Below, piece by piece: positions 1-64,000 of a stretch of DNA of 64,000 nt. Source of the stretch: Myxococcota bacterium (GTDB lineage: Bacteria; Myxococcota_A; SURF-8; G963663525). Each line of letters opens with the position of its first letter. Positions within the stretch are counted from its first letter, which is position 1. Under the pieces are notes generated by a model that was not told where the DNA came from, ran no database searches, and saw nothing but the letters and a program-made list of their open reading frames with translations. The translations under genes were made by a program, and so were the position numbers. The stretch is taken from contig CAXXVK010000060.1 in assembly GCA_963676915.2 (NCBI GenBank), forward strand, positions 192,001-256,000. The letters are read 5' to 3'.

Positions 1-128
1 TCGGCTCGGGTGACGATCAACGGCTCGGACTCGGCGTATTCGGCCATCTGGGTGAACGGATGCCAGAGGGTGCGTCGGTCGATGTCCATTAACTCATTGA
101 TTTCCTTAGAAGTATAGCCGTTTTCCAT
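1..128 (-). CDS. bioA: Adenosylmethionine-8-amino-7-oxononanoate transaminase, 5' part (runs off the window)
   Basis: Manual translation from ATG at 128 gives MENGYTSKEINELMDIDRRTLWHPFTQMAEYAESEPLIVTRA; WHPFTQM is the typical BioA N-terminal motif; GAGGA RBS upstream. Confidence 0.8.
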   Translation of the reverse strand, partial: MENGYTSKEINELMDIDRRTLWHPFTQMAEYAESEPLIVTRA

Positions 129-405
129 CGAATCCTCGTTTTTGTATCGGGAAATAAAACGCCCCGACTCTAACGAAGATGCCGTAGCGGGTCAAGCCGG
201 ATGCCAGGGAAGAACGTGAAGTTTTTCCAAGACAGCCCGTTTCGGCAAGAAGATCATTTCCTTCTCGAAAGGGAATTTCGATTTTTTCGGTTGCACCGGG
301 CTGGGGCGTTCTTACTTTATAGGCGTTCGGAATTTCAACGATTCGTGTCAACAAAGGAAACCGCCGGTTCGGTCGTGGTGAACGGTGAGCAAGGAGAAGA
401 GGAAC

Positions 406-861
406 ATGCAAGAATTCAAAACGGTAGACGACATTCTCGATTTCGCCATTTCGGAAGAAGAAGCCGCCAGCGATTTTTACACCCGGCTGGCCTCCAGTGT
501 GAAAAAAGACTGGATGAAAAACGTGTTTTTGGGATTCGCCAAAGAGGAACAGGGACACAAGGCCAAGCTTCTCAAAATCAAGGAAGGCAAGCTGATTCCC
601 GCCACCGGTCAGAAAGTTCTGGACCTGAAAATCGCCGACTACCTCGTGGACGTCACGCCTTCAGACGACATGGACTACCAGGAAGCATTGATCGTCGCTA
701 TGAAAAAGGAAAAAGCGGCGTTCAAACTGTACAACGATCTTGCGGAAAAAGTGGATGATCCGCAACTCAAAGACAGCTTGCTGGCTCTGGCTCAGGAAGA
801 AGCGAAACACAAGGTTCGTTTCGAGTTGGAGTACGACGAAACCGTCTACTCCGAAAACTGA
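406..861 (+). CDS. Rubrerythrin-like ferritin-superfamily diiron protein (no rubredoxin domain)
   Basis: Duplicated helix pairs AISEEEAASDFY...EEQGH and AMKKEKAAFKLY...EEAKH (ExxH ligands); ATG at 406 follows AGGAG/GAGG. Confidence 0.88.
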   Translation: MQEFKTVDDILDFAISEEEAASDFYTRLASSVKKDWMKNVFLGFAKEEQGHKAKLLKIKEGKLIPATGQKVLDLKIADYLVDVTPSDDMDYQEALIVAMKKEKAAFKLYNDLAEKVDDPQLKDSLLALAQEEAKHKVRFELEYDETVYSEN

Positions 862-868
862 AAACCCT

Positions 869-889
869 AAGGGAGGTTTTTTCCTCCTT
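869..889 (+). other. Intercistronic hairpin between rubrerythrin-like gene and ferritin
   Basis: AAGGGAGG-TTTTTT-CCTCCTT inverted repeat just after the stop codon. Confidence 0.4.
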
Positions 890-909
890 GGATACGAAAG
901 GATAACGAC

Positions 910-1413
910 ATGTTGAGTGAAAAAATGCTTAAAGCTCTCAACGAGCAGATTCGTGAAGAAACGTTTTCCGCCTACCTCTACTTTTCGATGGAGGCGTATT
1001 TCAAATCGTTGAATCTCAACGGCTTTGCCAACTGGATGCGCGTTCAGGCCATGGAAGAACTAAGCCACGTGACCCGCTTTTTCGATTTCATCAACGATCG
1101 CGGCGGCAAGGTGACGCTGCTAGCCATCGACGCACCGGAGCATCATTGGGAAAGCCCCGTCGCGGCTTTTGAAGCGACCTTGAAACACGAAAAGCACATT
1201 TCTTCCAAAATCAACGACCTTGTGGACATCGCCATCGACGAGCGCGACCATGCCGCCAACGCCTTTTTGCAGTGGTTCGTCAACGAACAGGTCGAAGAAG
1301 AAGCAAGTGCCGACGACATTCTGCAAAAGACCAAGATGGTCAGCGACGGTCCCGGCCTGTATCATCTCGATATGGAGATGGGCAACCGGGTGTTCACGCC
1401 TCCGGCTGCTTAG
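910..1413 (+). CDS. ftnA: Non-heme ferritin
   Basis: LNEQI..E..SAYLY, EELSH and FLQWFVNEQVEEE ferroxidase motifs. Confidence 0.93.
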   Translation: MLSEKMLKALNEQIREETFSAYLYFSMEAYFKSLNLNGFANWMRVQAMEELSHVTRFFDFINDRGGKVTLLAIDAPEHHWESPVAAFEATLKHEKHISSKINDLVDIAIDERDHAANAFLQWFVNEQVEEEASADDILQKTKMVSDGPGLYHLDMEMGNRVFTPPAA

Positions 1414-1459
1414 GCAATGTCGCCACATGCTATAGAGCTGATTGGTAAGCCTTAGTTTT

Positions 1460-1626
1460 TATTGCTATTTTTGGCTATTGGTTCCAACGAACCGGATAAC
1501 GAAGGGTGGCACGGGACAAGCGACGTGAAACGTCTGCTTGCCCGTGTACAAACAATGTTCATGGGCAACCTGCGGTTGGCCCATGGCACACCCTTTGAAC
1601 ACCAAAACCAAATAATAACTGCTATA
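1460..1626. mobile_element. Degenerate TATAGC-ended MITE carrying a GTGG-type REP doublet (core 1504-1593)
   Basis: Core GGGTGGCACGGG..AAGCGACGTGAAACGT..GCTTGCCCGTG...CATGGGCAACC..GGTTGGCCCATG is shared with the copies at 10647, 34940 and 39338; right end CCAAATAATAACTGCTATA. Confidence 0.65.
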
Positions 1627-1700
1627 AGACAAACGTGAGGAGCAGGACGAGAGCCATGCTCCTGCAAAAAGTGTAACCCCTCGAAAATTCACTGCAATTT

Positions 1701-1740
1701 AAAACGCGCCGGGTGGATCAATCCTCCGGCGCGTTTTTTT
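1701..1740. terminator. Bidirectional intrinsic terminator overlapping the OMP stop codon
   Basis: AAAACGCGCCGG-13nt-CCGGCGCGTTTTTTT between convergent genes. Confidence 0.7.
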
Positions 1741-3083
1741 CGTCCTGTTGTGGTTTGAAGCCACGGAAGAATTCGCCCATCGTGGGATATTCTTCTCGGT
1801 CCTGCTCTTCCTTTTTCATGGCTTTGCGCGTGGCGCTCTCGGTGTCGTCGTTGTAGCGGATGCTTCCGGCGTACAGCAATCCAAGGTACCATTCTTTCAC
1901 ACCCAACCTGCGTTCCTGCACCACTTCGTGTCCGCCACCCATGGCCGCATTCAACCCCAGCATCGAGGTCGTAAAGGCGTTTTCCCAGCCGAACGCCGCC
2001 GTAATTCCGTAAAAATCGATTGCGGTAGGCATCCCTTCGCGGCTACGCGAGGGTTTGGGGGCCGAACTGAAATCGGTATACATCCCGGCACGCAGAAAAT
2101 ACCAGCGTCGAAAACGTTGCTCGAATCCCAGGTTGACGTTGCCGATGGCATCGAGCTTCACCGGTCCGTCCGCCAACTCCCGGTTGGTCTGGTCGTGAAT
2201 GGTCACGTCCGCAACGAAGGTCGTATTCAAAAACGGCTGAAACGCGACGCCCGCCCGAAAGGAAAACGGCATTTCGATGGATTCCGAAATCGTCCGGTTG
2301 GAAATGTAGATCGGCTCGTCTTGAGGATCGTTGGTGGTGTGGATCGACCGAAATCTTGTTTTCGACCGGGCCGGGAAGGCCGAACGAATCCTCAGTCCGG
2401 CCTGTATCATCGGATGAGGACGTATCCAGACACCCAGAATCGGCGTAAAACCGATGAAGGCACGCTCGGCCACGTTGACGGTATGATCGAAACGTCCGTT
2501 GAGTTCCGTCAGCTCCGAGCGATTTTCGTACTCGGTCCGATAGTAGGCATAGAGTGTCGCGCCAACGGCGAACGCCGGATGCAGCCGGTAGGCCACCGAC
2601 GGTCCGGCGAACATTTCCTGACTTTTGTTGGAAATGTCGATGTAGAGATAAGGTTGTTCCTTCTCGGTCACGAATTGCGCCGACTGCTCGTTGCTTTCCG
2701 GGACCGCGACGGTAAACGCCGCCGTCCAGTCCCCGAAGCGCATCAGGGTTCCCGTGGTCGCACCGATGACGTTGAACGCGCTCTGGGTCAGGTCTTTGCC
2801 GTCCCGATAGTTTTCCACGGTCCGATAGCGTAACTGGTAGATCGACAGGCTCAATGATAGCGAATCGTAACGGGCATTGGCCATTCCGGCGGGATTGTAG
2901 TACGCACCGGAAGGATCGTCCGAAATGGCAGTGAAAGCTCCACCCATCCCGGCGGCGCGTTCGCCGATCAGGCTATCACTATAATGATAGGGGTCTGCGA
3001 AAGCCGCCTGCAATCCGAGGAATAAACCACAGACAGCCAGCACTAGCCCGATGCAACGACGAGTGACCCGGCCCCTTCGCGGC

Positions 3084-3091
<8 letters not shown>
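1718..3091 (-). CDS. FadL/TodX-like outer-membrane beta-barrel transporter
   Basis: Signal peptide (..LQAAFA), plug motif GERAAGMGGAFTAISDDPSGAYYNPAGM, amphipathic strands; ATG 3091 overlaps the upstream stop codon. Confidence 0.8.
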
Positions 3092-4469
<1,378 letters not shown>

Positions 4470-4563
4470 ACAGTCCTCAACCTAGAATCCAAAAAAAAAC
4501 ATTTGTCATGTTCGATTGCTCTCTTAGGAAAGCAAGAAAACGCGAAAGATGCAAGGAGTTTTC

Positions 4564-4618
4564 GCGAAAAAATTTCGCTCTCTTGACGTTTATTTTTCGC
4601 AAAGCGAAATATTTTCCT
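4564..4618. promoter_or_regulatory. Candidate enhancer-binding-protein UAS
   Basis: Perfect GCGAAA-AAA-TTTCGC palindrome (4564-4578) plus imperfect repeats at 4586-4600 and 4604-4618, about 150-200 bp upstream of the predicted sigma54 start site. Confidence 0.5.
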
Positions 4619-4744
4619 TCTTTAGGGTTTATTTGTATCTAACAGTTATTTAACATTTGGTTTTAGAATCAAAAAAACTGTTTAATTACATATTGTTACG
4701 CTATTTATATTTGTTATTTTTTACTGTCCTTTGTGTATATCAGA

Positions 4745-4761
4745 TTGGTATTTTTTTTGCA
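4745..4761 (+). promoter_or_regulatory. Sigma54 (-24/-12) promoter
   Basis: TTGGTATTTTTTTTGCA: GG at 4747-48 and GC at 4759-60 separated by exactly 10 bp, preceded by an AT-rich tract. Confidence 0.7.
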
Positions 4762-4771
4762 CATCTTAAGT

Positions 4772-4902
4772 GCTGTTGAATCCCTCAAAAATCTCCCCGG
4801 ATTTTTGAGTCTTTGAGATCGGAGTGTGCCCCTACTTCGGTCTGGTTCGGAAAACTCCGAACACCCCCTGTGGCGAGAGTTCCCCCCTCTCGCCATTTTT
4901 TT
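4772..4902 (+). ncRNA. Candidate sigma54-dependent small RNA with C-rich loops
   Basis: Four consecutive hairpins (4784-4809, 4816-4843, 4845-4862, 4871-4895) ending in T7; G-U pairs favour the + strand; no + strand ORF in the track. Confidence 0.65.
4871..4902 (+). terminator. Intrinsic terminator
   Basis: TGGCGAGAG-TTCCCCC-CTCTCGCCA-TTTTTTT. Confidence 0.85.
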
Positions 4903-5175
4903 GATCTTTTCATTCGAGAGACGACTCTAATTCGTTAGAGAATCGCGTTCTTTTTGGTTACAATTATATCCTCATGGGGTTATGTTCTCGTGTCAATGCA
5001 AGTCATTCATTTATTTTTATCGGAATATTTTTTTGGAAAATAAATGGATTCCAAAGAAATTTTCTTTATAATGTATCCAGGTAGGTAAGATTGTTTCATG
5101 ATTCGTTGTATATGGAACATGAACTCCCAATGAAAACCGTTGTTTCACAAACACTTAGCCTCCAGCATTCGCTGA

Positions 5176-6423
5176 ATGCCACAAGAAAACGATAGAGACG
5201 GACTGATTATTTCTGGAGTAACGATGCAGCACACCCCCGTTGAAATCGACGCTTTTCCCGAAGCATGGCGTTCCTTGGCCGACGCCAACGCATCTCCTCT
5301 GATTTTCACCGACGAAAAAGGTCATCTGCTTTACGGGAATCCCTCGTGGCAGGCGTGGAGCCATGACCTTCGAACCACTTTGCTTGATGTTTCTGCAAAA
5401 CTTCTCCAGCATGAGTTTTCTCAAACCCGTTCCATTTTGGAAAACCTGACGATTCCGAATCTCGGTGCTATCGCCTGTACCTGCGAATGGCTTGAAGATC
5501 GAGGCAAACGTTTCGGGATGCTGCGTTTCGAGCCGGAGAACCAACCGGTCCTCGAACCCGGAAAAGTAGCCATCGACCGGGAAATGGCCGCCCGCTGGGC
5601 GTTGTTGTCCGCTCGCATGAACAGCGTGGCCGATGTGGCCGCCGGGTTGGCGCACGAAATCAACAACCCTCTGGGCGGTCTGTTGCAAACGGTACAGCTT
5701 TTATCGCGTAACCTGACCATCGATCACGAACGCACCCACGCCCAACTGGAAAAAATCGGATTTGCCGAGGACGAAATCACCAAGTTGGCAAAATACATCG
5801 AAGAACGCCAACTGCTTTATTTTCTTCAGATTATCGGCGAAAGCGGTGAGCGTGCCCGAGCGATGGTATCGTACATGGTCGAATTTTCCCGCCAGCGCCC
5901 GGCCGAGCATCACGAGGTAGATCTCGTCACGTTGGTAAAGCGCTGCATCGAGCTGGCCAAACTCGATACGGACATGCGTAAAATCTACCAATTCGCCCGG
6001 CTTCCCCTCGATATGACGGCCGATCCTACCTACATCGGTGGCGTTTGCATCGAACAACAAGCGAAATATGTATTCTTGCGCTCACTCAAGCGACACGCTG
6101 CCGGACTGCATGCCGCCACGCAGGAAAAGGATGCGTTTTTTCCCGAGTTGCGTCTCGATTTGAGCTATCGTGACGACCGGGCGGTGATCGTTTTCAGCGA
6201 CAACGGCCTGCCGCCCACACCCGAAGACATCCGCCTCGTCGAAGACGGTTCTCTGGATGCCGTATGGAGCACCGACGAGTCACGGTTCGATCTCGCCGTC
6301 AGTTCGTTTTTATGGCAATCCTTCAATCATGGTGGCTATACGTTGTCCGAAAACGAGCGAGGCGGCTGCACCACCGAACTGACCCTTCCGCGAAAAAACG
6401 GTCAATCGGCACATGTGGGGTAA
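5176..6423 (+). CDS. PAS-like + HisKA protein with degenerate HATPase domain (putative pseudokinase)
   Basis: Intact H-box AAGLAHEINNPL; N, G1, F and G2 boxes are degenerate. The start may be ATG 5224. Confidence 0.8.
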   Translation: MPQENDRDGLIISGVTMQHTPVEIDAFPEAWRSLADANASPLIFTDEKGHLLYGNPSWQAWSHDLRTTLLDVSAKLLQHEFSQTRSILENLTIPNLGAIACTCEWLEDRGKRFGMLRFEPENQPVLEPGKVAIDREMAARWALLSARMNSVADVAAGLAHEINNPLGGLLQTVQLLSRNLTIDHERTHAQLEKIGFAEDEITKLAKYIEERQLLYFLQIIGESGERARAMVSYMVEFSRQRPAEHHEVDLVTLVKRCIELAKLDTDMRKIYQFARLPLDMTADPTYIGGVCIEQQAKYVFLRSLKRHAAGLHAATQEKDAFFPELRLDLSYRDDRAVIVFSDNGLPPTPEDIRLVEDGSLDAVWSTDESRFDLAVSSFLWQSFNHGGYTLSENERGGCTTELTLPRKNGQSAHVG

Positions 6424-6516
6424 GAACAGACGTTTCAACGGATATTCACGTCTTCTCGTCGAGCAGGTATTTTCTCTTCAATCGTTTTTCGGTGATTATT
6501 TGAATGAAAAGTCACA

Positions 6517-6543
6517 GTAGGTCGGGCAAATTTCTTGCCCGAC
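6517..6543 (+). repeat. GTAG-type REP palindrome
   Basis: GTAG-GTCGGGCAA-ATTTC-TTGCCCGAC. Confidence 0.55.
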
Positions 6544-6564
6544 ATTCCCAAAACAACGGGTTAA

Positions 6565-6740
6565 CCCGCATTATTCATGAGGATCGTTGCGAGACGCCGA
6601 AAACCGAAGAACTTTCATGAAGTTGGAGTGATTTTTTAACGGAAGCATACTTGACAGGTTGTTGAGTATAAAAATTTCGGGAAACGAGTGAAAGATCAAG
6701 AGTTTTCAAGTCGTAGTAGATTTTTCATGAATTATGCGGG
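6565..6740. mobile_element. 176-bp MITE (CCCGCATTATTCATGA ends), copy A
   Basis: TIRs CCCGCATTATTCATGA / TCATGAATTATGCGGG, TTAA on both flanks; homologous to the copies at 10882, 28329 and 32378. Confidence 0.85.
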
Positions 6741-6765
6741 TTAAGAATGAACCCGACTTTCGGTT

Positions 6766-8064
6766 TTATTCGTTTGTATCGCACCGAAACGGTTTGAGTT
6801 CCCCAACCCCGCGACGTTCGACGTACTCCCGCCAGACCCCGGGGCATTCTTTGGCCAGACGACAGGAAGCGCAAGGAGATTCGGGGTGAACCTTCCGACC
6901 CGCTTTTTGCGTCCAGCCTTCGCGCCATCCTGACTCTCCGGTTGAACTCAACAGCATTTTCCGTGTTCTTCCACGGACTTCCTCACCCCGCGCCACGCAC
7001 AACGGAACATCCAGCAGCGACACCAGCGGGCTTTCCTCACGTGGGGTGAGCAGGCGTGAAACCACCGCTTCAACGGCTGTCAGTGACGGCATCACCTCGT
7101 CGAAATGCTCCAACGCCCATCCACCCGGTTCGGGAAAGGAAAATGTGGCCGAAGACACCTCGGACCGGGTGAGATAGTCCAAGATTTCCGGCAGAAACTC
7201 CTGATTCTGCTTGGTAATCACCGTACTGGAAAACAGCGCCCGTTCGCCGAACCATTGTTCCCGCCGCGAACCCGTAGCCTCGACGACGTTGGCCAACGCA
7301 CGGGCTTTGATCTCGAAGGCGTTCGAGCGGGTGGTCAAAGCCTGTTCGATCTCCGGCTGATGCCCCAGAATCGATAACGTTACCTGATGCAGCCCCGCCG
7401 CGAAAATATTGCGACAGAAATCGGGTTTGGCGAACCCGTATCCATTGGAAATCATTCGGATCGAGCGATACCCCAGGCGTTTCGCCTCGGCCACCAGATC
7501 GAGGATATCCGGCCTCAAGGTGGGTTCCATAGCGGTAAACTCGACGCCCCGTGCCCCCCGTTCCCGTCGCTGGCGTAGCAAGACAAGCAAATCCTCGGTC
7601 GAGGTGTCGGGAATTCCCGCCGGGCGATTGATGCAGAAACGACAGCGGTTCTGGCAATGGGGCGAGGCTTCGATATCGAACGAAAGGGCGTTCTCGTCGT
7701 CGAAGATGTCGTACTTTCGACGAAGGTTGTCCCAAAAAGGAGGTTTTGGGCCGGAATCGCTGTTGCGCCGAACCAGTTCCACCATCAGCCGGGCGAAACG
7801 AGCAACGGACTCGGGTAGCGGTTCTTCGGCATCCAGCACGGCGAAATCGAACCAGCGGCTTCTCTCGAACGCCGGACGACCCTCCTTGTGGGGAAGAAGA
7901 CCCAGCTTCAAGGCGGTAGAATCACGGTAGGCGAACACCGCACGAATCGTTTTTCCCGGAACGATGTCCACCAGCTTCCAGCCGTCTCGAAACCCTTGAC
8001 CTGGGCGAAGCGGACGAAAAAGTTCCAGTAGGTTTTGAGGGATAACGGGGGCGTTCGAGGACAC
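6766..8064 (-). CDS. Radical SAM protein with C-terminal Cys cluster (HxsC-like/SPASM-like)
   Basis: CQNRCRFC motif, MEPTL, SNG, VPLCV, C-terminal CASCRLAKECPGV..EY...G..ELKP. Confidence 0.85.
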   Translation of the reverse strand: MSSNAPVIPQNLLELFRPLRPGQGFRDGWKLVDIVPGKTIRAVFAYRDSTALKLGLLPHKEGRPAFERSRWFDFAVLDAEEPLPESVARFARLMVELVRRNSDSGPKPPFWDNLRRKYDIFDDENALSFDIEASPHCQNRCRFCINRPAGIPDTSTEDLLVLLRQRRERGARGVEFTAMEPTLRPDILDLVAEAKRLGYRSIRMISNGYGFAKPDFCRNIFAAGLHQVTLSILGHQPEIEQALTTRSNAFEIKARALANVVEATGSRREQWFGERALFSSTVITKQNQEFLPEILDYLTRSEVSSATFSFPEPGGWALEHFDEVMPSLTAVEAVVSRLLTPREESPLVSLLDVPLCVARGEEVRGRTRKMLLSSTGESGWREGWTQKAGRKVHPESPCASCRLAKECPGVWREYVERRGVGELKPFRCDTNE

Positions 8065-8138
8065 GATAAGCCCCTTTTCACGTTAGACAATACGTTGTAA
8101 AAGCATGTTCGAAACTCGGAACTTGCCAAAAAGACACG

Positions 8139-9281
8139 CTAAAACCCGAAAATGGCACCGAAAATTCCCAAGGGATTGTAGCTGCGCAACAAAAGCTGAT
8201 CCCCGTGGCCGATCATGGCGAATCCTGTGATCAAGCCAAGCACCGCCATTCCAATGAACAATCCTTTCAGCGCCGTAACGATGGTTTTGGATTTTTTCTC
8301 GGTCTCGCTTCCCGAAATCCGGGTACCGACGAAAGGATTGACCTTGAATCGCTTTCGCACGCCTTGTTTGCGTTCCTGCTGCTTTCGGTACTCGTCGAGC
8401 GTAAGTTCCATCGAGCCTTTTTGTTCTTCTTCCGGCTCGACTTCCACAAGCATCCGATAGGCATGGGGAATTGCAACGTGGGTCGCCTGGGGATCGTAGC
8501 CCTTTTCCTCGTCGTCCTGCGCTTTCGGTTTTTCCGGTTCTGTTTTTTTCGCGCCGACTTTGGACAGGGCTTCGTCGTCCATCGCCCGAAGATCCTTGGT
8601 GGCCGCCGTCAATTCACCCCGTTCCTCGAAAGCAAAATCTCCGCCGAAAATGCTTCCGGCAGGTTCGGGTGCGTCTTCGGGGGGAGGTGGTTGGGAATGT
8701 GAAGCGACACGCATCGAGGGGTCGGACCCGCTGGCGATTTCCTCGGCGAATTCGGAATACGCCGGTTGACTGGGTGATGAAGCCTCTCCCGGATTTTGAA
8801 AATCCTCCATAGGCATCTGAAGATCGAACGCGCTGGAACCGGTATCCGGCACCGGTAATTTCTGATCATCAATCGCATTCATATCGAGGCCGGTTCTGTT
8901 TTCGATGTCCAGCAACTGGCTGCCGGGCGTGAACTGGCTCATCATTTCTTCCTGGCTGATGGGTCCGGAAGATTCCTGCGGGGAGGCAAGATCGTAGTTT
9001 TCCGACGGATTACCGGAGAACATCTGACCGCCACTGAATGAGTCTTGATTCGAGGTTTCAGGAGGAGGGAACGACGGAGACGAGTTTTGTTGCGAAAAAT
9101 CGCCCAAGTCCTCGTCCGTAGCGAATTGCGAAGCCATGAAATCCGGTTCGGGCTCGGGTTCCGGCGGGTGAATCGTGAAAATGTTGCTGCAACTCAAGCA
9201 GCGGACACGGCTTCCTTCCGGTTTTATTTTACTATCGTCGAAACGAAACCGACTTCCACAATTAGGACATTGGACTTTCAT
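8139..9281 (-). CDS. MJ0042-type zinc-ribbon protein with acidic/Pro-rich linker and C-terminal membrane anchor
   Basis: MKVQCPNCGSRFRFDDSKIKPEGSRVRCLSC; hydrophobic helix near the C-terminus; ATG 9281 with GAAGGGA RBS. Confidence 0.82.
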   Translation of the reverse strand: MKVQCPNCGSRFRFDDSKIKPEGSRVRCLSCSNIFTIHPPEPEPEPDFMASQFATDEDLGDFSQQNSSPSFPPPETSNQDSFSGGQMFSGNPSENYDLASPQESSGPISQEEMMSQFTPGSQLLDIENRTGLDMNAIDDQKLPVPDTGSSAFDLQMPMEDFQNPGEASSPSQPAYSEFAEEIASGSDPSMRVASHSQPPPPEDAPEPAGSIFGGDFAFEERGELTAATKDLRAMDDEALSKVGAKKTEPEKPKAQDDEEKGYDPQATHVAIPHAYRMLVEVEPEEEQKGSMELTLDEYRKQQERKQGVRKRFKVNPFVGTRISGSETEKKSKTIVTALKGLFIGMAVLGLITGFAMIGHGDQLLLRSYNPLGIFGAIFGF

Positions 9282-9657
9282 GGAATCCCTTCGACCTTTC
9301 ACGCACATCAAATACAACTATGCGAAAAACATCTCTTTTTACAATGATTTTACCCCGGAGTCAAGGTGGTCGGGTGTTTCGGAACCTCGTCACGAGGCGA
9401 AATTTCGAAAGATTACCGCTTGTTGGAGTGATGAATCAGGTGAAGAACCACCCAAAAAACGTAAGAATCCTCACTCGTCGCAGCAAAACGAGCGAGTTTG
9501 TTACTGCTCCTCTTACAGTTCCTTTCCTCCATGAAAGTCATGAAATTTGGTGTAAGAGAAGACTTGCGCTATACTTTGTCCGACGGGTTAATAAATTTTC
9601 AAATCATAACGTCCACTTGGTTGTGAATAGTAATCGTTTACGGGGGACGCAGATTTC

Positions 9658-10188
9658 ATGAAAAGCAAGACCAAACTCTTCTTGTTGCTGGCAGTTGTTG
9701 GGTTGTCTTGGTACAATTGGGATGATATTGACCAATGGATGGAGCAACGGGAAATCTCCGACTGGCAGTCGGAAGGCGATTTGAGAACCTCCTCCCGTAT
9801 CAAACGCCACGCCTGGAAAACCTGGCTGAAACTGAAAAAAGCCATCGAAAACAAACATGCGGAAACGGCCATGATAGACCGTGACCGATTGCTGATGGAT
9901 GCCAGCATCGCGGAAGCGGCGCTGATGTACGACAACGAAGTCGCAAAAGACGAGTATGAGAAGATAAAAGATCAGGAATTTTCCGTCCGGCAGTCTGCCA
10001 AAATTCTTCGGGTGAAAGTTTCGGTGATCAATGAAGCGATCGACGATGGGAAACTGAAAGCTTCGTACAAAAAACGGACTTATCGAGTCAACCGAATCGA
10101 CCTTGCCCGCTTTTGGAACAATATCGTCATCGAAGGGGAAGCGGACAAATATCCGGATGATCTTTCCACCGCGATTTTACAGCAATAA
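9658..10188 (+). CDS. Hypothetical protein: N-terminal signal/TM segment plus excisionase-type (HTH_17-like) domain
   Basis: MKSKTKLFLLLAVVGLSW; FSVRQSAKILRVKVSVINEAIDDGKLKA....TYRVNRIDLARF. Confidence 0.65.
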   Translation: MKSKTKLFLLLAVVGLSWYNWDDIDQWMEQREISDWQSEGDLRTSSRIKRHAWKTWLKLKKAIENKHAETAMIDRDRLLMDASIAEAALMYDNEVAKDEYEKIKDQEFSVRQSAKILRVKVSVINEAIDDGKLKASYKKRTYRVNRIDLARFWNNIVIEGEADKYPDDLSTAILQQ

Positions 10189-10345
10189 CATTTCAGGGTC
10201 TGCACTTGCCTTGACCGCAGTCGGTCGAATAGTGGAAAACTTGAGTCTTCTCCAGTATTTTTTCGAGATAGACCATTGGATGATCGTCTTCCTGCATTAT
10301 CCGATTTCCCATTTAAAGATAAAATATATGAATGAATGTATCTTT

Positions 10346-10645
10346 TGTGAAATGATTGTGGAAAAGAAAAATACCCAGTTAAAAAAGTAAACAAAGTAGC
10401 ACTAACTTTCTTATTTTATTAGGTTTTTTGCCTTTATTTCACTGTTGAAAACCCACTTTCAACGCATTTTGGAAAAATCTTTCCACATTTTTTCCACAGG
10501 GTTACATTCCCACAACTGATTGATCTCTTTTCGAAAATGGCAATAGCTGTCTAAATTTTTTTGCAAATACACACGAAAAATAAATAAGGCTTCTTTGGGG
10601 AATTTCCCTATGGTGAATTTTGGGGAAAACACGTTTTCTGGATAG
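10346..10645. promoter_or_regulatory. Cluster of DnaA-box-like 9-mers in AT-rich intergenic DNA
   Basis: TTTTCCACA at 10357-10365 (minus) and 10490-10498 (plus); one-mismatch boxes at 10443, 10468, 10479 and 10621. Confidence 0.45.
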
Positions 10646-10646
10646 A

Positions 10647-10829
10647 TATAGCCGGTATGATTTGGTTCCAGCGATAGAGAATCCTGGAAACGAAGGGTGA
10701 CACGGTCCAAGCGACGTGAAACGTCAGCTTGCCCGTGGTCGAACGATGATCGTGGGCAACCTGCGGTTCACCCATGCCACCCACAACGAAAAGGGTAAGG
10801 AGCGCTAAAGGCAAAGTATAACGGCTATG
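10647..10829. mobile_element. TATAGC-ended MITE with GTGG-type REP doublet core
   Basis: TATAGCCGGTATGATTTGG ... CAAAGTATAACGGCTATG; nearly colinear with 39338-39517. Confidence 0.8.
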
Positions 10830-10881
10830 GCACTGTCGAAACTCATCCGAACACCGGATATTTCATAAAAATCGTCGCTAG

Positions 10882-11057
10882 CCCGGATAATTCATGAGAA
10901 ATCGTCACGAGACGCCGAAAACCGACGATCTTTCACGGAGTCAGGGCGGTTTTCACCTGCAGTCAAACGGAACAATCTGTCGAGGATGAAAACCGGGAAA
11001 CCGTTGAAATATCAATAGTTTTTAAGTCATAGCAGGTGTTTTATGGTTTTTTCTGGG
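10882..11057. mobile_element. 176-bp MITE copy B (diverged), preceded by a truncated left end at 10853-10877
   Basis: CTAG+CCCGGATAATTCATGAG..CGAGACGCCGAAAACCGA; decayed right TIR. Confidence 0.75.
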
Positions 11058-11081
11058 TTGCAGCACTTTTGGGGCTGACGT

Positions 11082-12182
11082 TCAGGCGACTCCGGCTTCC
11101 TGGGTCGAAGGAGTTTCTTTGCAGAGAATCAGCACTTTGGGCCAGATTTTCTCCAGTGGCAGGACGTGATCGACACCGCCGTGCTTGATGGCTTCATTCG
11201 GCATTCCGAAGACCACGCAGCTTTTTTCATCCTGAGCGACGTTTTTGGCACCGGCATCGTGCATTTCCTTCATGCCCTGTGCGCCGTCGTCGCCCATGCC
11301 CGTCATAATGACGCCTACGGCATTCGATCCGGCATAACGGGAGGCCGAACGAAACAGCACATCGACCGAGGGCCGGTGACGGCTGACCAACGGACCCTCG
11401 CGCACTTCCACGTAATATCGCGCACCACTGCGCTTGAGCAGCGTATGTTTGTTGCCCGGAGCGATCAACACGCGGCCCGGAACGACCGAATCGTTGTTGG
11501 CCGCTTCTTTGACGTTGACCCGGCAGATGCTGTTGAGCCGTTCCGCGAACGACGTCGTGAATTTTTCAGGCATGTGCTGGACGATCACCGTGCCGGGAGC
11601 ATCCACCGGCAGGGCTTCGAGGTAGACTCGCAAGGCTTCGGTGCCTCCGGTGGAGGCTCCGATCACCACCACTTTTTCCGTGGTTTGGATCAAAGCGCGA
11701 CTGTTGGCCTTGGATAGTACGGCGTCTGCCGAAAGCTTTTTCTCGGCACGCAACTGCACCGTAGGAAGAGGTTTGGGGCTGGTCATCGCGGCGGCTTTTA
11801 CGGCATCGCAGATCAGCATCCGGGACTCCTCGATAAACTTTCCTACACCAAGTTTCGGTTTGGTGATGATATCGACCGCTCCCAGTTCCAGGGCTTTGAT
11901 GGCGGTCGCCGCCCCTTTTTCAGTCAGGCTGGAGCACATCACGACCGGGATGGGATGCTGGTGCATCAGTTTCTTGAGAAAGGTCAAGCCGTCCATGCGA
12001 GGCATTTCGACGTCCAGCGTGATGACGTCGGGAACTTCCCTTCGCAATCTCTGCGCTGCAATGTAGGGATCTTGTGCGGTTGCCATGACTTCGATCCGGG
12101 GGTCGCTTTCCAAAACGGCGGTCATCGCTTGTCGTACCACCGCCGAATCGTCGATTACCAGCACTTTGATTTTATCGGGCAT
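11082..12182 (-). CDS. cheB: Chemotaxis methylesterase CheB (REC + methylesterase)
   Basis: [27 protein letters not shown] motifs. Confidence 0.97.
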
Positions 12183-12210
12183 GGGACTTTCTCACGTTCC
12201 AAGGAGTTGA

Positions 12211-13080
12211 TTATAAAGGCTTTCTGTAGACCGTCGGCGCAACCGTTTTGAAATCGCTGCTGACATTCGAAAGGGACTCCGAGTGCCCGAGGAAAAGGTA
12301 TCCGCCCGGCTGAAGCTGATTGTAAAACTTGCGAATCAGCTGCCGTTTCGTTTCGAGATTGAAGTAAATGATCACGTTTCGGCAGAAAATGACGTGCATT
12401 TTCTTTTTGATCCCGAACGAATGATCCATCAGGTTCAGTTGCCCGAAAGTAACCTTGGAGCGAATCTCGGGAAGTACTCTGTAGTATCCTTTGTAGTCCC
12501 CTTTACCGGCCATCAGATATTTGTAGCGATAGTTCGCGGGAATTTGCTGCACGAGATTTTTTGAATAAATGGCCCGTGTGGCCGCTTGCAAGACTTCCAT
12601 CGATATATCCGTGGCGAGAATCGAGTATTCCGATTTCAGCCGAAGCAGGTGATCGTTCAGAACCATCGAGAGGGTATAAGGCTCTTCTCCCGTCGAGCAC
12701 CCCGCGCTCCAGAAACGCAAACTGTCGTACGGTCGCCAAACGCCTTCTTTTTCCAGTGCGGGAAGCACCTGTTCAACAAGAATCCGAAAGTGGTCGTGTT
12801 CCCGGAAAAATTCCGTTTTGTTGGTCGTGATGGCGTCGATCAGCGATCCCAATTCTTGCTCGAATCCCTCTTTGTCCTGCAACAATAGGTAATATTCGTT
12901 GAAAGACTTCAGCCGTAACCGGCGCAAACGTTTGATGATTCGCGAGGCCACCATGGTCTTTTTGCCATCGGCCAGATGAATGCCTGTATGTTCGAAGATT
13001 ACTTCGCGAAACTGCCTGAAAAGGCGATCCGACATCGGCGGGATTCGAAACGATCCCGAATCTTCCGTAGTTCCAACCAT
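12211..13080 (-). CDS. cheR: Chemotaxis methyltransferase CheR
   Basis: TTNKTEFFRE, WSAGCSTGEEPY, IFCRNVIIYF, LFLGHSE. Confidence 0.97.
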   Translation of the reverse strand: MVGTTEDSGSFRIPPMSDRLFRQFREVIFEHTGIHLADGKKTMVASRIIKRLRRLRLKSFNEYYLLLQDKEGFEQELGSLIDAITTNKTEFFREHDHFRILVEQVLPALEKEGVWRPYDSLRFWSAGCSTGEEPYTLSMVLNDHLLRLKSEYSILATDISMEVLQAATRAIYSKNLVQQIPANYRYKYLMAGKGDYKGYYRVLPEIRSKVTFGQLNLMDHSFGIKKKMHVIFCRNVIIYFNLETKRQLIRKFYNQLQPGGYLFLGHSESLSNVSSDFKTVAPTVYRKPL

Positions 13081-13180
13081 GGCTCGATCCTTTTTTTGCG
13101 GTCATTCAAGAACCGCCGAATCCTTCAAACGACTCGGAGCTTTTCCGTCGTCCGGTTTTTCGGCGTGGACTCTCTTCCGG

Positions 13181-13735
13181 TCATGCCGGCGGCTGCTGCT
13201 CCGTGGAGGTCGTTTCGACCTCTTCCGTTACGAGATCCGCCGACTGTTCGAGGACTTCCAGCTCTTCCAGCGACAGAACCTTGTCGATGTCGAGGATGAT
13301 CACGAAGCCGCTTTCACGCTTGCCCATTCCTTTGATGAACTCGGTTTTCAGCTTGGAACCCAGCTTCGGGGGAGGACCGATCAGGCTTTGATCGATATCC
13401 ACCACTTCGCTGACCGAATCCGCCAGAGCACCCACTTGCAGGCTGTCGCCGTTGATGTTGAGTTCGACGATCACGATGCAGGTGTCCGAGGTGCGTTGAA
13501 TCGCGTCCATCCCGAGATTCTGCCGCAGATCGATCACCGGGACGACATTGCCGCGCAGGTTGATCACACCGCGTAAAAAGTCGGGCGTACGGGGAACCTT
13601 GGTAATGTGCGTGAAATCGAGCACTTCACGAACTTTTGAGATTTCCAGGGCGAAGTCTTCCTCGCCCAGACGAAAAGTCAGGAATTGATTGACCAGGTTC
13701 GTGGAATCGTTTTGGATTTCCATTTTTTCCTCCAT
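13181..13735 (-). CDS. cheW: Chemotaxis adaptor CheW
   Basis: FLTFRLGEE.FAL, GVINLRGNVVPVIDLR. Confidence 0.96.
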   Translation of the reverse strand: MEEKMEIQNDSTNLVNQFLTFRLGEEDFALEISKVREVLDFTHITKVPRTPDFLRGVINLRGNVVPVIDLRQNLGMDAIQRTSDTCIVIVELNINGDSLQVGALADSVSEVVDIDQSLIGPPPKLGSKLKTEFIKGMGKRESGFVIILDIDKVLSLEELEVLEQSADLVTEEVETTSTEQQPPA

Positions 13736-13750
13736 TGACGTTGAAAAGGG

Positions 13751-15796
13751 TCAATATCGTTCGAAATTATCGTCCGAAACATCCGGATCGGTTTCGAGAT
13801 GAAGTTGTATGCCTTTGCCTTTGTTTTGGCCGTTTGCCTTGTTTGATGCGTAGGTTTTGTGCTCAATATGAGCGACTTTCTTTGGTTGTCGCTGCTTCGG
13901 GTTCTCATCGTCGTAATAAAGATGGTGATGGTCCAACTTGAAGAAAGCCACCTGCTCGTTCATGCTGATCGCCTGGCTCGATAATTCTTCACTGGTGGCG
14001 GCCATTTCTTCGGTGGCGGAAGCGTTTTGTTGGATCACCTGGTCGAGTTGATGAATCGCTTTCGTCACCTGCTCGATACCATTGGCCTGTTCGTTACTAC
14101 TTGCGTTGATTTCCTTCACGAGGTCTGAGGTTTTCTGGATCACCGGCACGATTTCGCCGAGCAGGGCACCGGCTTTTTCGGAGATCTCTACACTGGACAC
14201 CGACAACTCGCCGATTTCCTTGGCGGCGCTTTGGCTGCGTTCAGCCAGCTTGCGGACCTCGGCGGCTACCACGGCAAATCCCTTGCCATGCTCTCCGGCG
14301 CGGGCGGCTTCGATGGCGGCGTTCAACGCCAGCATGTTGGTCTGTCGGGCGATCTCTTCGATAATGTTGATCTTCTCGGCGATACTTTTCATGGCATTGA
14401 CGGTTTGAGACACCGCCGCACCACCTTCTTCGGCATCCTCAGCCGCCTTCTGGGCAATAGAAGCCGTTTGCTGGGCGTTATCGGCATTTTGCTTGACTGT
14501 GGAACTCATTTGTTCCATCGAACTGGAGACTTCCTCGACGTTCGATGCCTGTTCGGAAGCACCTTGGGCCATCTGTTGTGAAGAAGAATTGACCTGTTCG
14601 GAGCCGACTGAAACCTGTCCTGCTGCGTTTTGAACCTCGGTGACCACTCTTGTCAGGTTGCCTACCATGACCTTTAAGGAGTTGGCGAGATCTCCGATTT
14701 CGTCGCGCTTGTCGATATCGATTTTGACCTTCAGGTCACCGTTGGCGATTCTATCGGCAATTTGCGATAAGCTGTTGATAGGACGGGAAAATCCACGAGC
14801 CGCGAACAGTGCAAAACCGGTAATCAACAACGATATCACGACCAGCAATAAAATGACGTCGTTGCGCATGGCATACAGCGGAGCCAGCGCTTCGGCCTCG
14901 TCGATCTCCGAAAGAATCACCCAGTCCACGCCTTTGATATCGACTTTGGTAAAAGCTCCATACACCGGAATCCCCCTGTAATCGGGATACAACTCGGTGT
15001 CACTGAAACCTTTCATCGCTTTTTCGACGCCGGCGGTCTGGATTTTCTTCTTCAAGATGGTGCTGTCCTGTTCGAAACGACTATCCGAGCGCATCTTGTA
15101 GTCCGCGCCCACAAGATAGGTTTCTCCCGACTCTCCCATTCCTGTTTTTTCCTGCATGATTTCGTTGATTGCACCGATCGGCATTTGTAAGGCAACCGCG
15201 CCAAGAACTCTGTCATTTTTCAGAATGGGAGCAGCGATAAACGATGCAGCCACACCGTTGCTTGGAGCGTAGGATTCGAAATCCGTCAGTAGGATTTCAC
15301 CGGACATGGCATTTTTAAATGTCTTGGCCAATCCACTGCCACGATACTGACCTTTTAACAGGTTGCTCGCAAAATCGGCCTCGTGCTCGACCGTAAACAC
15401 CACATCGCCTTCGGCAGTGATCAGAAACAGGTCATAGTACCCGTATTCTTTCTCGTAATGAGAGAGCAGGTCTTTAAAGGTGGTATCGGCTTTTTGATAC
15501 AGTTCCCCTTCAACTCCACCGTTTTTGAAAGCATGTTCATACGTTTGTAGGGCTTCGGAAATATCGTGAAATGCAGCAAGTACGGTAACGTCGCCGTAGC
15601 GTTCTTCAAACCAGCTTTCGATTTGATGCCTTTTGATTGTCATAATCGCTTCGAGCTTGCTTTTAACATCGTCATCGATGGTCTTGCTTGTTTGCAGGTA
15701 GTTCGAGGTAGACGCCAACAGCATCGGGATCAATCCGACCAGTAGGAACATCAGGATCAGTTTCGGGCCGATCTTCAAATTGCGAATGAGATTCAT
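13751..15796 (-). CDS. Methyl-accepting chemotaxis protein, dCache-type sensor
   Basis: Two TM helices, [28 protein letters not shown], signalling domain; C-terminus NFERY. Confidence 0.95.
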
Positions 15797-15900
15797 GGTT
15801 TTTTCTCCTTTTGTGTTTTCAGGCTGTTGAAGAACGCCATAACCTCTGATGTCAAAAAATCGCTACTGACGCTAACGTTCCACCTTCCCCTATTTTGTTC

Positions 15901-15924
15901 GCGGACCGCCCCTTGACGGTCCGC
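15901..15924. repeat. Short inter-MCP hairpin
   Basis: GCGGACCG-CCCCTTGA-CGGTCCGC; resembles the hairpins at 18326 and 41031. Confidence 0.45.
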
Positions 15925-15933
15925 TCCCTTCCA

Positions 15934-18039
15934 TCACATCCTTTCGAAATCATGATCCGAAATGTCCGGATCGTTCGAGAAGTCCAGGTTCAAGCCCTGG
16001 GTTTTTCTATTGCCATTGCTTTTTCGAGCAACCGATTCGATCTTTTTCGTGGGTTTGATCACGGAGTCGCTCATTTGCATGGAGTGAGATCCCAGACCCA
16101 GCTTGAAGAACGAAACCTGATCGTTCATGTTGACCGCCTGCCCGGAGAGTTCCTCGCTGGTGGCGGCCATTTCTTCGGTGGCGGAAGCATTTTGCTGGAT
16201 CACCTGATCGAGTTGATGAATGGCCTGCGTTACCTGCTCGATGCCGTTGGCCTGTTCGTTGCTGCTGGCATTGATTTCGCGCACCAGATCGGAGGTTTTC
16301 TGGATCACGGGCACGATTTCACTGAGTAAAGCCCCTGCCTTTTCGGAAATTTCCACGCTGGAGACCGATAACTCGCCGATTTCCTTGGCGGCGCTCTGGC
16401 TGCGTTCAGCCAGCTTGCGGACCTCGGCGGCTACCACGGCAAACCCTTTTCCGTGTTCTCCGGCGCGGGCGGCTTCGATGGCGGCATTTAGCGCCAGCAT
16501 ATTGGTTTGTCGAGCGATCTCTTCGATGATGTTGATTTTCTCGGCGATGCTCTTCATGGCATCGACGGTCTGTGTCACCGCCGCTCCACCTTCTTCGGCA
16601 TCCTCGGCGGCTTTCGAAGCGATGGAAGCGGTTTGCTGAGCGTTATCGGCATTTTGCTTGACCGTCGCACTCATTTCCTCCATCGAGCTGGTGACTTCCT
16701 CCACGTTGGCGGCCTGCTCGGAGGCACCTTGCGCCATTTGCTGCGAGGACGAATTGACCTGCTCGGAACCGACGGCAACCTGGTTGGCGGCGTTTTGTAC
16801 ACCCGTGACGACTTTGGTCAGGTTTTCCACCATATCTTTGAGAGAAATCGACAGCCGGTCCGCCTCGGAACGAGGATTGATGGCGACCGTCAGATTGCCC
16901 TGGGCGACATCTTCGACGAGATCGGCCATGGCACGCTGGGCTTCCACCATGTCTCGGAATGAATCGGCCAACTCGCCGATTTCGTCTTTGCTGTTGACTG
17001 CGATGGTCAGATTCATATCGCCGACGGCCAGTTCCTTGGAGGCATGGACCATGGTGCTCAGCGGGTTGACGATCGCCCGGCTGATGCGGAACGATAGGAA
17101 AACCCCGACAATCAACGCCACCAACGCGGCGACGAGGCTGATTGTGATGGACCGCTCGTTTTCACTCAGCATCTGAGGGCCAAGAATATCTTGCTGGTTT
17201 TTGTTGGCAAGTTTGACTTCTTCGGCCAGCGAAGCCATTTTCGGACCCAAGGTGTCCATGGTATAGGCCACGATCTTATTGCGGTCGAAAATGGTTTTTG
17301 CCAATGCAGTAAAGGCCGCTTCGTATTTTTCTTTATCTTTCATCACACTAGCCAGGTGCTCCCGGCGGTCGCGGTTTTGCAACTCGTCGTCCAATACTTT
17401 CAGGTACTTATGGAATTCACTCAGCTCTTTTTCCACCCGTGTAACGTGGCTTTGCTCGTTGTTTTCGAGGAACTTGATGACGTACAGCCGAGCCAACAAC
17501 AGGTTTCGCAGTCCGAGACTGGCGTTGTATGCTGCCAGCATATCGTTGTCCCGTTTTGCCGTGGTGATGATGTCGGTCAGGTTCCGTTCCATTTTCGGAC
17601 CGGCGACGTTCAGCACCTCTTCCTCCAGCTGGCGACGCTTTTCTTGTTTCTCCACGACCTGATGAAAAGCATTGTCGTACGTTTTGGAATCTCCCTGCAT
17701 GGTCAACAGTTTGTTCTTTCGTTCCCCTTCTTTTTGTTCTTCGAGAGCGGTGGCCACGAAATTCTCTACTTGGCTCCAACGTTCCTCGTATTTTTGCTTT
17801 GCTTCGTCGGTTCCGGTGATGAGGAAGTTTTTCACCTCCATCCGTGCTTCGAGAAGGTTGGCTTGAATCCTCCCCATCAGGTTCGTACTGCGGGCGACAC
17901 CTCGATAGGTTGTGAATCCGGTACACGCATTGGACAACGAGAAACTACCCACGGCGGCGATGATGATCAGCAGCCCGATCACGATGCCGAAACCGGTACG
18001 GATTTTCGATGCAACAGACATGTTGTTGAAATTGAACAT
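15934..18039 (-). CDS. Methyl-accepting chemotaxis protein, all-helical (HBM-like) sensor
   Basis: TM-helical periplasmic domain-TM-HAMP-signalling domain; C-terminus DFERM. Confidence 0.95.
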
Positions 18040-18325
18040 GATTTTTACCTTTCTGCTAAAATTGCGGTGAAGTAGCGGAAGGGACTTTCTGTTGCATGAA
18101 AATCTTGGGAGTTTATTCTTAGAACATCCCTGTCCTTTAAAGAATGCGTTGACTTTTCAACCGTTTTGTTCCCCCCAAATGTCTCGGACTCTCAGTGCTT
18201 CTATCCTTGAAGCGTCGTGCGTCTCCTTTCCTGGTTTTGACCTTCGAAATTTTCCAAATTCCGTTCACTGTTGTTGAATGCATTGGTGTTGATTTCCGCA
18301 TGTTGTTTCTGTGATGTCGTTTCGT

Positions 18326-18348
18326 GAACCGCCCTTAAAGGGCGGTTC
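18326..18348. repeat. Short inter-MCP hairpin
   Basis: GAACCGCCC-TTAAA-GGGCGGTTC just after the MCP stop codon. Confidence 0.5.
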
Positions 18349-18355
18349 GTATGTC

Positions 18356-20572
18356 TTAAATCCTTTCGAAATCGTCGTCCGAAATATCCGGATCGTTCCC
18401 AAGATCGAGTCTCAATCCATGTTTTGGGTCTTTGAGGGATTTTGACCCGTTGGTTTTTGCTGGAGTAACCGTTGTATTCGATGCCCTGAAGGCTTGATGC
18501 GATCTGCCGTTCGACAGTTTGAAGAACGCCACCTGCTCGTTCATACTGATGGCCTGACTGGACAATTCCTCGCTGGTAGCGGCCATTTCTTCGGTCGAAG
18601 CGGCGCTTTGCTGGATCACCTGGTCCAGCTCGTGGATGGCCTGGGTTACCTGTTCGATACCGTTGGCCTGTTCGTTGCTGCTGGCGTTGATTTCACGTAC
18701 GAGATCGGAGGTTTTCTGGATCACCGGCACGATCTCTCGTAGCAATCCGCCCGCCTTTTCGGCGATTCCCACGCTGCTTTCGGAAAGTTCGCCGATCTCT
18801 TTCGCGGCAGTCTGGCTACGCTCGGCCAGCTTGCGGACTTCGGCGGCCACCACGGCGAACCCTTTGCCGTGCTCCCCGGCGCGGGCGGCTTCGATAGCGG
18901 CGTTCAACGCCAGCATATTGGTCTGGCGGGCGATCTCTTCGATAATATTGATCTTTTCGGCGATGCTTTTCATCGCTTCGACGGTCTGCGTTACCGCCGT
19001 GCCGCCTTCCTCGGCATCCTCGGCCGCTTTCGAGGCGATGGACGCGGTTTGCTGGGCGTTGTCGGCATTTTGCTTGACGGTGGCGCTCATTTCCTCCATC
19101 GAACTGGAAACCTCTTCCACGTTCGATGCCTGTTCCGAAGCGCCTTGCGCCATGGACTGCGAGGACGAATTGACCTGCTCGGAACCCACCGCCACCTGAT
19201 TGGCCGCCCCCTGGACTTCGGTCACGACCTTGATCAGGTTGAGCACCATGTCATTGAGGGAAATGGCCAGCATATCGGATTGGGAACGGGGCTTGATGTC
19301 TACCGTAAGGTTACCCTGGGCCACCTGTTCCACAAGATCGGCCATCGCCCGCTGAGCTTCCACCATTTCCTGCAAAGAGAACGCAAGTTCGTCTTTGTTC
19401 GAACGAGCTTGGACGTCATGTGACAAATCCCCTTTGGCTACATCGCTGACGAGATTCGTCATTTTCCGCTGGGCTTCCACCATGTCCCTGAACGATTCGG
19501 CCAACTCGCCGATTTCATCCTTGCTTTTGAAGTCGATCTTTAAATTCACGTCGCCGACGGCCAGTTCCTTGGAGGCTCCGACCATGGCAATCAGGGGATC
19601 GACAATCGCCCGGCTGATACGAATGGAAAGGAAGATACCAACGATGAGAGCCACGATGGCTGCAATAACACTGACAATGATGGAACGTTCGTTTTCCGCC
19701 ACCAGCTTCGGACCTAAAACATCCTGCTCGTTTTGGTTGGCGAGCTTGATTTCCTCAGCCAGTGAGGCCATGCCCGGTCCCAGAACGTCCAACGTGCTGG
19801 TAACGATTTCATTGCGTTTGATAATAGTTTCTGCGACCGAATCGAAAGCGTTTCGGTATTTTTCCTGGTTCTGGCTTACAGATGCCAAGTGTTCCCGGCG
19901 GTCGCGATTTTGCAGTTCGCTGTCCAGCACCTTTAAATAAGATTCGAATTGGCCCAGTTCTTTACCGACACGGTCGACGTGGCTTTGTGCGTTATCTTCC
20001 AGGAATTTAACAACATACAGTCGTGCCAGTAGAAGGTTCCGCATGGCGAGACTTGCGTTATAGGCCGCCGTCATATCGTGATCGCGATTGGCCGTAGTGA
20101 TGATGTCCGTCAAGTCGCGTTCCATCTCGGGACCGACAACGTTCAATACTTCATCTACCAGGTGATGGCGCTTGTCTTGTTTGACAACGATTTGCTCGAA
20201 GGCATTGTCATAGTTTTTCGCGTTTTTATCCATCTCCAGAAGCTTGTTTTTGCGCTCCCCTTCATGTTGATTTTCAGTAGCCGTTGTAATGAACTCTTCT
20301 ACCTTGGCCCAACGCTCTTCAAACTTCTGCTTCGCTTCGTCGGTTCCGGTTATGAGGTAGTTTTTCACCTCCATCCGGGCTTCGAGGAGATTGGCTTGAA
20401 TCCTCCCCATCAAATTCGTGCTGCGCGCAATGTTCCGGTAGGTTCCGAAACCCTCCGAGGCGTTGGATAACGCCAGGCTGGCGACAGCGGCGACGATGAT
20501 CAGCAAGCCGATCACAATGCCGAAACCGAACCGAATTTTGGACGCAACTTTCATGTTCTTGAAATCCACCAT
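18356..20572 (-). CDS. Methyl-accepting chemotaxis protein, HBM-like sensor; paralog of 15934-18039 with an extra HAMP-like unit
   Basis: Shared [23 protein letters not shown]; duplicated MVEAQR segment; C-terminus DFERI. Confidence 0.95.
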
Positions 20573-20758
20573 TTTTTCTCACCTTTCCTACGGATTATGG
20601 TACTTATCGCGAGAAAGACTTGAATCACTTCAAAGTGCACTTTCAATGGCTATCGCTTCCGCTTTTGCCCTTCTCTCCTCCTAAAAATCATTCATCAAGA
20701 AGGACGTTCCCCTCGGAAAAAGTAAAAACAGGTGAGGGGAACATCCGAATAGGTTGGC

Positions 20759-23110
20759 CTAGAAGGCTTCGAAATCTTTGTCGATGGCGTCATCGCTTCC
20801 GTCGAGAAGCAGTTTTACGCCTTTGGTGTCTCCGTTGCCGTGGTTGGAAGGCGGCGACTTTTTGCTGCTTGTGCGTGAAACGGGGCTTTTCATGCTTTGC
20901 CTGAAAGCCGACGAACCGGATCGCTTGATCTTGAAGAACGAGGCCGATTGCAGCAGTTGCTCGCCTTGACCAGAGAGTTCTTCGCTGGTGGCGGCCAGTT
21001 CCTCGGTGGAAGCGGCGCTTTGCTGGATCACCTGGTCGAGCTGGTGAATGGCCTGGGTTACCTGCTCGATGCCGTTGGCCTGTTCCGAACTGCTGGCGTT
21101 GATTTCACGCACGAGGTCGGAGGTTTTCTGAATCACCGGCACGATCTCGTTGAGCAATCCACCCGCTTTTTCGGCGATTTCCACGCTGCTTTCGGAGAGT
21201 TCGCCGATTTCTTTGGCGGCAGTCTGACTGCGTTCGGCCAGCTTGCGGACTTCGGCGGCCACCACGGCGAATCCCTTGCCGTGTTCCCCGGCGCGGGCGG
21301 CCTCGATGGCGGCGTTCAGCGCCAGCATGTTGGTCTGGCGGGCGATTTCCTCGATGATGTTGATTTTTTCGGCGATGCTCTTCATCGCTCCGACGGTTTG
21401 TGTTACCGCCGCGCCGCCTTCTTCGGCATCTTCTGCGGCTTTCGAGGCGATGGACGCGGTTTGCTGCGCGTTGTCGGCGTTCTGCTTGACGGTCGCGCTC
21501 ATTTCTTCCATCGAGCTGGAAACTTCTTCCACGCTCGAAGCTTGCTCGGAAGCGCCCTGCGCCATGGATTGCGAAGACTGGTTGACCTGCTCCGCTCCGG
21601 TAGCTACTTGACCGGCTGCCGATTGCACGTCTTCGGCAAAGCGGGTGAGATTGCCAATCATGTTGTTGATGTTGTCGGCGATTTTCTCGAAGTTTGCGGC
21701 GATTTCAGCCGTGTCGTTATCCGAATCGGCCACTTGCACGTCCACGTTCAGATCGCCTTCGGAGACTTTACCCAGTGCAGTAACCAGCTTGCCGACTTCG
21801 CCTTCCTGGTAATTGGCCTGCTTTTTCGCCACTCGCGCCGCTTCGCGAACGGCGGTTTGATCGATGATGAATTCAAACGCCGCCACGGCATTGCCGCTTT
21901 CGTTTTTGATCGGCGTGGAGATGTAATCGATTTCCATCCGATGATCGCCCGGTGTGGCGACGGTGGAGCTTTCCGTCATTTTACGGGTGTTCATCGCTCG
22001 TTCGCTGGCGCAGTTGGCCGTCTGGCATTCTCCACCTTTCAAAGAATGGTAGCATTTGGTTCCCAGCATTTTCTCCGGTGTGCTTCCCGAAATATTCGCC
22101 AATTGCTTGTTGGCAAACAGAATATTGAATTCCTCGTCTACGCCGAGCACGGGAATCGGCACGTTGTCCAGATGTCCAACCAGTTCGTCGGTAAGACCGT
22201 TGATGCCGTCCACCATTTTCATCCAGGCGCCTTTGTATGCCGAAGAATCGCTGCGTTCGGTCAGACGCCCGGCCTTGACGTTGGCGCTCATACCGTTGAC
22301 GTCATCCAGCAGTTTTCGCAATACCCCAATGACTTCGGCAAGTGCCGCCATCATCTGGCCGATTTCGTCCAGGCTTTTATCGGTGATTTCCTGGTCGATT
22401 TCTCCGGCGGCCATCGCGGTCATCATGGACGAGGCATTGTTGAGCCGTTTGGCGATGGTGCGACTGATCCACCAGGCGAGTGCTGCGCAAAACAGCGTCA
22501 AAATGAGAGAAAACACCAAAATGCGGTTGCGCCAACCCGCGATTTCCTCGTTGACGTCTTCGATATACATGCCGGTCCCCACAACCCATTGCCAGGGTTC
22601 GAAATACTGAACGTAGGAAATCTTCGGCACGATGCGGTTTTTCTGGTCTTTGTACTGCCACATGTAATCGACGAACCCAGCTTTGTCGCTCAAAGCCACG
22701 TCCACCATTTCCTCGAACATCTTTTTGCCGTGCGGGTCTTTGTTGTCCCTGACGCTTTTGCCTTCGAGCGCTAGGTTGAATGGGTGCATGACCATGATGT
22801 GGTCGGTATCGTTGATCCAGAAATAGTCATTCATTTCGGGACCATAGCGCACAGAACGCACGGCTTCGGCGGCTTGTTTGCGGCCTTCTTCATCGGTGAG
22901 CGTTCCGGCCACAACCATGTCATGATAATGCTTGACGACAGATACAACGACTTCGGTCTGCTCCTTTATTTTTTCACGTTTCTTGTCTACCAGTCCGTCG
23001 CCGAACTGGGGAACGATCCAACCCATGATGGAGCCAATGAACAGGGTAATGATAACGAAGCTCAATGAGAGGATTTTCCAGCCGATCTTCAGGTTCGAGA
23101 AGAATTTCAT
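20759..23110 (-). CDS. Methyl-accepting chemotaxis protein, sCache_2 sensor plus cytoplasmic PAS
   Basis: DYFWIND...[25 protein letters not shown]; [20 protein letters not shown]; C-terminus DFEAF. Confidence 0.93.
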
Positions 23111-23146
23111 GATGCGGTCCTTTCACACAGGAGTATTGAATGCCGA

Positions 23147-25286
23147 CTAGGATTGCGCCGAGAGATCCTCGGTCTTCTCTTTGATTTTTCGGTTTTTACC
23201 GATGGAAACTTTTTCATCCATGTTGGCCATGCGTACGAGGCCCAACACGTCTACGATCAACGCCACATTGCCGTCGCCCATGATGGTCGCGCCGGACAGC
23301 CCGACGACATCCTGGTAAATACGTCCGAGGGATTTGATAACCGTCTGGTAGTCGCCGATCACCCGGTCCACCACCAGTCCGACGCGCTGGTCGCCGTGGT
23401 TGACGATCACCGCCTCCTCGATTTCCGGCCGGATACCTTCGATCCAGAACGTTTCGCGCAGGCGCACGAACGGCAGCAACTCGCCCCGGACCTGAATCAG
23501 ATTTCGTCCACGATCCAGTGCGATGGTTTCCGGTGTCATTTCAATGCATTCCACGATGGCATTGATGGGAATGACGTATTTTCCAGCCCCGATTTCGACC
23601 AGCAGACCGTCGATGATCGCCAGCGTAAGAGGCAGGTAGAGATCGATTCGCGTGCCTTTTCCCGGTTGGCTGTCGATTTCGATCGATCCCCGCAGGCTTT
23701 CGATTTCCCGTTTCACCACGTCCATTCCCACGCCGCGTCCGGAAATCGATGTAACCGATTCCGCCGTGGAAAAGCCGGGGCGCATGATGAGGTTGAAAAT
23801 TTCTTTTTCGGTCAAATCTTCGTCGGCGGCGATCAAGCCTTTTTCGATGGCTTTGGCGCGAATGGCTTCGGGGTTCAGTCCTTTTCCGTCGTCTTCGATG
23901 GAAATCACCACGTTCGCTCCCCGATGCATGGCGGACAGGCGGATCGTGCCACGCTCCGGCTTTCCGGCTTCCAATCGTGCTTCCTGGCCTTCGATACCAT
24001 GGTCCAGGCTGTTGCGAATCAGGTGCACCAGGGGGTCTCCGAGGCGGTCGATGACGGTTTTGTCCATTTCCGTCTCACCACCCTGGGTGACGAGATCGAT
24101 TTGCTTGTTCAGTTCCGACGAGAGGTCGCGTACCAGGCGACGGAAGCGGCTGAACGTCCCGCCGATGGGCATCATGCGGATATTCAGCACGATATCGCGC
24201 AATTCTCCGGTCAGGCGATCCACTTCCTCCACCGGAGAATCGAGTTCGAGACTGTCGATTTTCGAGGCCACGCGGGACAATTGCGCCTGGGTGATGACCA
24301 GCTCGCCGACGAGATTGATAAGGTTATCGAGTTTGTCGGCGGGAACGCGAACCGTTTCTCTGGCAGTGGCTTTGTTGAAAGCCTGCAACGCTTTCTGTTC
24401 TTGAAGCGCCGATTGGATTTTCGTCTTGGAGACGCCTTTTGTCTCGGAGAGAAGATCGCCAATACGTTTTTGCGTTCCTAAAACCTGTTCGATATCTTCC
24501 GCTTTGGCATCGCCACGATCGACGAGAATTTCTCCCAACCGTGGGATGTCTTCGGCTTCTTCTTCGGAAATACGCCGAATATCGATTTCGCATTCATCCT
24601 CGACGAAAATGAACACGTCGCGGATGTCGTCCTCGTTGTTGGAGGTGGTTAGGACGATATCCCAGGACAAATAGCACCTTTCCGGGTCGATTTCGTCCAG
24701 CGGGGGAATGGCTTCGAGGTTCGTGATGACTTCGCATTCCCCAAGCCCTTTTAGCTCGTCGATCAGAAGTGCCGGGTCCATTCCCCTGGAAAATATTTCG
24801 GGATCGCCTTGGAAACGGACCCGGTACACCTGTTTGCTGGGAGGAGCGGCTTCTTCTTCTGGTTTTTGCTCTTTCGTCTCTTTCATCGCCTTTTTGGCGG
24901 AACGCGGCATCAGTTCGTGCAAACGCTCGATAATCTTCAGGTTTTGCGTATGGCTGACGCTCGGACCACCCTGGCTTTGGTCGAGCATGGCGCTGATTTG
25001 ATCGCGGGAGATCAAAATCAGGTCGATGAAATCTTTTGAGATTTTCATCTTTCCTTCGCGCACGAGATCCAACGCGGTTTCGACGTGGTGGGTAAAGTCC
25101 GCGATGTCGTCGAACCCGAACATCGACCCCGAACCCTTGATCGTATGCATGGCTCGGAACAGCCGGTTGACCGCATCGATGTCCTCGGGATCGGACTCGA
25201 TATTCAAAATGCACTCCTCGATATCCGTAAGGAGTTCTTCGGCTTCCTGCAAAAAAAACGTCGGCAAAGTTGGCGGATTCACTCAT
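23147..25286 (-). CDS. cheA: Chemotaxis histidine kinase CheA (apparent +1 indel near the start)
   Basis: LFRAMHTIKGS Hpt, HLIRNSLDHGIE, GRGVGMDVV, CheW domain. Likely true start ATG 25286 (MSESANFADVF-LQEAEE) is put out of frame by the T8 run at 25251-25258; the ORF track starts at GTG 25282. Confidence 0.93.
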
Positions 25287-25311
25287 GGTATTAAATCCTT
25301 ATAAACGAGGG

Positions 25312-25677
25312 TTATTTCAGGACTTTCTTTACGACGGAAACGAGTTGGGGCGGCTTGAACGGCTTGACGATCCACCCTGTGGCCCCCGCCTTTTTTCCTT
25401 CGAGTTTTTTTCCGCTTTCCGATTCGGTCGTCAGCATGACGATGGGAATGAACTTGTACTCTTTCCGGCTGCGGACCTCCCGGATGAGTTCGAGTCCGTT
25501 CATGTTGGGCATGTTCAGGTCGGTGATGAGCATATCGATGGTGTCGTTCGTCAATTTGGAGAGCGCATCCACGCCGTCTTCCGCCTCGACCACATCGTAT
25601 CCGGCCTGCTTGAGCGTAAAGCTCACCATTTGCCGCATACTGGTCGAATCGTCGGCTGTCATGATTACCTTGCTCAT
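25312..25677 (-). CDS. cheY: Chemotaxis response regulator CheY
   Basis: MSKVIMTADDS, TDLNMP, MLTTES, GWIVKPF; own AGGAG RBS inside the 207-aa ORF. Confidence 0.92.
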   Translation of the reverse strand: MSKVIMTADDSTSMRQMVSFTLKQAGYDVVEAEDGVDALSKLTNDTIDMLITDLNMPNMNGLELIREVRSRKEYKFIPIVMLTTESESGKKLEGKKAGATGWIVKPFKPPQLVSVVKKVLK

Positions 25678-25678
25678 G

Positions 25679-25993
25679 TCAGATCTCCTTCGCTTGCGTC
25701 TCGAAGACGGCACCGAATTCCATTCCCCGGCGTTGGAAAACGCCTCGTGCACGACTTCGTTGTCACCTTGGACCGTTATCTTTTTGTCATGTATTTCCGA
25801 ATACTTGAGAGTAGATAGCAGCACTTGCAATCCCGCCGTATCGCAGCTCTCGACGGCGGAAAGATCAAGAACCAGCGAAGGAGACTGTTCGAACGCATCC
25901 AGCAGCGTTTGTCGGGTCTGTTCGACTTCGCTCACCTTGAGCGCTCCTTCGGTTCAAATCGACGGTTTTCGTCTTCTTCGGTTTTTTCGACAT
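25679..25993 (-). pseudogene. STAS-domain protein with two apparent indels
   Basis: EGALKVSEV...LDLSAVESCDTAGLQVLL STAS motif; ATG 25993 with RBS is one base out of frame at about 25954; a likely native end MEFGAVFETQAKEI* (TGA 25681-25679) lies in another frame. Confidence 0.7.
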
Positions 25994-26008
25994 CGGATTC
26001 CCTTTCGA

Positions 26009-26320
26009 TCAGAAAAGCTCGAAATCTCCCAAATCTTCATCATCTTGATCATCGAATAATTCGATATCCGTTTCTTCCGACGAATCCTGCGATTCGTCCT
26101 TGGTTTTTTTGAATTGTTCGTGCACGTCCCGTTCGCTTTGCATGGTGTAGCGATCAAGATGGTTCTGGAGGTGCTGCGAATGCTCCGTCGGGTCGTCCGA
26201 CATCAACGGTTCGATACGTTCGGCGAGTTGATTCAACTCGCTGAGAATCGAGGCGAAAGCGTTCTCCAATTCACTCAGGAAAACCAACTCGTCTTCCGCT
26301 TCGTCGAAGCGAGCACCCAA
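26009..26320 (-). CDS. C-terminal fragment of the cytoplasmic MCP-like protein
   Basis: RYTMQSERDVH...ELF tail typical of the MCP-like gene preceding STAS-cheY-cheA; joins 26275-27825 if the A6 run at 26329-26334 is A7. Confidence 0.75.
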   Translation of the reverse strand: MGARFDEAEDELVFLSELENAFASILSELNQLAERIEPLMSDDPTEHSQHLQNHLDRYTMQSERDVHEQFKKTKDESQDSSEETDIELFDDQDDEDLGDFELF

Positions 26321-27825
26321 AAGATCGGTTTTTTGAAAGCCCGTTGTGAGGATTCGCGATAGATCTGATAGGACTGGATGATTTCATCCACCACCTGATC
26401 CACATCGGAAGCGTTTTCGTTATCGCCTTCTTTGCTGCCGGAACGGGATTTGATGGTGGATACCATATCGGCCAGACCTTCGAGAGCCTGAACGACCTGG
26501 AACACCTGTCCCTCGGAATCCTTCGACAATTCCTGCACTTCTTTGGCCAGAATCCCCAGCGACAACCCGGCATCGCCCAACTGGCGGGACATGATGATGG
26601 CGTTGAGCGCTTGCAGACTGAGCATGTCCGAAATCGACCGGACTTTCTTGATGTGCCCGGCGACCTGGTTGGAAGATTCCACGGCATCGTCGAGAGCGTT
26701 GGAAAGACGCAAACCCAGGCGTTCGCCGTCTTTGAGCATGCGACTGACCGCCTGCAAAAGTGCTCGTAACCGACTGAAAGGATTGGAAGTTCTCTGTCCA
26801 CCCTGGGATTTCTCGCTGCCGTGAGCCAGGCTGTCGATATCCTTTTTCAGCCCGTCAAACGAGTGGCTCAGTTTCATTCGGGCATCGTGAATGTCTTCGA
26901 GCACACCTGAAATCTGCGTGATCTGCAACCGCACCAGCACGTTGATTTCCGAGAAACTTTCAATATTATCAATATCTTGCAGTGCTTCTATAACGTGCTC
27001 GATGCGCTGGCGGGTGATATCGTTGAACTGGATCGCCACCACCGCTTCGGCGACTTTTTGGGAAATCTCTTTCGAACGCTGTTCGATATCCGAAAGGCGC
27101 TCCTGCGAAATATGGAACAGTCGCTCGATTTCCGTCGTCGCTTCTTCGGCGTCGAACACCGCTTTGCTGAGCATCGTTTCCAGTTTTTGCGCGCCGCTGT
27201 CGAGTTCCGAACCGATGCCGCGCAAAATGGCGCGAACGTCGTCGATGTTTTCGGTGAGCAGTTCGGCTCGATCGCTGATGTCTCTGGAAAATCCTTTGAT
27301 TTCGAGGGAATAGTCTCCGAACATTTTATCGGCGTTGTCGGAGCGGGTGGATTGGATGGAAATGTTGATGCCGAAAATACCCAGACGCCAGGCGATTTCC
27401 TTGATGTTGCTGATACCCAGATCGAGCGTTTTCATCAATGAAATCAAGGTGCCTACGTTGTCCCGGCTTTGGAAAACGCCCGAGCTGGCATTGCGCAGAC
27501 GTTCGATGGCTTTCATCACCAGGCTACGGATGTCCACCACGGCGCAGTCGCTCGATTCCAGATCCAGGGATTTTCCGGCTTTCTTCGAGATTTCCGCAAC
27601 TTCCTCCGCGCCGTTGTAAAACACCTGCAACGCCGAACCGAGACGAACGAAATTCGGTTCCGAGTTTGCATTGGCTTCTTTCAGGCGGTCGATCACCTCT
27701 TGCATGTGCTGTCGAATATCAACAAGAGGTTCAATCAATGATGTTGAATTGTCGGAAGTGGAGAGCAACATACATCCTGTTTTCGTCACCCGGACCCTAT
27801 CCCGGTCCGGTTTGTTTTCGATCAT
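26275..27825 (-). CDS. Cytoplasmic MCP-like protein with two degenerate signalling hairpins (N-terminal part, frameshifted)
   Basis: GIFGINISIQS, IQFNDITRQRIEHV, LQALNAIIMSRQLG..G..LGILAKEVQELS. Confidence 0.8.
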   Translation of the reverse strand: MIENKPDRDRVRVTKTGCMLLSTSDNSTSLIEPLVDIRQHMQEVIDRLKEANANSEPNFVRLGSALQVFYNGAEEVAEISKKAGKSLDLESSDCAVVDIRSLVMKAIERLRNASSGVFQSRDNVGTLISLMKTLDLGISNIKEIAWRLGIFGINISIQSTRSDNADKMFGDYSLEIKGFSRDISDRAELLTENIDDVRAILRGIGSELDSGAQKLETMLSKAVFDAEEATTEIERLFHISQERLSDIEQRSKEISQKVAEAVVAIQFNDITRQRIEHVIEALQDIDNIESFSEINVLVRLQITQISGVLEDIHDARMKLSHSFDGLKKDIDSLAHGSEKSQGGQRTSNPFSRLRALLQAVSRMLKDGERLGLRLSNALDDAVESSNQVAGHIKKVRSISDMLSLQALNAIIMSRQLGDAGLSLGILAKEVQELSKDSEGQVFQVVQALEGLADMVSTIKSRSGSKEGDNENASDVDQVVDEIIQSYQIYRESSQRAFKKPIFWVLASTKRKTSWFS

Positions 27826-28239
27826 GAAAACATTGTTCTCTCCGGTCGTTCACCGTTTCAGATGAATGCTTCGGAGAAAACTCGAATTTTCCACGTGGTT
27901 CGAGGAACCATCGCTACTAGACGAATACGGTCTGTCGAAGGATTTCTTGAGTTTTCTAGATGCAAAGGTAAGTTTTTTACTTGGAAAAAGTATCCGACGA
28001 TCGGAATTGGAACGCGATCGACTCCCTTGAAATTTTCTTGAAGATTGTTGGAAAACAGGACATGAAAAAGTGAGGTAAAAACCGATAACATATTGTTATT
28101 ATATGTTTATTGTAGAAAATTTAAATATTCATCATCTTTAGGTTTACGCAGGCATTATATGTGTTAATTCAAATACATACAGGAAGAAATTAATACATTC
28201 AGTGCAGTTGTGTTTTCCTGTGGATTTTTCGATTGATTT

Positions 28240-28324
28240 CAGTCTGTCGAGGATGAAAATTGAGAAACAAGGGAAAAAGTAAAAGGTTTTCAAATGGAAG
28301 GTGATTCTTCATGAATTATGCGGG
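28240..28324. mobile_element. Right-half remnant of the 176-bp MITE
   Basis: CAGTCTGTCGAGGATGAAAAT...TTCATGAATTATGCGGG, abutting copy C through CTAG. Confidence 0.7.
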
Positions 28325-28328
28325 CTAG

Positions 28329-28504
28329 CCCGCATTATTCATGAGGATCGTCGCGAGACGCCGAAAACCGAAGATCTTTCACGAAGTTGGAGCGATTTTT
28401 TAACGGAAGCAACCTTGGCAGGTTGTTGAGTATAAAAAATCGGGGAAACGAGTGAAAGATCAAGAGTTTTCAAGTCGTAGTAGATTCTTCATGAATTATG
28501 CGGG
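28329..28504. mobile_element. 176-bp MITE copy C
   Basis: Near-identical to 6565-6740; CTAG on both flanks. Confidence 0.88.
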
Positions 28505-29205
28505 CTAGCGGAAGGCTCCAACAAACGTTTTGCCTGGAGGTCGGCTTGTTCGATGTCATTTCGTAAACGTTCGAGATAGGAAGCGAGATCCTCTTGACGG
28601 GTATCGGATGGAACCTGAAACGGAGCGCCCTCGACGAGAGCCACCCGTGCGAAAGGCGGAACCACCCGGTAGCGATCCCAGCTTTTTTCCAAAAGTATCC
28701 CCGGCGACGACCAGCCGCCCAAAGGGACGATCCATGCTCCGGTACGTCGGGACAACTCGACCGCGCCCCGCTTGGGTTCTCCTTTCGGACCTCGCGGGCC
28801 ATCCACGGCCAGGGCGGCATGATATCCCTCTCGAAGGCATTGGGTCATGGCGTCCAGGGCTTGTGCCCCTCCTCGGCTGGAGGAACCGCGCACCACATGA
28901 AATCCCAATCCTTCGAGAATACTGGCCTGCAACGCCCCGTCACGAGACAACGAGGCCATCTGCACCATGGGTGTCGGGTGAGGATAGGCAAACAAACCGA
29001 GTTGACGACCGTGAAAAAAAGCCACGATGATCCGTTCGCCACCGATGAGCACGTCCGTCACGTTTCGATGAGGTACGAAAACACGCCGCCAGCTCGACCG
29101 CAGCGCACGAATCAGTTTTTGCCCTCCCCAGGCTAGTGAAACGTGGTGGGGTTCGAGAAAAAACTCATCGTTTGTGGAGCATTTTTCATGCATGTATAGA
29201 TTCAC
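28489..29205 (-). CDS. DUF374 / lysophospholipid acyltransferase family protein
   Basis: FFHGR, MASLSRDG, VRGSSSRGG, AVDGPRGP, KSWDR; the stop codon lies inside the MITE. Confidence 0.85.
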   Translation of the reverse strand: MNLYMHEKCSTNDEFFLEPHHVSLAWGGQKLIRALRSSWRRVFVPHRNVTDVLIGGERIIVAFFHGRQLGLFAYPHPTPMVQMASLSRDGALQASILEGLGFHVVRGSSSRGGAQALDAMTQCLREGYHAALAVDGPRGPKGEPKRGAVELSRRTGAWIVPLGGWSSPGILLEKSWDRYRVVPPFARVALVEGAPFQVPSDTRQEDLASYLERLRNDIEQADLQAKRLLEPSASPHNS

Positions 29206-29315
29206 GGGAGAACTTGTATCGTTCTAAACGTTTGATGGCTTTTCCAAAAACCGTGCGCTACAGTCTACCGTACGAAACGCGAAAGACTGTGTTTTCAATC
29301 TGTTGCACCGTCTCC

Positions 29316-30551
29316 TTACTTTTTCGCCTTTCCTCCCCAGCCCTGCTTCAACACACGGATGCCGTTGCGGTAGAGAATCCGGTCGATTTCGTCGTCCGAG
29401 AAGAATTTTTTCATTTCCTCGACGATGCCGTCGATCTGATCCGGGGTGAAGCAGTCTTTGAAGGGGTCGGTCAGACCGTCGAAATCCGTTCCAATGCCGA
29501 TGCAGGATACATCGCCGACCAGATTGCGGATGTAGACCATGTTTTCGACGATATCCTTGATGCCTTTTCCGTCCGAGCCGTAGCGTTTCACCGGGTCCAC
29601 CAGCCAGCGACGCGACAGAATCAACCCTACGATGCCGCCGAGTTTGTGGATACGGCGGATTTCGTCGTCGGAAAGGTTGTATTCGTGGTCGAAGAAATGT
29701 TTTAGGCCGACGTGCGAGGCCACCACCGGTCGGTTGTATTCTTCGCAAAGATCGTAAATGGCGTGACGGGCATGTTCCTGGCAGTGGGCGAGATCGATGA
29801 GGATGCCCATGTCCAGCAGTTTACGGGCGAAAGGTTCCGCAAGCTTCGACGGATCACCCCAGGTCCAACTGGCTCGTTTCATCTGGAAGACGGTGTCATC
29901 CCGACGAGGAACGATGCGGCCACCCTTTTTATGGGGAATGTACTCGGTGCCGTCGGTCTGGGGACAGAACATGTTGTCCCAGAAATGCCCAGGGGTGATC
30001 ATGGACACACCACGTTCCTTGAGGTAGTCGAGGCGGCTTTTCGTGCGCTCCCAAAAATATTCGACCGATTCGTCCTTGCCCGGTCCGTACCCCAGCGCGT
30101 GCGATCCCTCGATCGCGTGGACCATGGCGATTTCATCCTCGGCCAGCGTGTCGAGATCCTCGACGCGGGTCACCATTTTCAAGCGTTTTTCTCCAGACCG
30201 CGCCCGCTTGTTGGTGTTGATCGCCGATTGCTCCAGCGTGTCCATCATTTTCAGCAGCGTTTCCCAGGGATCGGCGGTTAGCAGCGGTCCGTAAAACCAC
30301 GGGGCGAACGTCCAGGAAATCGCTCGAAAAGGCGCTTTGATCCCTTTGCCGACGAAACCCGGCTCGATCACGTAATGGGCGCAAAGCATGACTTTTTCAG
30401 GACTTTTCTTGAGATTTCCCCAGCGCGTGCGGAAACTCAGGGGGTTCCAGAAACTTCCCGAATAGACCAGCGCCCGAAAGGATTTGCGCAGGTAGGGAAG
30501 ATAATACATTTTCAGACTGGGATGGACGTGCAGGTCCAGCAATCGACTCAT
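29316..30551 (-). CDS. Membrane dipeptidase (M19) family amidohydrolase
   Basis: DLHVH, HAIEG, IDLAH, VASH, NLSDDEI, IGIGTDFDG. Confidence 0.85.
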   Translation of the reverse strand: MSRLLDLHVHPSLKMYYLPYLRKSFRALVYSGSFWNPLSFRTRWGNLKKSPEKVMLCAHYVIEPGFVGKGIKAPFRAISWTFAPWFYGPLLTADPWETLLKMMDTLEQSAINTNKRARSGEKRLKMVTRVEDLDTLAEDEIAMVHAIEGSHALGYGPGKDESVEYFWERTKSRLDYLKERGVSMITPGHFWDNMFCPQTDGTEYIPHKKGGRIVPRRDDTVFQMKRASWTWGDPSKLAEPFARKLLDMGILIDLAHCQEHARHAIYDLCEEYNRPVVASHVGLKHFFDHEYNLSDDEIRRIHKLGGIVGLILSRRWLVDPVKRYGSDGKGIKDIVENMVYIRNLVGDVSCIGIGTDFDGLTDPFKDCFTPDQIDGIVEEMKKFFSDDEIDRILYRNGIRVLKQGWGGKAKK

Positions 30552-30619
30552 AGGTCACCTCTGCAATCGCGTTACGAATCAACCCGCGAAAAGCGCCGTT
30601 CGTTCTCCGTAGGTCGCCG

Positions 30620-31426
30620 TCAAGGGGATACCAGATTGTTCCGATCCGGCAAGCCGATCAACCACCGGCTCACCATTCGCCACCCGGCCGGATCGACCAG
30701 ATAGCTGTAATGTGTAAAAGGCGTTGCGTCTATGGCTTCGCTGCCCGGCAGAATCGCCGAACGGGCAGGAAGAATCATTAAATCGCCGTCACTCCAGAAA
30801 CTAATGCTTTTTATGGCCGTAGGCCATGTTTTTTCGTTCAATTTTCGCATCAAATCGCTATTGGGACGCAATTGGCGCGTGATCTCGGTGTTGGCGAAAC
30901 GGGCCGCGTGGGTTCCCTGATGGGGACTGCCCAGGGTGGTCAACGTGGCGGTGCGTTGATCCAGGCCCAATTCCTGAATCGCAAAACGGCAGACGATACC
31001 CCCGAGGCTGTGCCCGACGAGATCCACTTTTTGTTCTCCCGTCACGTCGCACACTCTTTCCACAAACCGCACGAGCGACCGCGCCATCTGAACCACATCC
31101 CGATCCTCTTCGAAATGCACGCTGTAGCTGCGAGTGCGTCCCAATAACGTTAAGTAGGCGGCATGACCGAGAAAATTCCCCCGGTTCCCTCCCAACCCGT
31201 GGACGAAAACCAGGGGCCGGTAGCCATCGTATTTTTTGAAGCGCACGGGATCGGTTTTCGGAGCCAGCAGGCTCAGTCCCAACAACGGGGTCTGGAGCAG
31301 GTGCCGACCCACATCGGGATCGACCTTGCGTAAAAGATCCACCACGGCTTGAGCCAGAAAAGCCCCCGCTTTTCCGGTTTGACGAGAGAGCTTTTTCAAC
31401 GGAAAACTGCGGCTGGCAGGAATCAT
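30620..31426 (-). CDS. Alpha/beta-hydrolase (lipase/esterase, PGAP1-like)
   Basis: FVHGLGG, VGHSLGG, LGSPHQGT, catalytic Asp and His candidates. Confidence 0.88.
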   Translation of the reverse strand: MIPASRSFPLKKLSRQTGKAGAFLAQAVVDLLRKVDPDVGRHLLQTPLLGLSLLAPKTDPVRFKKYDGYRPLVFVHGLGGNRGNFLGHAAYLTLLGRTRSYSVHFEEDRDVVQMARSLVRFVERVCDVTGEQKVDLVGHSLGGIVCRFAIQELGLDQRTATLTTLGSPHQGTHAARFANTEITRQLRPNSDLMRKLNEKTWPTAIKSISFWSDGDLMILPARSAILPGSEAIDATPFTHYSYLVDPAGWRMVSRWLIGLPDRNNLVSP

Positions 31427-31430
31427 CGAG

Positions 31431-32189
31431 CTACTCCTTTTCCGGAGTGTTTTCAGGGGGTTCCTGGTCCGGTTTCGGGGTTTCTTCCACCGGTTCGGGC
31501 GATTTCTGAAGCTGCTTTCGCGCTACGTTCAAGGCGGCCTGAAAGCTTTTCATGCGTTTTTTCCAGCGCTCGATTCCGTAGGACAGCCGCTGGATGCGCT
31601 CGGAAAGATCCGTCAGCATTTCCGCCGCCTGTTCCACCGTCTGTCGGTCGGGTTTCTTTTCACCGGTTAGGCCGTCTTTTTCGGCGTCGGACAACCCGAA
31701 GATTCGGATCAGGTCGCGGATCTCATCCAGCGAATAGGAGAAAAGCTGCAAGTCCTGGATTTGACGGCAGAATTTCACCCAGCGTTCCTCGTACAGCCGA
31801 AAGCCTCCCTCACTGCGCCGGGTCGGCTCGATCAACCCGCGTTCTTCCCAGTATTTGAGGGTCCGGGCGTTGAGACCGCTGGATTTGGCCAGCTCACCGA
31901 CGGTCAGCAAGTTACGGATATCTCCGCGCTTTTTTCGCCCACCACGAGCGCCGGGCAGGCCGATTTTCTTCGAGATTTTCTTGATATCCGCCGTCGAATA
32001 GCCCATCTCGAACAGTTGCTTGACCTGCTCCAGCAGCGGGAAATCCCGAGGCGTGAACAACGGTTGCGTCCCATCGGCCAGCGTGGACGGTTCGAGGATT
32101 TTTTCTCTCAAACAACTTTCCAGCACCTCGGGGGACAGGTCGAGTTTTTCGGCCATTTCTTCGAGCGTATAAATTTCGGAAGATTCCAT
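31431..32189 (-). CDS. MerR-family regulator with two HTH domains
   Basis: YTLEEMAEKL... and LTVGELAKSSGLNARTLKYWEERGLIEP.RRSEGGFRLY. Confidence 0.88.
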   Translation of the reverse strand: MESSEIYTLEEMAEKLDLSPEVLESCLREKILEPSTLADGTQPLFTPRDFPLLEQVKQLFEMGYSTADIKKISKKIGLPGARGGRKKRGDIRNLLTVGELAKSSGLNARTLKYWEERGLIEPTRRSEGGFRLYEERWVKFCRQIQDLQLFSYSLDEIRDLIRIFGLSDAEKDGLTGEKKPDRQTVEQAAEMLTDLSERIQRLSYGIERWKKRMKSFQAALNVARKQLQKSPEPVEETPKPDQEPPENTPEKE

Positions 32190-32212
32190 CGGTTCCTCTT
32201 AAGTGACAGTGC

Positions 32213-32246
32213 ACGTATAGTTTAACAATGCTAAACTATACGTCAA
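32213..32246 (-). promoter_or_regulatory. Sigma70 promoter overlapped by a 12-bp inverted repeat (probable MerR autoregulatory operator)
   Basis: ACGTATAGTTTA-N7-TAAACTATACGT; minus strand TTGACG-16bp-TAAACT. Confidence 0.7.
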
Positions 32247-32377
32247 GGTATATTTATGAAAAATCGAAAATCGATGGGGATTTTGTGCGTACATTGTGGT
32301 TCAAAGGTCGCAAAAACGGTCACAATGTTCCCGTTTTTCGGCACAATGTGACGGAAATTTGGCACAAAATCCCTTAA

Positions 32378-32551
32378 CCCGGATTATTCATGAGGATCGT
32401 AGCGAGACGTAGAAAAACGATGATATTTCATGAAGTTGGAACGATTTTCACCCGCAGGCATACTGAACAGTCTGTCGAGGATGAAAATCGGGAAACGAGT
32501 GAAAGATCGAGAATTTTCAAGTCGTAGGTGATTCTTCATGAATCATCCGGG
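32378..32551. mobile_element. 176-bp MITE family copy D (174 bp)
   Basis: CCCGGATTATTCATGAGG ... TCATGAATCATCCGGG; TTAA on both flanks. Confidence 0.85.
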
Positions 32552-32698
32552 TTAAAATCAACCTGTGTGCCGTAGACCTAACGATGTGAGGTAGATTCGT
32601 CTAATTGGTCTGCAATTTCGAAAAGGATGGCTTCGAGTTGGTTAGCAGGTTACGACACCACCTAGAACTGTGGTTCGATATCTCGAAAGATTTTTCGT

Positions 32699-33427
32699 TT
32701 AGCCTTTGAAGCGAATCAGCACGATCAGGCGTCCCAGGTCGGAGAGCACTTTCGGAACTCGACGATACAGGTGAATCGACGGGGGCCGCACCTCCTGCAA
32801 CACCAGAGGGATTTCACAGACGCGATACCCGCCGCGCATGGCGCGAATCACCAGCTCGGAAGCGAAAAGATCCTTGCGAAGCTCGCATTGCTCGACCACA
32901 TCCAGCAGCCGTTCGCGACGGAAAGATTTCAGCCCATGGGTGTCGGTGCCTTCGAAACCGACGGCCACCCACAACATTTTATTGAGCACCCGCGTCGCCA
33001 CCCGCCGGAAAAGCGGCCGGTTGTCCTGCGATTCTCCAAGCGCTTTGGAACCGACCACCATGTCGGCTTCGTCCTCGCGCAAAATCGCCAGCGCACGTCG
33101 GTGAAAATCGGTGTCGCAGAGATCGATTTCCTCGCAGACGATCAACTCGCCCCGAGCTTCGAGAATTCCCAGGTGCAGGGCTTCGCCGTAATCGGGAAGC
33201 GGACAACGCAGCAGACGAACCTGCTCGTGGCGTCGGCTCAGTTCCTCGCCGATTTCTACCGTGCGGTCGCTGGAGCCGTTTTCGGAAATCAGGATTTCGT
33301 AGTCGAAATCGAATTCGGCTGCTTCGTCGTAGGCTTTGACCAGACTTTCGATAGCCTGTTCCAGAATCTGTTCTTCGTTGTAGACCGGAATCACGATGGA
33401 CACCAGTGGAGAAGCTGCTCCGCTCAC
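32699..33427 (-). CDS. Glycosyltransferase family 2 (polyprenol-phosphate glycosyltransferase-like)
   Basis: VSIVIPVYNEE, ENGSSDRT, TDTHGLK, ASELVIRA. Confidence 0.9.
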   Translation of the reverse strand: MSGAASPLVSIVIPVYNEEQILEQAIESLVKAYDEAAEFDFDYEILISENGSSDRTVEIGEELSRRHEQVRLLRCPLPDYGEALHLGILEARGELIVCEEIDLCDTDFHRRALAILREDEADMVVGSKALGESQDNRPLFRRVATRVLNKMLWVAVGFEGTDTHGLKSFRRERLLDVVEQCELRKDLFASELVIRAMRGGYRVCEIPLVLQEVRPPSIHLYRRVPKVLSDLGRLIVLIRFKG

Positions 33428-33469
33428 GTCGTACCCTTTCCGTTTATTTCAACGGACCTTGCGGCCCGT

Positions 33470-34774
33470 TTACGATTTCTCGGCCAGACAGGCGCGAATC
33501 TCCTTCGCCGCTTCCCGCCCTTCGATCAATGCGCTTTCCATCGAATTGTAGGTCCAACGACCATAGCGCCCGATGGAATGAATGTCCATTTTCTTCAGCC
33601 ATGTGAAAATGGTTTTCAAACTCCGCTCATACGATGAATCGAAAACCACGTACGCGCAAGGAATTTCCTTGGGTTCGGCGAACAGCACATCCTTTTCCGA
33701 ACCGATCACGCCGCCTTTGACCAGCGCTTTGGAGGTTTGACGCCACAGGTTGCGTTGATTCATGCGACCTCGGTAAGAAAATTCCACGTACAGGTTCCCC
33801 ATACCTTCGGGAGCCATCGATGGCACCGCGTTGGAAAAACTTCCCACCCGATAGAACGGAAAATCTTTTTCGGGGAAATAGATCCAATGGGCGTCATTCA
33901 GCGGCGGACGTTTTAGCGCAACGTTGTAATAAAACACGCCGTTGTGCACCAGGTTTTCGGCGGCAAGTTTCACACTGGAAGGTGCATCCGCGATGATTCG
34001 AATCAACTCCGGCAACGGCGCGCTGTTGACGAGGTGCCGGTACTCTTCCACACTTCCGTCATTGAGCGTGACTTTGTGCGATTTGGCGTGAATTTCCACA
34101 GGCCAGGTGGAATATTGGATGCGTTTGGCGTCGAGTTGCCCGACGATCGCTTTCGACAATTCGCCGATGCCGTTTTCCAACGGATAACTGAAGGTCGCGT
34201 TGTACCCGATTTTCCGATCGGGGGCCGCCAACGCGCCCTCGACGATCTGATCCAGCGTCGGTTTAGGAATGTAGTGTTGACACCAATAGGGATTCATGTC
34301 CCGAGGATGCGTCCGCCAGAGTTTTTCGTTGTACGGAATCATGAAATGGCGCGCAATACCCCGTCCCATGTGCCGAATCACCCATTCCTCGAAGGTTTTG
34401 GGTTCCTTCTTCGGTGGATTCACGAGGGTGTCTTCGACGAATTCCCGGATGATTTCCTGCACTACCGGCAGCGGAAGCCCGTAGGTGTTGGTCTGGAACG
34501 GATAATGCGTCATCACGCCTTTGGAATAAATCCGCGCCTTGCGCTCGACGACGGTCATTCGTTTGCCCATCAGGCTGCCGATCCAGCGCTTTATTCCCGG
34601 ATCTCGCATGTGCAGCCAGTGACCGGTCAGATCGAAACGGAAACCGTCTTTTTCATGGGTAATGACCAAACCGCCCGCATGGTCGTTTTTTTCGACGATT
34701 TTGTAGTGTGTTTTCAGCGAACGGGCGCAGCTCATTCCGGCCAGTCCCGCACCGACAATCAACGTTGTGGGCAT
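33470..34774 (-). CDS. FAD-dependent oxidoreductase (HemY-like / UDP-galactopyranose mutase-like)
   Basis: IVGAGLAG, GFRFDLTGH, IPYNEKLW, GRYGRWTY. Confidence 0.8.
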   Translation of the reverse strand: MPTTLIVGAGLAGMSCARSLKTHYKIVEKNDHAGGLVITHEKDGFRFDLTGHWLHMRDPGIKRWIGSLMGKRMTVVERKARIYSKGVMTHYPFQTNTYGLPLPVVQEIIREFVEDTLVNPPKKEPKTFEEWVIRHMGRGIARHFMIPYNEKLWRTHPRDMNPYWCQHYIPKPTLDQIVEGALAAPDRKIGYNATFSYPLENGIGELSKAIVGQLDAKRIQYSTWPVEIHAKSHKVTLNDGSVEEYRHLVNSAPLPELIRIIADAPSSVKLAAENLVHNGVFYYNVALKRPPLNDAHWIYFPEKDFPFYRVGSFSNAVPSMAPEGMGNLYVEFSYRGRMNQRNLWRQTSKALVKGGVIGSEKDVLFAEPKEIPCAYVVFDSSYERSLKTIFTWLKKMDIHSIGRYGRWTYNSMESALIEGREAAKEIRACLAEKS

Positions 34775-34939
34775 CGTATTTCGTCTTTCATTCCAAAGAG
34801 ATCCGCCCAATCTGCGGTCTCGGGATTCACGAATGCCGAAACCCTACCACAATCCTCCCGGACCTGCCAAGGGGTGGGAATCATTCCAGCACTTTCCGGG
34901 CAGACATTCAAAAAGTGCGAAATCTTGAGATACACTTTG

Positions 34940-35075
34940 CTTAGCCGTTATGATTTGGTTTTATCGATGGAACCCCTGAAAACAAAGGGTGGCACGGGCT
35001 AAGCGACGTGAAACGTTCGCTTGCCCGTGGTCGAAGGAAATCCATGGGCAACCTTACGGTTAGCCCATGCCACCC
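34940..35075. mobile_element. TATAGC-type MITE left end plus GTGG REP doublet (core 34987-35075)
   Basis: TAGCCGTTATGATTTGGTTTT...GGGTGGCACGGG...GCCCATGCCACCC; right end not seen. Confidence 0.7.
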
Positions 35076-35129
35076 ATCGATCTGGAATTACGGAATTTTT
35101 ATGGGTGGTTATGTTTTCTGCTACCGCTC

Positions 35130-36788
35130 TCAATACGAAAACGTGCTGCCTCCGATGAATTCCCTTAGAACCGAGGTCGGCGGGACTTCTTCGGGGAAGA
35201 TCGGCAGGAACAGGTGAAGAAAATCATAGAGTTTCGCCGCCTGACTGTAGGCGGGACTCTGGCGTGGAACGGCGTGCAGAAAGCGCCGGGCGTAGGTTTT
35301 CAATACGGCGAACTCGTAGACCAGTGCGCTGTTGAAGATCATGTCGGCCTCTTCCTGGAAGGGGAAAATGTACCTGTTTTCCCCGCCGCGCACTTTCGGC
35401 CATTGGGTGATGGTCTGTTCCGCCGAATACCCCCGATACAGTTTGTCCCGCACGAGCCGCCGGATCAGGCGTGTCTCAGAGGTGAAAATCCGGTTGTGGC
35501 GGTCGATGGTCAGCGGTGTAAGTGCTGAAATATACAGCTTGAATTTAGCCTCTGGCGGGACCGTCGGCGTCAGGGCGTCATTGAGGCAATGAATGCCCTC
35601 CGTCATCAGAATCTGTCCCTCTTGCAGTTGCAGAGGTATTGTCTTTTGCGTTTCGCGCTCGCCGGTGACGAAGTTGTAAATCGGCGTTTCCACTCTCTCC
35701 CCGTTGAGCAGGCGCTCCAGATGTTCGGAAAACAGCTCTACATCCAGCGCTTCGATGCACTCGAAATCGTACGAGCCATCGGGGAATTTCGGAGTATCCA
35801 CCCGGTTGACGTAATAGTTATCCACCGATATCGACACCGGCACGATGCCGTTGACGCGCAGTTGCGTTTCGAGTCGTTTGGTGGAGGTGGTTTTTCCCGA
35901 CGACGACGGCCCGGCGATCAATACCAGCTTGACATCCGGGAGCCGCGAACAGATTTCGTCGGCGATGTTGGCGATTTTCTTTTCGTGCAACCCTTCGGAA
36001 ACACGGATGATTTCACCGATTTTTCCCTTGATGCAAGCGTCGTTGATCTGGCTGATGTTCCAAACGTCCACCACCTCGCTCCACTGGCGGCTTTCCTTGT
36101 GAACCGCGAACATCTTCGGCTGCTGAACCACCGGGGAGAGTTTTTTCCCGCTACGCTGGGGGAAACAGAGCAGCATCCCGTTTTCGTAAGGCACGAGATC
36201 GAACAGCCCCACCAGCCCGGTGCGGTCGGCTACAGGCGTGTGCAGGATGTCGGTGAATTCGCCAATGGTCATCGTTTTGAGAATCGGCGTGTAAAACTGC
36301 TCGACCAACGCCGCTTTTTCCGGGTATCCGCTGACGTTGAACAGGTTTTCGGCCTCTTCCGCACCCATGTAATCGATGCTGATCGGCAGGTCTTCCTGGA
36401 CGATGCGCGTCATCTCCTCTTTGAGTTCCTCGACGAAGGCCGGAAAGATTTTGTCGTAGCTGTCCACTTCGTAGAAATAGCCGTTCGAAATCGAGTGGCC
36501 GATGCGCAGGCGGGCTTCGGGATACAAGCGGGCCAGCGATTCTCCGAGGATCAACTGAAGCGTCGAGCGATAGATGCTGTTGCCGTCCTTGGTGGAATAA
36601 TCCACCGTGTCCACGACGCAATTGGCGATCAGCGACTCATACAGACCGTACAGCCGACCGTTGACCCGCGCCCCCAGAGGCGGCAGGCTTCCGGGATGGG
36701 GATAGTAGCCCAGCAGGTTGCGGATCGTCTCCGAATGGGGAACGGTGACGCTTTTGCCATTGAATTCGATTCGAATCGTTCGATTCAC
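35130..36788 (-). CDS. Nucleoside (uridine) kinase with N-terminal TGS / threonyl-tRNA synthetase-like domains
   Basis: GHSISNGYFY; Walker A AGPSSSGKTT; EGIHCLN; SVLREFIGGSTF; GTG 36788 with AGGAG RBS (track starts at 36806). Confidence 0.88.
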   Translation of the reverse strand: MNRTIRIEFNGKSVTVPHSETIRNLLGYYPHPGSLPPLGARVNGRLYGLYESLIANCVVDTVDYSTKDGNSIYRSTLQLILGESLARLYPEARLRIGHSISNGYFYEVDSYDKIFPAFVEELKEEMTRIVQEDLPISIDYMGAEEAENLFNVSGYPEKAALVEQFYTPILKTMTIGEFTDILHTPVADRTGLVGLFDLVPYENGMLLCFPQRSGKKLSPVVQQPKMFAVHKESRQWSEVVDVWNISQINDACIKGKIGEIIRVSEGLHEKKIANIADEICSRLPDVKLVLIAGPSSSGKTTSTKRLETQLRVNGIVPVSISVDNYYVNRVDTPKFPDGSYDFECIEALDVELFSEHLERLLNGERVETPIYNFVTGERETQKTIPLQLQEGQILMTEGIHCLNDALTPTVPPEAKFKLYISALTPLTIDRHNRIFTSETRLIRRLVRDKLYRGYSAEQTITQWPKVRGGENRYIFPFQEEADMIFNSALVYEFAVLKTYARRFLHAVPRQSPAYSQAAKLYDFLHLFLPIFPEEVPPTSVLREFIGGSTFSY

Positions 36789-36851
36789 GGTTCGTGCTCC
36801 TTGCAACGTGAGTCAAAGACGGGATGGTTTCCACCCGATCATTTCGAAGGA

Positions 36852-36930
36852 GATGGAGCAGGATTGCATCCTGCTCCTGGCGTTTTCTTCCGAAAAAAAC
36901 ATGCGGACGGGGATGCAATCCCCGTCCATC
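36852..36930. repeat. Inverted REP doublet (GATGG-type)
   Basis: GATGGAGCAGGATTGCATCCTGCTCC and inverted GATGGACGGGGATTGCATCCCCGTCC; the same cassette occurs at 40862-40928. Confidence 0.75.
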
Positions 36931-37142
36931 GAGAATGTGTCGGGCGAAGAATCATCCGACCGTCTGGTATCTGATAATTTCCTTCAATCACCCTTGTCAT
37001 AGAGCATTCCTTGCCAGGTTTCCGGGACACGCCCGGTTCTTCTTTCCACGAAAAGCAGACCTCGACGAAGCGTCGAGAAGCAGCCGTTCGCGAACGGCGA
37101 GATCCGGGCGAGAATCCCAAAAACCAAGGTTTCACCTCTATT

Positions 37143-38033
37143 TTATTCGGCTTTTTTTGGGATTTCCAAAGGAATGAAAAAGAAAAACCGCGAACCTTCG
37201 CCGATTTGGCTTTTCACCTGAATGGTTCCACCATGCAATTCGATGAAACGTTTGACAATGGCCAACCCGAGTCCAACCCCTTCAAAGCGCCTTGTCAACG
37301 AGCTGTCCACCTGCTTGAACTCGGTAAAAATCGAGTCGAGATGTTCTTCTTCGATTCCGATGCCGTTGTCTTTCACACTGAACGTCGTGCCCCGCTCGTC
37401 CTGCTGCACCCGAATGATGATCTTTCCGCCGTCGGGTGTGAACTTGATGGCGTTGCTGACGAGGTTGAACAGCACCTGCTTGATTTTCCGCTCGTCGCCG
37501 GTCATCATCTGCACGCTGTCGTCCATTTCGATCTCCAGCGTCAATGCGTGCCGGGAAGCGGTTTCGGACATCAACGTCACCGTGGACTGAACGAGTTCCG
37601 GCAGGTAGATCTCGGTAGGATACAGTTCCATTTTTCCCGCCTCGATCTTGGTCAGGTCGAGGATGTCGTTGATAAGACTCAGCAAATGCCGTCCCGATTC
37701 GAGAATATCCGTGACGTATTCGGCCTGTTTGTCGTTCAACGGACCGAAAAGCTCGTCCTGCAAAATCTCCGAAAAACCGATGACCGAATTGAGCGGTGTA
37801 CGCAGTTCGTGACTCATACTGGTGAGAAATTCGGTTTTGTGCTGGTTGGCTTCGATGGCGCGACGGGTCTGGACTTCCAACTCGCCCTTGGTCTTGATCA
37901 ACTCCATGTTTTTCTGGACCATCTGTTGGGCGATATGCTTGATTTCCGTCACGTCCTGCATGAAGACGATGGCTTCTTCGGTCTTTTTGTTGTTGCTGAT
38001 CGCTCCCAGCAGCACGCGCCCGCCGATGTTCAA
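37143..38033 (-). CDS. Sensor histidine kinase, HisKA-HATPase part (C-terminal fragment)
   Basis: SMSHELRTPLN, NLVSNAIKFT, DNGIGI, GVGLGLAI; PAC half at the N-terminus. Confidence 0.9.
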   Translation of the reverse strand: MNIGGRVLLGAISNNKKTEEAIVFMQDVTEIKHIAQQMVQKNMELIKTKGELEVQTRRAIEANQHKTEFLTSMSHELRTPLNSVIGFSEILQDELFGPLNDKQAEYVTDILESGRHLLSLINDILDLTKIEAGKMELYPTEIYLPELVQSTVTLMSETASRHALTLEIEMDDSVQMMTGDERKIKQVLFNLVSNAIKFTPDGGKIIIRVQQDERGTTFSVKDNGIGIEEEHLDSIFTEFKQVDSSLTRRFEGVGLGLAIVKRFIELHGGTIQVKSQIGEGSRFFFFIPLEIPKKAE

Positions 38034-38085
38034 CTCTCGGCTGACGAGTCGGCGTCGTCGTCGATCATTCCGAGAATCTCCTCGA

Positions 38086-38775
38086 TCATCGATCGTCCGG
38101 TTCGAACAGATCCCTCAAATTCCGGCTGATTCCCATCCGTTGCGCTTTGAGGAAATCCACCATCGCATCGTTGCGAAACGTAATTGCACCATCCCGGTCA
38201 CAGCAGAAAATCGGGTTGGGACTCTGATGCGGAACACGGGAAAGACGCTTGACCTCCTGAGAAAGAGAACGGAGTTTTTCGTGGTCGAGAAAGTTTTTCA
38301 ACCCCAACCCCAAACGGATGGCGAGGTAATCGAGCAGTTCAGCGGAACTCTCGAAGATCGAAGGATCGCCTTCGACGAAAACCATTCCACCCAGGATTTC
38401 GCCTTTGTGCAGCAGGGGAACGCCGAGCAGGGTGTACTTGTTTCCCCGACGGTCTTCCATCTCACCCACCACGCTTTTCTTTTTCTCGGTGATGGTGTGG
38501 CAGAACTGCTGAGGATCGTTCAGCATTCGGATCAACAACCGGTAGAGGTTCGGATCACCCTGGAAAACGATGGGCTTGAGCCAGTCGCTTTGCGGACTTT
38601 TGGTAAACACCATGCCGTGGGAAAACCCGAAGAATTCCAGGCTGTGCCGCAGAATGTGCTTGGTCACTTCGTTCAGTTCGAAATGCACGGCGGTGTGATC
38701 GGAAACCTTGCACAGATACAGCAGGGTTTTTTCGTCGCGAAAAGCAACCGGAATGTTCGGCAGACGCTGGCTCAT
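38086..38775 (-). CDS. GAF/PAS N-terminal fragment of the same histidine kinase
   Basis: GVPLLHKGEILGG (GAF), SPNPIFCCDRDGAITFRNDA (start of PAS); stops mid-PAS. Confidence 0.75.
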   Translation of the reverse strand: MSQRLPNIPVAFRDEKTLLYLCKVSDHTAVHFELNEVTKHILRHSLEFFGFSHGMVFTKSPQSDWLKPIVFQGDPNLYRLLIRMLNDPQQFCHTITEKKKSVVGEMEDRRGNKYTLLGVPLLHKGEILGGMVFVEGDPSIFESSAELLDYLAIRLGLGLKNFLDHEKLRSLSQEVKRLSRVPHQSPNPIFCCDRDGAITFRNDAMVDFLKAQRMGISRNLRDLFEPDDR

Positions 38776-39239
38776 TCGTTCCCCTCCTGGGGCAAGGTAC
38801 GGAGAATATCACGGACGAACGTCCGGGTGTCGATCGGCTTGGCGAGGTAACCCACAAAGCCCTGTTGCAACAGTTCTTCCTGATCGCCTTTCATCGCCCG
38901 ACCGGTGACAGCGACAATCGGGATAGCATTGGGAGCGGTTTTTTCCCGAATGATTCTCGCTGCTTCCAAACCATCGAGGTAGGGAAGCTGGATATCCATC
39001 AAGATCAGATCGGGACGCTGATTGACGGCGATTTCGACAGCGGCCAGGCCGTTTCCCGCTTCGACCGTGTCGTGTCCCGCCAAACGTAGAAGATCCCGAA
39101 ACAGTTTCAGATTTTTCTCGTTGTCCTCGACGATAAGAATGTTCACGTTGGAAACGCTCGACTGAAAAGCTTGAATAACGACTTCGATCCGACCATGAAT
39201 ATTCTGTATTGTACCACATCGGGCGTGACTTTCAATCAA
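38772..39239 (-). CDS. Single-domain response regulator (DivK-like)
   Basis: ILIVEDN, LMDIQLP, VAVTG.AM.GD, YLAKPID; true start uncertain (possibly GTG 39146). Confidence 0.88.
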   Translation of the reverse strand: MIESHARCGTIQNIHGRIEVVIQAFQSSVSNVNILIVEDNEKNLKLFRDLLRLAGHDTVEAGNGLAAVEIAVNQRPDLILMDIQLPYLDGLEAARIIREKTAPNAIPIVAVTGRAMKGDQEELLQQGFVGYLAKPIDTRTFVRDILRTLPQEGNE

Positions 39240-39285
39240 AGGTTATAAAATATTTTTAATATATTTTTCTAAAGATTTCGTTGGC

Positions 39286-39314
39286 AGGGACACCCTTGCG
39301 GTGTCCTTTTTTTT
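39286..39314 (+). terminator. Intrinsic terminator with no upstream + strand gene
   Basis: AGGGACACC-CTTGC-GGTGTCCTT-TTTTTT. Confidence 0.65.
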
Positions 39315-39337
39315 GTGCGAATTTACCGAATGCAGGA

Positions 39338-39517
39338 TATAGCCGTTCTATTTTGGTTTTCGTGATAGAGGATCCTGGAAACGAAGGGTGGCGCAGTCCA
39401 AGCAACGTAAAACGTCAGCTTGCCCGTGGTCGAACGATGACCATGGGCACACCCATGCCACCCACTACCCACAACGAAAAGGGTAGAGATCGCTAAAGGC
39501 AAAGTATAACGGCTATA
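39338..39517. mobile_element. TATAGC-ended MITE with GTGG REP doublet core
   Basis: TATAGCCGTTCTATTTTG ... CAAAGTATAACGGCTATA terminal inverted repeats. Confidence 0.82.
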
Positions 39518-39555
39518 TTCGGAATTTTTCGAAATCGGATCGTGGGGAACGAGAT

Positions 39556-40788
39556 ATGGTGGCAGGATCGTTGAAAAAAGTGCAAAGCAGCTTGATCGAA
39601 CACCCTCCGTATACGCTCACGGGACTGAGCGAGCGCTTGTTCGTACAGGCGTTCCGGGGGTTTGTCTACAATCAGATGTGGGAAGACCCGCGCATCGACA
39701 TCCAGGCGCTGCAGCTGGATGGCAACTCCCGTATTCTGACGATCTGCTCGGCGGGTTGCAACGTGATGAACTATCTCGTTCGGCGTCCGGCATGGATCAC
39801 CGCCGTGGATCTCAACCCGCACCATATTCACCTCGCGAAACTCAAGCTGGCCTGTGCCAAATATCTTCCGAGTTACGAGGATTTCTGGTCGTTTTTCGGT
39901 CTGGGAAAAGGGGCGAAAAACCTGGAATTGTACCGCAAACATGTTCGTAGTCACCTGGACGATGCCACGCGAAGTTACTGGGACGGCAGCCTTGTGCGAC
40001 GATTGACGGGCAATGGCCGCATTCGCTATTTCCAGAAAGGCTTTTATCGGAAAACACTACTGGGACGATTGATCGGGTTGCTGAATTTTATGGGAGAAAT
40101 CACCGTCGGTCCTCTCGAAAGCCTGCGCGAAGCCCGAACGCTGGAAGATCAGGAAGCCTGGTGGCGCGAAAAAGTCGCTCCGTTTTTCGACAAGAAAATC
40201 GTCAAATTCGTTGCCAGTACACCGCTGTGGACCGTTGGGATGGGCATCCCGCCGCGACAGCAGAAAATCATCGAAAATGAAATCGGCGGATCGGTCACCG
40301 AGGTGTTTCTCGAACGTTCCCGACGACTGGTGGCCGGATTTCCGCTGACAGACAACTACTTCACCTGGCAAGCCCTTTTGGGAGGCTACGACGCCGATAA
40401 CCGGCAGGCGGTCCCGGCGTATCTGCGACCGGAAAACTACGATACCCTTAAAACGTATTCGGACCACGCCGACACCTGCCGATCCCTGTACGTGGACCAT
40501 CTTCAAACGCAAGATCCCGGTACCTACAACCGTTTCGTCCTGTCGGATTCGATGGACTGGATGAACCCGCCGCAAATCGCCGCGCAATGGGAGGAAATCG
40601 CACGGGTAGGTGAACCGGGCAGCCGGATTGTTTTCCGTACGGGAGCCTCGCAATCCCCGATAGAAACGGCGTTGCCCGGCGAGTTGAAACGTCGTTTCCG
40701 CTACGAAAAAGAACTATCCCACAAGCTTCACCTCCAGGATCGGGCAGCCGTCTACGGGGGATTTCACTGTTACGTGCTGGACCCGTGA
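39556..40788 (+). CDS. btaA: SAM:diacylglycerol 3-amino-3-carboxypropyltransferase (DUF3419)
   Basis: VYNQMWEDPRID, ICSAGCN, AVDLNPHH, DNYFTWQA, LSDSMDWM, QDRAAVYGGFH. Confidence 0.85.
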   Translation: MVAGSLKKVQSSLIEHPPYTLTGLSERLFVQAFRGFVYNQMWEDPRIDIQALQLDGNSRILTICSAGCNVMNYLVRRPAWITAVDLNPHHIHLAKLKLACAKYLPSYEDFWSFFGLGKGAKNLELYRKHVRSHLDDATRSYWDGSLVRRLTGNGRIRYFQKGFYRKTLLGRLIGLLNFMGEITVGPLESLREARTLEDQEAWWREKVAPFFDKKIVKFVASTPLWTVGMGIPPRQQKIIENEIGGSVTEVFLERSRRLVAGFPLTDNYFTWQALLGGYDADNRQAVPAYLRPENYDTLKTYSDHADTCRSLYVDHLQTQDPGTYNRFVLSDSMDWMNPPQIAAQWEEIARVGEPGSRIVFRTGASQSPIETALPGELKRRFRYEKELSHKLHLQDRAAVYGGFHCYVLDP

Positions 40789-40831
40789 TCCGAAGCGGAG
40801 GCTTCTAAAAAGCACAATAGAATTTTCGAGA

Positions 40832-40983
40832 TATAGCCGCTATTATTTGATTTTAGCGTCGTGTATCCCCGTCTGCATGGTTCTTCTCAAAACAAAACGC
40901 GAGGGGCAGGAACCAATCCTGCTCCATCTGTAATGACCGTTTCCGTGACTCTCTATCGTTAAAATCAAATAATTACAGCTACA
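40832..40983. mobile_element. TATAGC-ended MITE with GATGG-type REP core
   Basis: TATAGCCGCTATTATTTGATTTTAGCG ... CGTTAAAATCAAATAATTACAGCTACA. Confidence 0.75.
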
Positions 40984-40991
40984 TACAGGTT

Positions 40992-41022
40992 AAATAAAAA
41001 ATCCCCGCCGGGGCGGGCGGGG
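40992..41022 (-). terminator. Intrinsic terminator downstream of the alpha-2-macroglobulin gene
   Basis: A-tract followed by TCCCCGCC-N-GGCGGGGA; second hairpin at 41031-41059. Confidence 0.65.
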
Positions 41023-41073
41023 ACGAGGTTCGGGCGACCGCTTAAAAGCGGGTCGCCCGCTGAGGGGGCATAG

Positions 41074-44000
41074 TTACTCGGTCACGACGAACTGCTGCGG
41101 CGCGTGGGCGGTTTCCTCCTCGGGGTCGTAGTAAGGATGGACTTCCGCCGGACCACTGGAGCCTTCCATCGGGTAGGTGGCCCGAAGCTGGTAGGTTCCG
41201 ACCCAGGATTGCTGCGGCATCACTTTTTCGATGTAAAGCACGAGTTGCCGTCCCGGATGTTCCCACTTCTGAAGCTGTCCCGCCGCCACCATGTCGTCCA
41301 GCGGTGTCGATACGAGATCGAAGCCCGGCGGCAGTCCGATATCGACGAGCAACATCTTCTGAATGGTGTTGGGCAGGGTGTTGGAAATCGTCACCGTAGC
41401 GGTCACGATATCATCCACCGTGAGTTGGGTTTTGTCGTAGGAAATGTCGATATTCAACGGCCCCTGGATGTCGCTGTAGGGATCGTCGGCCGTCGGCAGC
41501 CAGTAAATCGATACCACCGAGTACATCAGGTTGCCTTCGCCGGTGACCTGAAGCTTGACGCTGTTCTGTCCCGCTTGCAGGTAGTTGGTGATGTCGATGT
41601 CCTGTAGGACTTCCTTGTTGGAATCGTTGACCGTGATGTCACCGGCGTACTGTTCGTTGGCGTAGATGCCGATGGTCGCGTCCGCGCTCTCGACTTCCGC
41701 CCCCAGCGAGGCCAGGAAGAAGCGCAGTGCCTGAATGGTTCCCTGGGTGGAAGACCATTCGCCGAACGCACCCTTCTTGGACAGCAGCCAGTCGGTGATC
41801 GGTCCCATCAGTTCCGTATGGAATCCGGCCTTGATGAACGCCTGCCCGATCAGCGCGGTCAACTCCATCGCCGCACCATCGCCACGGCTGTACATTTCGG
41901 AGGCGCCTTCGGCTTTCCAATGGACGCCGCTTTCGTCCTCGATACGGCTGAGGAACAGATCGTTGAGCACGTCGTAAGCGACCGTATCGTTGGGATCGGC
42001 ACTCAAAATGGCGTGGGCGATCAACGCACGGGTGTAATCGTCCTGGGCTTCGGAACGGTGGCTCTTGATCCAGTTGATCGAGCGCGTCACGTCGCTCCCG
42101 GTGCGGCCCGTTTCCGTAAGCGCCCAGACAATATAGGCCGTGGTGCGCAGGTGGGAATCGGTGAAGTTGTTCGTTGCACCTTCGTGGATGCCGCCCGCGT
42201 CGAACTCGTAATGGCCATCGGATTCGACCAGCGTCAGCAACCAGTCCTGGGTCCGGGTAATGACCGCCGGGTCCACATCATGCACCATGGACATATCGTG
42301 GAATTCCATCAGGCCGTAGGCGGTGAGAACGCGGTGGGCCGGGTCGCTGCCGAACCACTCGAAACCGCCGCCATCTACTTCGTAGCTCAACAGACGCTGG
42401 TACCCCTGGTTGATGTACTCGCGGGCCTTCAGTTCGATTTCCGGGGTGTTCTGCTCGGTCTGCACGAGGTAGTCGAGCACCAGCACGTTGGGATAGGTCG
42501 AGGAAGAAGTTTGTTCGAAGCAACCCGAAGGCATTTGCAGCATCGAGTCCAGTCCTTCGACCACCTGGGAGAACAGACCGGGATAGATTTTGACCAGCAG
42601 GTGGTTTCCGCCCTCGATGGCATTTTCGGGCATCGCCACGTTGACGGTAACATCCCCGGTCAGACGGGCGGATTTCGCTTCGCGGAATTCTTTGCCGTCG
42701 GGCATCACCTGGATGCTGCGCTCGATGGCGTCGGCGGCTAGAGGATCTTCACCGAAAGCGGTGGCTTTGAAGGTAAACGTTCCGACTTTGAGCACTTCGA
42801 CGGGGAAGTAAAAGCCTTTGACCGAATTCGGAGCCACGGTCACGGTAACCGAACGTTCGCCGAGGAAACGCACCCATTCGCCCGCTTCGGCTTCCAGGGT
42901 GACTTCCTGCTCTTCGGTCAGGTAGTTGTAGACCACCACCGGCACATGCACGATGTCGTTCTGGGTCAGCGTAGCGGGGAAGTCGATATCCACGAAAAAG
43001 TCTTTGAAAACGATGATGTTACCAACATTCGAGCCGATTTGGCCACGCAACGAGGAAGCCAGCGCGGTCATGCGCCAGGACGTGATCGAGTCGGCCATCA
43101 GCACGTTGAGTTCGGCTTTGCCGTCGTCGTCGGTGATGACTTCGGGATCGACGAACAGGGTTTCGGGGAACCAGGTACGGACGTGAACCTCGGGGTCTTC
43201 TCCCTCATCCTCGGTGCCTTTGCCCTCGTTGGGTTCTTCAGCACTGGGTTCGGCCCAGTTTCCACCACCGGCCTGATCGCCGTCCAGCGCCAATCCGTCG
43301 TCCCAACGCCCTTCATCGCCTTCATGTCCGAAGTAGCCGTCGTAGAAGTAAAAATAGCTTTGCATCGTCACGTCGTCTTCGCTGTTCCATTTTTCGTCCA
43401 GACCTGCGCTGGTCATTTTGAAGACATAATTGTTGGTATCCAGTTCGAAGCGGTAGGCATGACCCCAGGGGTCGTAGACGAACTGCGACGAATTACGGGT
43501 CTGCACCCAGTCTTCGAGGTCCGAAATTTCCGTAATCACACCACTGTTGGCCATGGCCTGCATGAAGCCGAGCAACTCTTCCATGTCGCTTTGTACGGCT
43601 GTTTCGGCAATGGTTTTGGCGCTGGCGGCTACAGCGGCGAAGGTATCGATGTTCACGCCGTAGGCTTCGTCGCTGCCGGTGGCGGCAAGGTAGACTTCGG
43701 CCAGCGCTTCGCGCTCCTGAGCTTCGGTGGCGTCTTCGGGTTCAGGTTCCAGAAGATCCGAGCTGGAAAATCCGTGAATCTCGTAACGCGGCGTCATCAA
43801 TTCCTCTTCCAGAGAGAAATACACTTTTTCCAGGCCCGGTTTCATATCGGACAGGGCATAAACGGCTTCGTCGACCACCTGAACGCCGACCACGGCAGGC
43901 ACGCCGTTGCCTTCGTCATCGCGAACCTGCAATTCGATTCCGGCGACTTCGCGGGGCAGGAAGGTTTCTTTGTCGGGATCGGTCGGCTTGATTTCGACGG

Positions 44001-46002
44001 TCAGCGAGTTGGCCAACTCGACGAAGGCCAGCTTGCGGTCGCGAATGATCTGGCTGTCGCCACCGAGATAGTAACCCATCAACTCGATGGTACCGGAAAT
44101 GGTGGGATCGAGAGTCAGGGTGTAAGTTCCTTTGCCGTTTTCCAACTCAACGATGGTCATGAGATAGGTCTGGCCGTTTTTGATCAGGTCCAGATAGACC
44201 CGATCCGGCATGTGGGCGGCTTCCCAGCCGTCATTGGTGGCAACGACCTCGATCTGCATCGAATCCCCTACCTTATAAATGGGGCGATCGGTACGAACAA
44301 TGACGTATTCGTGGGTAGATTCCGGTGTGAAATCAAAGGTTTTCTTGACCGAATCGCCGTTGGAAGTTTTGGCTTCCACTTCCAGGCGAACGTCGCTGTC
44401 ATCGGTGGTGACTTCCGGTGTAAAACGGAACTCGGCCAGTCCCTGGGCATCGGTTTCGACCTCGGCCACAGTGGTGTCACCGGATTTCACGGTAGCGCTC
44501 AGCGCCAGCGGGCGTCCCAAAGGATTCGTGCCCAGCAGGAAGAAGCGGTTTTCGACTCCCGGCACGACAGAACCGGTTTCGGGAACCACGGTGACGGCCA
44601 AAGCGTCGTCCACGACAAGCAGGGTTTCGTTTTTCACAAGCTTATGACCGGCGGAATCCACGACGGTGATTTCCAAAAAGGCATAGGCTCCGCCCTGGTC
44701 CAGCGCCGAACCGACGAAGTAGGAAGGAAGCGAAAGGTCGAAGTCGAAGGAACCTTCGTCGTTGAATTGACCGTTCACCGTCTGAAATGGCACCATTTCC
44801 ACATCGAAGGTGCTGGCGATGATCTGCACGTCACCCGCTACGGGCTTTCCGAAAAAGTAATCGGCTTGGATACCGGCATGCACCACTTCGCCCGGCTGAT
44901 ACCAGGAACTGTCGGCGGAAAACTCCACGGCGTACTTGGGAAGAGCGTATTTCTCGACGGTAACCGTCTTTTCGGCTGCGAAATCGCCGACTTCGGCGGT
45001 AATCGTGTATTCGCCTTCATTAACCAGCGAGGCCAGCCGCCAGCTTGTGGCCGCCACACCCCATTCACTGGTTTCACCCTGTTCCTTGAACACTTTGTTG
45101 CCCTTGGGATCGGTCACCCAGAAGGTCACGGGCGTACCTTCCACGGGAACCAGCAAAGGACGCCGCAGGGCTAGCGCACGCATGTGAATCAATTGACCGG
45201 GCTGGTACATCGGCTTGTCGGTGGTGAGCAGGATCTTGCTCTCGCGCTCGATCACCACGCCCGCGACCGTCTGCTTATTGCTGCCGTCGGGGGCTTGAAC
45301 GTCCACCGAAAGATCGCGAGAACCGAACTCGCCATCGGGAAGCGAGACTTTGATATCGGCCATGCCCATTTCGTCGGTGGTGGCCTGGATCAGATCCTGG
45401 CTGTTGCCATCGGCATCCACGAGGGCGATGTTGGCGGTGGCGCCTTCGACCGGTTTTCCGTTGTTGGGGTTGCGCGCCAGCACTTTATAGTAGCTTTCAC
45501 CGGCCTCGAACAGCTTCGAGCTGCCCATGACTTTGACCTGCACGAAACGGTAGGTGGAGAACAGCGAGCGCGTACCCCAGATGCGACCGTCGTTGCTACG
45601 GGCATCGAAACGCAGGATGTAAGACGCCGATGCTTCGTCATCGAAGTCTGCGGGCAGGCCGTCTAAGGTGATTTCCTGAACCGCTTCACCTTCATCCTGA
45701 GTGATTTCCAGAGAGTTTTTAAGGACTTCCTGGTTCTGGATGTCATCAAGGTACACGTCCAGGACAAATTTCGACGATCCGTCTTTAACTTCGATCGGCA
45801 CGAAAACGGAAAGCTGAGAACCTTCGGCTACGGCTTCGATTCGTTCCTCATCGATGGCGAGGTTGCCGCTTTGCCAGTTGTCGCCAGGACCGAGTTCGAC
45901 ATTGCCGTCGTCGTTGTTATTGCCGCTGTCATTCGAGCAGCCGGGAAAACCGCCCCAGGCAACAAACGCCCACAGCAGCAATAGCAGGCTCAGTTTCTTC
46001 AT
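41074..46002 (-). CDS. Alpha-2-macroglobulin family thioester lipoprotein
   Basis: Lipobox-like FPGC; TDKPMYQPG (MG2), VRTWFPETL, DSITSW, thioester GCFEQ, GYQRLL, DIGLPPGF. Confidence 0.95.
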   Translation of the reverse strand: MKKLSLLLLLWAFVAWGGFPGCSNDSGNNNDDGNVELGPGDNWQSGNLAIDEERIEAVAEGSQLSVFVPIEVKDGSSKFVLDVYLDDIQNQEVLKNSLEITQDEGEAVQEITLDGLPADFDDEASASYILRFDARSNDGRIWGTRSLFSTYRFVQVKVMGSSKLFEAGESYYKVLARNPNNGKPVEGATANIALVDADGNSQDLIQATTDEMGMADIKVSLPDGEFGSRDLSVDVQAPDGSNKQTVAGVVIERESKILLTTDKPMYQPGQLIHMRALALRRPLLVPVEGTPVTFWVTDPKGNKVFKEQGETSEWGVAATSWRLASLVNEGEYTITAEVGDFAAEKTVTVEKYALPKYAVEFSADSSWYQPGEVVHAGIQADYFFGKPVAGDVQIIASTFDVEMVPFQTVNGQFNDEGSFDFDLSLPSYFVGSALDQGGAYAFLEITVVDSAGHKLVKNETLLVVDDALAVTVVPETGSVVPGVENRFFLLGTNPLGRPLALSATVKSGDTTVAEVETDAQGLAEFRFTPEVTTDDSDVRLEVEAKTSNGDSVKKTFDFTPESTHEYVIVRTDRPIYKVGDSMQIEVVATNDGWEAAHMPDRVYLDLIKNGQTYLMTIVELENGKGTYTLTLDPTISGTIELMGYYLGGDSQIIRDRKLAFVELANSLTVEIKPTDPDKETFLPREVAGIELQVRDDEGNGVPAVVGVQVVDEAVYALSDMKPGLEKVYFSLEEELMTPRYEIHGFSSSDLLEPEPEDATEAQEREALAEVYLAATGSDEAYGVNIDTFAAVAASAKTIAETAVQSDMEELLGFMQAMANSGVITEISDLEDWVQTRNSSQFVYDPWGHAYRFELDTNNYVFKMTSAGLDEKWNSEDDVTMQSYFYFYDGYFGHEGDEGRWDDGLALDGDQAGGGNWAEPSAEEPNEGKGTEDEGEDPEVHVRTWFPETLFVDPEVITDDDGKAELNVLMADSITSWRMTALASSLRGQIGSNVGNIIVFKDFFVDIDFPATLTQNDIVHVPVVVYNYLTEEQEVTLEAEAGEWVRFLGERSVTVTVAPNSVKGFYFPVEVLKVGTFTFKATAFGEDPLAADAIERSIQVMPDGKEFREAKSARLTGDVTVNVAMPENAIEGGNHLLVKIYPGLFSQVVEGLDSMLQMPSGCFEQTSSSTYPNVLVLDYLVQTEQNTPEIELKAREYINQGYQRLLSYEVDGGGFEWFGSDPAHRVLTAYGLMEFHDMSMVHDVDPAVITRTQDWLLTLVESDGHYEFDAGGIHEGATNNFTDSHLRTTAYIVWALTETGRTGSDVTRSINWIKSHRSEAQDDYTRALIAHAILSADPNDTVAYDVLNDLFLSRIEDESGVHWKAEGASEMYSRGDGAAMELTALIGQAFIKAGFHTELMGPITDWLLSKKGAFGEWSSTQGTIQALRFFLASLGAEVESADATIGIYANEQYAGDITVNDSNKEVLQDIDITNYLQAGQNSVKLQVTGEGNLMYSVVSIYWLPTADDPYSDIQGPLNIDISYDKTQLTVDDIVTATVTISNTLPNTIQKMLLVDIGLPPGFDLVSTPLDDMVAAGQLQKWEHPGRQLVLYIEKVMPQQSWVGTYQLRATYPMEGSSGPAEVHPYYDPEEETAHAPQQFVVTE

Positions 46003-46082
46003 GATGTACCCCTTTCTATCCAGTCAAAAGCTTTAAAAACTTTACACATCGCTAAATGGTTTTTGTAACCTTGATAATAGCA

Positions 46083-46099
46083 AGCAAATAGCAAGCCAA
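46083..46099 (-). promoter_or_regulatory. Sigma54 promoter of the alpha-2-macroglobulin gene
   Basis: Minus strand TTGGCTTGCTATTTGCT (GG-N10-GC); IHF-like ATTCAATAAGTTA at about 46137-46149. Confidence 0.7.
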
Positions 46100-46309
46100 G
46101 ACGGGACATTTTTCAGAACCTCTCAAAGATCAATCAATTCAATAAGTTATACTGTTATTGGGATTTTCTTTGGCGGACTTCTCGTTTTTTGTCAATCTCT
46201 CTTGACAACCGAAGTGTACAGTTTTCGAGAAGCCTTCGTTCGCTTTCGATTGGATATCATGGTATGGCACCCTGAAAACATGCAAAGGTTTGGGTCGAAG
46301 GAAAATCGT

Positions 46310-47923
46310 ATGAGAAATTGTATTTATTTAACGATTACAATCTGTTGGATGTCTATGTGCATGATTCTCGGCTGTAGCACCGACGCTGGAACGACTCCAT
46401 CGGGTGGCGACACGGAATCCGACAGCCTAGAAGAATCCGAAACCCTGGAACAAGCGCTGTCCTTCGAGTTTGTCCGAACGGACGACTCGGAACCTCTGGA
46501 AGAGGAACAAACCCGGCAATTCAGCGAAACGATGCGCGATTTCTACCGATCCACCGGGTATTTCGACTGGCTGCTTCGAATGAGTCACGGGGTCGATGCC
46601 TCTACCGGCAAACGGGATTATCGCTTGTGGTGGGGAGATACCCATGCCCTCAAGGAAAACGGAGTCGTGACCATCGTTCACGATTATTCGGAAGAACACG
46701 GTGGCCACAATATTCTCAAGTCCAATTCGATGATTCTGGCCTCCGTCATCGGCGGGTATCTGATCACCGGAGATGCGACCTTGGCGAAGCTGTCCGAGTT
46801 GTACTGCAAGGGGATTTCCTCGACCATGCTGGGTATGGTTCACGACGAGTCGGACGACATTCACCATCTGATGGCCCGGAATGTCGTGACGTTCAACCAC
46901 GAATATACGACGCACGACGGGTACTCGAAAGCCGTGGATTATTCCAACTGGTTCTTTTCCTACGACCGCTGGAATTGCTCGCGATTTCAGTATGTTGACA
47001 ATCCTTATTGGGGTGAGGTCTGGGTAACGAACACCCGCTCGAAAGACGGAATGGGCTACCTTTTTCTAGCCACTTCGGCGGTTCGGGAGGCGATGCTTAG
47101 AGCCGGTGATGAAGCGGTTCGCGATGCCTGTGGGGAAACGTTCGAGTTGCTACAGGAGTTTGCCGGGGATATCGTCGAGCACGACGACCGCATCCGCACC
47201 AAGGACGCCGACGGTGTGGCCTACATCCCCGGAGCGGATACCGGCCCCCCGGAGGCGGATACGGGGGATCTGGCGTCGTTCACGGCCTGGGATCTTCTCT
47301 TTCCCGACGCCGAATGCAACAACAAGCAAGTGGTTCGTCTGATTGCCCATGACGAACCGCGAGAAACACCCTGCACGCCCTTCGGTGGCGATCCGATCTA
47401 CGAAATTCAGTCGATTCAACATAATGCCCCCAATGGACACATCATGCGGGCGTATCATATCGCTTTGATTCGCTGGGCTTTGAATCATGGATACGACGAT
47501 ATGGCACGGACTTCTCTGGAAGGTTTGGAAGAACGTTTCGAACGGGATCGCACGATGGATTTGTCCAAGGTGAATTCGGCCCCGGACCGCTGGTTAAGGG
47601 ATATCGCCATCAACTGGATTCAAGCGGCAGGGGCGGGTTATCCGTTGACCGCCGAGGAAGTACGACAGGTTCATGAGTATTTTACTCGGGCCGTCGAGAC
47701 GTTTTCGGCGTTTCCCGAATGGAATCTCTGGGACGCTTCCCTATCGGACGGGGAATACGATTGGAAACCACCCAGTTCGAAAACATTGGACAGCGGAGAA
47801 CAAATCCAATGGATGGGCGCAGAGTCGATGGGGCTGTTGTTGGAATACTGCCTCTCTCCTTACAAAAATCCTGCTGGGGTGGACTTGGTGGATTGCGATA
47901 TCCTGGCGGAATTTGTAAAATAG
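46310..47923 (+). CDS. Uncharacterised lipoprotein
   Basis: Signal ..MILGC, acidic linker, about 480-aa aromatic-rich domain; GAAGGA RBS; no family recognised. Confidence 0.75.
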   Translation: MRNCIYLTITICWMSMCMILGCSTDAGTTPSGGDTESDSLEESETLEQALSFEFVRTDDSEPLEEEQTRQFSETMRDFYRSTGYFDWLLRMSHGVDASTGKRDYRLWWGDTHALKENGVVTIVHDYSEEHGGHNILKSNSMILASVIGGYLITGDATLAKLSELYCKGISSTMLGMVHDESDDIHHLMARNVVTFNHEYTTHDGYSKAVDYSNWFFSYDRWNCSRFQYVDNPYWGEVWVTNTRSKDGMGYLFLATSAVREAMLRAGDEAVRDACGETFELLQEFAGDIVEHDDRIRTKDADGVAYIPGADTGPPEADTGDLASFTAWDLLFPDAECNNKQVVRLIAHDEPRETPCTPFGGDPIYEIQSIQHNAPNGHIMRAYHIALIRWALNHGYDDMARTSLEGLEERFERDRTMDLSKVNSAPDRWLRDIAINWIQAAGAGYPLTAEEVRQVHEYFTRAVETFSAFPEWNLWDASLSDGEYDWKPPSSKTLDSGEQIQWMGAESMGLLLEYCLSPYKNPAGVDLVDCDILAEFVK

Positions 47924-48057
47924 CTTTTCAAGCTACGAACATCGATGGCATATCCTTTCGATAAACCATAAAAAGGATAGATGAATTCACAAACGAATGG
48001 CGAAGTGTATTCGTCGAAGAAATCCTAATTTTCCGCTTTTGGCAGCATGAGGATGCT

Positions 48058-48807
48058 ATGGAAAACGTCGTACAGCAGGTCGTATCGTTTTTTGTCCGCA
48101 ACTTTCCATCCACAACATTGCTGTTGACCTTGGGACCGTTGGGAATTGGCTGGTCTCTGTGTTGCCTGTGGTTTGCCGGAAAACTGAAAAGAGATCATGG
48201 ATGGAAAACAGGTTATTCTCGCAAAACCTTTCATTTCCTTACATTTTTCAGCGTCGCGATTCTCCAGGTTACATTGGGAACTCCGGCAGTATGCTTGTTT
48301 GGAGGCATGACGAGTCTCGTCATTCTGTACAGCCTGATCCAAGGGGATGGAAATGTTCTTTACGAAGCGATGGCGCGTGAAAAGGACGCACCGCACCGAA
48401 CGTATTTCATTGTAGCGCCTTATTTTGCAACGTTGACAGGTGGACTCCTGGGGAACATCTTGTTTACGCAAGCCGCTTTGATAGGATACCTTGCCGCAGG
48501 AGTTGGCGACGCGGCGGGAGAGGTTGTAGGCACCCGTTTCGGGCGGCATATCTATAAAGTAAAGGGATTACGCGGAGTCGAGGCTATTCGTTCTTGGGAA
48601 GGCTCTGCCGGAGTTTTCATTTTCTGCCTGCTTGCGCTGTGTTTGGGAGTTTCGATTTCCCCGATTTTTTCATTTTCGTTGAGTTCTTTCTATTTACTTC
48701 CTGCAATTGCCCTTGTCTGTGCTGTTGTAGAGGCGGTTTCTCCCCATGGTTGGGATAATTTCACCATGCAGGTCATTCCTTCCGGGTTGGCGCTTCTCTT
48801 CTTGTAG
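48058..48807 (+). CDS. CTP-dependent polyprenol/phytol/diacylglycerol kinase family membrane protein
   Basis: SRKTFH, GVGDAAGEVVGTRFG, RSWEGS, GWDNF. Confidence 0.82.
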   Translation: MENVVQQVVSFFVRNFPSTTLLLTLGPLGIGWSLCCLWFAGKLKRDHGWKTGYSRKTFHFLTFFSVAILQVTLGTPAVCLFGGMTSLVILYSLIQGDGNVLYEAMAREKDAPHRTYFIVAPYFATLTGGLLGNILFTQAALIGYLAAGVGDAAGEVVGTRFGRHIYKVKGLRGVEAIRSWEGSAGVFIFCLLALCLGVSISPIFSFSLSSFYLLPAIALVCAVVEAVSPHGWDNFTMQVIPSGLALLFL

Positions 48808-48843
48808 AAACCGTAATTTCAAAGATTTCCCCGAAAATCAGCC

Positions 48844-48878
48844 AAAAAAACGGCCTGAGGGTTTGCCCCTCAGGCCGT
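48844..48878 (-). terminator. Intrinsic terminator of lon
   Basis: A7-CGGCCTGAGGG-TTTGC-CCCTCAGGCCG. Confidence 0.8.
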
Positions 48879-48904
48879 CATGATTTCAGGTAAGTATCGA
48901 AGAC

Positions 48905-51418
48905 TTACGCCGTTCCGGAGTGGGAATCGGCATCCAGTCCAAAGGCTTTGCCGGGAGAGGTTTTGGCTCCCCGCCAGGGTCGCGCCAAGGCGATATCCAA
49001 CACTTCGTCCATGTGGGAAACCAGGTGCAGATTCATGGCTTTGCGAATGTTGGCCGGAACTTCTTTGAGGTCTTTTTCGTTTTCGGCAGGCAAAATCACG
49101 TCTTTGATGTTGTAACGATGGGCGGCCATGATTTTCTCTTTGACCCCACCGATGGGCAACACGCGGCCACGCAGAGTGATTTCACCAGTCATCGCGACGT
49201 CATGACGCACGGGAATGCCGGAAACCGCCGACATCAGTGTCGTGATGATCGTCACACCGGCAGAGGGTCCATCCTTGGGTACGGCACCCTCGGGGGCGTG
49301 AATGTGGATATCGATGTTCTGGAAGAAATCGCGGTCCAGACCCAGCGCATCGGCCTGAGCTTTAACCCACGACAGCGCCGCCTGTCCCGATTCCTTCATC
49401 ACATCGCCGAGTTTACCGGTGAGCATCAACCCGCCCTTGCCATGGGAAATCAGCGTCTCGATCTGCAACAGCACGCCACCCACTTCGGTCCAGGCCAGAC
49501 CGTTGGACAGCCCGATGCGATCTTCTTTTTCCACCGGATCCTTGAGGAATTTCTGCACGCCGAGCAGTTTCCCCAAATGCTGTGCCGTGATTTTATGCTG
49601 TTGCTTTTTGTCGGCTTTTTTTCCTTCTTTAAGCACCTGAACCGCCGTTTTGCGCATCAGCTTAGCGATTTCACGCTCCAGGTTACGCACACCGGCTTCA
49701 CGAGTGTAGCCGTTGACGATATCCAGCAGCGCACCATCGGTAATCGACACGTTGAAATCGGCCAGACCGTTGGCTTTCTGCTGTTTCGGAATCAGGTAAC
49801 GCTTGGCGATTTCAAGCTTTTCGTGCTCGGTGTAACCGGGCAGCTCGATGATTTCCATCCGGTCTTTCAACGCGGGTGGAATGTTTTGCAGGTAATTCGC
49901 CGTGGTGAGGAACATCACCTTGGACAAGTCGTAATCGACATCCAGATAGTGATCGTTGAAGTTGTGATTCTGCTCGGGGTCGAGGGCTTCGAGCAAAGCA
50001 CTCGACGGATCGCCCCGGTAATCGGAGCTGAGTTTGTCCACTTCGTCGAGCAAAAACACGGGGTTGCAGGCACCCGCTTTTTTCATGCTCTGGATCAGTT
50101 TGCCCGGCAGCGCTCCGATGTAGGTCCGGCGGTGGCCGCGAATCTCGGCTTCGTCCCGCACGCCACCGAGTGACAGACGGACGAACTTGCGCCCCGTGGC
50201 GCGAGCGATAGACATGGCGATGGATGTTTTACCGACGCCGGGAGGACCGACGAAGCAAAGGATCGGTCCTTTCAACTCACCCACCAGACTGTGCACGGCA
50301 AGGTATTCGAGAATGCGTTCTTTGGGCTTTTCGAGGCCGTAGTGATCCTCTTCAAGCACCTCGTTGGCATGGTCGATGTCGTTGATTTCGTCGGTGTAGC
50401 TATCCCAGGGCACCGACAGCATCCAATCGAGATAATTGCGCACCACAGTCGCTTCGGCGCTCATCGGCGACATCATTTTGAGTTTTTTCAACTCTTTGGT
50501 CGCCTTCGTGCGAGCTTCCTCGCTGAGTGCGGTTGTCTCGATGAGTTCTTCCAACTCATTCAATTCATTACGGAATTCGTCCTGCTCGGAGCCGTCGCGA
50601 GGTGGTCCTTCCGGGGGCATGCCCGGCGGTCCCTGGCGATCCATCTGCTTTTTGATCCGAGACTTGATGCGTCGTTCCACCTGAAGAATTTCGATCTCGC
50701 GCTGGAGGATTTCGTACAGTTTCTCCAACCGCTCGATGGGATCGACCGTTTCCAGAAGATCCTGACGTTCTTTGATTTTCAGGTTGAGCGACAGCACGAT
50801 GGTGTCGGCAAAATGCGAAGGATTGGCAATGGCGTTGAGCGACTTGAGCACGTCCTTCGGAATCTTTTTGGCGTGGTCCAGATAGGTTTCGAACGACGAG
50901 GTCACCGAACGGCGCAGCGCTTTGAGTTCCACGTTGTCGGAAACCGTCTCGTCCAGACGCTCCACCTCAACTTCGAAGTAATCGGAGGTACGGGTATACA
51001 CATCGATATTGACCCGCTGAATTCCCTCGACCAGCACCCGGATGGTTCCATCGGGAAGTTTCAGGATCTGGTTGATTTTACTAAGGGTTCCGACGGAAAA
51101 GACATCTTTGGGGTCCGGCTCGTTCTGTTTCGGCAGTTTCTGGGTGGCGAGCACGATTTCCTTGTTGCGCGCCATTGCCTTGTTTAATGCGTTGATTGAT
51201 CGCTCCCGACCGACGAACAGCGGGACCATCATTTGCGGAAAAATCACGACATCGCGCAACGGTAAAAGCGGATACACGTTTTCTCGCGGGGGTGTCGAGT
51301 CTTTGTTGTTTGCTGAACTCATCGAATCTACATCCTTTCGGAAAACCGCCGACGAAAACGCCTGCGGTGTCGTATCTCTTGACTCGGGTTCGGGCTGCGC
51401 TTCGTTTCGTGAATTCAA
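48905..51418 (-). CDS. lon: ATP-dependent protease La (LonA)
   Basis: [43 protein letters not shown]; alternative start ATG 51322. Confidence 0.96.
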
Positions 51419-51583
51419 CAGCCTCCCAGTTTAATAGTAGGCTTTTTTTGCGCCGAAGCAAGCGTAAAAACGCTGCCCACGTCCCCCGTTTTCAAATCTT
51501 TTGTAATGAATTCAACGAGTTACTTCCTAAAGAAAAAGCGCTGAATCCATGAGTTCGATCGGATGATCGGCTTGGAGGGTATC

Positions 51584-52822
51584 TTACGCCGTTTCGTCCA
51601 GTTCCGAATCTTCCTGATAGACGATCACGGGCTTGGCTCCCTCGGTAATGACCTCTTTGTTGATCAGCACTTCCCGAATGTCGTTTCGGGAAGGGATTTC
51701 GTACATGATTTCCAGCATCACTTTTTCAAGGATCGTCCGCAAACCGCGTGCCCCGGATTTCTGCTTGATGGCTTGTTCCGCCACGGCGATCAGACTGGCT
51801 TCGTCGAAACGCAGTCCCACTTCATCGATCTCGAACAGCTTGGTGTACTGCTTGGTCAGGGCGTCTTTGGGTTCGCTCAAAATACTGACCAGGGCTTCTT
51901 CGTCCAGTTCGTGCAAAGCAGCGACGACCGGCACGCGGCCGACGAACTCGGGAATCAGGCCGTACTTGATCAAATCTTCATTGGCCACCTGGGAAAACAG
52001 CTCGCCGAGCGGTTTTTCTTCCACGCTTTTCACGTCGGCCCCGAAGCCCATGGCTTTGACACCGATGCGGTCCTCGATGATTTTTTCCAACCCGGAAAAC
52101 GCCCCGCCCGTGATGAACAGCACGTGGGTGGTGTCCATCGGCAGAAATTCCTGTTGCGGATGCTTGCGTCCGCCCTTGGGCGGCAAATTGGCGATGGTGC
52201 CTTCCAGAATTTTCAAAAGCGCCTGTTGGACGCCTTCGCCGGACACGTCTCGGGTGATCGAAGGGTTTTCGCTTTTGCGGGCGATTTTATCCACTTCGTC
52301 GATGTAAATGATGCCTCGACAGGCGCGCTCCATGTTGTTGTCGGCCACTTGCACGAGGTTCACCAGGATGTTTTCCACGTCTTCGCCCACGTACCCGGCT
52401 TCGGTCAGGTTGGTGGCGTCGGCGATGGCGAACGGCACGTCCAGAATCTTCGCAAGGGTTCGGGCCAACAGGGTTTTTCCCGTTCCCGTGGGACCGATGA
52501 GCATAATGTTGCTCTTGGCCAGTTCCACATCATGCATGTGGCCCTTGTAGTTGATCCGTTTGTAATGATTGTACACCGCGACCGACAAAATCCGTTTGGC
52601 GGCTTCCTGACCGATCACGTATTCATCGAGTCGTTTTTTGATCTGCTTCGGCTTGGGAACTTTGAACGTCTGGCTTAGTTCGTCGCTCTTGCCGATTTCT
52701 TCTTCAATGATTTCATTGCACAGTGCGATGCATTCATCGCAAATATACGCCGAAGGTCCGGCGATCAGTTTTTTAACCTCGCGTTGGCTTTTGTGGCAAA
52801 ACGAGCAGCGAAGTTCTTTCAT
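51584..52822 (-). CDS. clpX: Clp protease ATP-binding subunit ClpX
   Basis: CSFC..ICDEC zinc domain, [25 protein letters not shown] loop. Confidence 0.98.
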
Positions 52823-53042
52823 AGTCTCTCCAATTCATGCCCCTTGAGCTTTCGGGCAACCGGGGCCGGTCAACAAAGGGAGCGAACTCCCGAAACATAT
52901 CAGCCCAATCTATATATCGTTCCATATTCGACGAACTGAATGATCTCCATCACGCGAAAGGCTCTTTTTCCTTTTCTTTATCGATACTTTCACCTCACCA
53001 CACTCTATCCAGACAACGATGCGCAAGATCTAGAAAGCCGGG

Positions 53043-53642
53043 CTATTTTTCCTCGACCTCTTCTTTGTGGGACAACAGCTTGTCTACCAATCCGTATTCG
53101 ATGGCTTCTTTCGCCGTCATGTAGTAGTCCCGATCGGTGTCTTTTTCGACCTTCTCCAGCGGCTGCCCGGTGTGCTCGGCCAGCAAGCCGTTCAAGGTCT
53201 TTTTCCAGCGCAGGATTTCCTTGGCGTGGATGTCGATGTCCGTGGCTTGTCCCTGGAATCCACCGAGCGGCTGGTGGATCATCACGCGGGAATGCGGCAA
53301 GGCGTAGCGTTTGCCCTTGGTTCCTCCGGTGAGCAGCACCGATCCCATGCTGGCGGCCATACCCATGCAGAATGTCGCCACGTCGGGGCGGATGTACTGC
53401 ATCGTGTCGTAGATCGCCATGCCTGCGGTAATCACGCCGCCGGGACTGTTGATGTAAAGATGGATGTCCCGCTCGGGGTCTTCGGATTCGAGAAACAGAA
53501 GCTGGGCCACCACCACGCTTGCCAAGGTTTCGTCAATGGCCTGGCCGATGAACACGATACGCTCTTTCAAGAGCCGGGAATAAATGTCGTAGCTTCTTTC
53601 GCCCCGGTGGGACTGTTCGACCACTATGGGAACCAGCGTCAT
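53043..53642 (-). CDS. clpP: Clp protease proteolytic subunit ClpP
   Basis: [28 protein letters not shown]. Confidence 0.98.
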
Positions 53643-53848
53643 GGTTTCTCCTCCATCCGAATCGGTAAAAGTCGTGAATTCCGATCAAAGAATTGTATCC
53701 AGAACAATTGTAGCGCAGGAATACACAAAAGCAAGACGGTAGGGAAGGGACAAGACGATTATTTCACGTCAAGTCGTGACAAAACGCATCAAAACGTTCA
53801 TTCGGGGGGAAGAACGTTCGAAATCCTTATCCTAGAAACAAGAGAAAA

Positions 53849-54790
53849 CTAACGAATAGCCAAAGCACCTTCGTGCTCCAGACAATCTTTGTAGGCAACG
53901 GTTTCGGACAAGGCGAGGTAGATGTTCATCATATCGAGTTTTCCGAATTGCAATTGTGCGATGTCGTAGATCGTTGCATTTTTTTGCGTTTCGAAATGTT
54001 TTTTGAACGTTTCTTTGCGCTTCTGGATAAACACCCGATTTTCTTCGATTCGCCCTCCCACATCGTCGATGATCGGCCCGTGACCGGGAAACGCTTTTGC
54101 GGGAAGGTTTTGTTCCAACGTATCCAAGGACGATATATATTGAATCAGGCTCGATGACCGCCGGTAGCCGTTGTCCGGGTCGAAATAGAGAAGAGGGTTC
54201 GGGGTAATGTGAGGGAGAAGATGATCGCCGGTGAATCCGACACCCGCGTCCCGGTCCACCAGACAGATATGATCCGGGCTGTGACCCGGCGTATGGAGAA
54301 CGGTCAACGTCAGATCGTCCAGCTCGATACGGTCGCCATGCGATACGGTGATGGTGTTTTCCGGAAAATCGCCCTGTGGTTCGAAGATTTTTCCGGCGTT
54401 GAATGCCTCGTACATTCCGTCGATCGTTTTTTGCGATACACCGCATTCGTGCAGAAATCTCCGGGCGTGGATTTCCTCTTCCTTGTCGCGGTGTAGTCGC
54501 CTGGGTGTCAAGGTGTGAACATACAACGTGGCTCCGCTTCGACGGCAGATATCGAAGGAGTTCCCGGAATGATCGAGGTGGGCGTGGGTCACGATCACCT
54601 GCCGGAGATCCTCGACACGAAACCCCAACCCGTTCAAGCCGTTTTCAAGCGCTTCCATACCCGGTGGATAACGCACCCCGGTATCTACGAGGGTAAGCGG
54701 CGAACTTTCGATCAAATAGGCGTTGATATCTCCCACGGCAAACGGTGTAGGAAGGGGAAGGGAATGGATTCGTTCGGAAGTAGATGTCAT
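53849..54790 (-). CDS. Metallo-beta-lactamase-fold hydrolase
   Basis: THAHLDH, TPGHS, FTGDH, PGHG. Confidence 0.9.
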   Translation of the reverse strand: MTSTSERIHSLPLPTPFAVGDINAYLIESSPLTLVDTGVRYPPGMEALENGLNGLGFRVEDLRQVIVTHAHLDHSGNSFDICRRSGATLYVHTLTPRRLHRDKEEEIHARRFLHECGVSQKTIDGMYEAFNAGKIFEPQGDFPENTITVSHGDRIELDDLTLTVLHTPGHSPDHICLVDRDAGVGFTGDHLLPHITPNPLLYFDPDNGYRRSSSLIQYISSLDTLEQNLPAKAFPGHGPIIDDVGGRIEENRVFIQKRKETFKKHFETQKNATIYDIAQLQFGKLDMMNIYLALSETVAYKDCLEHEGALAIR

Positions 54791-54919
54791 GACGAGGATG
54801 TGGCTCCGTTTCGCTTCAGGTACAGATCATTTCTCATTGGAGATATAGCAGTTTTTCCTTGGTTTTTAAACTGCCTAAAGACGTTGCGCACCAATATTTC
54901 GGGTCGAAGAGGATGCCGT

Positions 54920-56653
54920 TTAAATTTCGCCGATCATCCACCGGGCGGGCAATAGACCGCGAAGGGTCGCCAGCAGTGTCCGTTCGAGGACGGGTTTGCT
55001 CAAAAAGGCATCGGCTCCGCAGCGTTCGGCTTTTTTCAGGTGTTTCGGACCGCCTCGACTGCTGATCACCACCAGCGGCAGCTTGGAAAGATGGGGTTCG
55101 TGGCGGATTTTCTGCATCAGTTCGTAGCCGTCGATGTTGGGCATTTCCAGATCGACGAGCACAAGGTCGGGCACCTGGACATTGATCTGTTGCCAACCGT
55201 CGAGTCCGTCTTTGGCGGTTTTTACGTCGAAATCGTACCGTTCGAGCATCTGACGCAGGCTTCGACGCACCGTAAGGCTGTCATCGACAACCATGATCTG
55301 TAGTTTTTCCTCGCGAATCGCCTTTTCCGGTACGGTCAGATCCACATGCTGATGCAACAAAAACAGGTAGGGAACATTCAGCGCCAGCAAGGCCGAACCT
55401 TGCGGGTTGATCGTCGAGCCGAGAAAAATCTGCATCTGATCCATGATAGGACTCAGTTTACGTAAAATGACCTGCTCGCGCTCCAAAACCGCGTCCACCA
55501 TCATCGCCATGACTTCGTCGCCCGATCGCAGCACGACGAACGGAGATTTGCTGGAAGACGGCGGAGCCTCGAAACGCATGAAATCGTGCAATCGACAGGC
55601 GGGAATTTTCCGGCCTTCGTAGTCGATCATCGCGTTCCCGTTTCCAGAAGGAAAAGCGCAGGGTTCCAGAAAATGTTCGACGAACGACATCGGTATCAGG
55701 AAATCCTGCGTACGGCAACGGACCGTCGCCATATCCTGAATGGCCAGACTCAGCGGTAGCCGAATCACGAACCGTGTCCCCACGCCCTTTTCGGAATCCA
55801 CCGAAATCGAACCGAAAAGCTGGTCGATCTGATGCCGGACGACATCCAGGCCAACGCCCCTCCCGGCTCCCTGATCCACGAATTTCCGCGTGGTGACCTG
55901 GGGCAGGAAAATGAGCTGCCGCCGCCGGTTATCGCTCATCGTCTCCCATTGGTTTTCAGTGACGATTTCTTTTTCCAGCACCGTGGATTTCAGCCGGTCG
56001 ATGTCGATCCCCCGGCCATCGTCTTCGACCACCACAACCAGGTGGGAGCCGATCTGCTGGGCTTCGATAGCGATCGTGGCGACTTCCGATTTTTGGGAAA
56101 TATTTCGATCCACCATCGACTCGAAACCGTGGGTGAAACAATTGCGGATCATGTGGCCGATGGACTCGGACAGCAGGTCGGCCATCACTTTATCCACTTC
56201 GGTTTCGTCGCCGGAGGTCACCAATTTGGCCTTGACCTGGTACCGATGACTCAAGCGCCTGACCTGGAATTCGAAGTATTTGAAGAGTGTCGAAAACGGA
56301 ATCATCCGAACTTTGATCACCTCTTCCTGCAAATCGTTGACGACCTTGTCCAGTTGCAAGGTGTCTTCACTGAAATGCATGACAAGACGCTCAAGGTTTC
56401 TCAAAGATTCCGTAAGGTTATAATCCGTATCCTCGATTTCCCGACTCAGAATCGACAGGTCCGAATAACTATCGAATTCAAGCTGCCCGAACTCCGAAGA
56501 GGACAAAGCAGACGACGGAGACCACCCGCCGCTGGACGATAAAGGGAGCGCCCAGTAGTATTTTTTTTGAATCTCGGAGTATAGCTTGGAAAGATCTTTT
56601 CGCCGCTCACGAATTCTGGTGATGGCCGAAAACACCTGAGGAAACGAATTCAC
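54920..56653 (-). CDS. CheA/ChpA-like hybrid kinase, C-terminal part (HATPase-CheW-REC)
   Basis: HMIRNCFTHGFE, EDDGRGID, AGRGVGLDVV, VVDDSLTVR, DLEMP. Confidence 0.88.
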   Translation of the reverse strand: MNSFPQVFSAITRIRERRKDLSKLYSEIQKKYYWALPLSSSGGWSPSSALSSSEFGQLEFDSYSDLSILSREIEDTDYNLTESLRNLERLVMHFSEDTLQLDKVVNDLQEEVIKVRMIPFSTLFKYFEFQVRRLSHRYQVKAKLVTSGDETEVDKVMADLLSESIGHMIRNCFTHGFESMVDRNISQKSEVATIAIEAQQIGSHLVVVVEDDGRGIDIDRLKSTVLEKEIVTENQWETMSDNRRRQLIFLPQVTTRKFVDQGAGRGVGLDVVRHQIDQLFGSISVDSEKGVGTRFVIRLPLSLAIQDMATVRCRTQDFLIPMSFVEHFLEPCAFPSGNGNAMIDYEGRKIPACRLHDFMRFEAPPSSSKSPFVVLRSGDEVMAMMVDAVLEREQVILRKLSPIMDQMQIFLGSTINPQGSALLALNVPYLFLLHQHVDLTVPEKAIREEKLQIMVVDDSLTVRRSLRQMLERYDFDVKTAKDGLDGWQQINVQVPDLVLVDLEMPNIDGYELMQKIRHEPHLSKLPLVVISSRGGPKHLKKAERCGADAFLSKPVLERTLLATLRGLLPARWMIGEI

Positions 56654-58103
56654 GGATGCGAACCTTGGCCGTGCGCAATTCGGATACCATATCCATGATG
56701 TGTTCCAGCGAAGCCAGCTCCACGCTCACGCTTTTTTCCAACGCAGGAGTCTTGATTTCGATGTCCGGCATCGGAGGTTCCGGCTTGGAAGAGACGGGTT
56801 TTCCCTCCGGGAGCTGTTCGCAGAGTTCTTTCACCACAGCGGCAAAATCGGCCAAGCTGTCGCGTTCCTGTTCTTTCGTGAAATCCTGGTGAACGAAAGG
56901 AGACAGCAAATCCAGGCTGTTGTACAGACCGTCGAGCAACAGGTCCGACATCTCGCGATTCCCTTCGCGAACCTCGTCGAGAATATCCTCCAAGTCGTGA
57001 ATAATTTTCGATAATTCGTTTTTTCCTACCATCGCCGCCGAACCCTTCAGGGTATGGACGATGCGGAAAATGGCGTTGATTTCCTCGTCGGAGGCGGAAG
57101 CGGGTTGCATGTTGTCGAGCAGATTGCGCAACTGTTTGAGTTGCTCCCGGCCTTCTTCCCGGAAAATTTCTCCCAGACCTTCCAGCAGGTTTTCGTCCTC
57201 GTCTCCTCCTGGAGAAAGTTCGCCGTCCGAAGATTTTTCCTCAGAACCTGTTTCGGAGGAGGAAAAAGACTCTTCCAGCCCGATCAGGAAGTTGGTTTCG
57301 TTCTCGGGAGAATCTTCTATCGTCGAGAAATTTTGTCGGTATTCGGAAACCGTTTCCCGCAAATCGGCGGGAGCGACGATTGCAGCCATACTGAGGAAAT
57401 TTTCCAAAGGAACGCGGCCATTGTTCCCGGAATGAACTTCTTCGCAAATCTCCTGAATCGATACGGCAAGCAGATTGAGGAACTCTACGGCTTCCTGACT
57501 GAAATGCTGGGCATCGGCAATCATCCAGCAGACGGTTTTTTCGTGCAACGAAAAGACCGTCACACAGGTTTCCGGCAGGTTTTCGCATTGCAGTAAACGT
57601 CGAACCGAATCACGAGCCTGAATCAGTCTTTCCGAATCCCATCCGGATCGAAGTTGGTCGGCCAACCCTTCGATATCATCCAGTTCGTCTCGCCATTCTT
57701 CGCAGCTTGGCAGATCGTTGGGGGTCGTTATTCCACAGGTCTCGGGCGAAATGGAAAAGTCGATATCCGTATCGTTTTGCATTTCTTGAAACGTCTCGAA
57801 GTGCATAGCGAAACGGGCGAGGTGGTCGCGAATCCGGCTTTCGAAATCTGCAAGCGCCGCCGGTTCTTCTTCCAACGTTTTCAATTCACCATGCAGCACC
57901 GCCGCCACTTCGTGCATGTCCTTCCGGCCGATCATTCCGGTGACACCCTTGAGACTGTGGGCGGTTTCGACGATCTTCCGCAGGTCATCGGCACTGTCCC
58001 GGCGAGGCTCGGAGAAAAGCCAGTCTTCGAGCGTGCTCAGATAGCCTCCGACTTCCTCCAGGAAAGTGTCGATCAACTCGGGTGTGAGTTTCAATTCCGT
58101 CAT
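56607..58103 (-). CDS. CheA/ChpA-like hybrid kinase, N-terminal part with two Hpt domains (frameshift near 56640)
   Basis: AHSLKG and FRIVHTLKGS; ends inside the dimerisation domain (SVSVELASLEHIMDMVSEL). Confidence 0.85.
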   Translation of the reverse strand: MTELKLTPELIDTFLEEVGGYLSTLEDWLFSEPRRDSADDLRKIVETAHSLKGVTGMIGRKDMHEVAAVLHGELKTLEEEPAALADFESRIRDHLARFAMHFETFQEMQNDTDIDFSISPETCGITTPNDLPSCEEWRDELDDIEGLADQLRSGWDSERLIQARDSVRRLLQCENLPETCVTVFSLHEKTVCWMIADAQHFSQEAVEFLNLLAVSIQEICEEVHSGNNGRVPLENFLSMAAIVAPADLRETVSEYRQNFSTIEDSPENETNFLIGLEESFSSSETGSEEKSSDGELSPGGDEDENLLEGLGEIFREEGREQLKQLRNLLDNMQPASASDEEINAIFRIVHTLKGSAAMVGKNELSKIIHDLEDILDEVREGNREMSDLLLDGLYNSLDLLSPFVHQDFTKEQERDSLADFAAVVKELCEQLPEGKPVSSKPEPPMPDIEIKTPALEKSVSVELASLEHIMDMVSELRTAKVRIREFVSSGVFGHHQNS

Positions 58104-58133
58104 AACTGCGTATTTACCGTAGAACCCGAGGGG

Positions 58134-60656
58134 CTAACGGCTTCCCTCTTTCGAATCGAAATTGGTTGGGATTTCGGTTGTATCCTCCGACTTGGGAAGA
58201 ACTTTCATTTTTCCCGTATCGCCGGTTAAAGAAGGCGTTTCCGATTCAATTTTGTTGAACCCCAACAGCATGTCCGGTTCTTTTTCGATACTGGAATCAT
58301 CCTCCGGCGCTTGCATCGGGGGATCTTCGATTTGCAACGTGGCGGCAAAATCATCGACACTGGAATACTTATGCGGTCCCGTCGCGATTTTGGTGGTTTT
58401 ATCCGTATCGTTTTCGTCCAGCAGGAAATTACTACTGTCGAAAACGGCCGACTCTCCCGGATTGTGATTCAATTGCGGAGTATTCTTTGGCGTACCGGGG
58501 AAAACCGGCGTTCCCGCCACGGATGTATCGCTGGGATTGGATTTGTCGATCGTTTCGATCTGTGTGGACGTGGAACCCGAAGTGGAGGTGAAAAACTGGA
58601 AATCGGTGTCTTCGAGGAATTTTTCCTGAAGCTTGAACACCCGCAGTCCCTGATTGAGTTTCTTGGCCGGAGCCTCCAGTCCGTTGATGATTCGCCGCGA
58701 GCGCTTGATGTTTTCCATGTTTTCGCGTGAAACCTGGTAAATGGACTGAATTTCCCCGACGACGCGATCCATCTGTCCCACATGCTTGCGGGCGGATTCG
58801 GAAATCTCCTTGATCTTGTCGGCGGCGTCGAAAATCACCCGGTCGATTTCCTGAAGCGTGGTTCCGGCTTCTTCGGTCTGCCGCCAGCCTTTTTCGACCT
58901 CCTGCACCACTTCTTCCATAGACAACACCGCGTCCTTGGTTTCCACCTGAATATCCTCGATGAAAAGGGAAATTTCCTTGGTGGCGTTGGTGGTGCGTTC
59001 GGCCAGCTTGCGGATTTCGTCGGCCACGACGGCAAACCCCTTGCCCTGCTCGCCCGCCTTGCCCGCCTCGATGGCGGCATTGAGCGACAGGATGTTGGTG
59101 CGGTCCGAAATGTCGCTGATCATTTCCACGATGGTATTGACTTCCAACGAGCGATCTCCCAGGGATTTGATCGCCTTGGCCGTGGTTTGTACGTTGGTGC
59201 GGATGCGGTTCATGTTGGACAGGGTTTCGGAAATCACGCGGGAACCCTGACGCGCCGTCAGTGTGGCTTTTTCCGCTTCGTTGCTGGCGAAATCGGCTGA
59301 AAGATTGACCCGTTGCATGTCGCGTGCGACTTCGAGCGTTTTCGAACTGACCGAGTGAATCTCCATCTGCTGACGCTTGGAACCCTTGGTGATGGTGTGG
59401 AAGTTGTCCAGCACCTGTTCGCTCGCCGCGCTCATGCGCAGACCGGATCGTCGAACCTCGATAATCAGCTTGGACATTTCGTCCAGCATCATGTTGAAGG
59501 CGTCGGCCACCGAACCCAGAATATCGGTGGTGACATTGGCTCGCTGGGTAAAATCGCCTTTCGAGGCCACAGAGACAATATCGAGCAATTGAATGATGTT
59601 GCGTTGAAGCTGGATTTTGCTCTCTTCGCTCTGAATCAGGTTGGTCATCGAGTCGAGCATTCGGTTGATCGAAGATCCCAGTTCATACAGGCTGGTGGAG
59701 GAAGGAGGGACGTTGGTTCGTCTATGGTACTCGCCCCGTCGGATGTATTCCGCCGTGATGCGCAGGTGGTCGATGGGATCGGAAATCTCCCGCTTGCCCT
59801 GCAATGTCAGCAAAAACACCATAATCACGGCAATGACCGCGAAAATATACAACAGTTTTTCGGCCAGACCACTGGCGTTCTGGGATTCGTTCTGGAGCTG
59901 ATAGTTGATTTGGGCGACATCATCGAGCGAATCCGAAACGGTGGATAAAATCTGCATCGTCGGTCCCGCCACATCTACAGAAAGGGCGAGGGAATAATCG
60001 GTGTTTCCTGCCGGTACCAGCAAAACAAGTTTTTTGGGTTGAAACTCTTCCTTCTCCTGGTTTTCGAGCAATTGCACGACCGATTTGGACTGTCCCGCCA
60101 AGGCCGGGTCGTTCCGTGATTTTTTTACATGCTCGGAATAGTTCTTTTTGATCGCCAAAAGCGCCGCATCCGGTAGCGCTTCATCGAGCGTGGTTCCCGG
60201 CCCGGTCAGGCCGTCGATCATCACGCGCCCCTGCCCCTGTTTATCCACATGCTTGAACAGCAGAATTCTCGACGACGGTCCGGCGTAGAAATCGTTGAAC
60301 AGTTCGGCGAGTAACGGACTTGTCTGCACCTCTTTGTCGTCCAGATCCTTGATTTCGATGACGAGACGGACTTGCTCGGCGAAAGAATCGACATTGGAAA
60401 TGATGTGCTGAACGAGGATTTTCTCTGCCGAAAGTCGAGCCATTTCAAGCCCTTTGTTGACTTTGACAAAGGATTGGGCGGCATTGTTCTGGATGGACTC
60501 GAACGCTCCTTCATAAACGAATTTGTACAAAAATACGGGAAACGTGAAGGCGGGAACGAAGGTCAGCAGAATGTAAAAAAGCAGACGCCATCGCAGTTTC
60601 AAGAACCAGCGTTCTTTTTTGGCTTGCTTTTTCAGCGGGCTGTTTTCCTGTTTCAT
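58134..60656 (-). CDS. PilJ-like methyl-accepting chemotaxis protein with long acidic tail
   Basis: Two TM helices, two HAMPs ([20 protein letters not shown]), [18 protein letters not shown]; ATGA overlap with cheW. Confidence 0.9.
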
Positions 60657-61123
60657 CAATCGACCTCTTTGGCGCTTGCCATGCCGAGCGTTTCCGCCCA
60701 GACGGAAGAAACCTGGTTACGAAGCTGCAAAGGAATGTTTTTCACGTTGATAAACTGCTTCGCATTGGCCTGGTCCTGCCAGACACCGGCAATCAGGTCT
60801 TCGTCCATTTTCGTAAACGAACTTTTGGGAATCTTGAAGATTCCTCGTATTTTCCAAACAACGATCACGTAAGGGATCTTTCCCGAAGACACACGAAGAC
60901 CATAGAGCTTCGTCTGGTTCCAGGGGTTCGATACCCGTTGAATCAGGCTGAAAATATCCACGCAAGGATACGTCATCCCCCGCAGGCAGGTCAAACCGCA
61001 CAATCCCGGCGGCGCCAGGGGAATCGGCGTCAGGTTGTCCAGGGCGATCACTTCGTCCACGAACGCCAACTCGATGCAATACGAGCGCTTGGCAAGACTG
61101 AATTCGATCACTTCCAAAGACAT
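60656..61123 (-). CDS. cheW: CheW-like (PilI-like) adaptor
   Basis: VDEVI...[22 protein letters not shown]. Confidence 0.82.
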
Positions 61124-61238
61124 CGGTTCCGGCTACGCCTCCAAAATATGTTTCCCCAGCGTCCGTTTTATGGAAACTCGCATCCATCCTGCGGATTTCG
61201 GGTGGAATTCGATTCTGACGGATGGTTACAAACCGCCA

Positions 61239-61613
61239 TTACCCGGCCTTGGCCCCCAACAACTCGTTGATTTTATCCACGAGTTCGGACACGTCGAAGG
61301 GTTTTCCGAAATAGGCGTCCGCGCCCTGCTTCATTCCCCAATACCGGTCACTTTCCTGGTTTCGCGTGGATACGAAAATGATTTTGGCCTGTTTCAACGT
61401 CGGATTTTCCTTGATCGTCCGGCAGACCTGATAACCGTCTTTTTTCGGCATCACGACATCGAGCAACACGAGATCGGGGACGAGATCGGCCAGGATACGT
61501 TCGGCATCCTCGCCGTCTCGTGCAACCACGGTATCATGCCCCAGGGTCTGCATGATCTGTTGAAACAGCAGTACTTCGGTCGGGGAATCGTCCACGATAA
61601 GGATATTCGCCAC
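61239..61613 (-). CDS. PilH/CheY-like response regulator
   Basis: ILIVDDSPTE, LDVVMP, GYQVCR, DRYWGMKQGA; GTG 61613 with TAAGGAG RBS. Confidence 0.9.
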   Translation of the reverse strand: MANILIVDDSPTEVLLFQQIMQTLGHDTVVARDGEDAERILADLVPDLVLLDVVMPKKDGYQVCRTIKENPTLKQAKIIFVSTRNQESDRYWGMKQGADAYFGKPFDVSELVDKINELLGAKAG

Positions 61614-61891
61614 CGTAAGCTCCTTAGGAAAACGGGAAAACGAAAGTACATTTCGGACATGGCATTGCTTCTTCGACGGAATTTCTCCCGTCATCCGGTA
61701 CACGTCCACCCTTGTCCCAAAGGCTCCGGCAAAAGTCCGAAAAACGGTACCTATCGGAAATTCTCGCCCGTTGGAAACAATGCCACGTCATATAATACTT
61801 TAGTATACCACGTTTTTCAGGGCGCGCCATTGAAAATACGTCTCATCCTGGCAATGCAACGGCAAATCCGAACCACGAACGTCTTTTTTCG

Positions 61892-62473
61892 TTATTCGAT
61901 CACCACGCCGAAGGCTTCGAGCAGACCACGAATTCCCGTGGCGTCGAAACGCGCTTTTTCGATCCGGTTGTCTCTGGGATCGAAGGCGTAGCCCGTGGCG
62001 CTGCGAAAATCCGCGCCGCGAAGATCGCAGCCCACTATCCGTGCTCCCGAAAAATCCGACCCGTCGAAATTCGCTTCGGGGAAGGTGCAACGAAGAAATT
62101 CGGCGTCTCGCAGCCTTGAGCCGGTCAGGGAAAATCCGTGCTGATCCAGCTCGGAAAACAGGGCGTACGACAAGTCGCACTCGTGAAACGACAACTCCAG
62201 CAACAGTTTGTCGCAGGTTCCGAAATCGACGCCCAGTAGTTTGCAGGTATCGAAATGGACGGTTTTGAACGCGGCGTTTGCAACATTGGCATTGGAGAGA
62301 TTGCAGCGCCGGAAGGTGCAGTCGATCCAGCGGGACCGTCGAAGATCCGCCTCGGAGAAATCGCAGCTTTCGAAACGACAATCCCGAAACACCCGACCCT
62401 GAAGCGGAGATTTGCCCCACGTCAACGAGTCGAACGTTTCATCCGAGTATTCCATGGCTTTGCGGTCATTCAT
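61892..62473 (-). CDS. Pentapeptide repeat protein
   Basis: CRFES-CDFSE-ADLRR type repeats throughout. Confidence 0.9.
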   Translation of the reverse strand: MNDRKAMEYSDETFDSLTWGKSPLQGRVFRDCRFESCDFSEADLRRSRWIDCTFRRCNLSNANVANAAFKTVHFDTCKLLGVDFGTCDKLLLELSFHECDLSYALFSELDQHGFSLTGSRLRDAEFLRCTFPEANFDGSDFSGARIVGCDLRGADFRSATGYAFDPRDNRIEKARFDATGIRGLLEAFGVVIE

Positions 62474-62502
62474 TTTCGCTATTCAGCGGTATTTTTACCC
62501 GA

Positions 62503-64000
62503 TCAGCTTTTCTTTTTGCCATTTTTACCGTTCTTACCGTTTCCGTTCCCGTTTTTGCGGCTTTTTTTGCGGGTTGCGGTTTTGGCAAGGTGTCGCCCGG
62601 CTTTGAAGGCTTCGAGGTTTTTCTCAACCGTCGGTCCCGGCACGTTCTTGGCAACGGCTTTTTCCATCGCCTGTTTGGCGAACGGACGAAGAATAGTATG
62701 CAGGCATCCCAGCGCAACCACGTTGGCCGACATCGGCGATTTGATCTTTTTCGCCGTGGAAATAATCGGCATCCGGTACAGCCGCGCTTGATGGTGCTCG
62801 GTACCGTCCACGGAAGCGTCCACCAGCAAAATCCCGCCGTCCTTGACCATTTTTCCGTACTTGTCGCAAGCTTCCTGGGTCAGCGCCACCAGCACGTCCA
62901 GTTTGGTCGCCTTGGGGAACTCGATTTTCTTGTGGGACAACACGAGGTCGCATTTGCTCGATCCACCCCGAGCTTCAGGACCGTACGACTGACTCTGAGC
63001 GACGTTCCACCCCTGCTCGACGGCGGCATCCGCCAGGATAATGCCCGAAAGAATCAGTCCCTGACCACCCGAACCGGCGAAACGCAGTTCGATGTGTTTG
63101 AGGTTTCCTTTGCTGGCAATCCGACCCAGCGCATCGCCTTTTTGGGCTTTGCGGGTCACTTCATCGTACAGTGTAAGGTAATTGCCCTTGTTTTCTTTTT
63201 CGTACAGAACGCCGTGAAGATATTTGGGACCGTTCGGACCATCGCTATCCACCGGCAGGTCTTTGATGGAATGGGCAGTTTCGTCGTCCTTCAGCTCGAT
63301 TGCCATGTTTTTCTGTTCCATCAGCATATCGAGATTGGACTTGTAGCGGTTACGATTGCGCCGCCCGTGAGTGGTGAAGCAACCTTCCATCACTTCCGTC
63401 ACACTGAAACCGGGATACATCAGCGCCCGGTAGAGCATTTTATCCAACTGGGAGAGATGATACGTATCCCCCCGCGCCACGAAACCCGCACCCGACGAGG
63501 TGGCCAGTCCGGCGATGTCGAAATGGGGTTCCACATTGCCGTAAGGGCTGGTTGCCGACCGGTCGTGTCTCGGTGTGGAAGGCGAGTACTGCCCGCCCGT
63601 CATGCCGTAAATGCCGTTGTTGAACAGCACCAACGTCATGTCGATGTTGCGGCGGCAGGCATGAATGAAATGATTGCCGCCGATGGCCAGCGAGTCGCCG
63701 TCGCCGGTGGCGATGATGACGTGCAGATCCGGGTTGGCCAGCCGAACCCCCGTTGCGAAAGGCAAAGCCCGCCCGTGGGTGGTGTGGACGGTGTCGAAAT
63801 CGAGGTACGTCGGAATCCGTGCAGCGCAACCGATGCCGGAAATGATCACGATCTTGTCGCGCTCCCAACCGGTTTGGTGAATCGCCCGAATCAGCGATTT
63901 CATCACCATCCCGTGACCACAGCCCGGACACCACAGGTGGGGCATGTGCTCGACCCGAAGGTATTGGTCATAATCGAATCCCAGGCGCGGAACCTTTTGT
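62503..64000 (-). CDS. 2-oxoacid:ferredoxin oxidoreductase fused beta+gamma subunit (start beyond the window)
   Basis: WCPGCG, SGIGC, GDGD..NN TPP motif, then GSGGQG and SYGPEARGG gamma motifs; frame is open to the window edge. Confidence 0.9.
   Translation of the reverse strand, partial: QKVPRLGFDYDQYLRVEHMPHLWCPGCGHGMVMKSLIRAIHQTGWERDKIVIISGIGCAARIPTYLDFDTVHTTHGRALPFATGVRLANPDLHVIIATGDGDSLAIGGNHFIHACRRNIDMTLVLFNNGIYGMTGGQYSPSTPRHDRSATSPYGNVEPHFDIAGLATSSGAGFVARGDTYHLSQLDKMLYRALMYPGFSVTEVMEGCFTTHGRRNRNRYKSNLDMLMEQKNMAIELKDDETAHSIKDLPVDSDGPNGPKYLHGVLYEKENKGNYLTLYDEVTRKAQKGDALGRIASKGNLKHIELRFAGSGGQGLILSGIILADAAVEQGWNVAQSQSYGPEARGGSSKCDLVLSHKKIEFPKATKLDVLVALTQEACDKYGKMVKDGGILLVDASVDGTEHHQARLYRMPIISTAKKIKSPMSANVVALGCLHTILRPFAKQAMEKAVAKNVPGPTVEKNLEAFKAGRHLAKTATRKKSRKNGNGNGKNGKNGKKKS

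Follow-up and report, generated by a model that had tools for sequence, protein, structure and literature searches.

A candidate sigma-54-type small RNA with C-rich loops, encoded beside a divergent NtrC-type activator gene in an uncultured group of Myxococcota

The window (the whole 64,000-nt stretch of DNA that was analysed) contains an NtrC-type activator gene on the − strand, and upstream of it, on the + strand, a segment with a promoter-like element, a series of hairpins and a terminator. We consider this segment very likely to be a real small RNA (sRNA) gene, previously undescribed, from an uncultured Myxococcota group. The reading that we favor, with a probability of roughly 0.6, is that positions 4772–4902 specify a trans-acting sRNA of a new family, which would act through a chain leading from the activator to a sigma-54 promoter and on to pairing between C-runs of the RNA and G-runs of mRNA. 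The features of the locus, by coordinates and strand in the window, are as follows:

3084–4469, − strand: NtrC-type response regulator and sigma-54 activator, with REC, AAA+ sigma-54 interaction and Fis-type HTH domains; presumed activator of the sRNA promoter
4564–4578, no strand assigned: candidate activator site 1, dyad GCGAAA-N3-TTTCGC, 182 nt upstream of the −24 element
4595–4609, no strand assigned: candidate activator site 2, perfect inverted repeat TTTCGC-AAA-GCGAAA, lying some 30 nt away from site 1 and flagged by the consensus scan
4746–4762, + strand: sigma-54-type promoter TTGGTATTTTTTTTGCA, with GG at 4747–4748 and GC at 4759–4760, a pattern conserved in relatives
4772–4902, + strand: sRNA of about 131 nt, the 5′ end predicted from the promoter and the 3′ end placed at the U-tract
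4772–4783, + strand: unpaired 5′ leader with GUUGAAUCC, from the fold and the leader alignment
4784–4809, + strand: SL1, arms CTCAAAAATC and GATTTTTGAG, loop TCCCCG, unpaired C-run at 4795–4798 (AUCUCCCCG)
4816–4843, + strand: SL2, 11 bp including three G-U pairs, loop TGCCCC, unpaired C-run at 4829–4832 (UGCCCCU)
4845–4862, + strand: SL3, short hairpin GTTCGGA/TCCGAAC without a C-run
4863–4869, + strand: single-stranded linker with a C-run at 4864–4868, from the fold
4870–4902, + strand: intrinsic terminator, stem 4870–4896, loop UUCCCCC (C-run 4882–4887), U7 at 4896–4902, from the fold and the consensus scan
5224–6423, + strand: HisKA gene (HisKA 4e-08), possibly for the cognate kinase, but in this genus alone

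In the favored reading, a signal would lead to phosphorylation of the receiver domain of the divergent activator, which would bind the two dyads at 4564–4609 and open the promoter at 4747–4760 across an AT-rich spacer. The transcript would run from about 4772, a start site read off the position of the promoter, to the U7 terminator and fold into four hairpins that leave four C-runs unpaired, of which the linker holds one and hairpin loops the other three. These would then pair, without Hfq, with G-runs of mRNAs, mainly at ribosome binding sites or close to them, and thereby change translation. Comparison of related sequences supports the gene and its strand, its structure, the promoter with its dyads and the constant association with the activator; transcription, activator dependence, base-pairing and the identity of the target we infer.

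The minimum free energy (MFE) fold of 4772–4905 consists of exactly four hairpins, namely SL1, SL2, SL3 and the terminator, the last of which was independently picked up by a consensus scan. At −51.3 kcal/mol, it is far more stable than dinucleotide shuffles of the same sequence (mean −30.2, sd 3.8; z −5.50), with none of the 200 shuffles folding as well, whereas the minus strand of the region folds worse (z −2.81). A preliminary description of this DNA had proposed a −24/−12 promoter with GG-N10-GC spacing, the three stem-loops, a C-rich linker and a C-loop terminator with U7. All these elements were confirmed base for base, and the MFE fold agrees with them. The same description had named a dispersed high-copy repeat as grounds for rejecting its proposal; in the event, the sequence proved to be single-copy in the 5.18-Mb genome, the next-best BLAST match having an E of 0.4. 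Hairpins with a CCCC loop are common in this genome (1931 on both strands), but only 40 clusters hold two or more of them, and the sRNA locus is the sole cluster of at least three.

Comparison with related RNAs bears on both strand and coding potential. Our comparison set comprised ten species of the order (G000–G009) and two metagenome stretches (L169 and L170), with 11 RNAs in all. Across these RNAs (2250 nt), runs of at least four cytosines number 40 versus a single run of at least four guanines. Of the 201 run cytosines, the MFE folds leave 193 unpaired, and hairpin loops hold 34 of the 40 runs; the bases after CCCC are UA in 12 of the 40 and AA in 6. The stems vary in ways that keep their pairs. 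Between the window RNA and that of its congener (G000/G001), the 30 pairs show two one-sided changes, one two-sided change and no broken pair: one A-U pair of SL1 becomes G-U, and SL2 has one two-sided and one one-sided change with the pairs kept. A second comparison, of G006 with G008, gave seven one-sided changes, one two-sided change and none broken among 53 predicted pairs. The one-sided changes yield G-U pairs on the + strand, where the opposite strand would have C-A mismatches. All 11 members have at least eight contiguous pairs in the GG...CC stem of the terminator, with two-sided changes at four of the eight core positions, and all 11 have a run of at least five cytosines in its loop. 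Open frames of 41–60 codons do overlap the region, but we found no conserved reading frame on either strand, nor one that stays open even between the two congeners. Thus, the earlier proposal of a non-coding RNA with unpaired C-rich loops is borne out by the pair-preserving changes in stems, the absence of a conserved frame and the unpaired state of the run cytosines across the 11 RNAs, and its assignment to the + strand by the agreement of the G-U-forming changes, the C-run asymmetry and the weaker minus-strand fold.

The activator gene provides the fixed point for locating the RNA in other genomes. Its product matches the Pfam models Sigma54_activat (3.6e-69), Response_reg (1.6e-27) and HTH_8 (1.5e-10), and no NCBIfam equivalog at cut-off, the best being AtoC with 481.7 bits against the 714 needed. 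Orthologues with 58–90% identity are present in all ten genomes of the order, with paralogues reaching at most 47%. In nine of these genomes, exactly one instance of the pattern TGG[CT]A-N7-TGC lies 251–320 nt from the activator start codon, followed by an RNA of 128–294 nt with several hairpins and a terminator that has a run of at least five cytosines for its loop. The tenth genome (G002) has no such pattern in the region divergent from the activator and lacks the RNA. The conserved module thus comprises one sigma-54 promoter, upstream dyads, three to six C-runs left unpaired, and a terminator whose loop is rich in C. Scanning metagenome data with the terminator pattern returned 17 stretches, of which 15 were unrelated GC-rich sequences and two were members of the family: L170 carries the complete module, divergent from an activator 68% identical to that of the window, and L169 is incomplete at the edge of its stretch. 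As a control, we turned to the 21 best-matching activator homologues from beyond the order (50–56% identity; 401 genomes of the phylum): the promoter pattern occurs in only one of the 21 divergent regions and the C-loop array in none. Homologues from Bradymonadales and elsewhere (about 48% identity) sit in kinase–regulator operons without the RNA. Both the promoter and the pairing of the RNA with the divergent activator gene, as the preliminary description had them, therefore hold across the order, the first as one conserved pattern and the second by synteny; the survey of regions divergent from activator orthologues that it had suggested finds promoter and C-loop array together in nine of the ten genomes.

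Primary sequence is a poor guide to this family. BLAST with the window RNA in 41 relatives and with the G007 RNA in 401 genomes of the phylum found only the congener (84% identity) and one terminator; because the sequence drifts fast, such searches reach no farther than the congener and stray terminators. Even known members go undetected at an E of 0.001, and a lack of BLAST matches therefore says little about absence. Nor did aligning nine RNAs over their full length with MAFFT work well enough to derive one consensus structure. Within the order's largest family, primary sequence is best conserved in the unpaired leader, UCAUUGAAYCAUUUGCCCUC, of which the window has the form GUUGAAUCC. Fast-evolving modular RNAs of this kind escape BLAST, and their detection needs synteny together with architecture.

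The promoter and its upstream region point to sigma-54 and to the divergent activator. The −24 element of the window reads TGGTAT, not TGGCAC, and the congener has the better TTGGCATTTATTTTGCA. The pattern TGG[CT]A-N7-TGC occurs 289 times in the window's own genome, and about 0.025 occurrences would be expected per 900 nt of one strand. A consensus scan found no sigma-70-like site upstream of the RNA, and the genome encodes rpoN (sigma-54). Eight of the nine sRNA-bearing genomes have a dyad related to the candidate activator sites 162–185 nt upstream of the promoter, and in the ninth (G009) the search pattern missed a similar sequence that comes close to it; a second AT-spaced dyad of the form GC(G/A)-AA...TT-(G/T)C is visible in relatives 30–40 nt from the first. 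In its loose form the dyad has a genomic background of 0.12 per kb and lies 80–260 nt upstream of the promoter pattern at 11 sites, the sRNA's own and ten others. The strict form has five copies, and only the one at the sRNA locus lies within 500 nt of a promoter pattern. Their position and conservation suggest that the activator binds these dyads. One of the ten other sites, a promoter with similar dyads on contig C30, was considered as a paralogue and rejected, because its leader is unstructured (z −1.3).

Could the segment instead act in cis, as a leader or attenuator of the HisKA gene, or encode a small protein? The HisKA gene is on the same strand, starting 320 nt past the terminator, and blocks of the spacer are conserved in the congener; the overlapping short frames would be the natural candidates for a small protein. 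Yet elsewhere the RNA stays with the activator while the gene after it changes: it is a CHASE4 sensor gene in G004, and in G003, G005 and G009 unrelated, convergent genes take its place. The RNA is thus no leader of a conserved gene, and a strong U7 terminator separates it from the gene downstream. A small protein is opposed by the failure of any frame to stay open between the two congeners. Taken together, we regard this explanation as very improbable. The gene 3′ of the activator is conserved within sublineages only, and, judged by gene order, the conserved unit is the activator gene with the RNA gene, the HisKA gene being no conserved part of it. A far-diverged member of the Pxr family, rather than a new family, is a somewhat less remote prospect, although still quite improbable. 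The window RNA shares with Pxr of Myxococcus xanthus (Cystobacterineae) the phylum, a predicted sigma-54 promoter, an NtrC-type neighbour, several stem-loops with a terminator, a C-rich loop and a host seemingly without hfq. In the available portions of PMC5568312 and PMC5684412, Pxr is described as having a predicted sigma-54 promoter with an upstream enhancer region beside an NtrC-type gene, and as losing function upon a C-to-A change in the C-rich SL1 loop; the same portions describe M. xanthus as having no hfq. The promoter at 4747–4760 and the SL1 loop UCCCCG here have the form expected of a Pxr-type RNA, a 5′ hairpin with a C-rich loop, which marks a likeness in working and not membership; the Pxr SL1 loop reads UUCCCCCCC, to be set beside the terminator loop UUCCCCC of the window RNA. 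Against membership, the Pxr model RF01812, which gives 129.2 bits for the Myxococcus loci retrieved with the published probe as reference sequence (gathering score 80 bits), has no match here at E up to 10 or on the nine other members at E up to 1. The orientation differs too, for pxr follows pxrR/nla19 on the same strand and precedes an NADH dehydrogenase gene (as given in part of PMC5568312), and our RNA is divergent from its regulator; it further differs in having four to six C-runs to the one of Pxr, a conserved 5′ leader and a variable number of hairpins. The activator was also tried as an orthologue of PxrR and rejected, as the reciprocal best match fails in both directions: it is 42% identical to PxrR, like any paralogue, and ranks fifth among the matches of PxrR in its own genome, where another gene is the best, and its own best match in a complete Myxococcus genome is a protein 46% identical to PxrR. 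Hence, with model, orientation and regulator orthology all pointing away from Pxr, the RNA resembles Pxr in working without belonging to its family.

A more substantial rival, although in our judgment an unlikely one, is that the RNA serves as a decoy, its C-rich loops (along with a second loop type found in relatives, (C)AGCAGUAUC(G)) titrating an RNA-binding protein as CsrB/RsmZ or CrcZ do. Relatives differ in how many loop modules they have, with three to six C-runs and from one to at least five copies of the second loop, and the loop motif is shared while the stems drift, as might be expected of a protein-binding array; moreover, the base-pairing target tests described below are weak. An activator-dependent precedent exists in the CbrB–CrcZ–Crc system, in which, according to the accessible part of PMC7602753, CbrB activates CrcZ and CrcZ sequesters Crc. 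The decoy account has, however, no candidate protein. The genome does encode CsrA, but CsrA recognises GGA motifs in loops; here the loops hold C-runs, and the GGA triplets of the window RNA are predicted to sit in stems, which sets it apart from CsrB/RsmZ-type decoys. Pxr, the only studied C-loop RNA of the phylum, is without a known protein partner in the portion of PMC5684412 available, and the conserved single-stranded leader, with its long complementarity to csp in three genomes, fits base-pairing better. We keep to the reading of a base-pairing, trans-acting sRNA of a new family.

Among known RNAs, that reading has relatives in kind but none in sequence. No family of Rfam 15 matches the window at gathering scores or the segment 4470–5180 at E up to 10, and none matches the nine other members at E up to 1, so that the preliminary description's impression of an unrecognised family is upheld. 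Nor did we find a published description of this RNA in the literature searched (supplementary files lay outside that search). The element is almost certainly a true gene for an RNA, with a sigma-54 promoter and a tie to one activator; it is a new RNA of a known regulatory kind, absent from Rfam and from that literature. The kind itself includes Qrr1-4/5, GlmY, CrcZ and NrsZ, where the output of an NtrC-class response regulator is an sRNA, although these show no similarity in sequence or model to the RNA described here, and GlmY and CrcZ act as decoys for proteins, through different motifs. The RNA gene adjoins the regulator gene in the cases of qrr1/luxO, crcZ/cbrB and glmY/glrK. Qrr works with Hfq; no Hfq domain was found in the 91%-complete genome, nor a match to the Qrr models of Rfam. 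The regulator–sRNA pairs LuxO–Qrr, GlrR–GlmY, CbrB–CrcZ and NtrC–NrsZ are those set out in the accessible part of PMC7602753.

There is a functional likeness to the C-rich anti-Shine-Dalgarno sRNAs of Gram-positives and, in Alphaproteobacteria, cuckoo/CcsR, in that the 11 RNAs keep unpaired C-rich motifs while their stems vary. As described in the parts available of PMC6486639, PMC2837412, PMC9410917 and PMC4615179, the C-rich loops of RNAIII, RsaE/RoxS, IsrR, 6C and cuckoo/CcsR pair with G-rich ribosome binding sites independently of a chaperone, and RNAIII makes two separate contacts on one mRNA. Our RNA differs from them in phylum, in having no match to their models and in the tie of its C-loop array to one dedicated activator gene. 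We know of none among RNAIII, RsaE/RoxS, IsrR, 6C and cuckoo/CcsR that is sigma-54 dependent.

The C-loops of the window RNA probably pair with guanine-rich stretches of mRNA, and anti-Shine-Dalgarno repression is a plausible outcome. The genome uses canonical Shine-Dalgarno (SD) sequences, with a GGAGG peak at −8 to −12, and a run of at least five guanines occurs in the SD region of 81 of 4697 crude gene calls. Strong duplexes predicted for the C-run segments occur more often around starts than within genes; those of −16 kcal/mol or better with the terminator loop number 142 around predicted starts versus 53 inside genes, an excess that is inflated because the starts were chosen by SD-like motifs. 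The Pfam assignments of 20 genes with such G-rich SDs are mixed and include several redox and Fe-S proteins. Two of these genes were followed as candidate targets and rejected, the run being lost beyond the genus in both: for an Fe-S protein it is kept in two of seven orthologues, and for an Rnf subunit the congener lacks it.

As candidate target, the mRNA of the single cold-shock protein gene, csp, stands first, a tentative proposal that arose post hoc and for which the support is mixed. The genomes of the order have one canonical csp gene each, except G006, in which none was found. A search of the ten genomes for complements of the leader gave, besides the RNA genes, six matches at two to three mismatches, one of which is the csp of G005. 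When the first 45 nt of each RNA were compared with the start region (−60 to +45) of the csp of the same genome, the longest exact complements were 14 nt in G007, 11 nt in G004 and 9 nt in G005 (15 nt with one G-U), all covering the codons for KWFND; they were 8 nt in G008, G000 and G001 and 7 nt in G009 and G003 (that is, 7–8 nt in five of the eight genomes, including that of the window), and the background maxima over 4000 random windows are 11–13 nt. In the window RNA the contacts would fall elsewhere: the SL1 loop has an 8-nt exact complement to the csp SD region GGGGAGAU, and SL2 complements AGGGGCA at codons 5–7.

G-runs are indeed concentrated at the csp start. Eight of the nine genomes have a G-run SD at csp, and in family f4 all five csp genes found have the SD AAGGGGG. 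Counting runs of at least four guanines between −60 and +45, G000, G001 and G007 have four, G004 has three, G009 and G002 have two each, G005 and G008 have a single one, and G003 lacks them. By comparison, none of the 4680 start regions of the same extent counted genome-wide in the window's genome has four such runs and eight have three; clusters of at least four runs within 105 nt number 29 across the genome, one being csp and another the antisense of the sRNA itself. Outside the order, 18 csp start regions could be parsed from 23 loci; 12 of these regions lack such a run, one contains a single run, five contain two, and no region reaches three. With RNAcofold, the ddG of csp is −13.9 kcal/mol, whereas the background averages −6.45 (sd 3.07), and 30 of 1550 background windows are as good, placing it in the top 2% of its own genome. 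The duplexfold ranks, at fractions of 0.009–0.31, are uninformative, since long imperfect duplexes inflate the background. Two genomes sit ill with csp as the target: the RNA of G003 has six C-runs and its csp no G4 run, and G002 lacks the RNA yet has a GGGG SD.

To our knowledge, sigma-54 activators mostly switch on operons, and few act via an sRNA (Qrr, GlmY, CrcZ, NrsZ and Pxr). Here, the activator and the RNA are kept together across the order, and the strict dyad accompanies a promoter nowhere else in the genome, so that the locus looks like a pathway with the RNA as its main output. A more specific version, which we hold to be doubtful, is that the sRNA is the dedicated, perhaps sole, output of one two-component pathway and clamps the single csp mRNA at several points, with the C-loops on G-runs of the 5′ UTR and SD and, in most relatives, the leader on the KWFND codons. 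If so, a sigma-54 signal would set the level of the main RNA chaperone, and the same G-run logic could be used to seek targets of Pxr, which are still unidentified according to the part of PMC11928866 available. The RNA would also be a second, independent C-loop RNA in Myxococcota, and its eleven diverged copies, with csp as candidate target, make the mode of action testable both by comparison and in vitro.

The counterpart of SL2 in relatives is their first GCCCC(C)UAC hairpin, and the loop and top pair of SL3 differ in the congener. The second repeated loop, (C)AGCAGUAUC(G), occurs once in L170, four times in G005 and at least five times in L169, having been tandemly amplified in the latter two. 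The conserved 5′ leader, the upstream dyads and a hairpin number that varies from 4 to 8 among relatives are additions to the picture that the preliminary description gave.

In the RNAs of the order's largest family, a second type of hairpin recurs, its loop being (C)AGCAGUAUC(G); two of the sites listed below (L169 and L170) are on metagenome stretches. This hairpin is absent from the window RNA, the candidate sigma-54-driven small RNA at 4772..4902 (+). Its occurrences are as follows:

L081:941-1113, RNA of genome G005: four copies of the (C)AGCAGUAUC(G)-loop hairpin, three of them adjacent
L169, reverse-complement positions 1-130: at least five copies of the second-type hairpin, with CAGCUGUAUCG
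L170:~2515-2545: one copy of the second-type hairpin
L079:3268-3278: second-type hairpin site with the (C)AGCAGUAUC(G) loop

The terminator pattern used in the metagenome scan also picked up an unrelated contig, L163, where successive hairpins at ~430-560 expose CCCCCC in their loops. The sigma-54 pattern is absent there, and the hairpins may represent a separate C-loop RNA from a different lineage.

With respect to the proposed pairing of the C-loops with G-runs in mRNAs, two further clusters of four G-runs were observed in the window's own genome, in AT-rich or start-codon contexts. The one at C9:13108-13211 is intergenic and contains repeated UAGGGG; the one at C45:7059-7144 places GAGGGGGG immediately 5' of the ATG of an 82-codon frame. 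Both are candidate additional partners. The cold-shock (csp) genes of another Myxococcota genus (g23, family f17; L249, L250 and L251) likewise have a G-run, GAGGGGUC, as their Shine-Dalgarno sequence, and a further one at -37. The closest homologs of the activator gene in this genus had no C-loop RNA visible beside them.

Another sigma-54-like promoter, TTGGCACACTGCGTGCA, lies on the minus strand of contig C30 of the same genome (~80588; L211:~4076-4091), divergent from a Ser/Thr kinase gene. Two dyads resembling those of the window RNA, GCGAAAATATTGCGC and GCGAAAAAAATGCGC, are located 133 and 256 nt upstream. The leader that follows the promoter, ~250 nt long, is unstructured (z -1.3), and a 32-codon frame also lies downstream. 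This might be a second promoter under the activator presumed to regulate the window RNA, or under a related one.

Between the terminator of the window RNA and the HisKA gene, the blocks TTTATCGGA, GAAAATAA and GAATTTTCTTTATA (4990-5062) are kept in the congener and may constitute a promoter or operator of that gene. On the other side, a long frame lies 3' of the activator gene:

1718-3322 (L075:135-1742), minus strand: long frame overlapping the end of the activator gene

Its product resembles outer-membrane beta-barrel families (FadL/TodX, PorV, BamG) only weakly; it shows no conservation across the order and has a counterpart in the congener at 76% identity.
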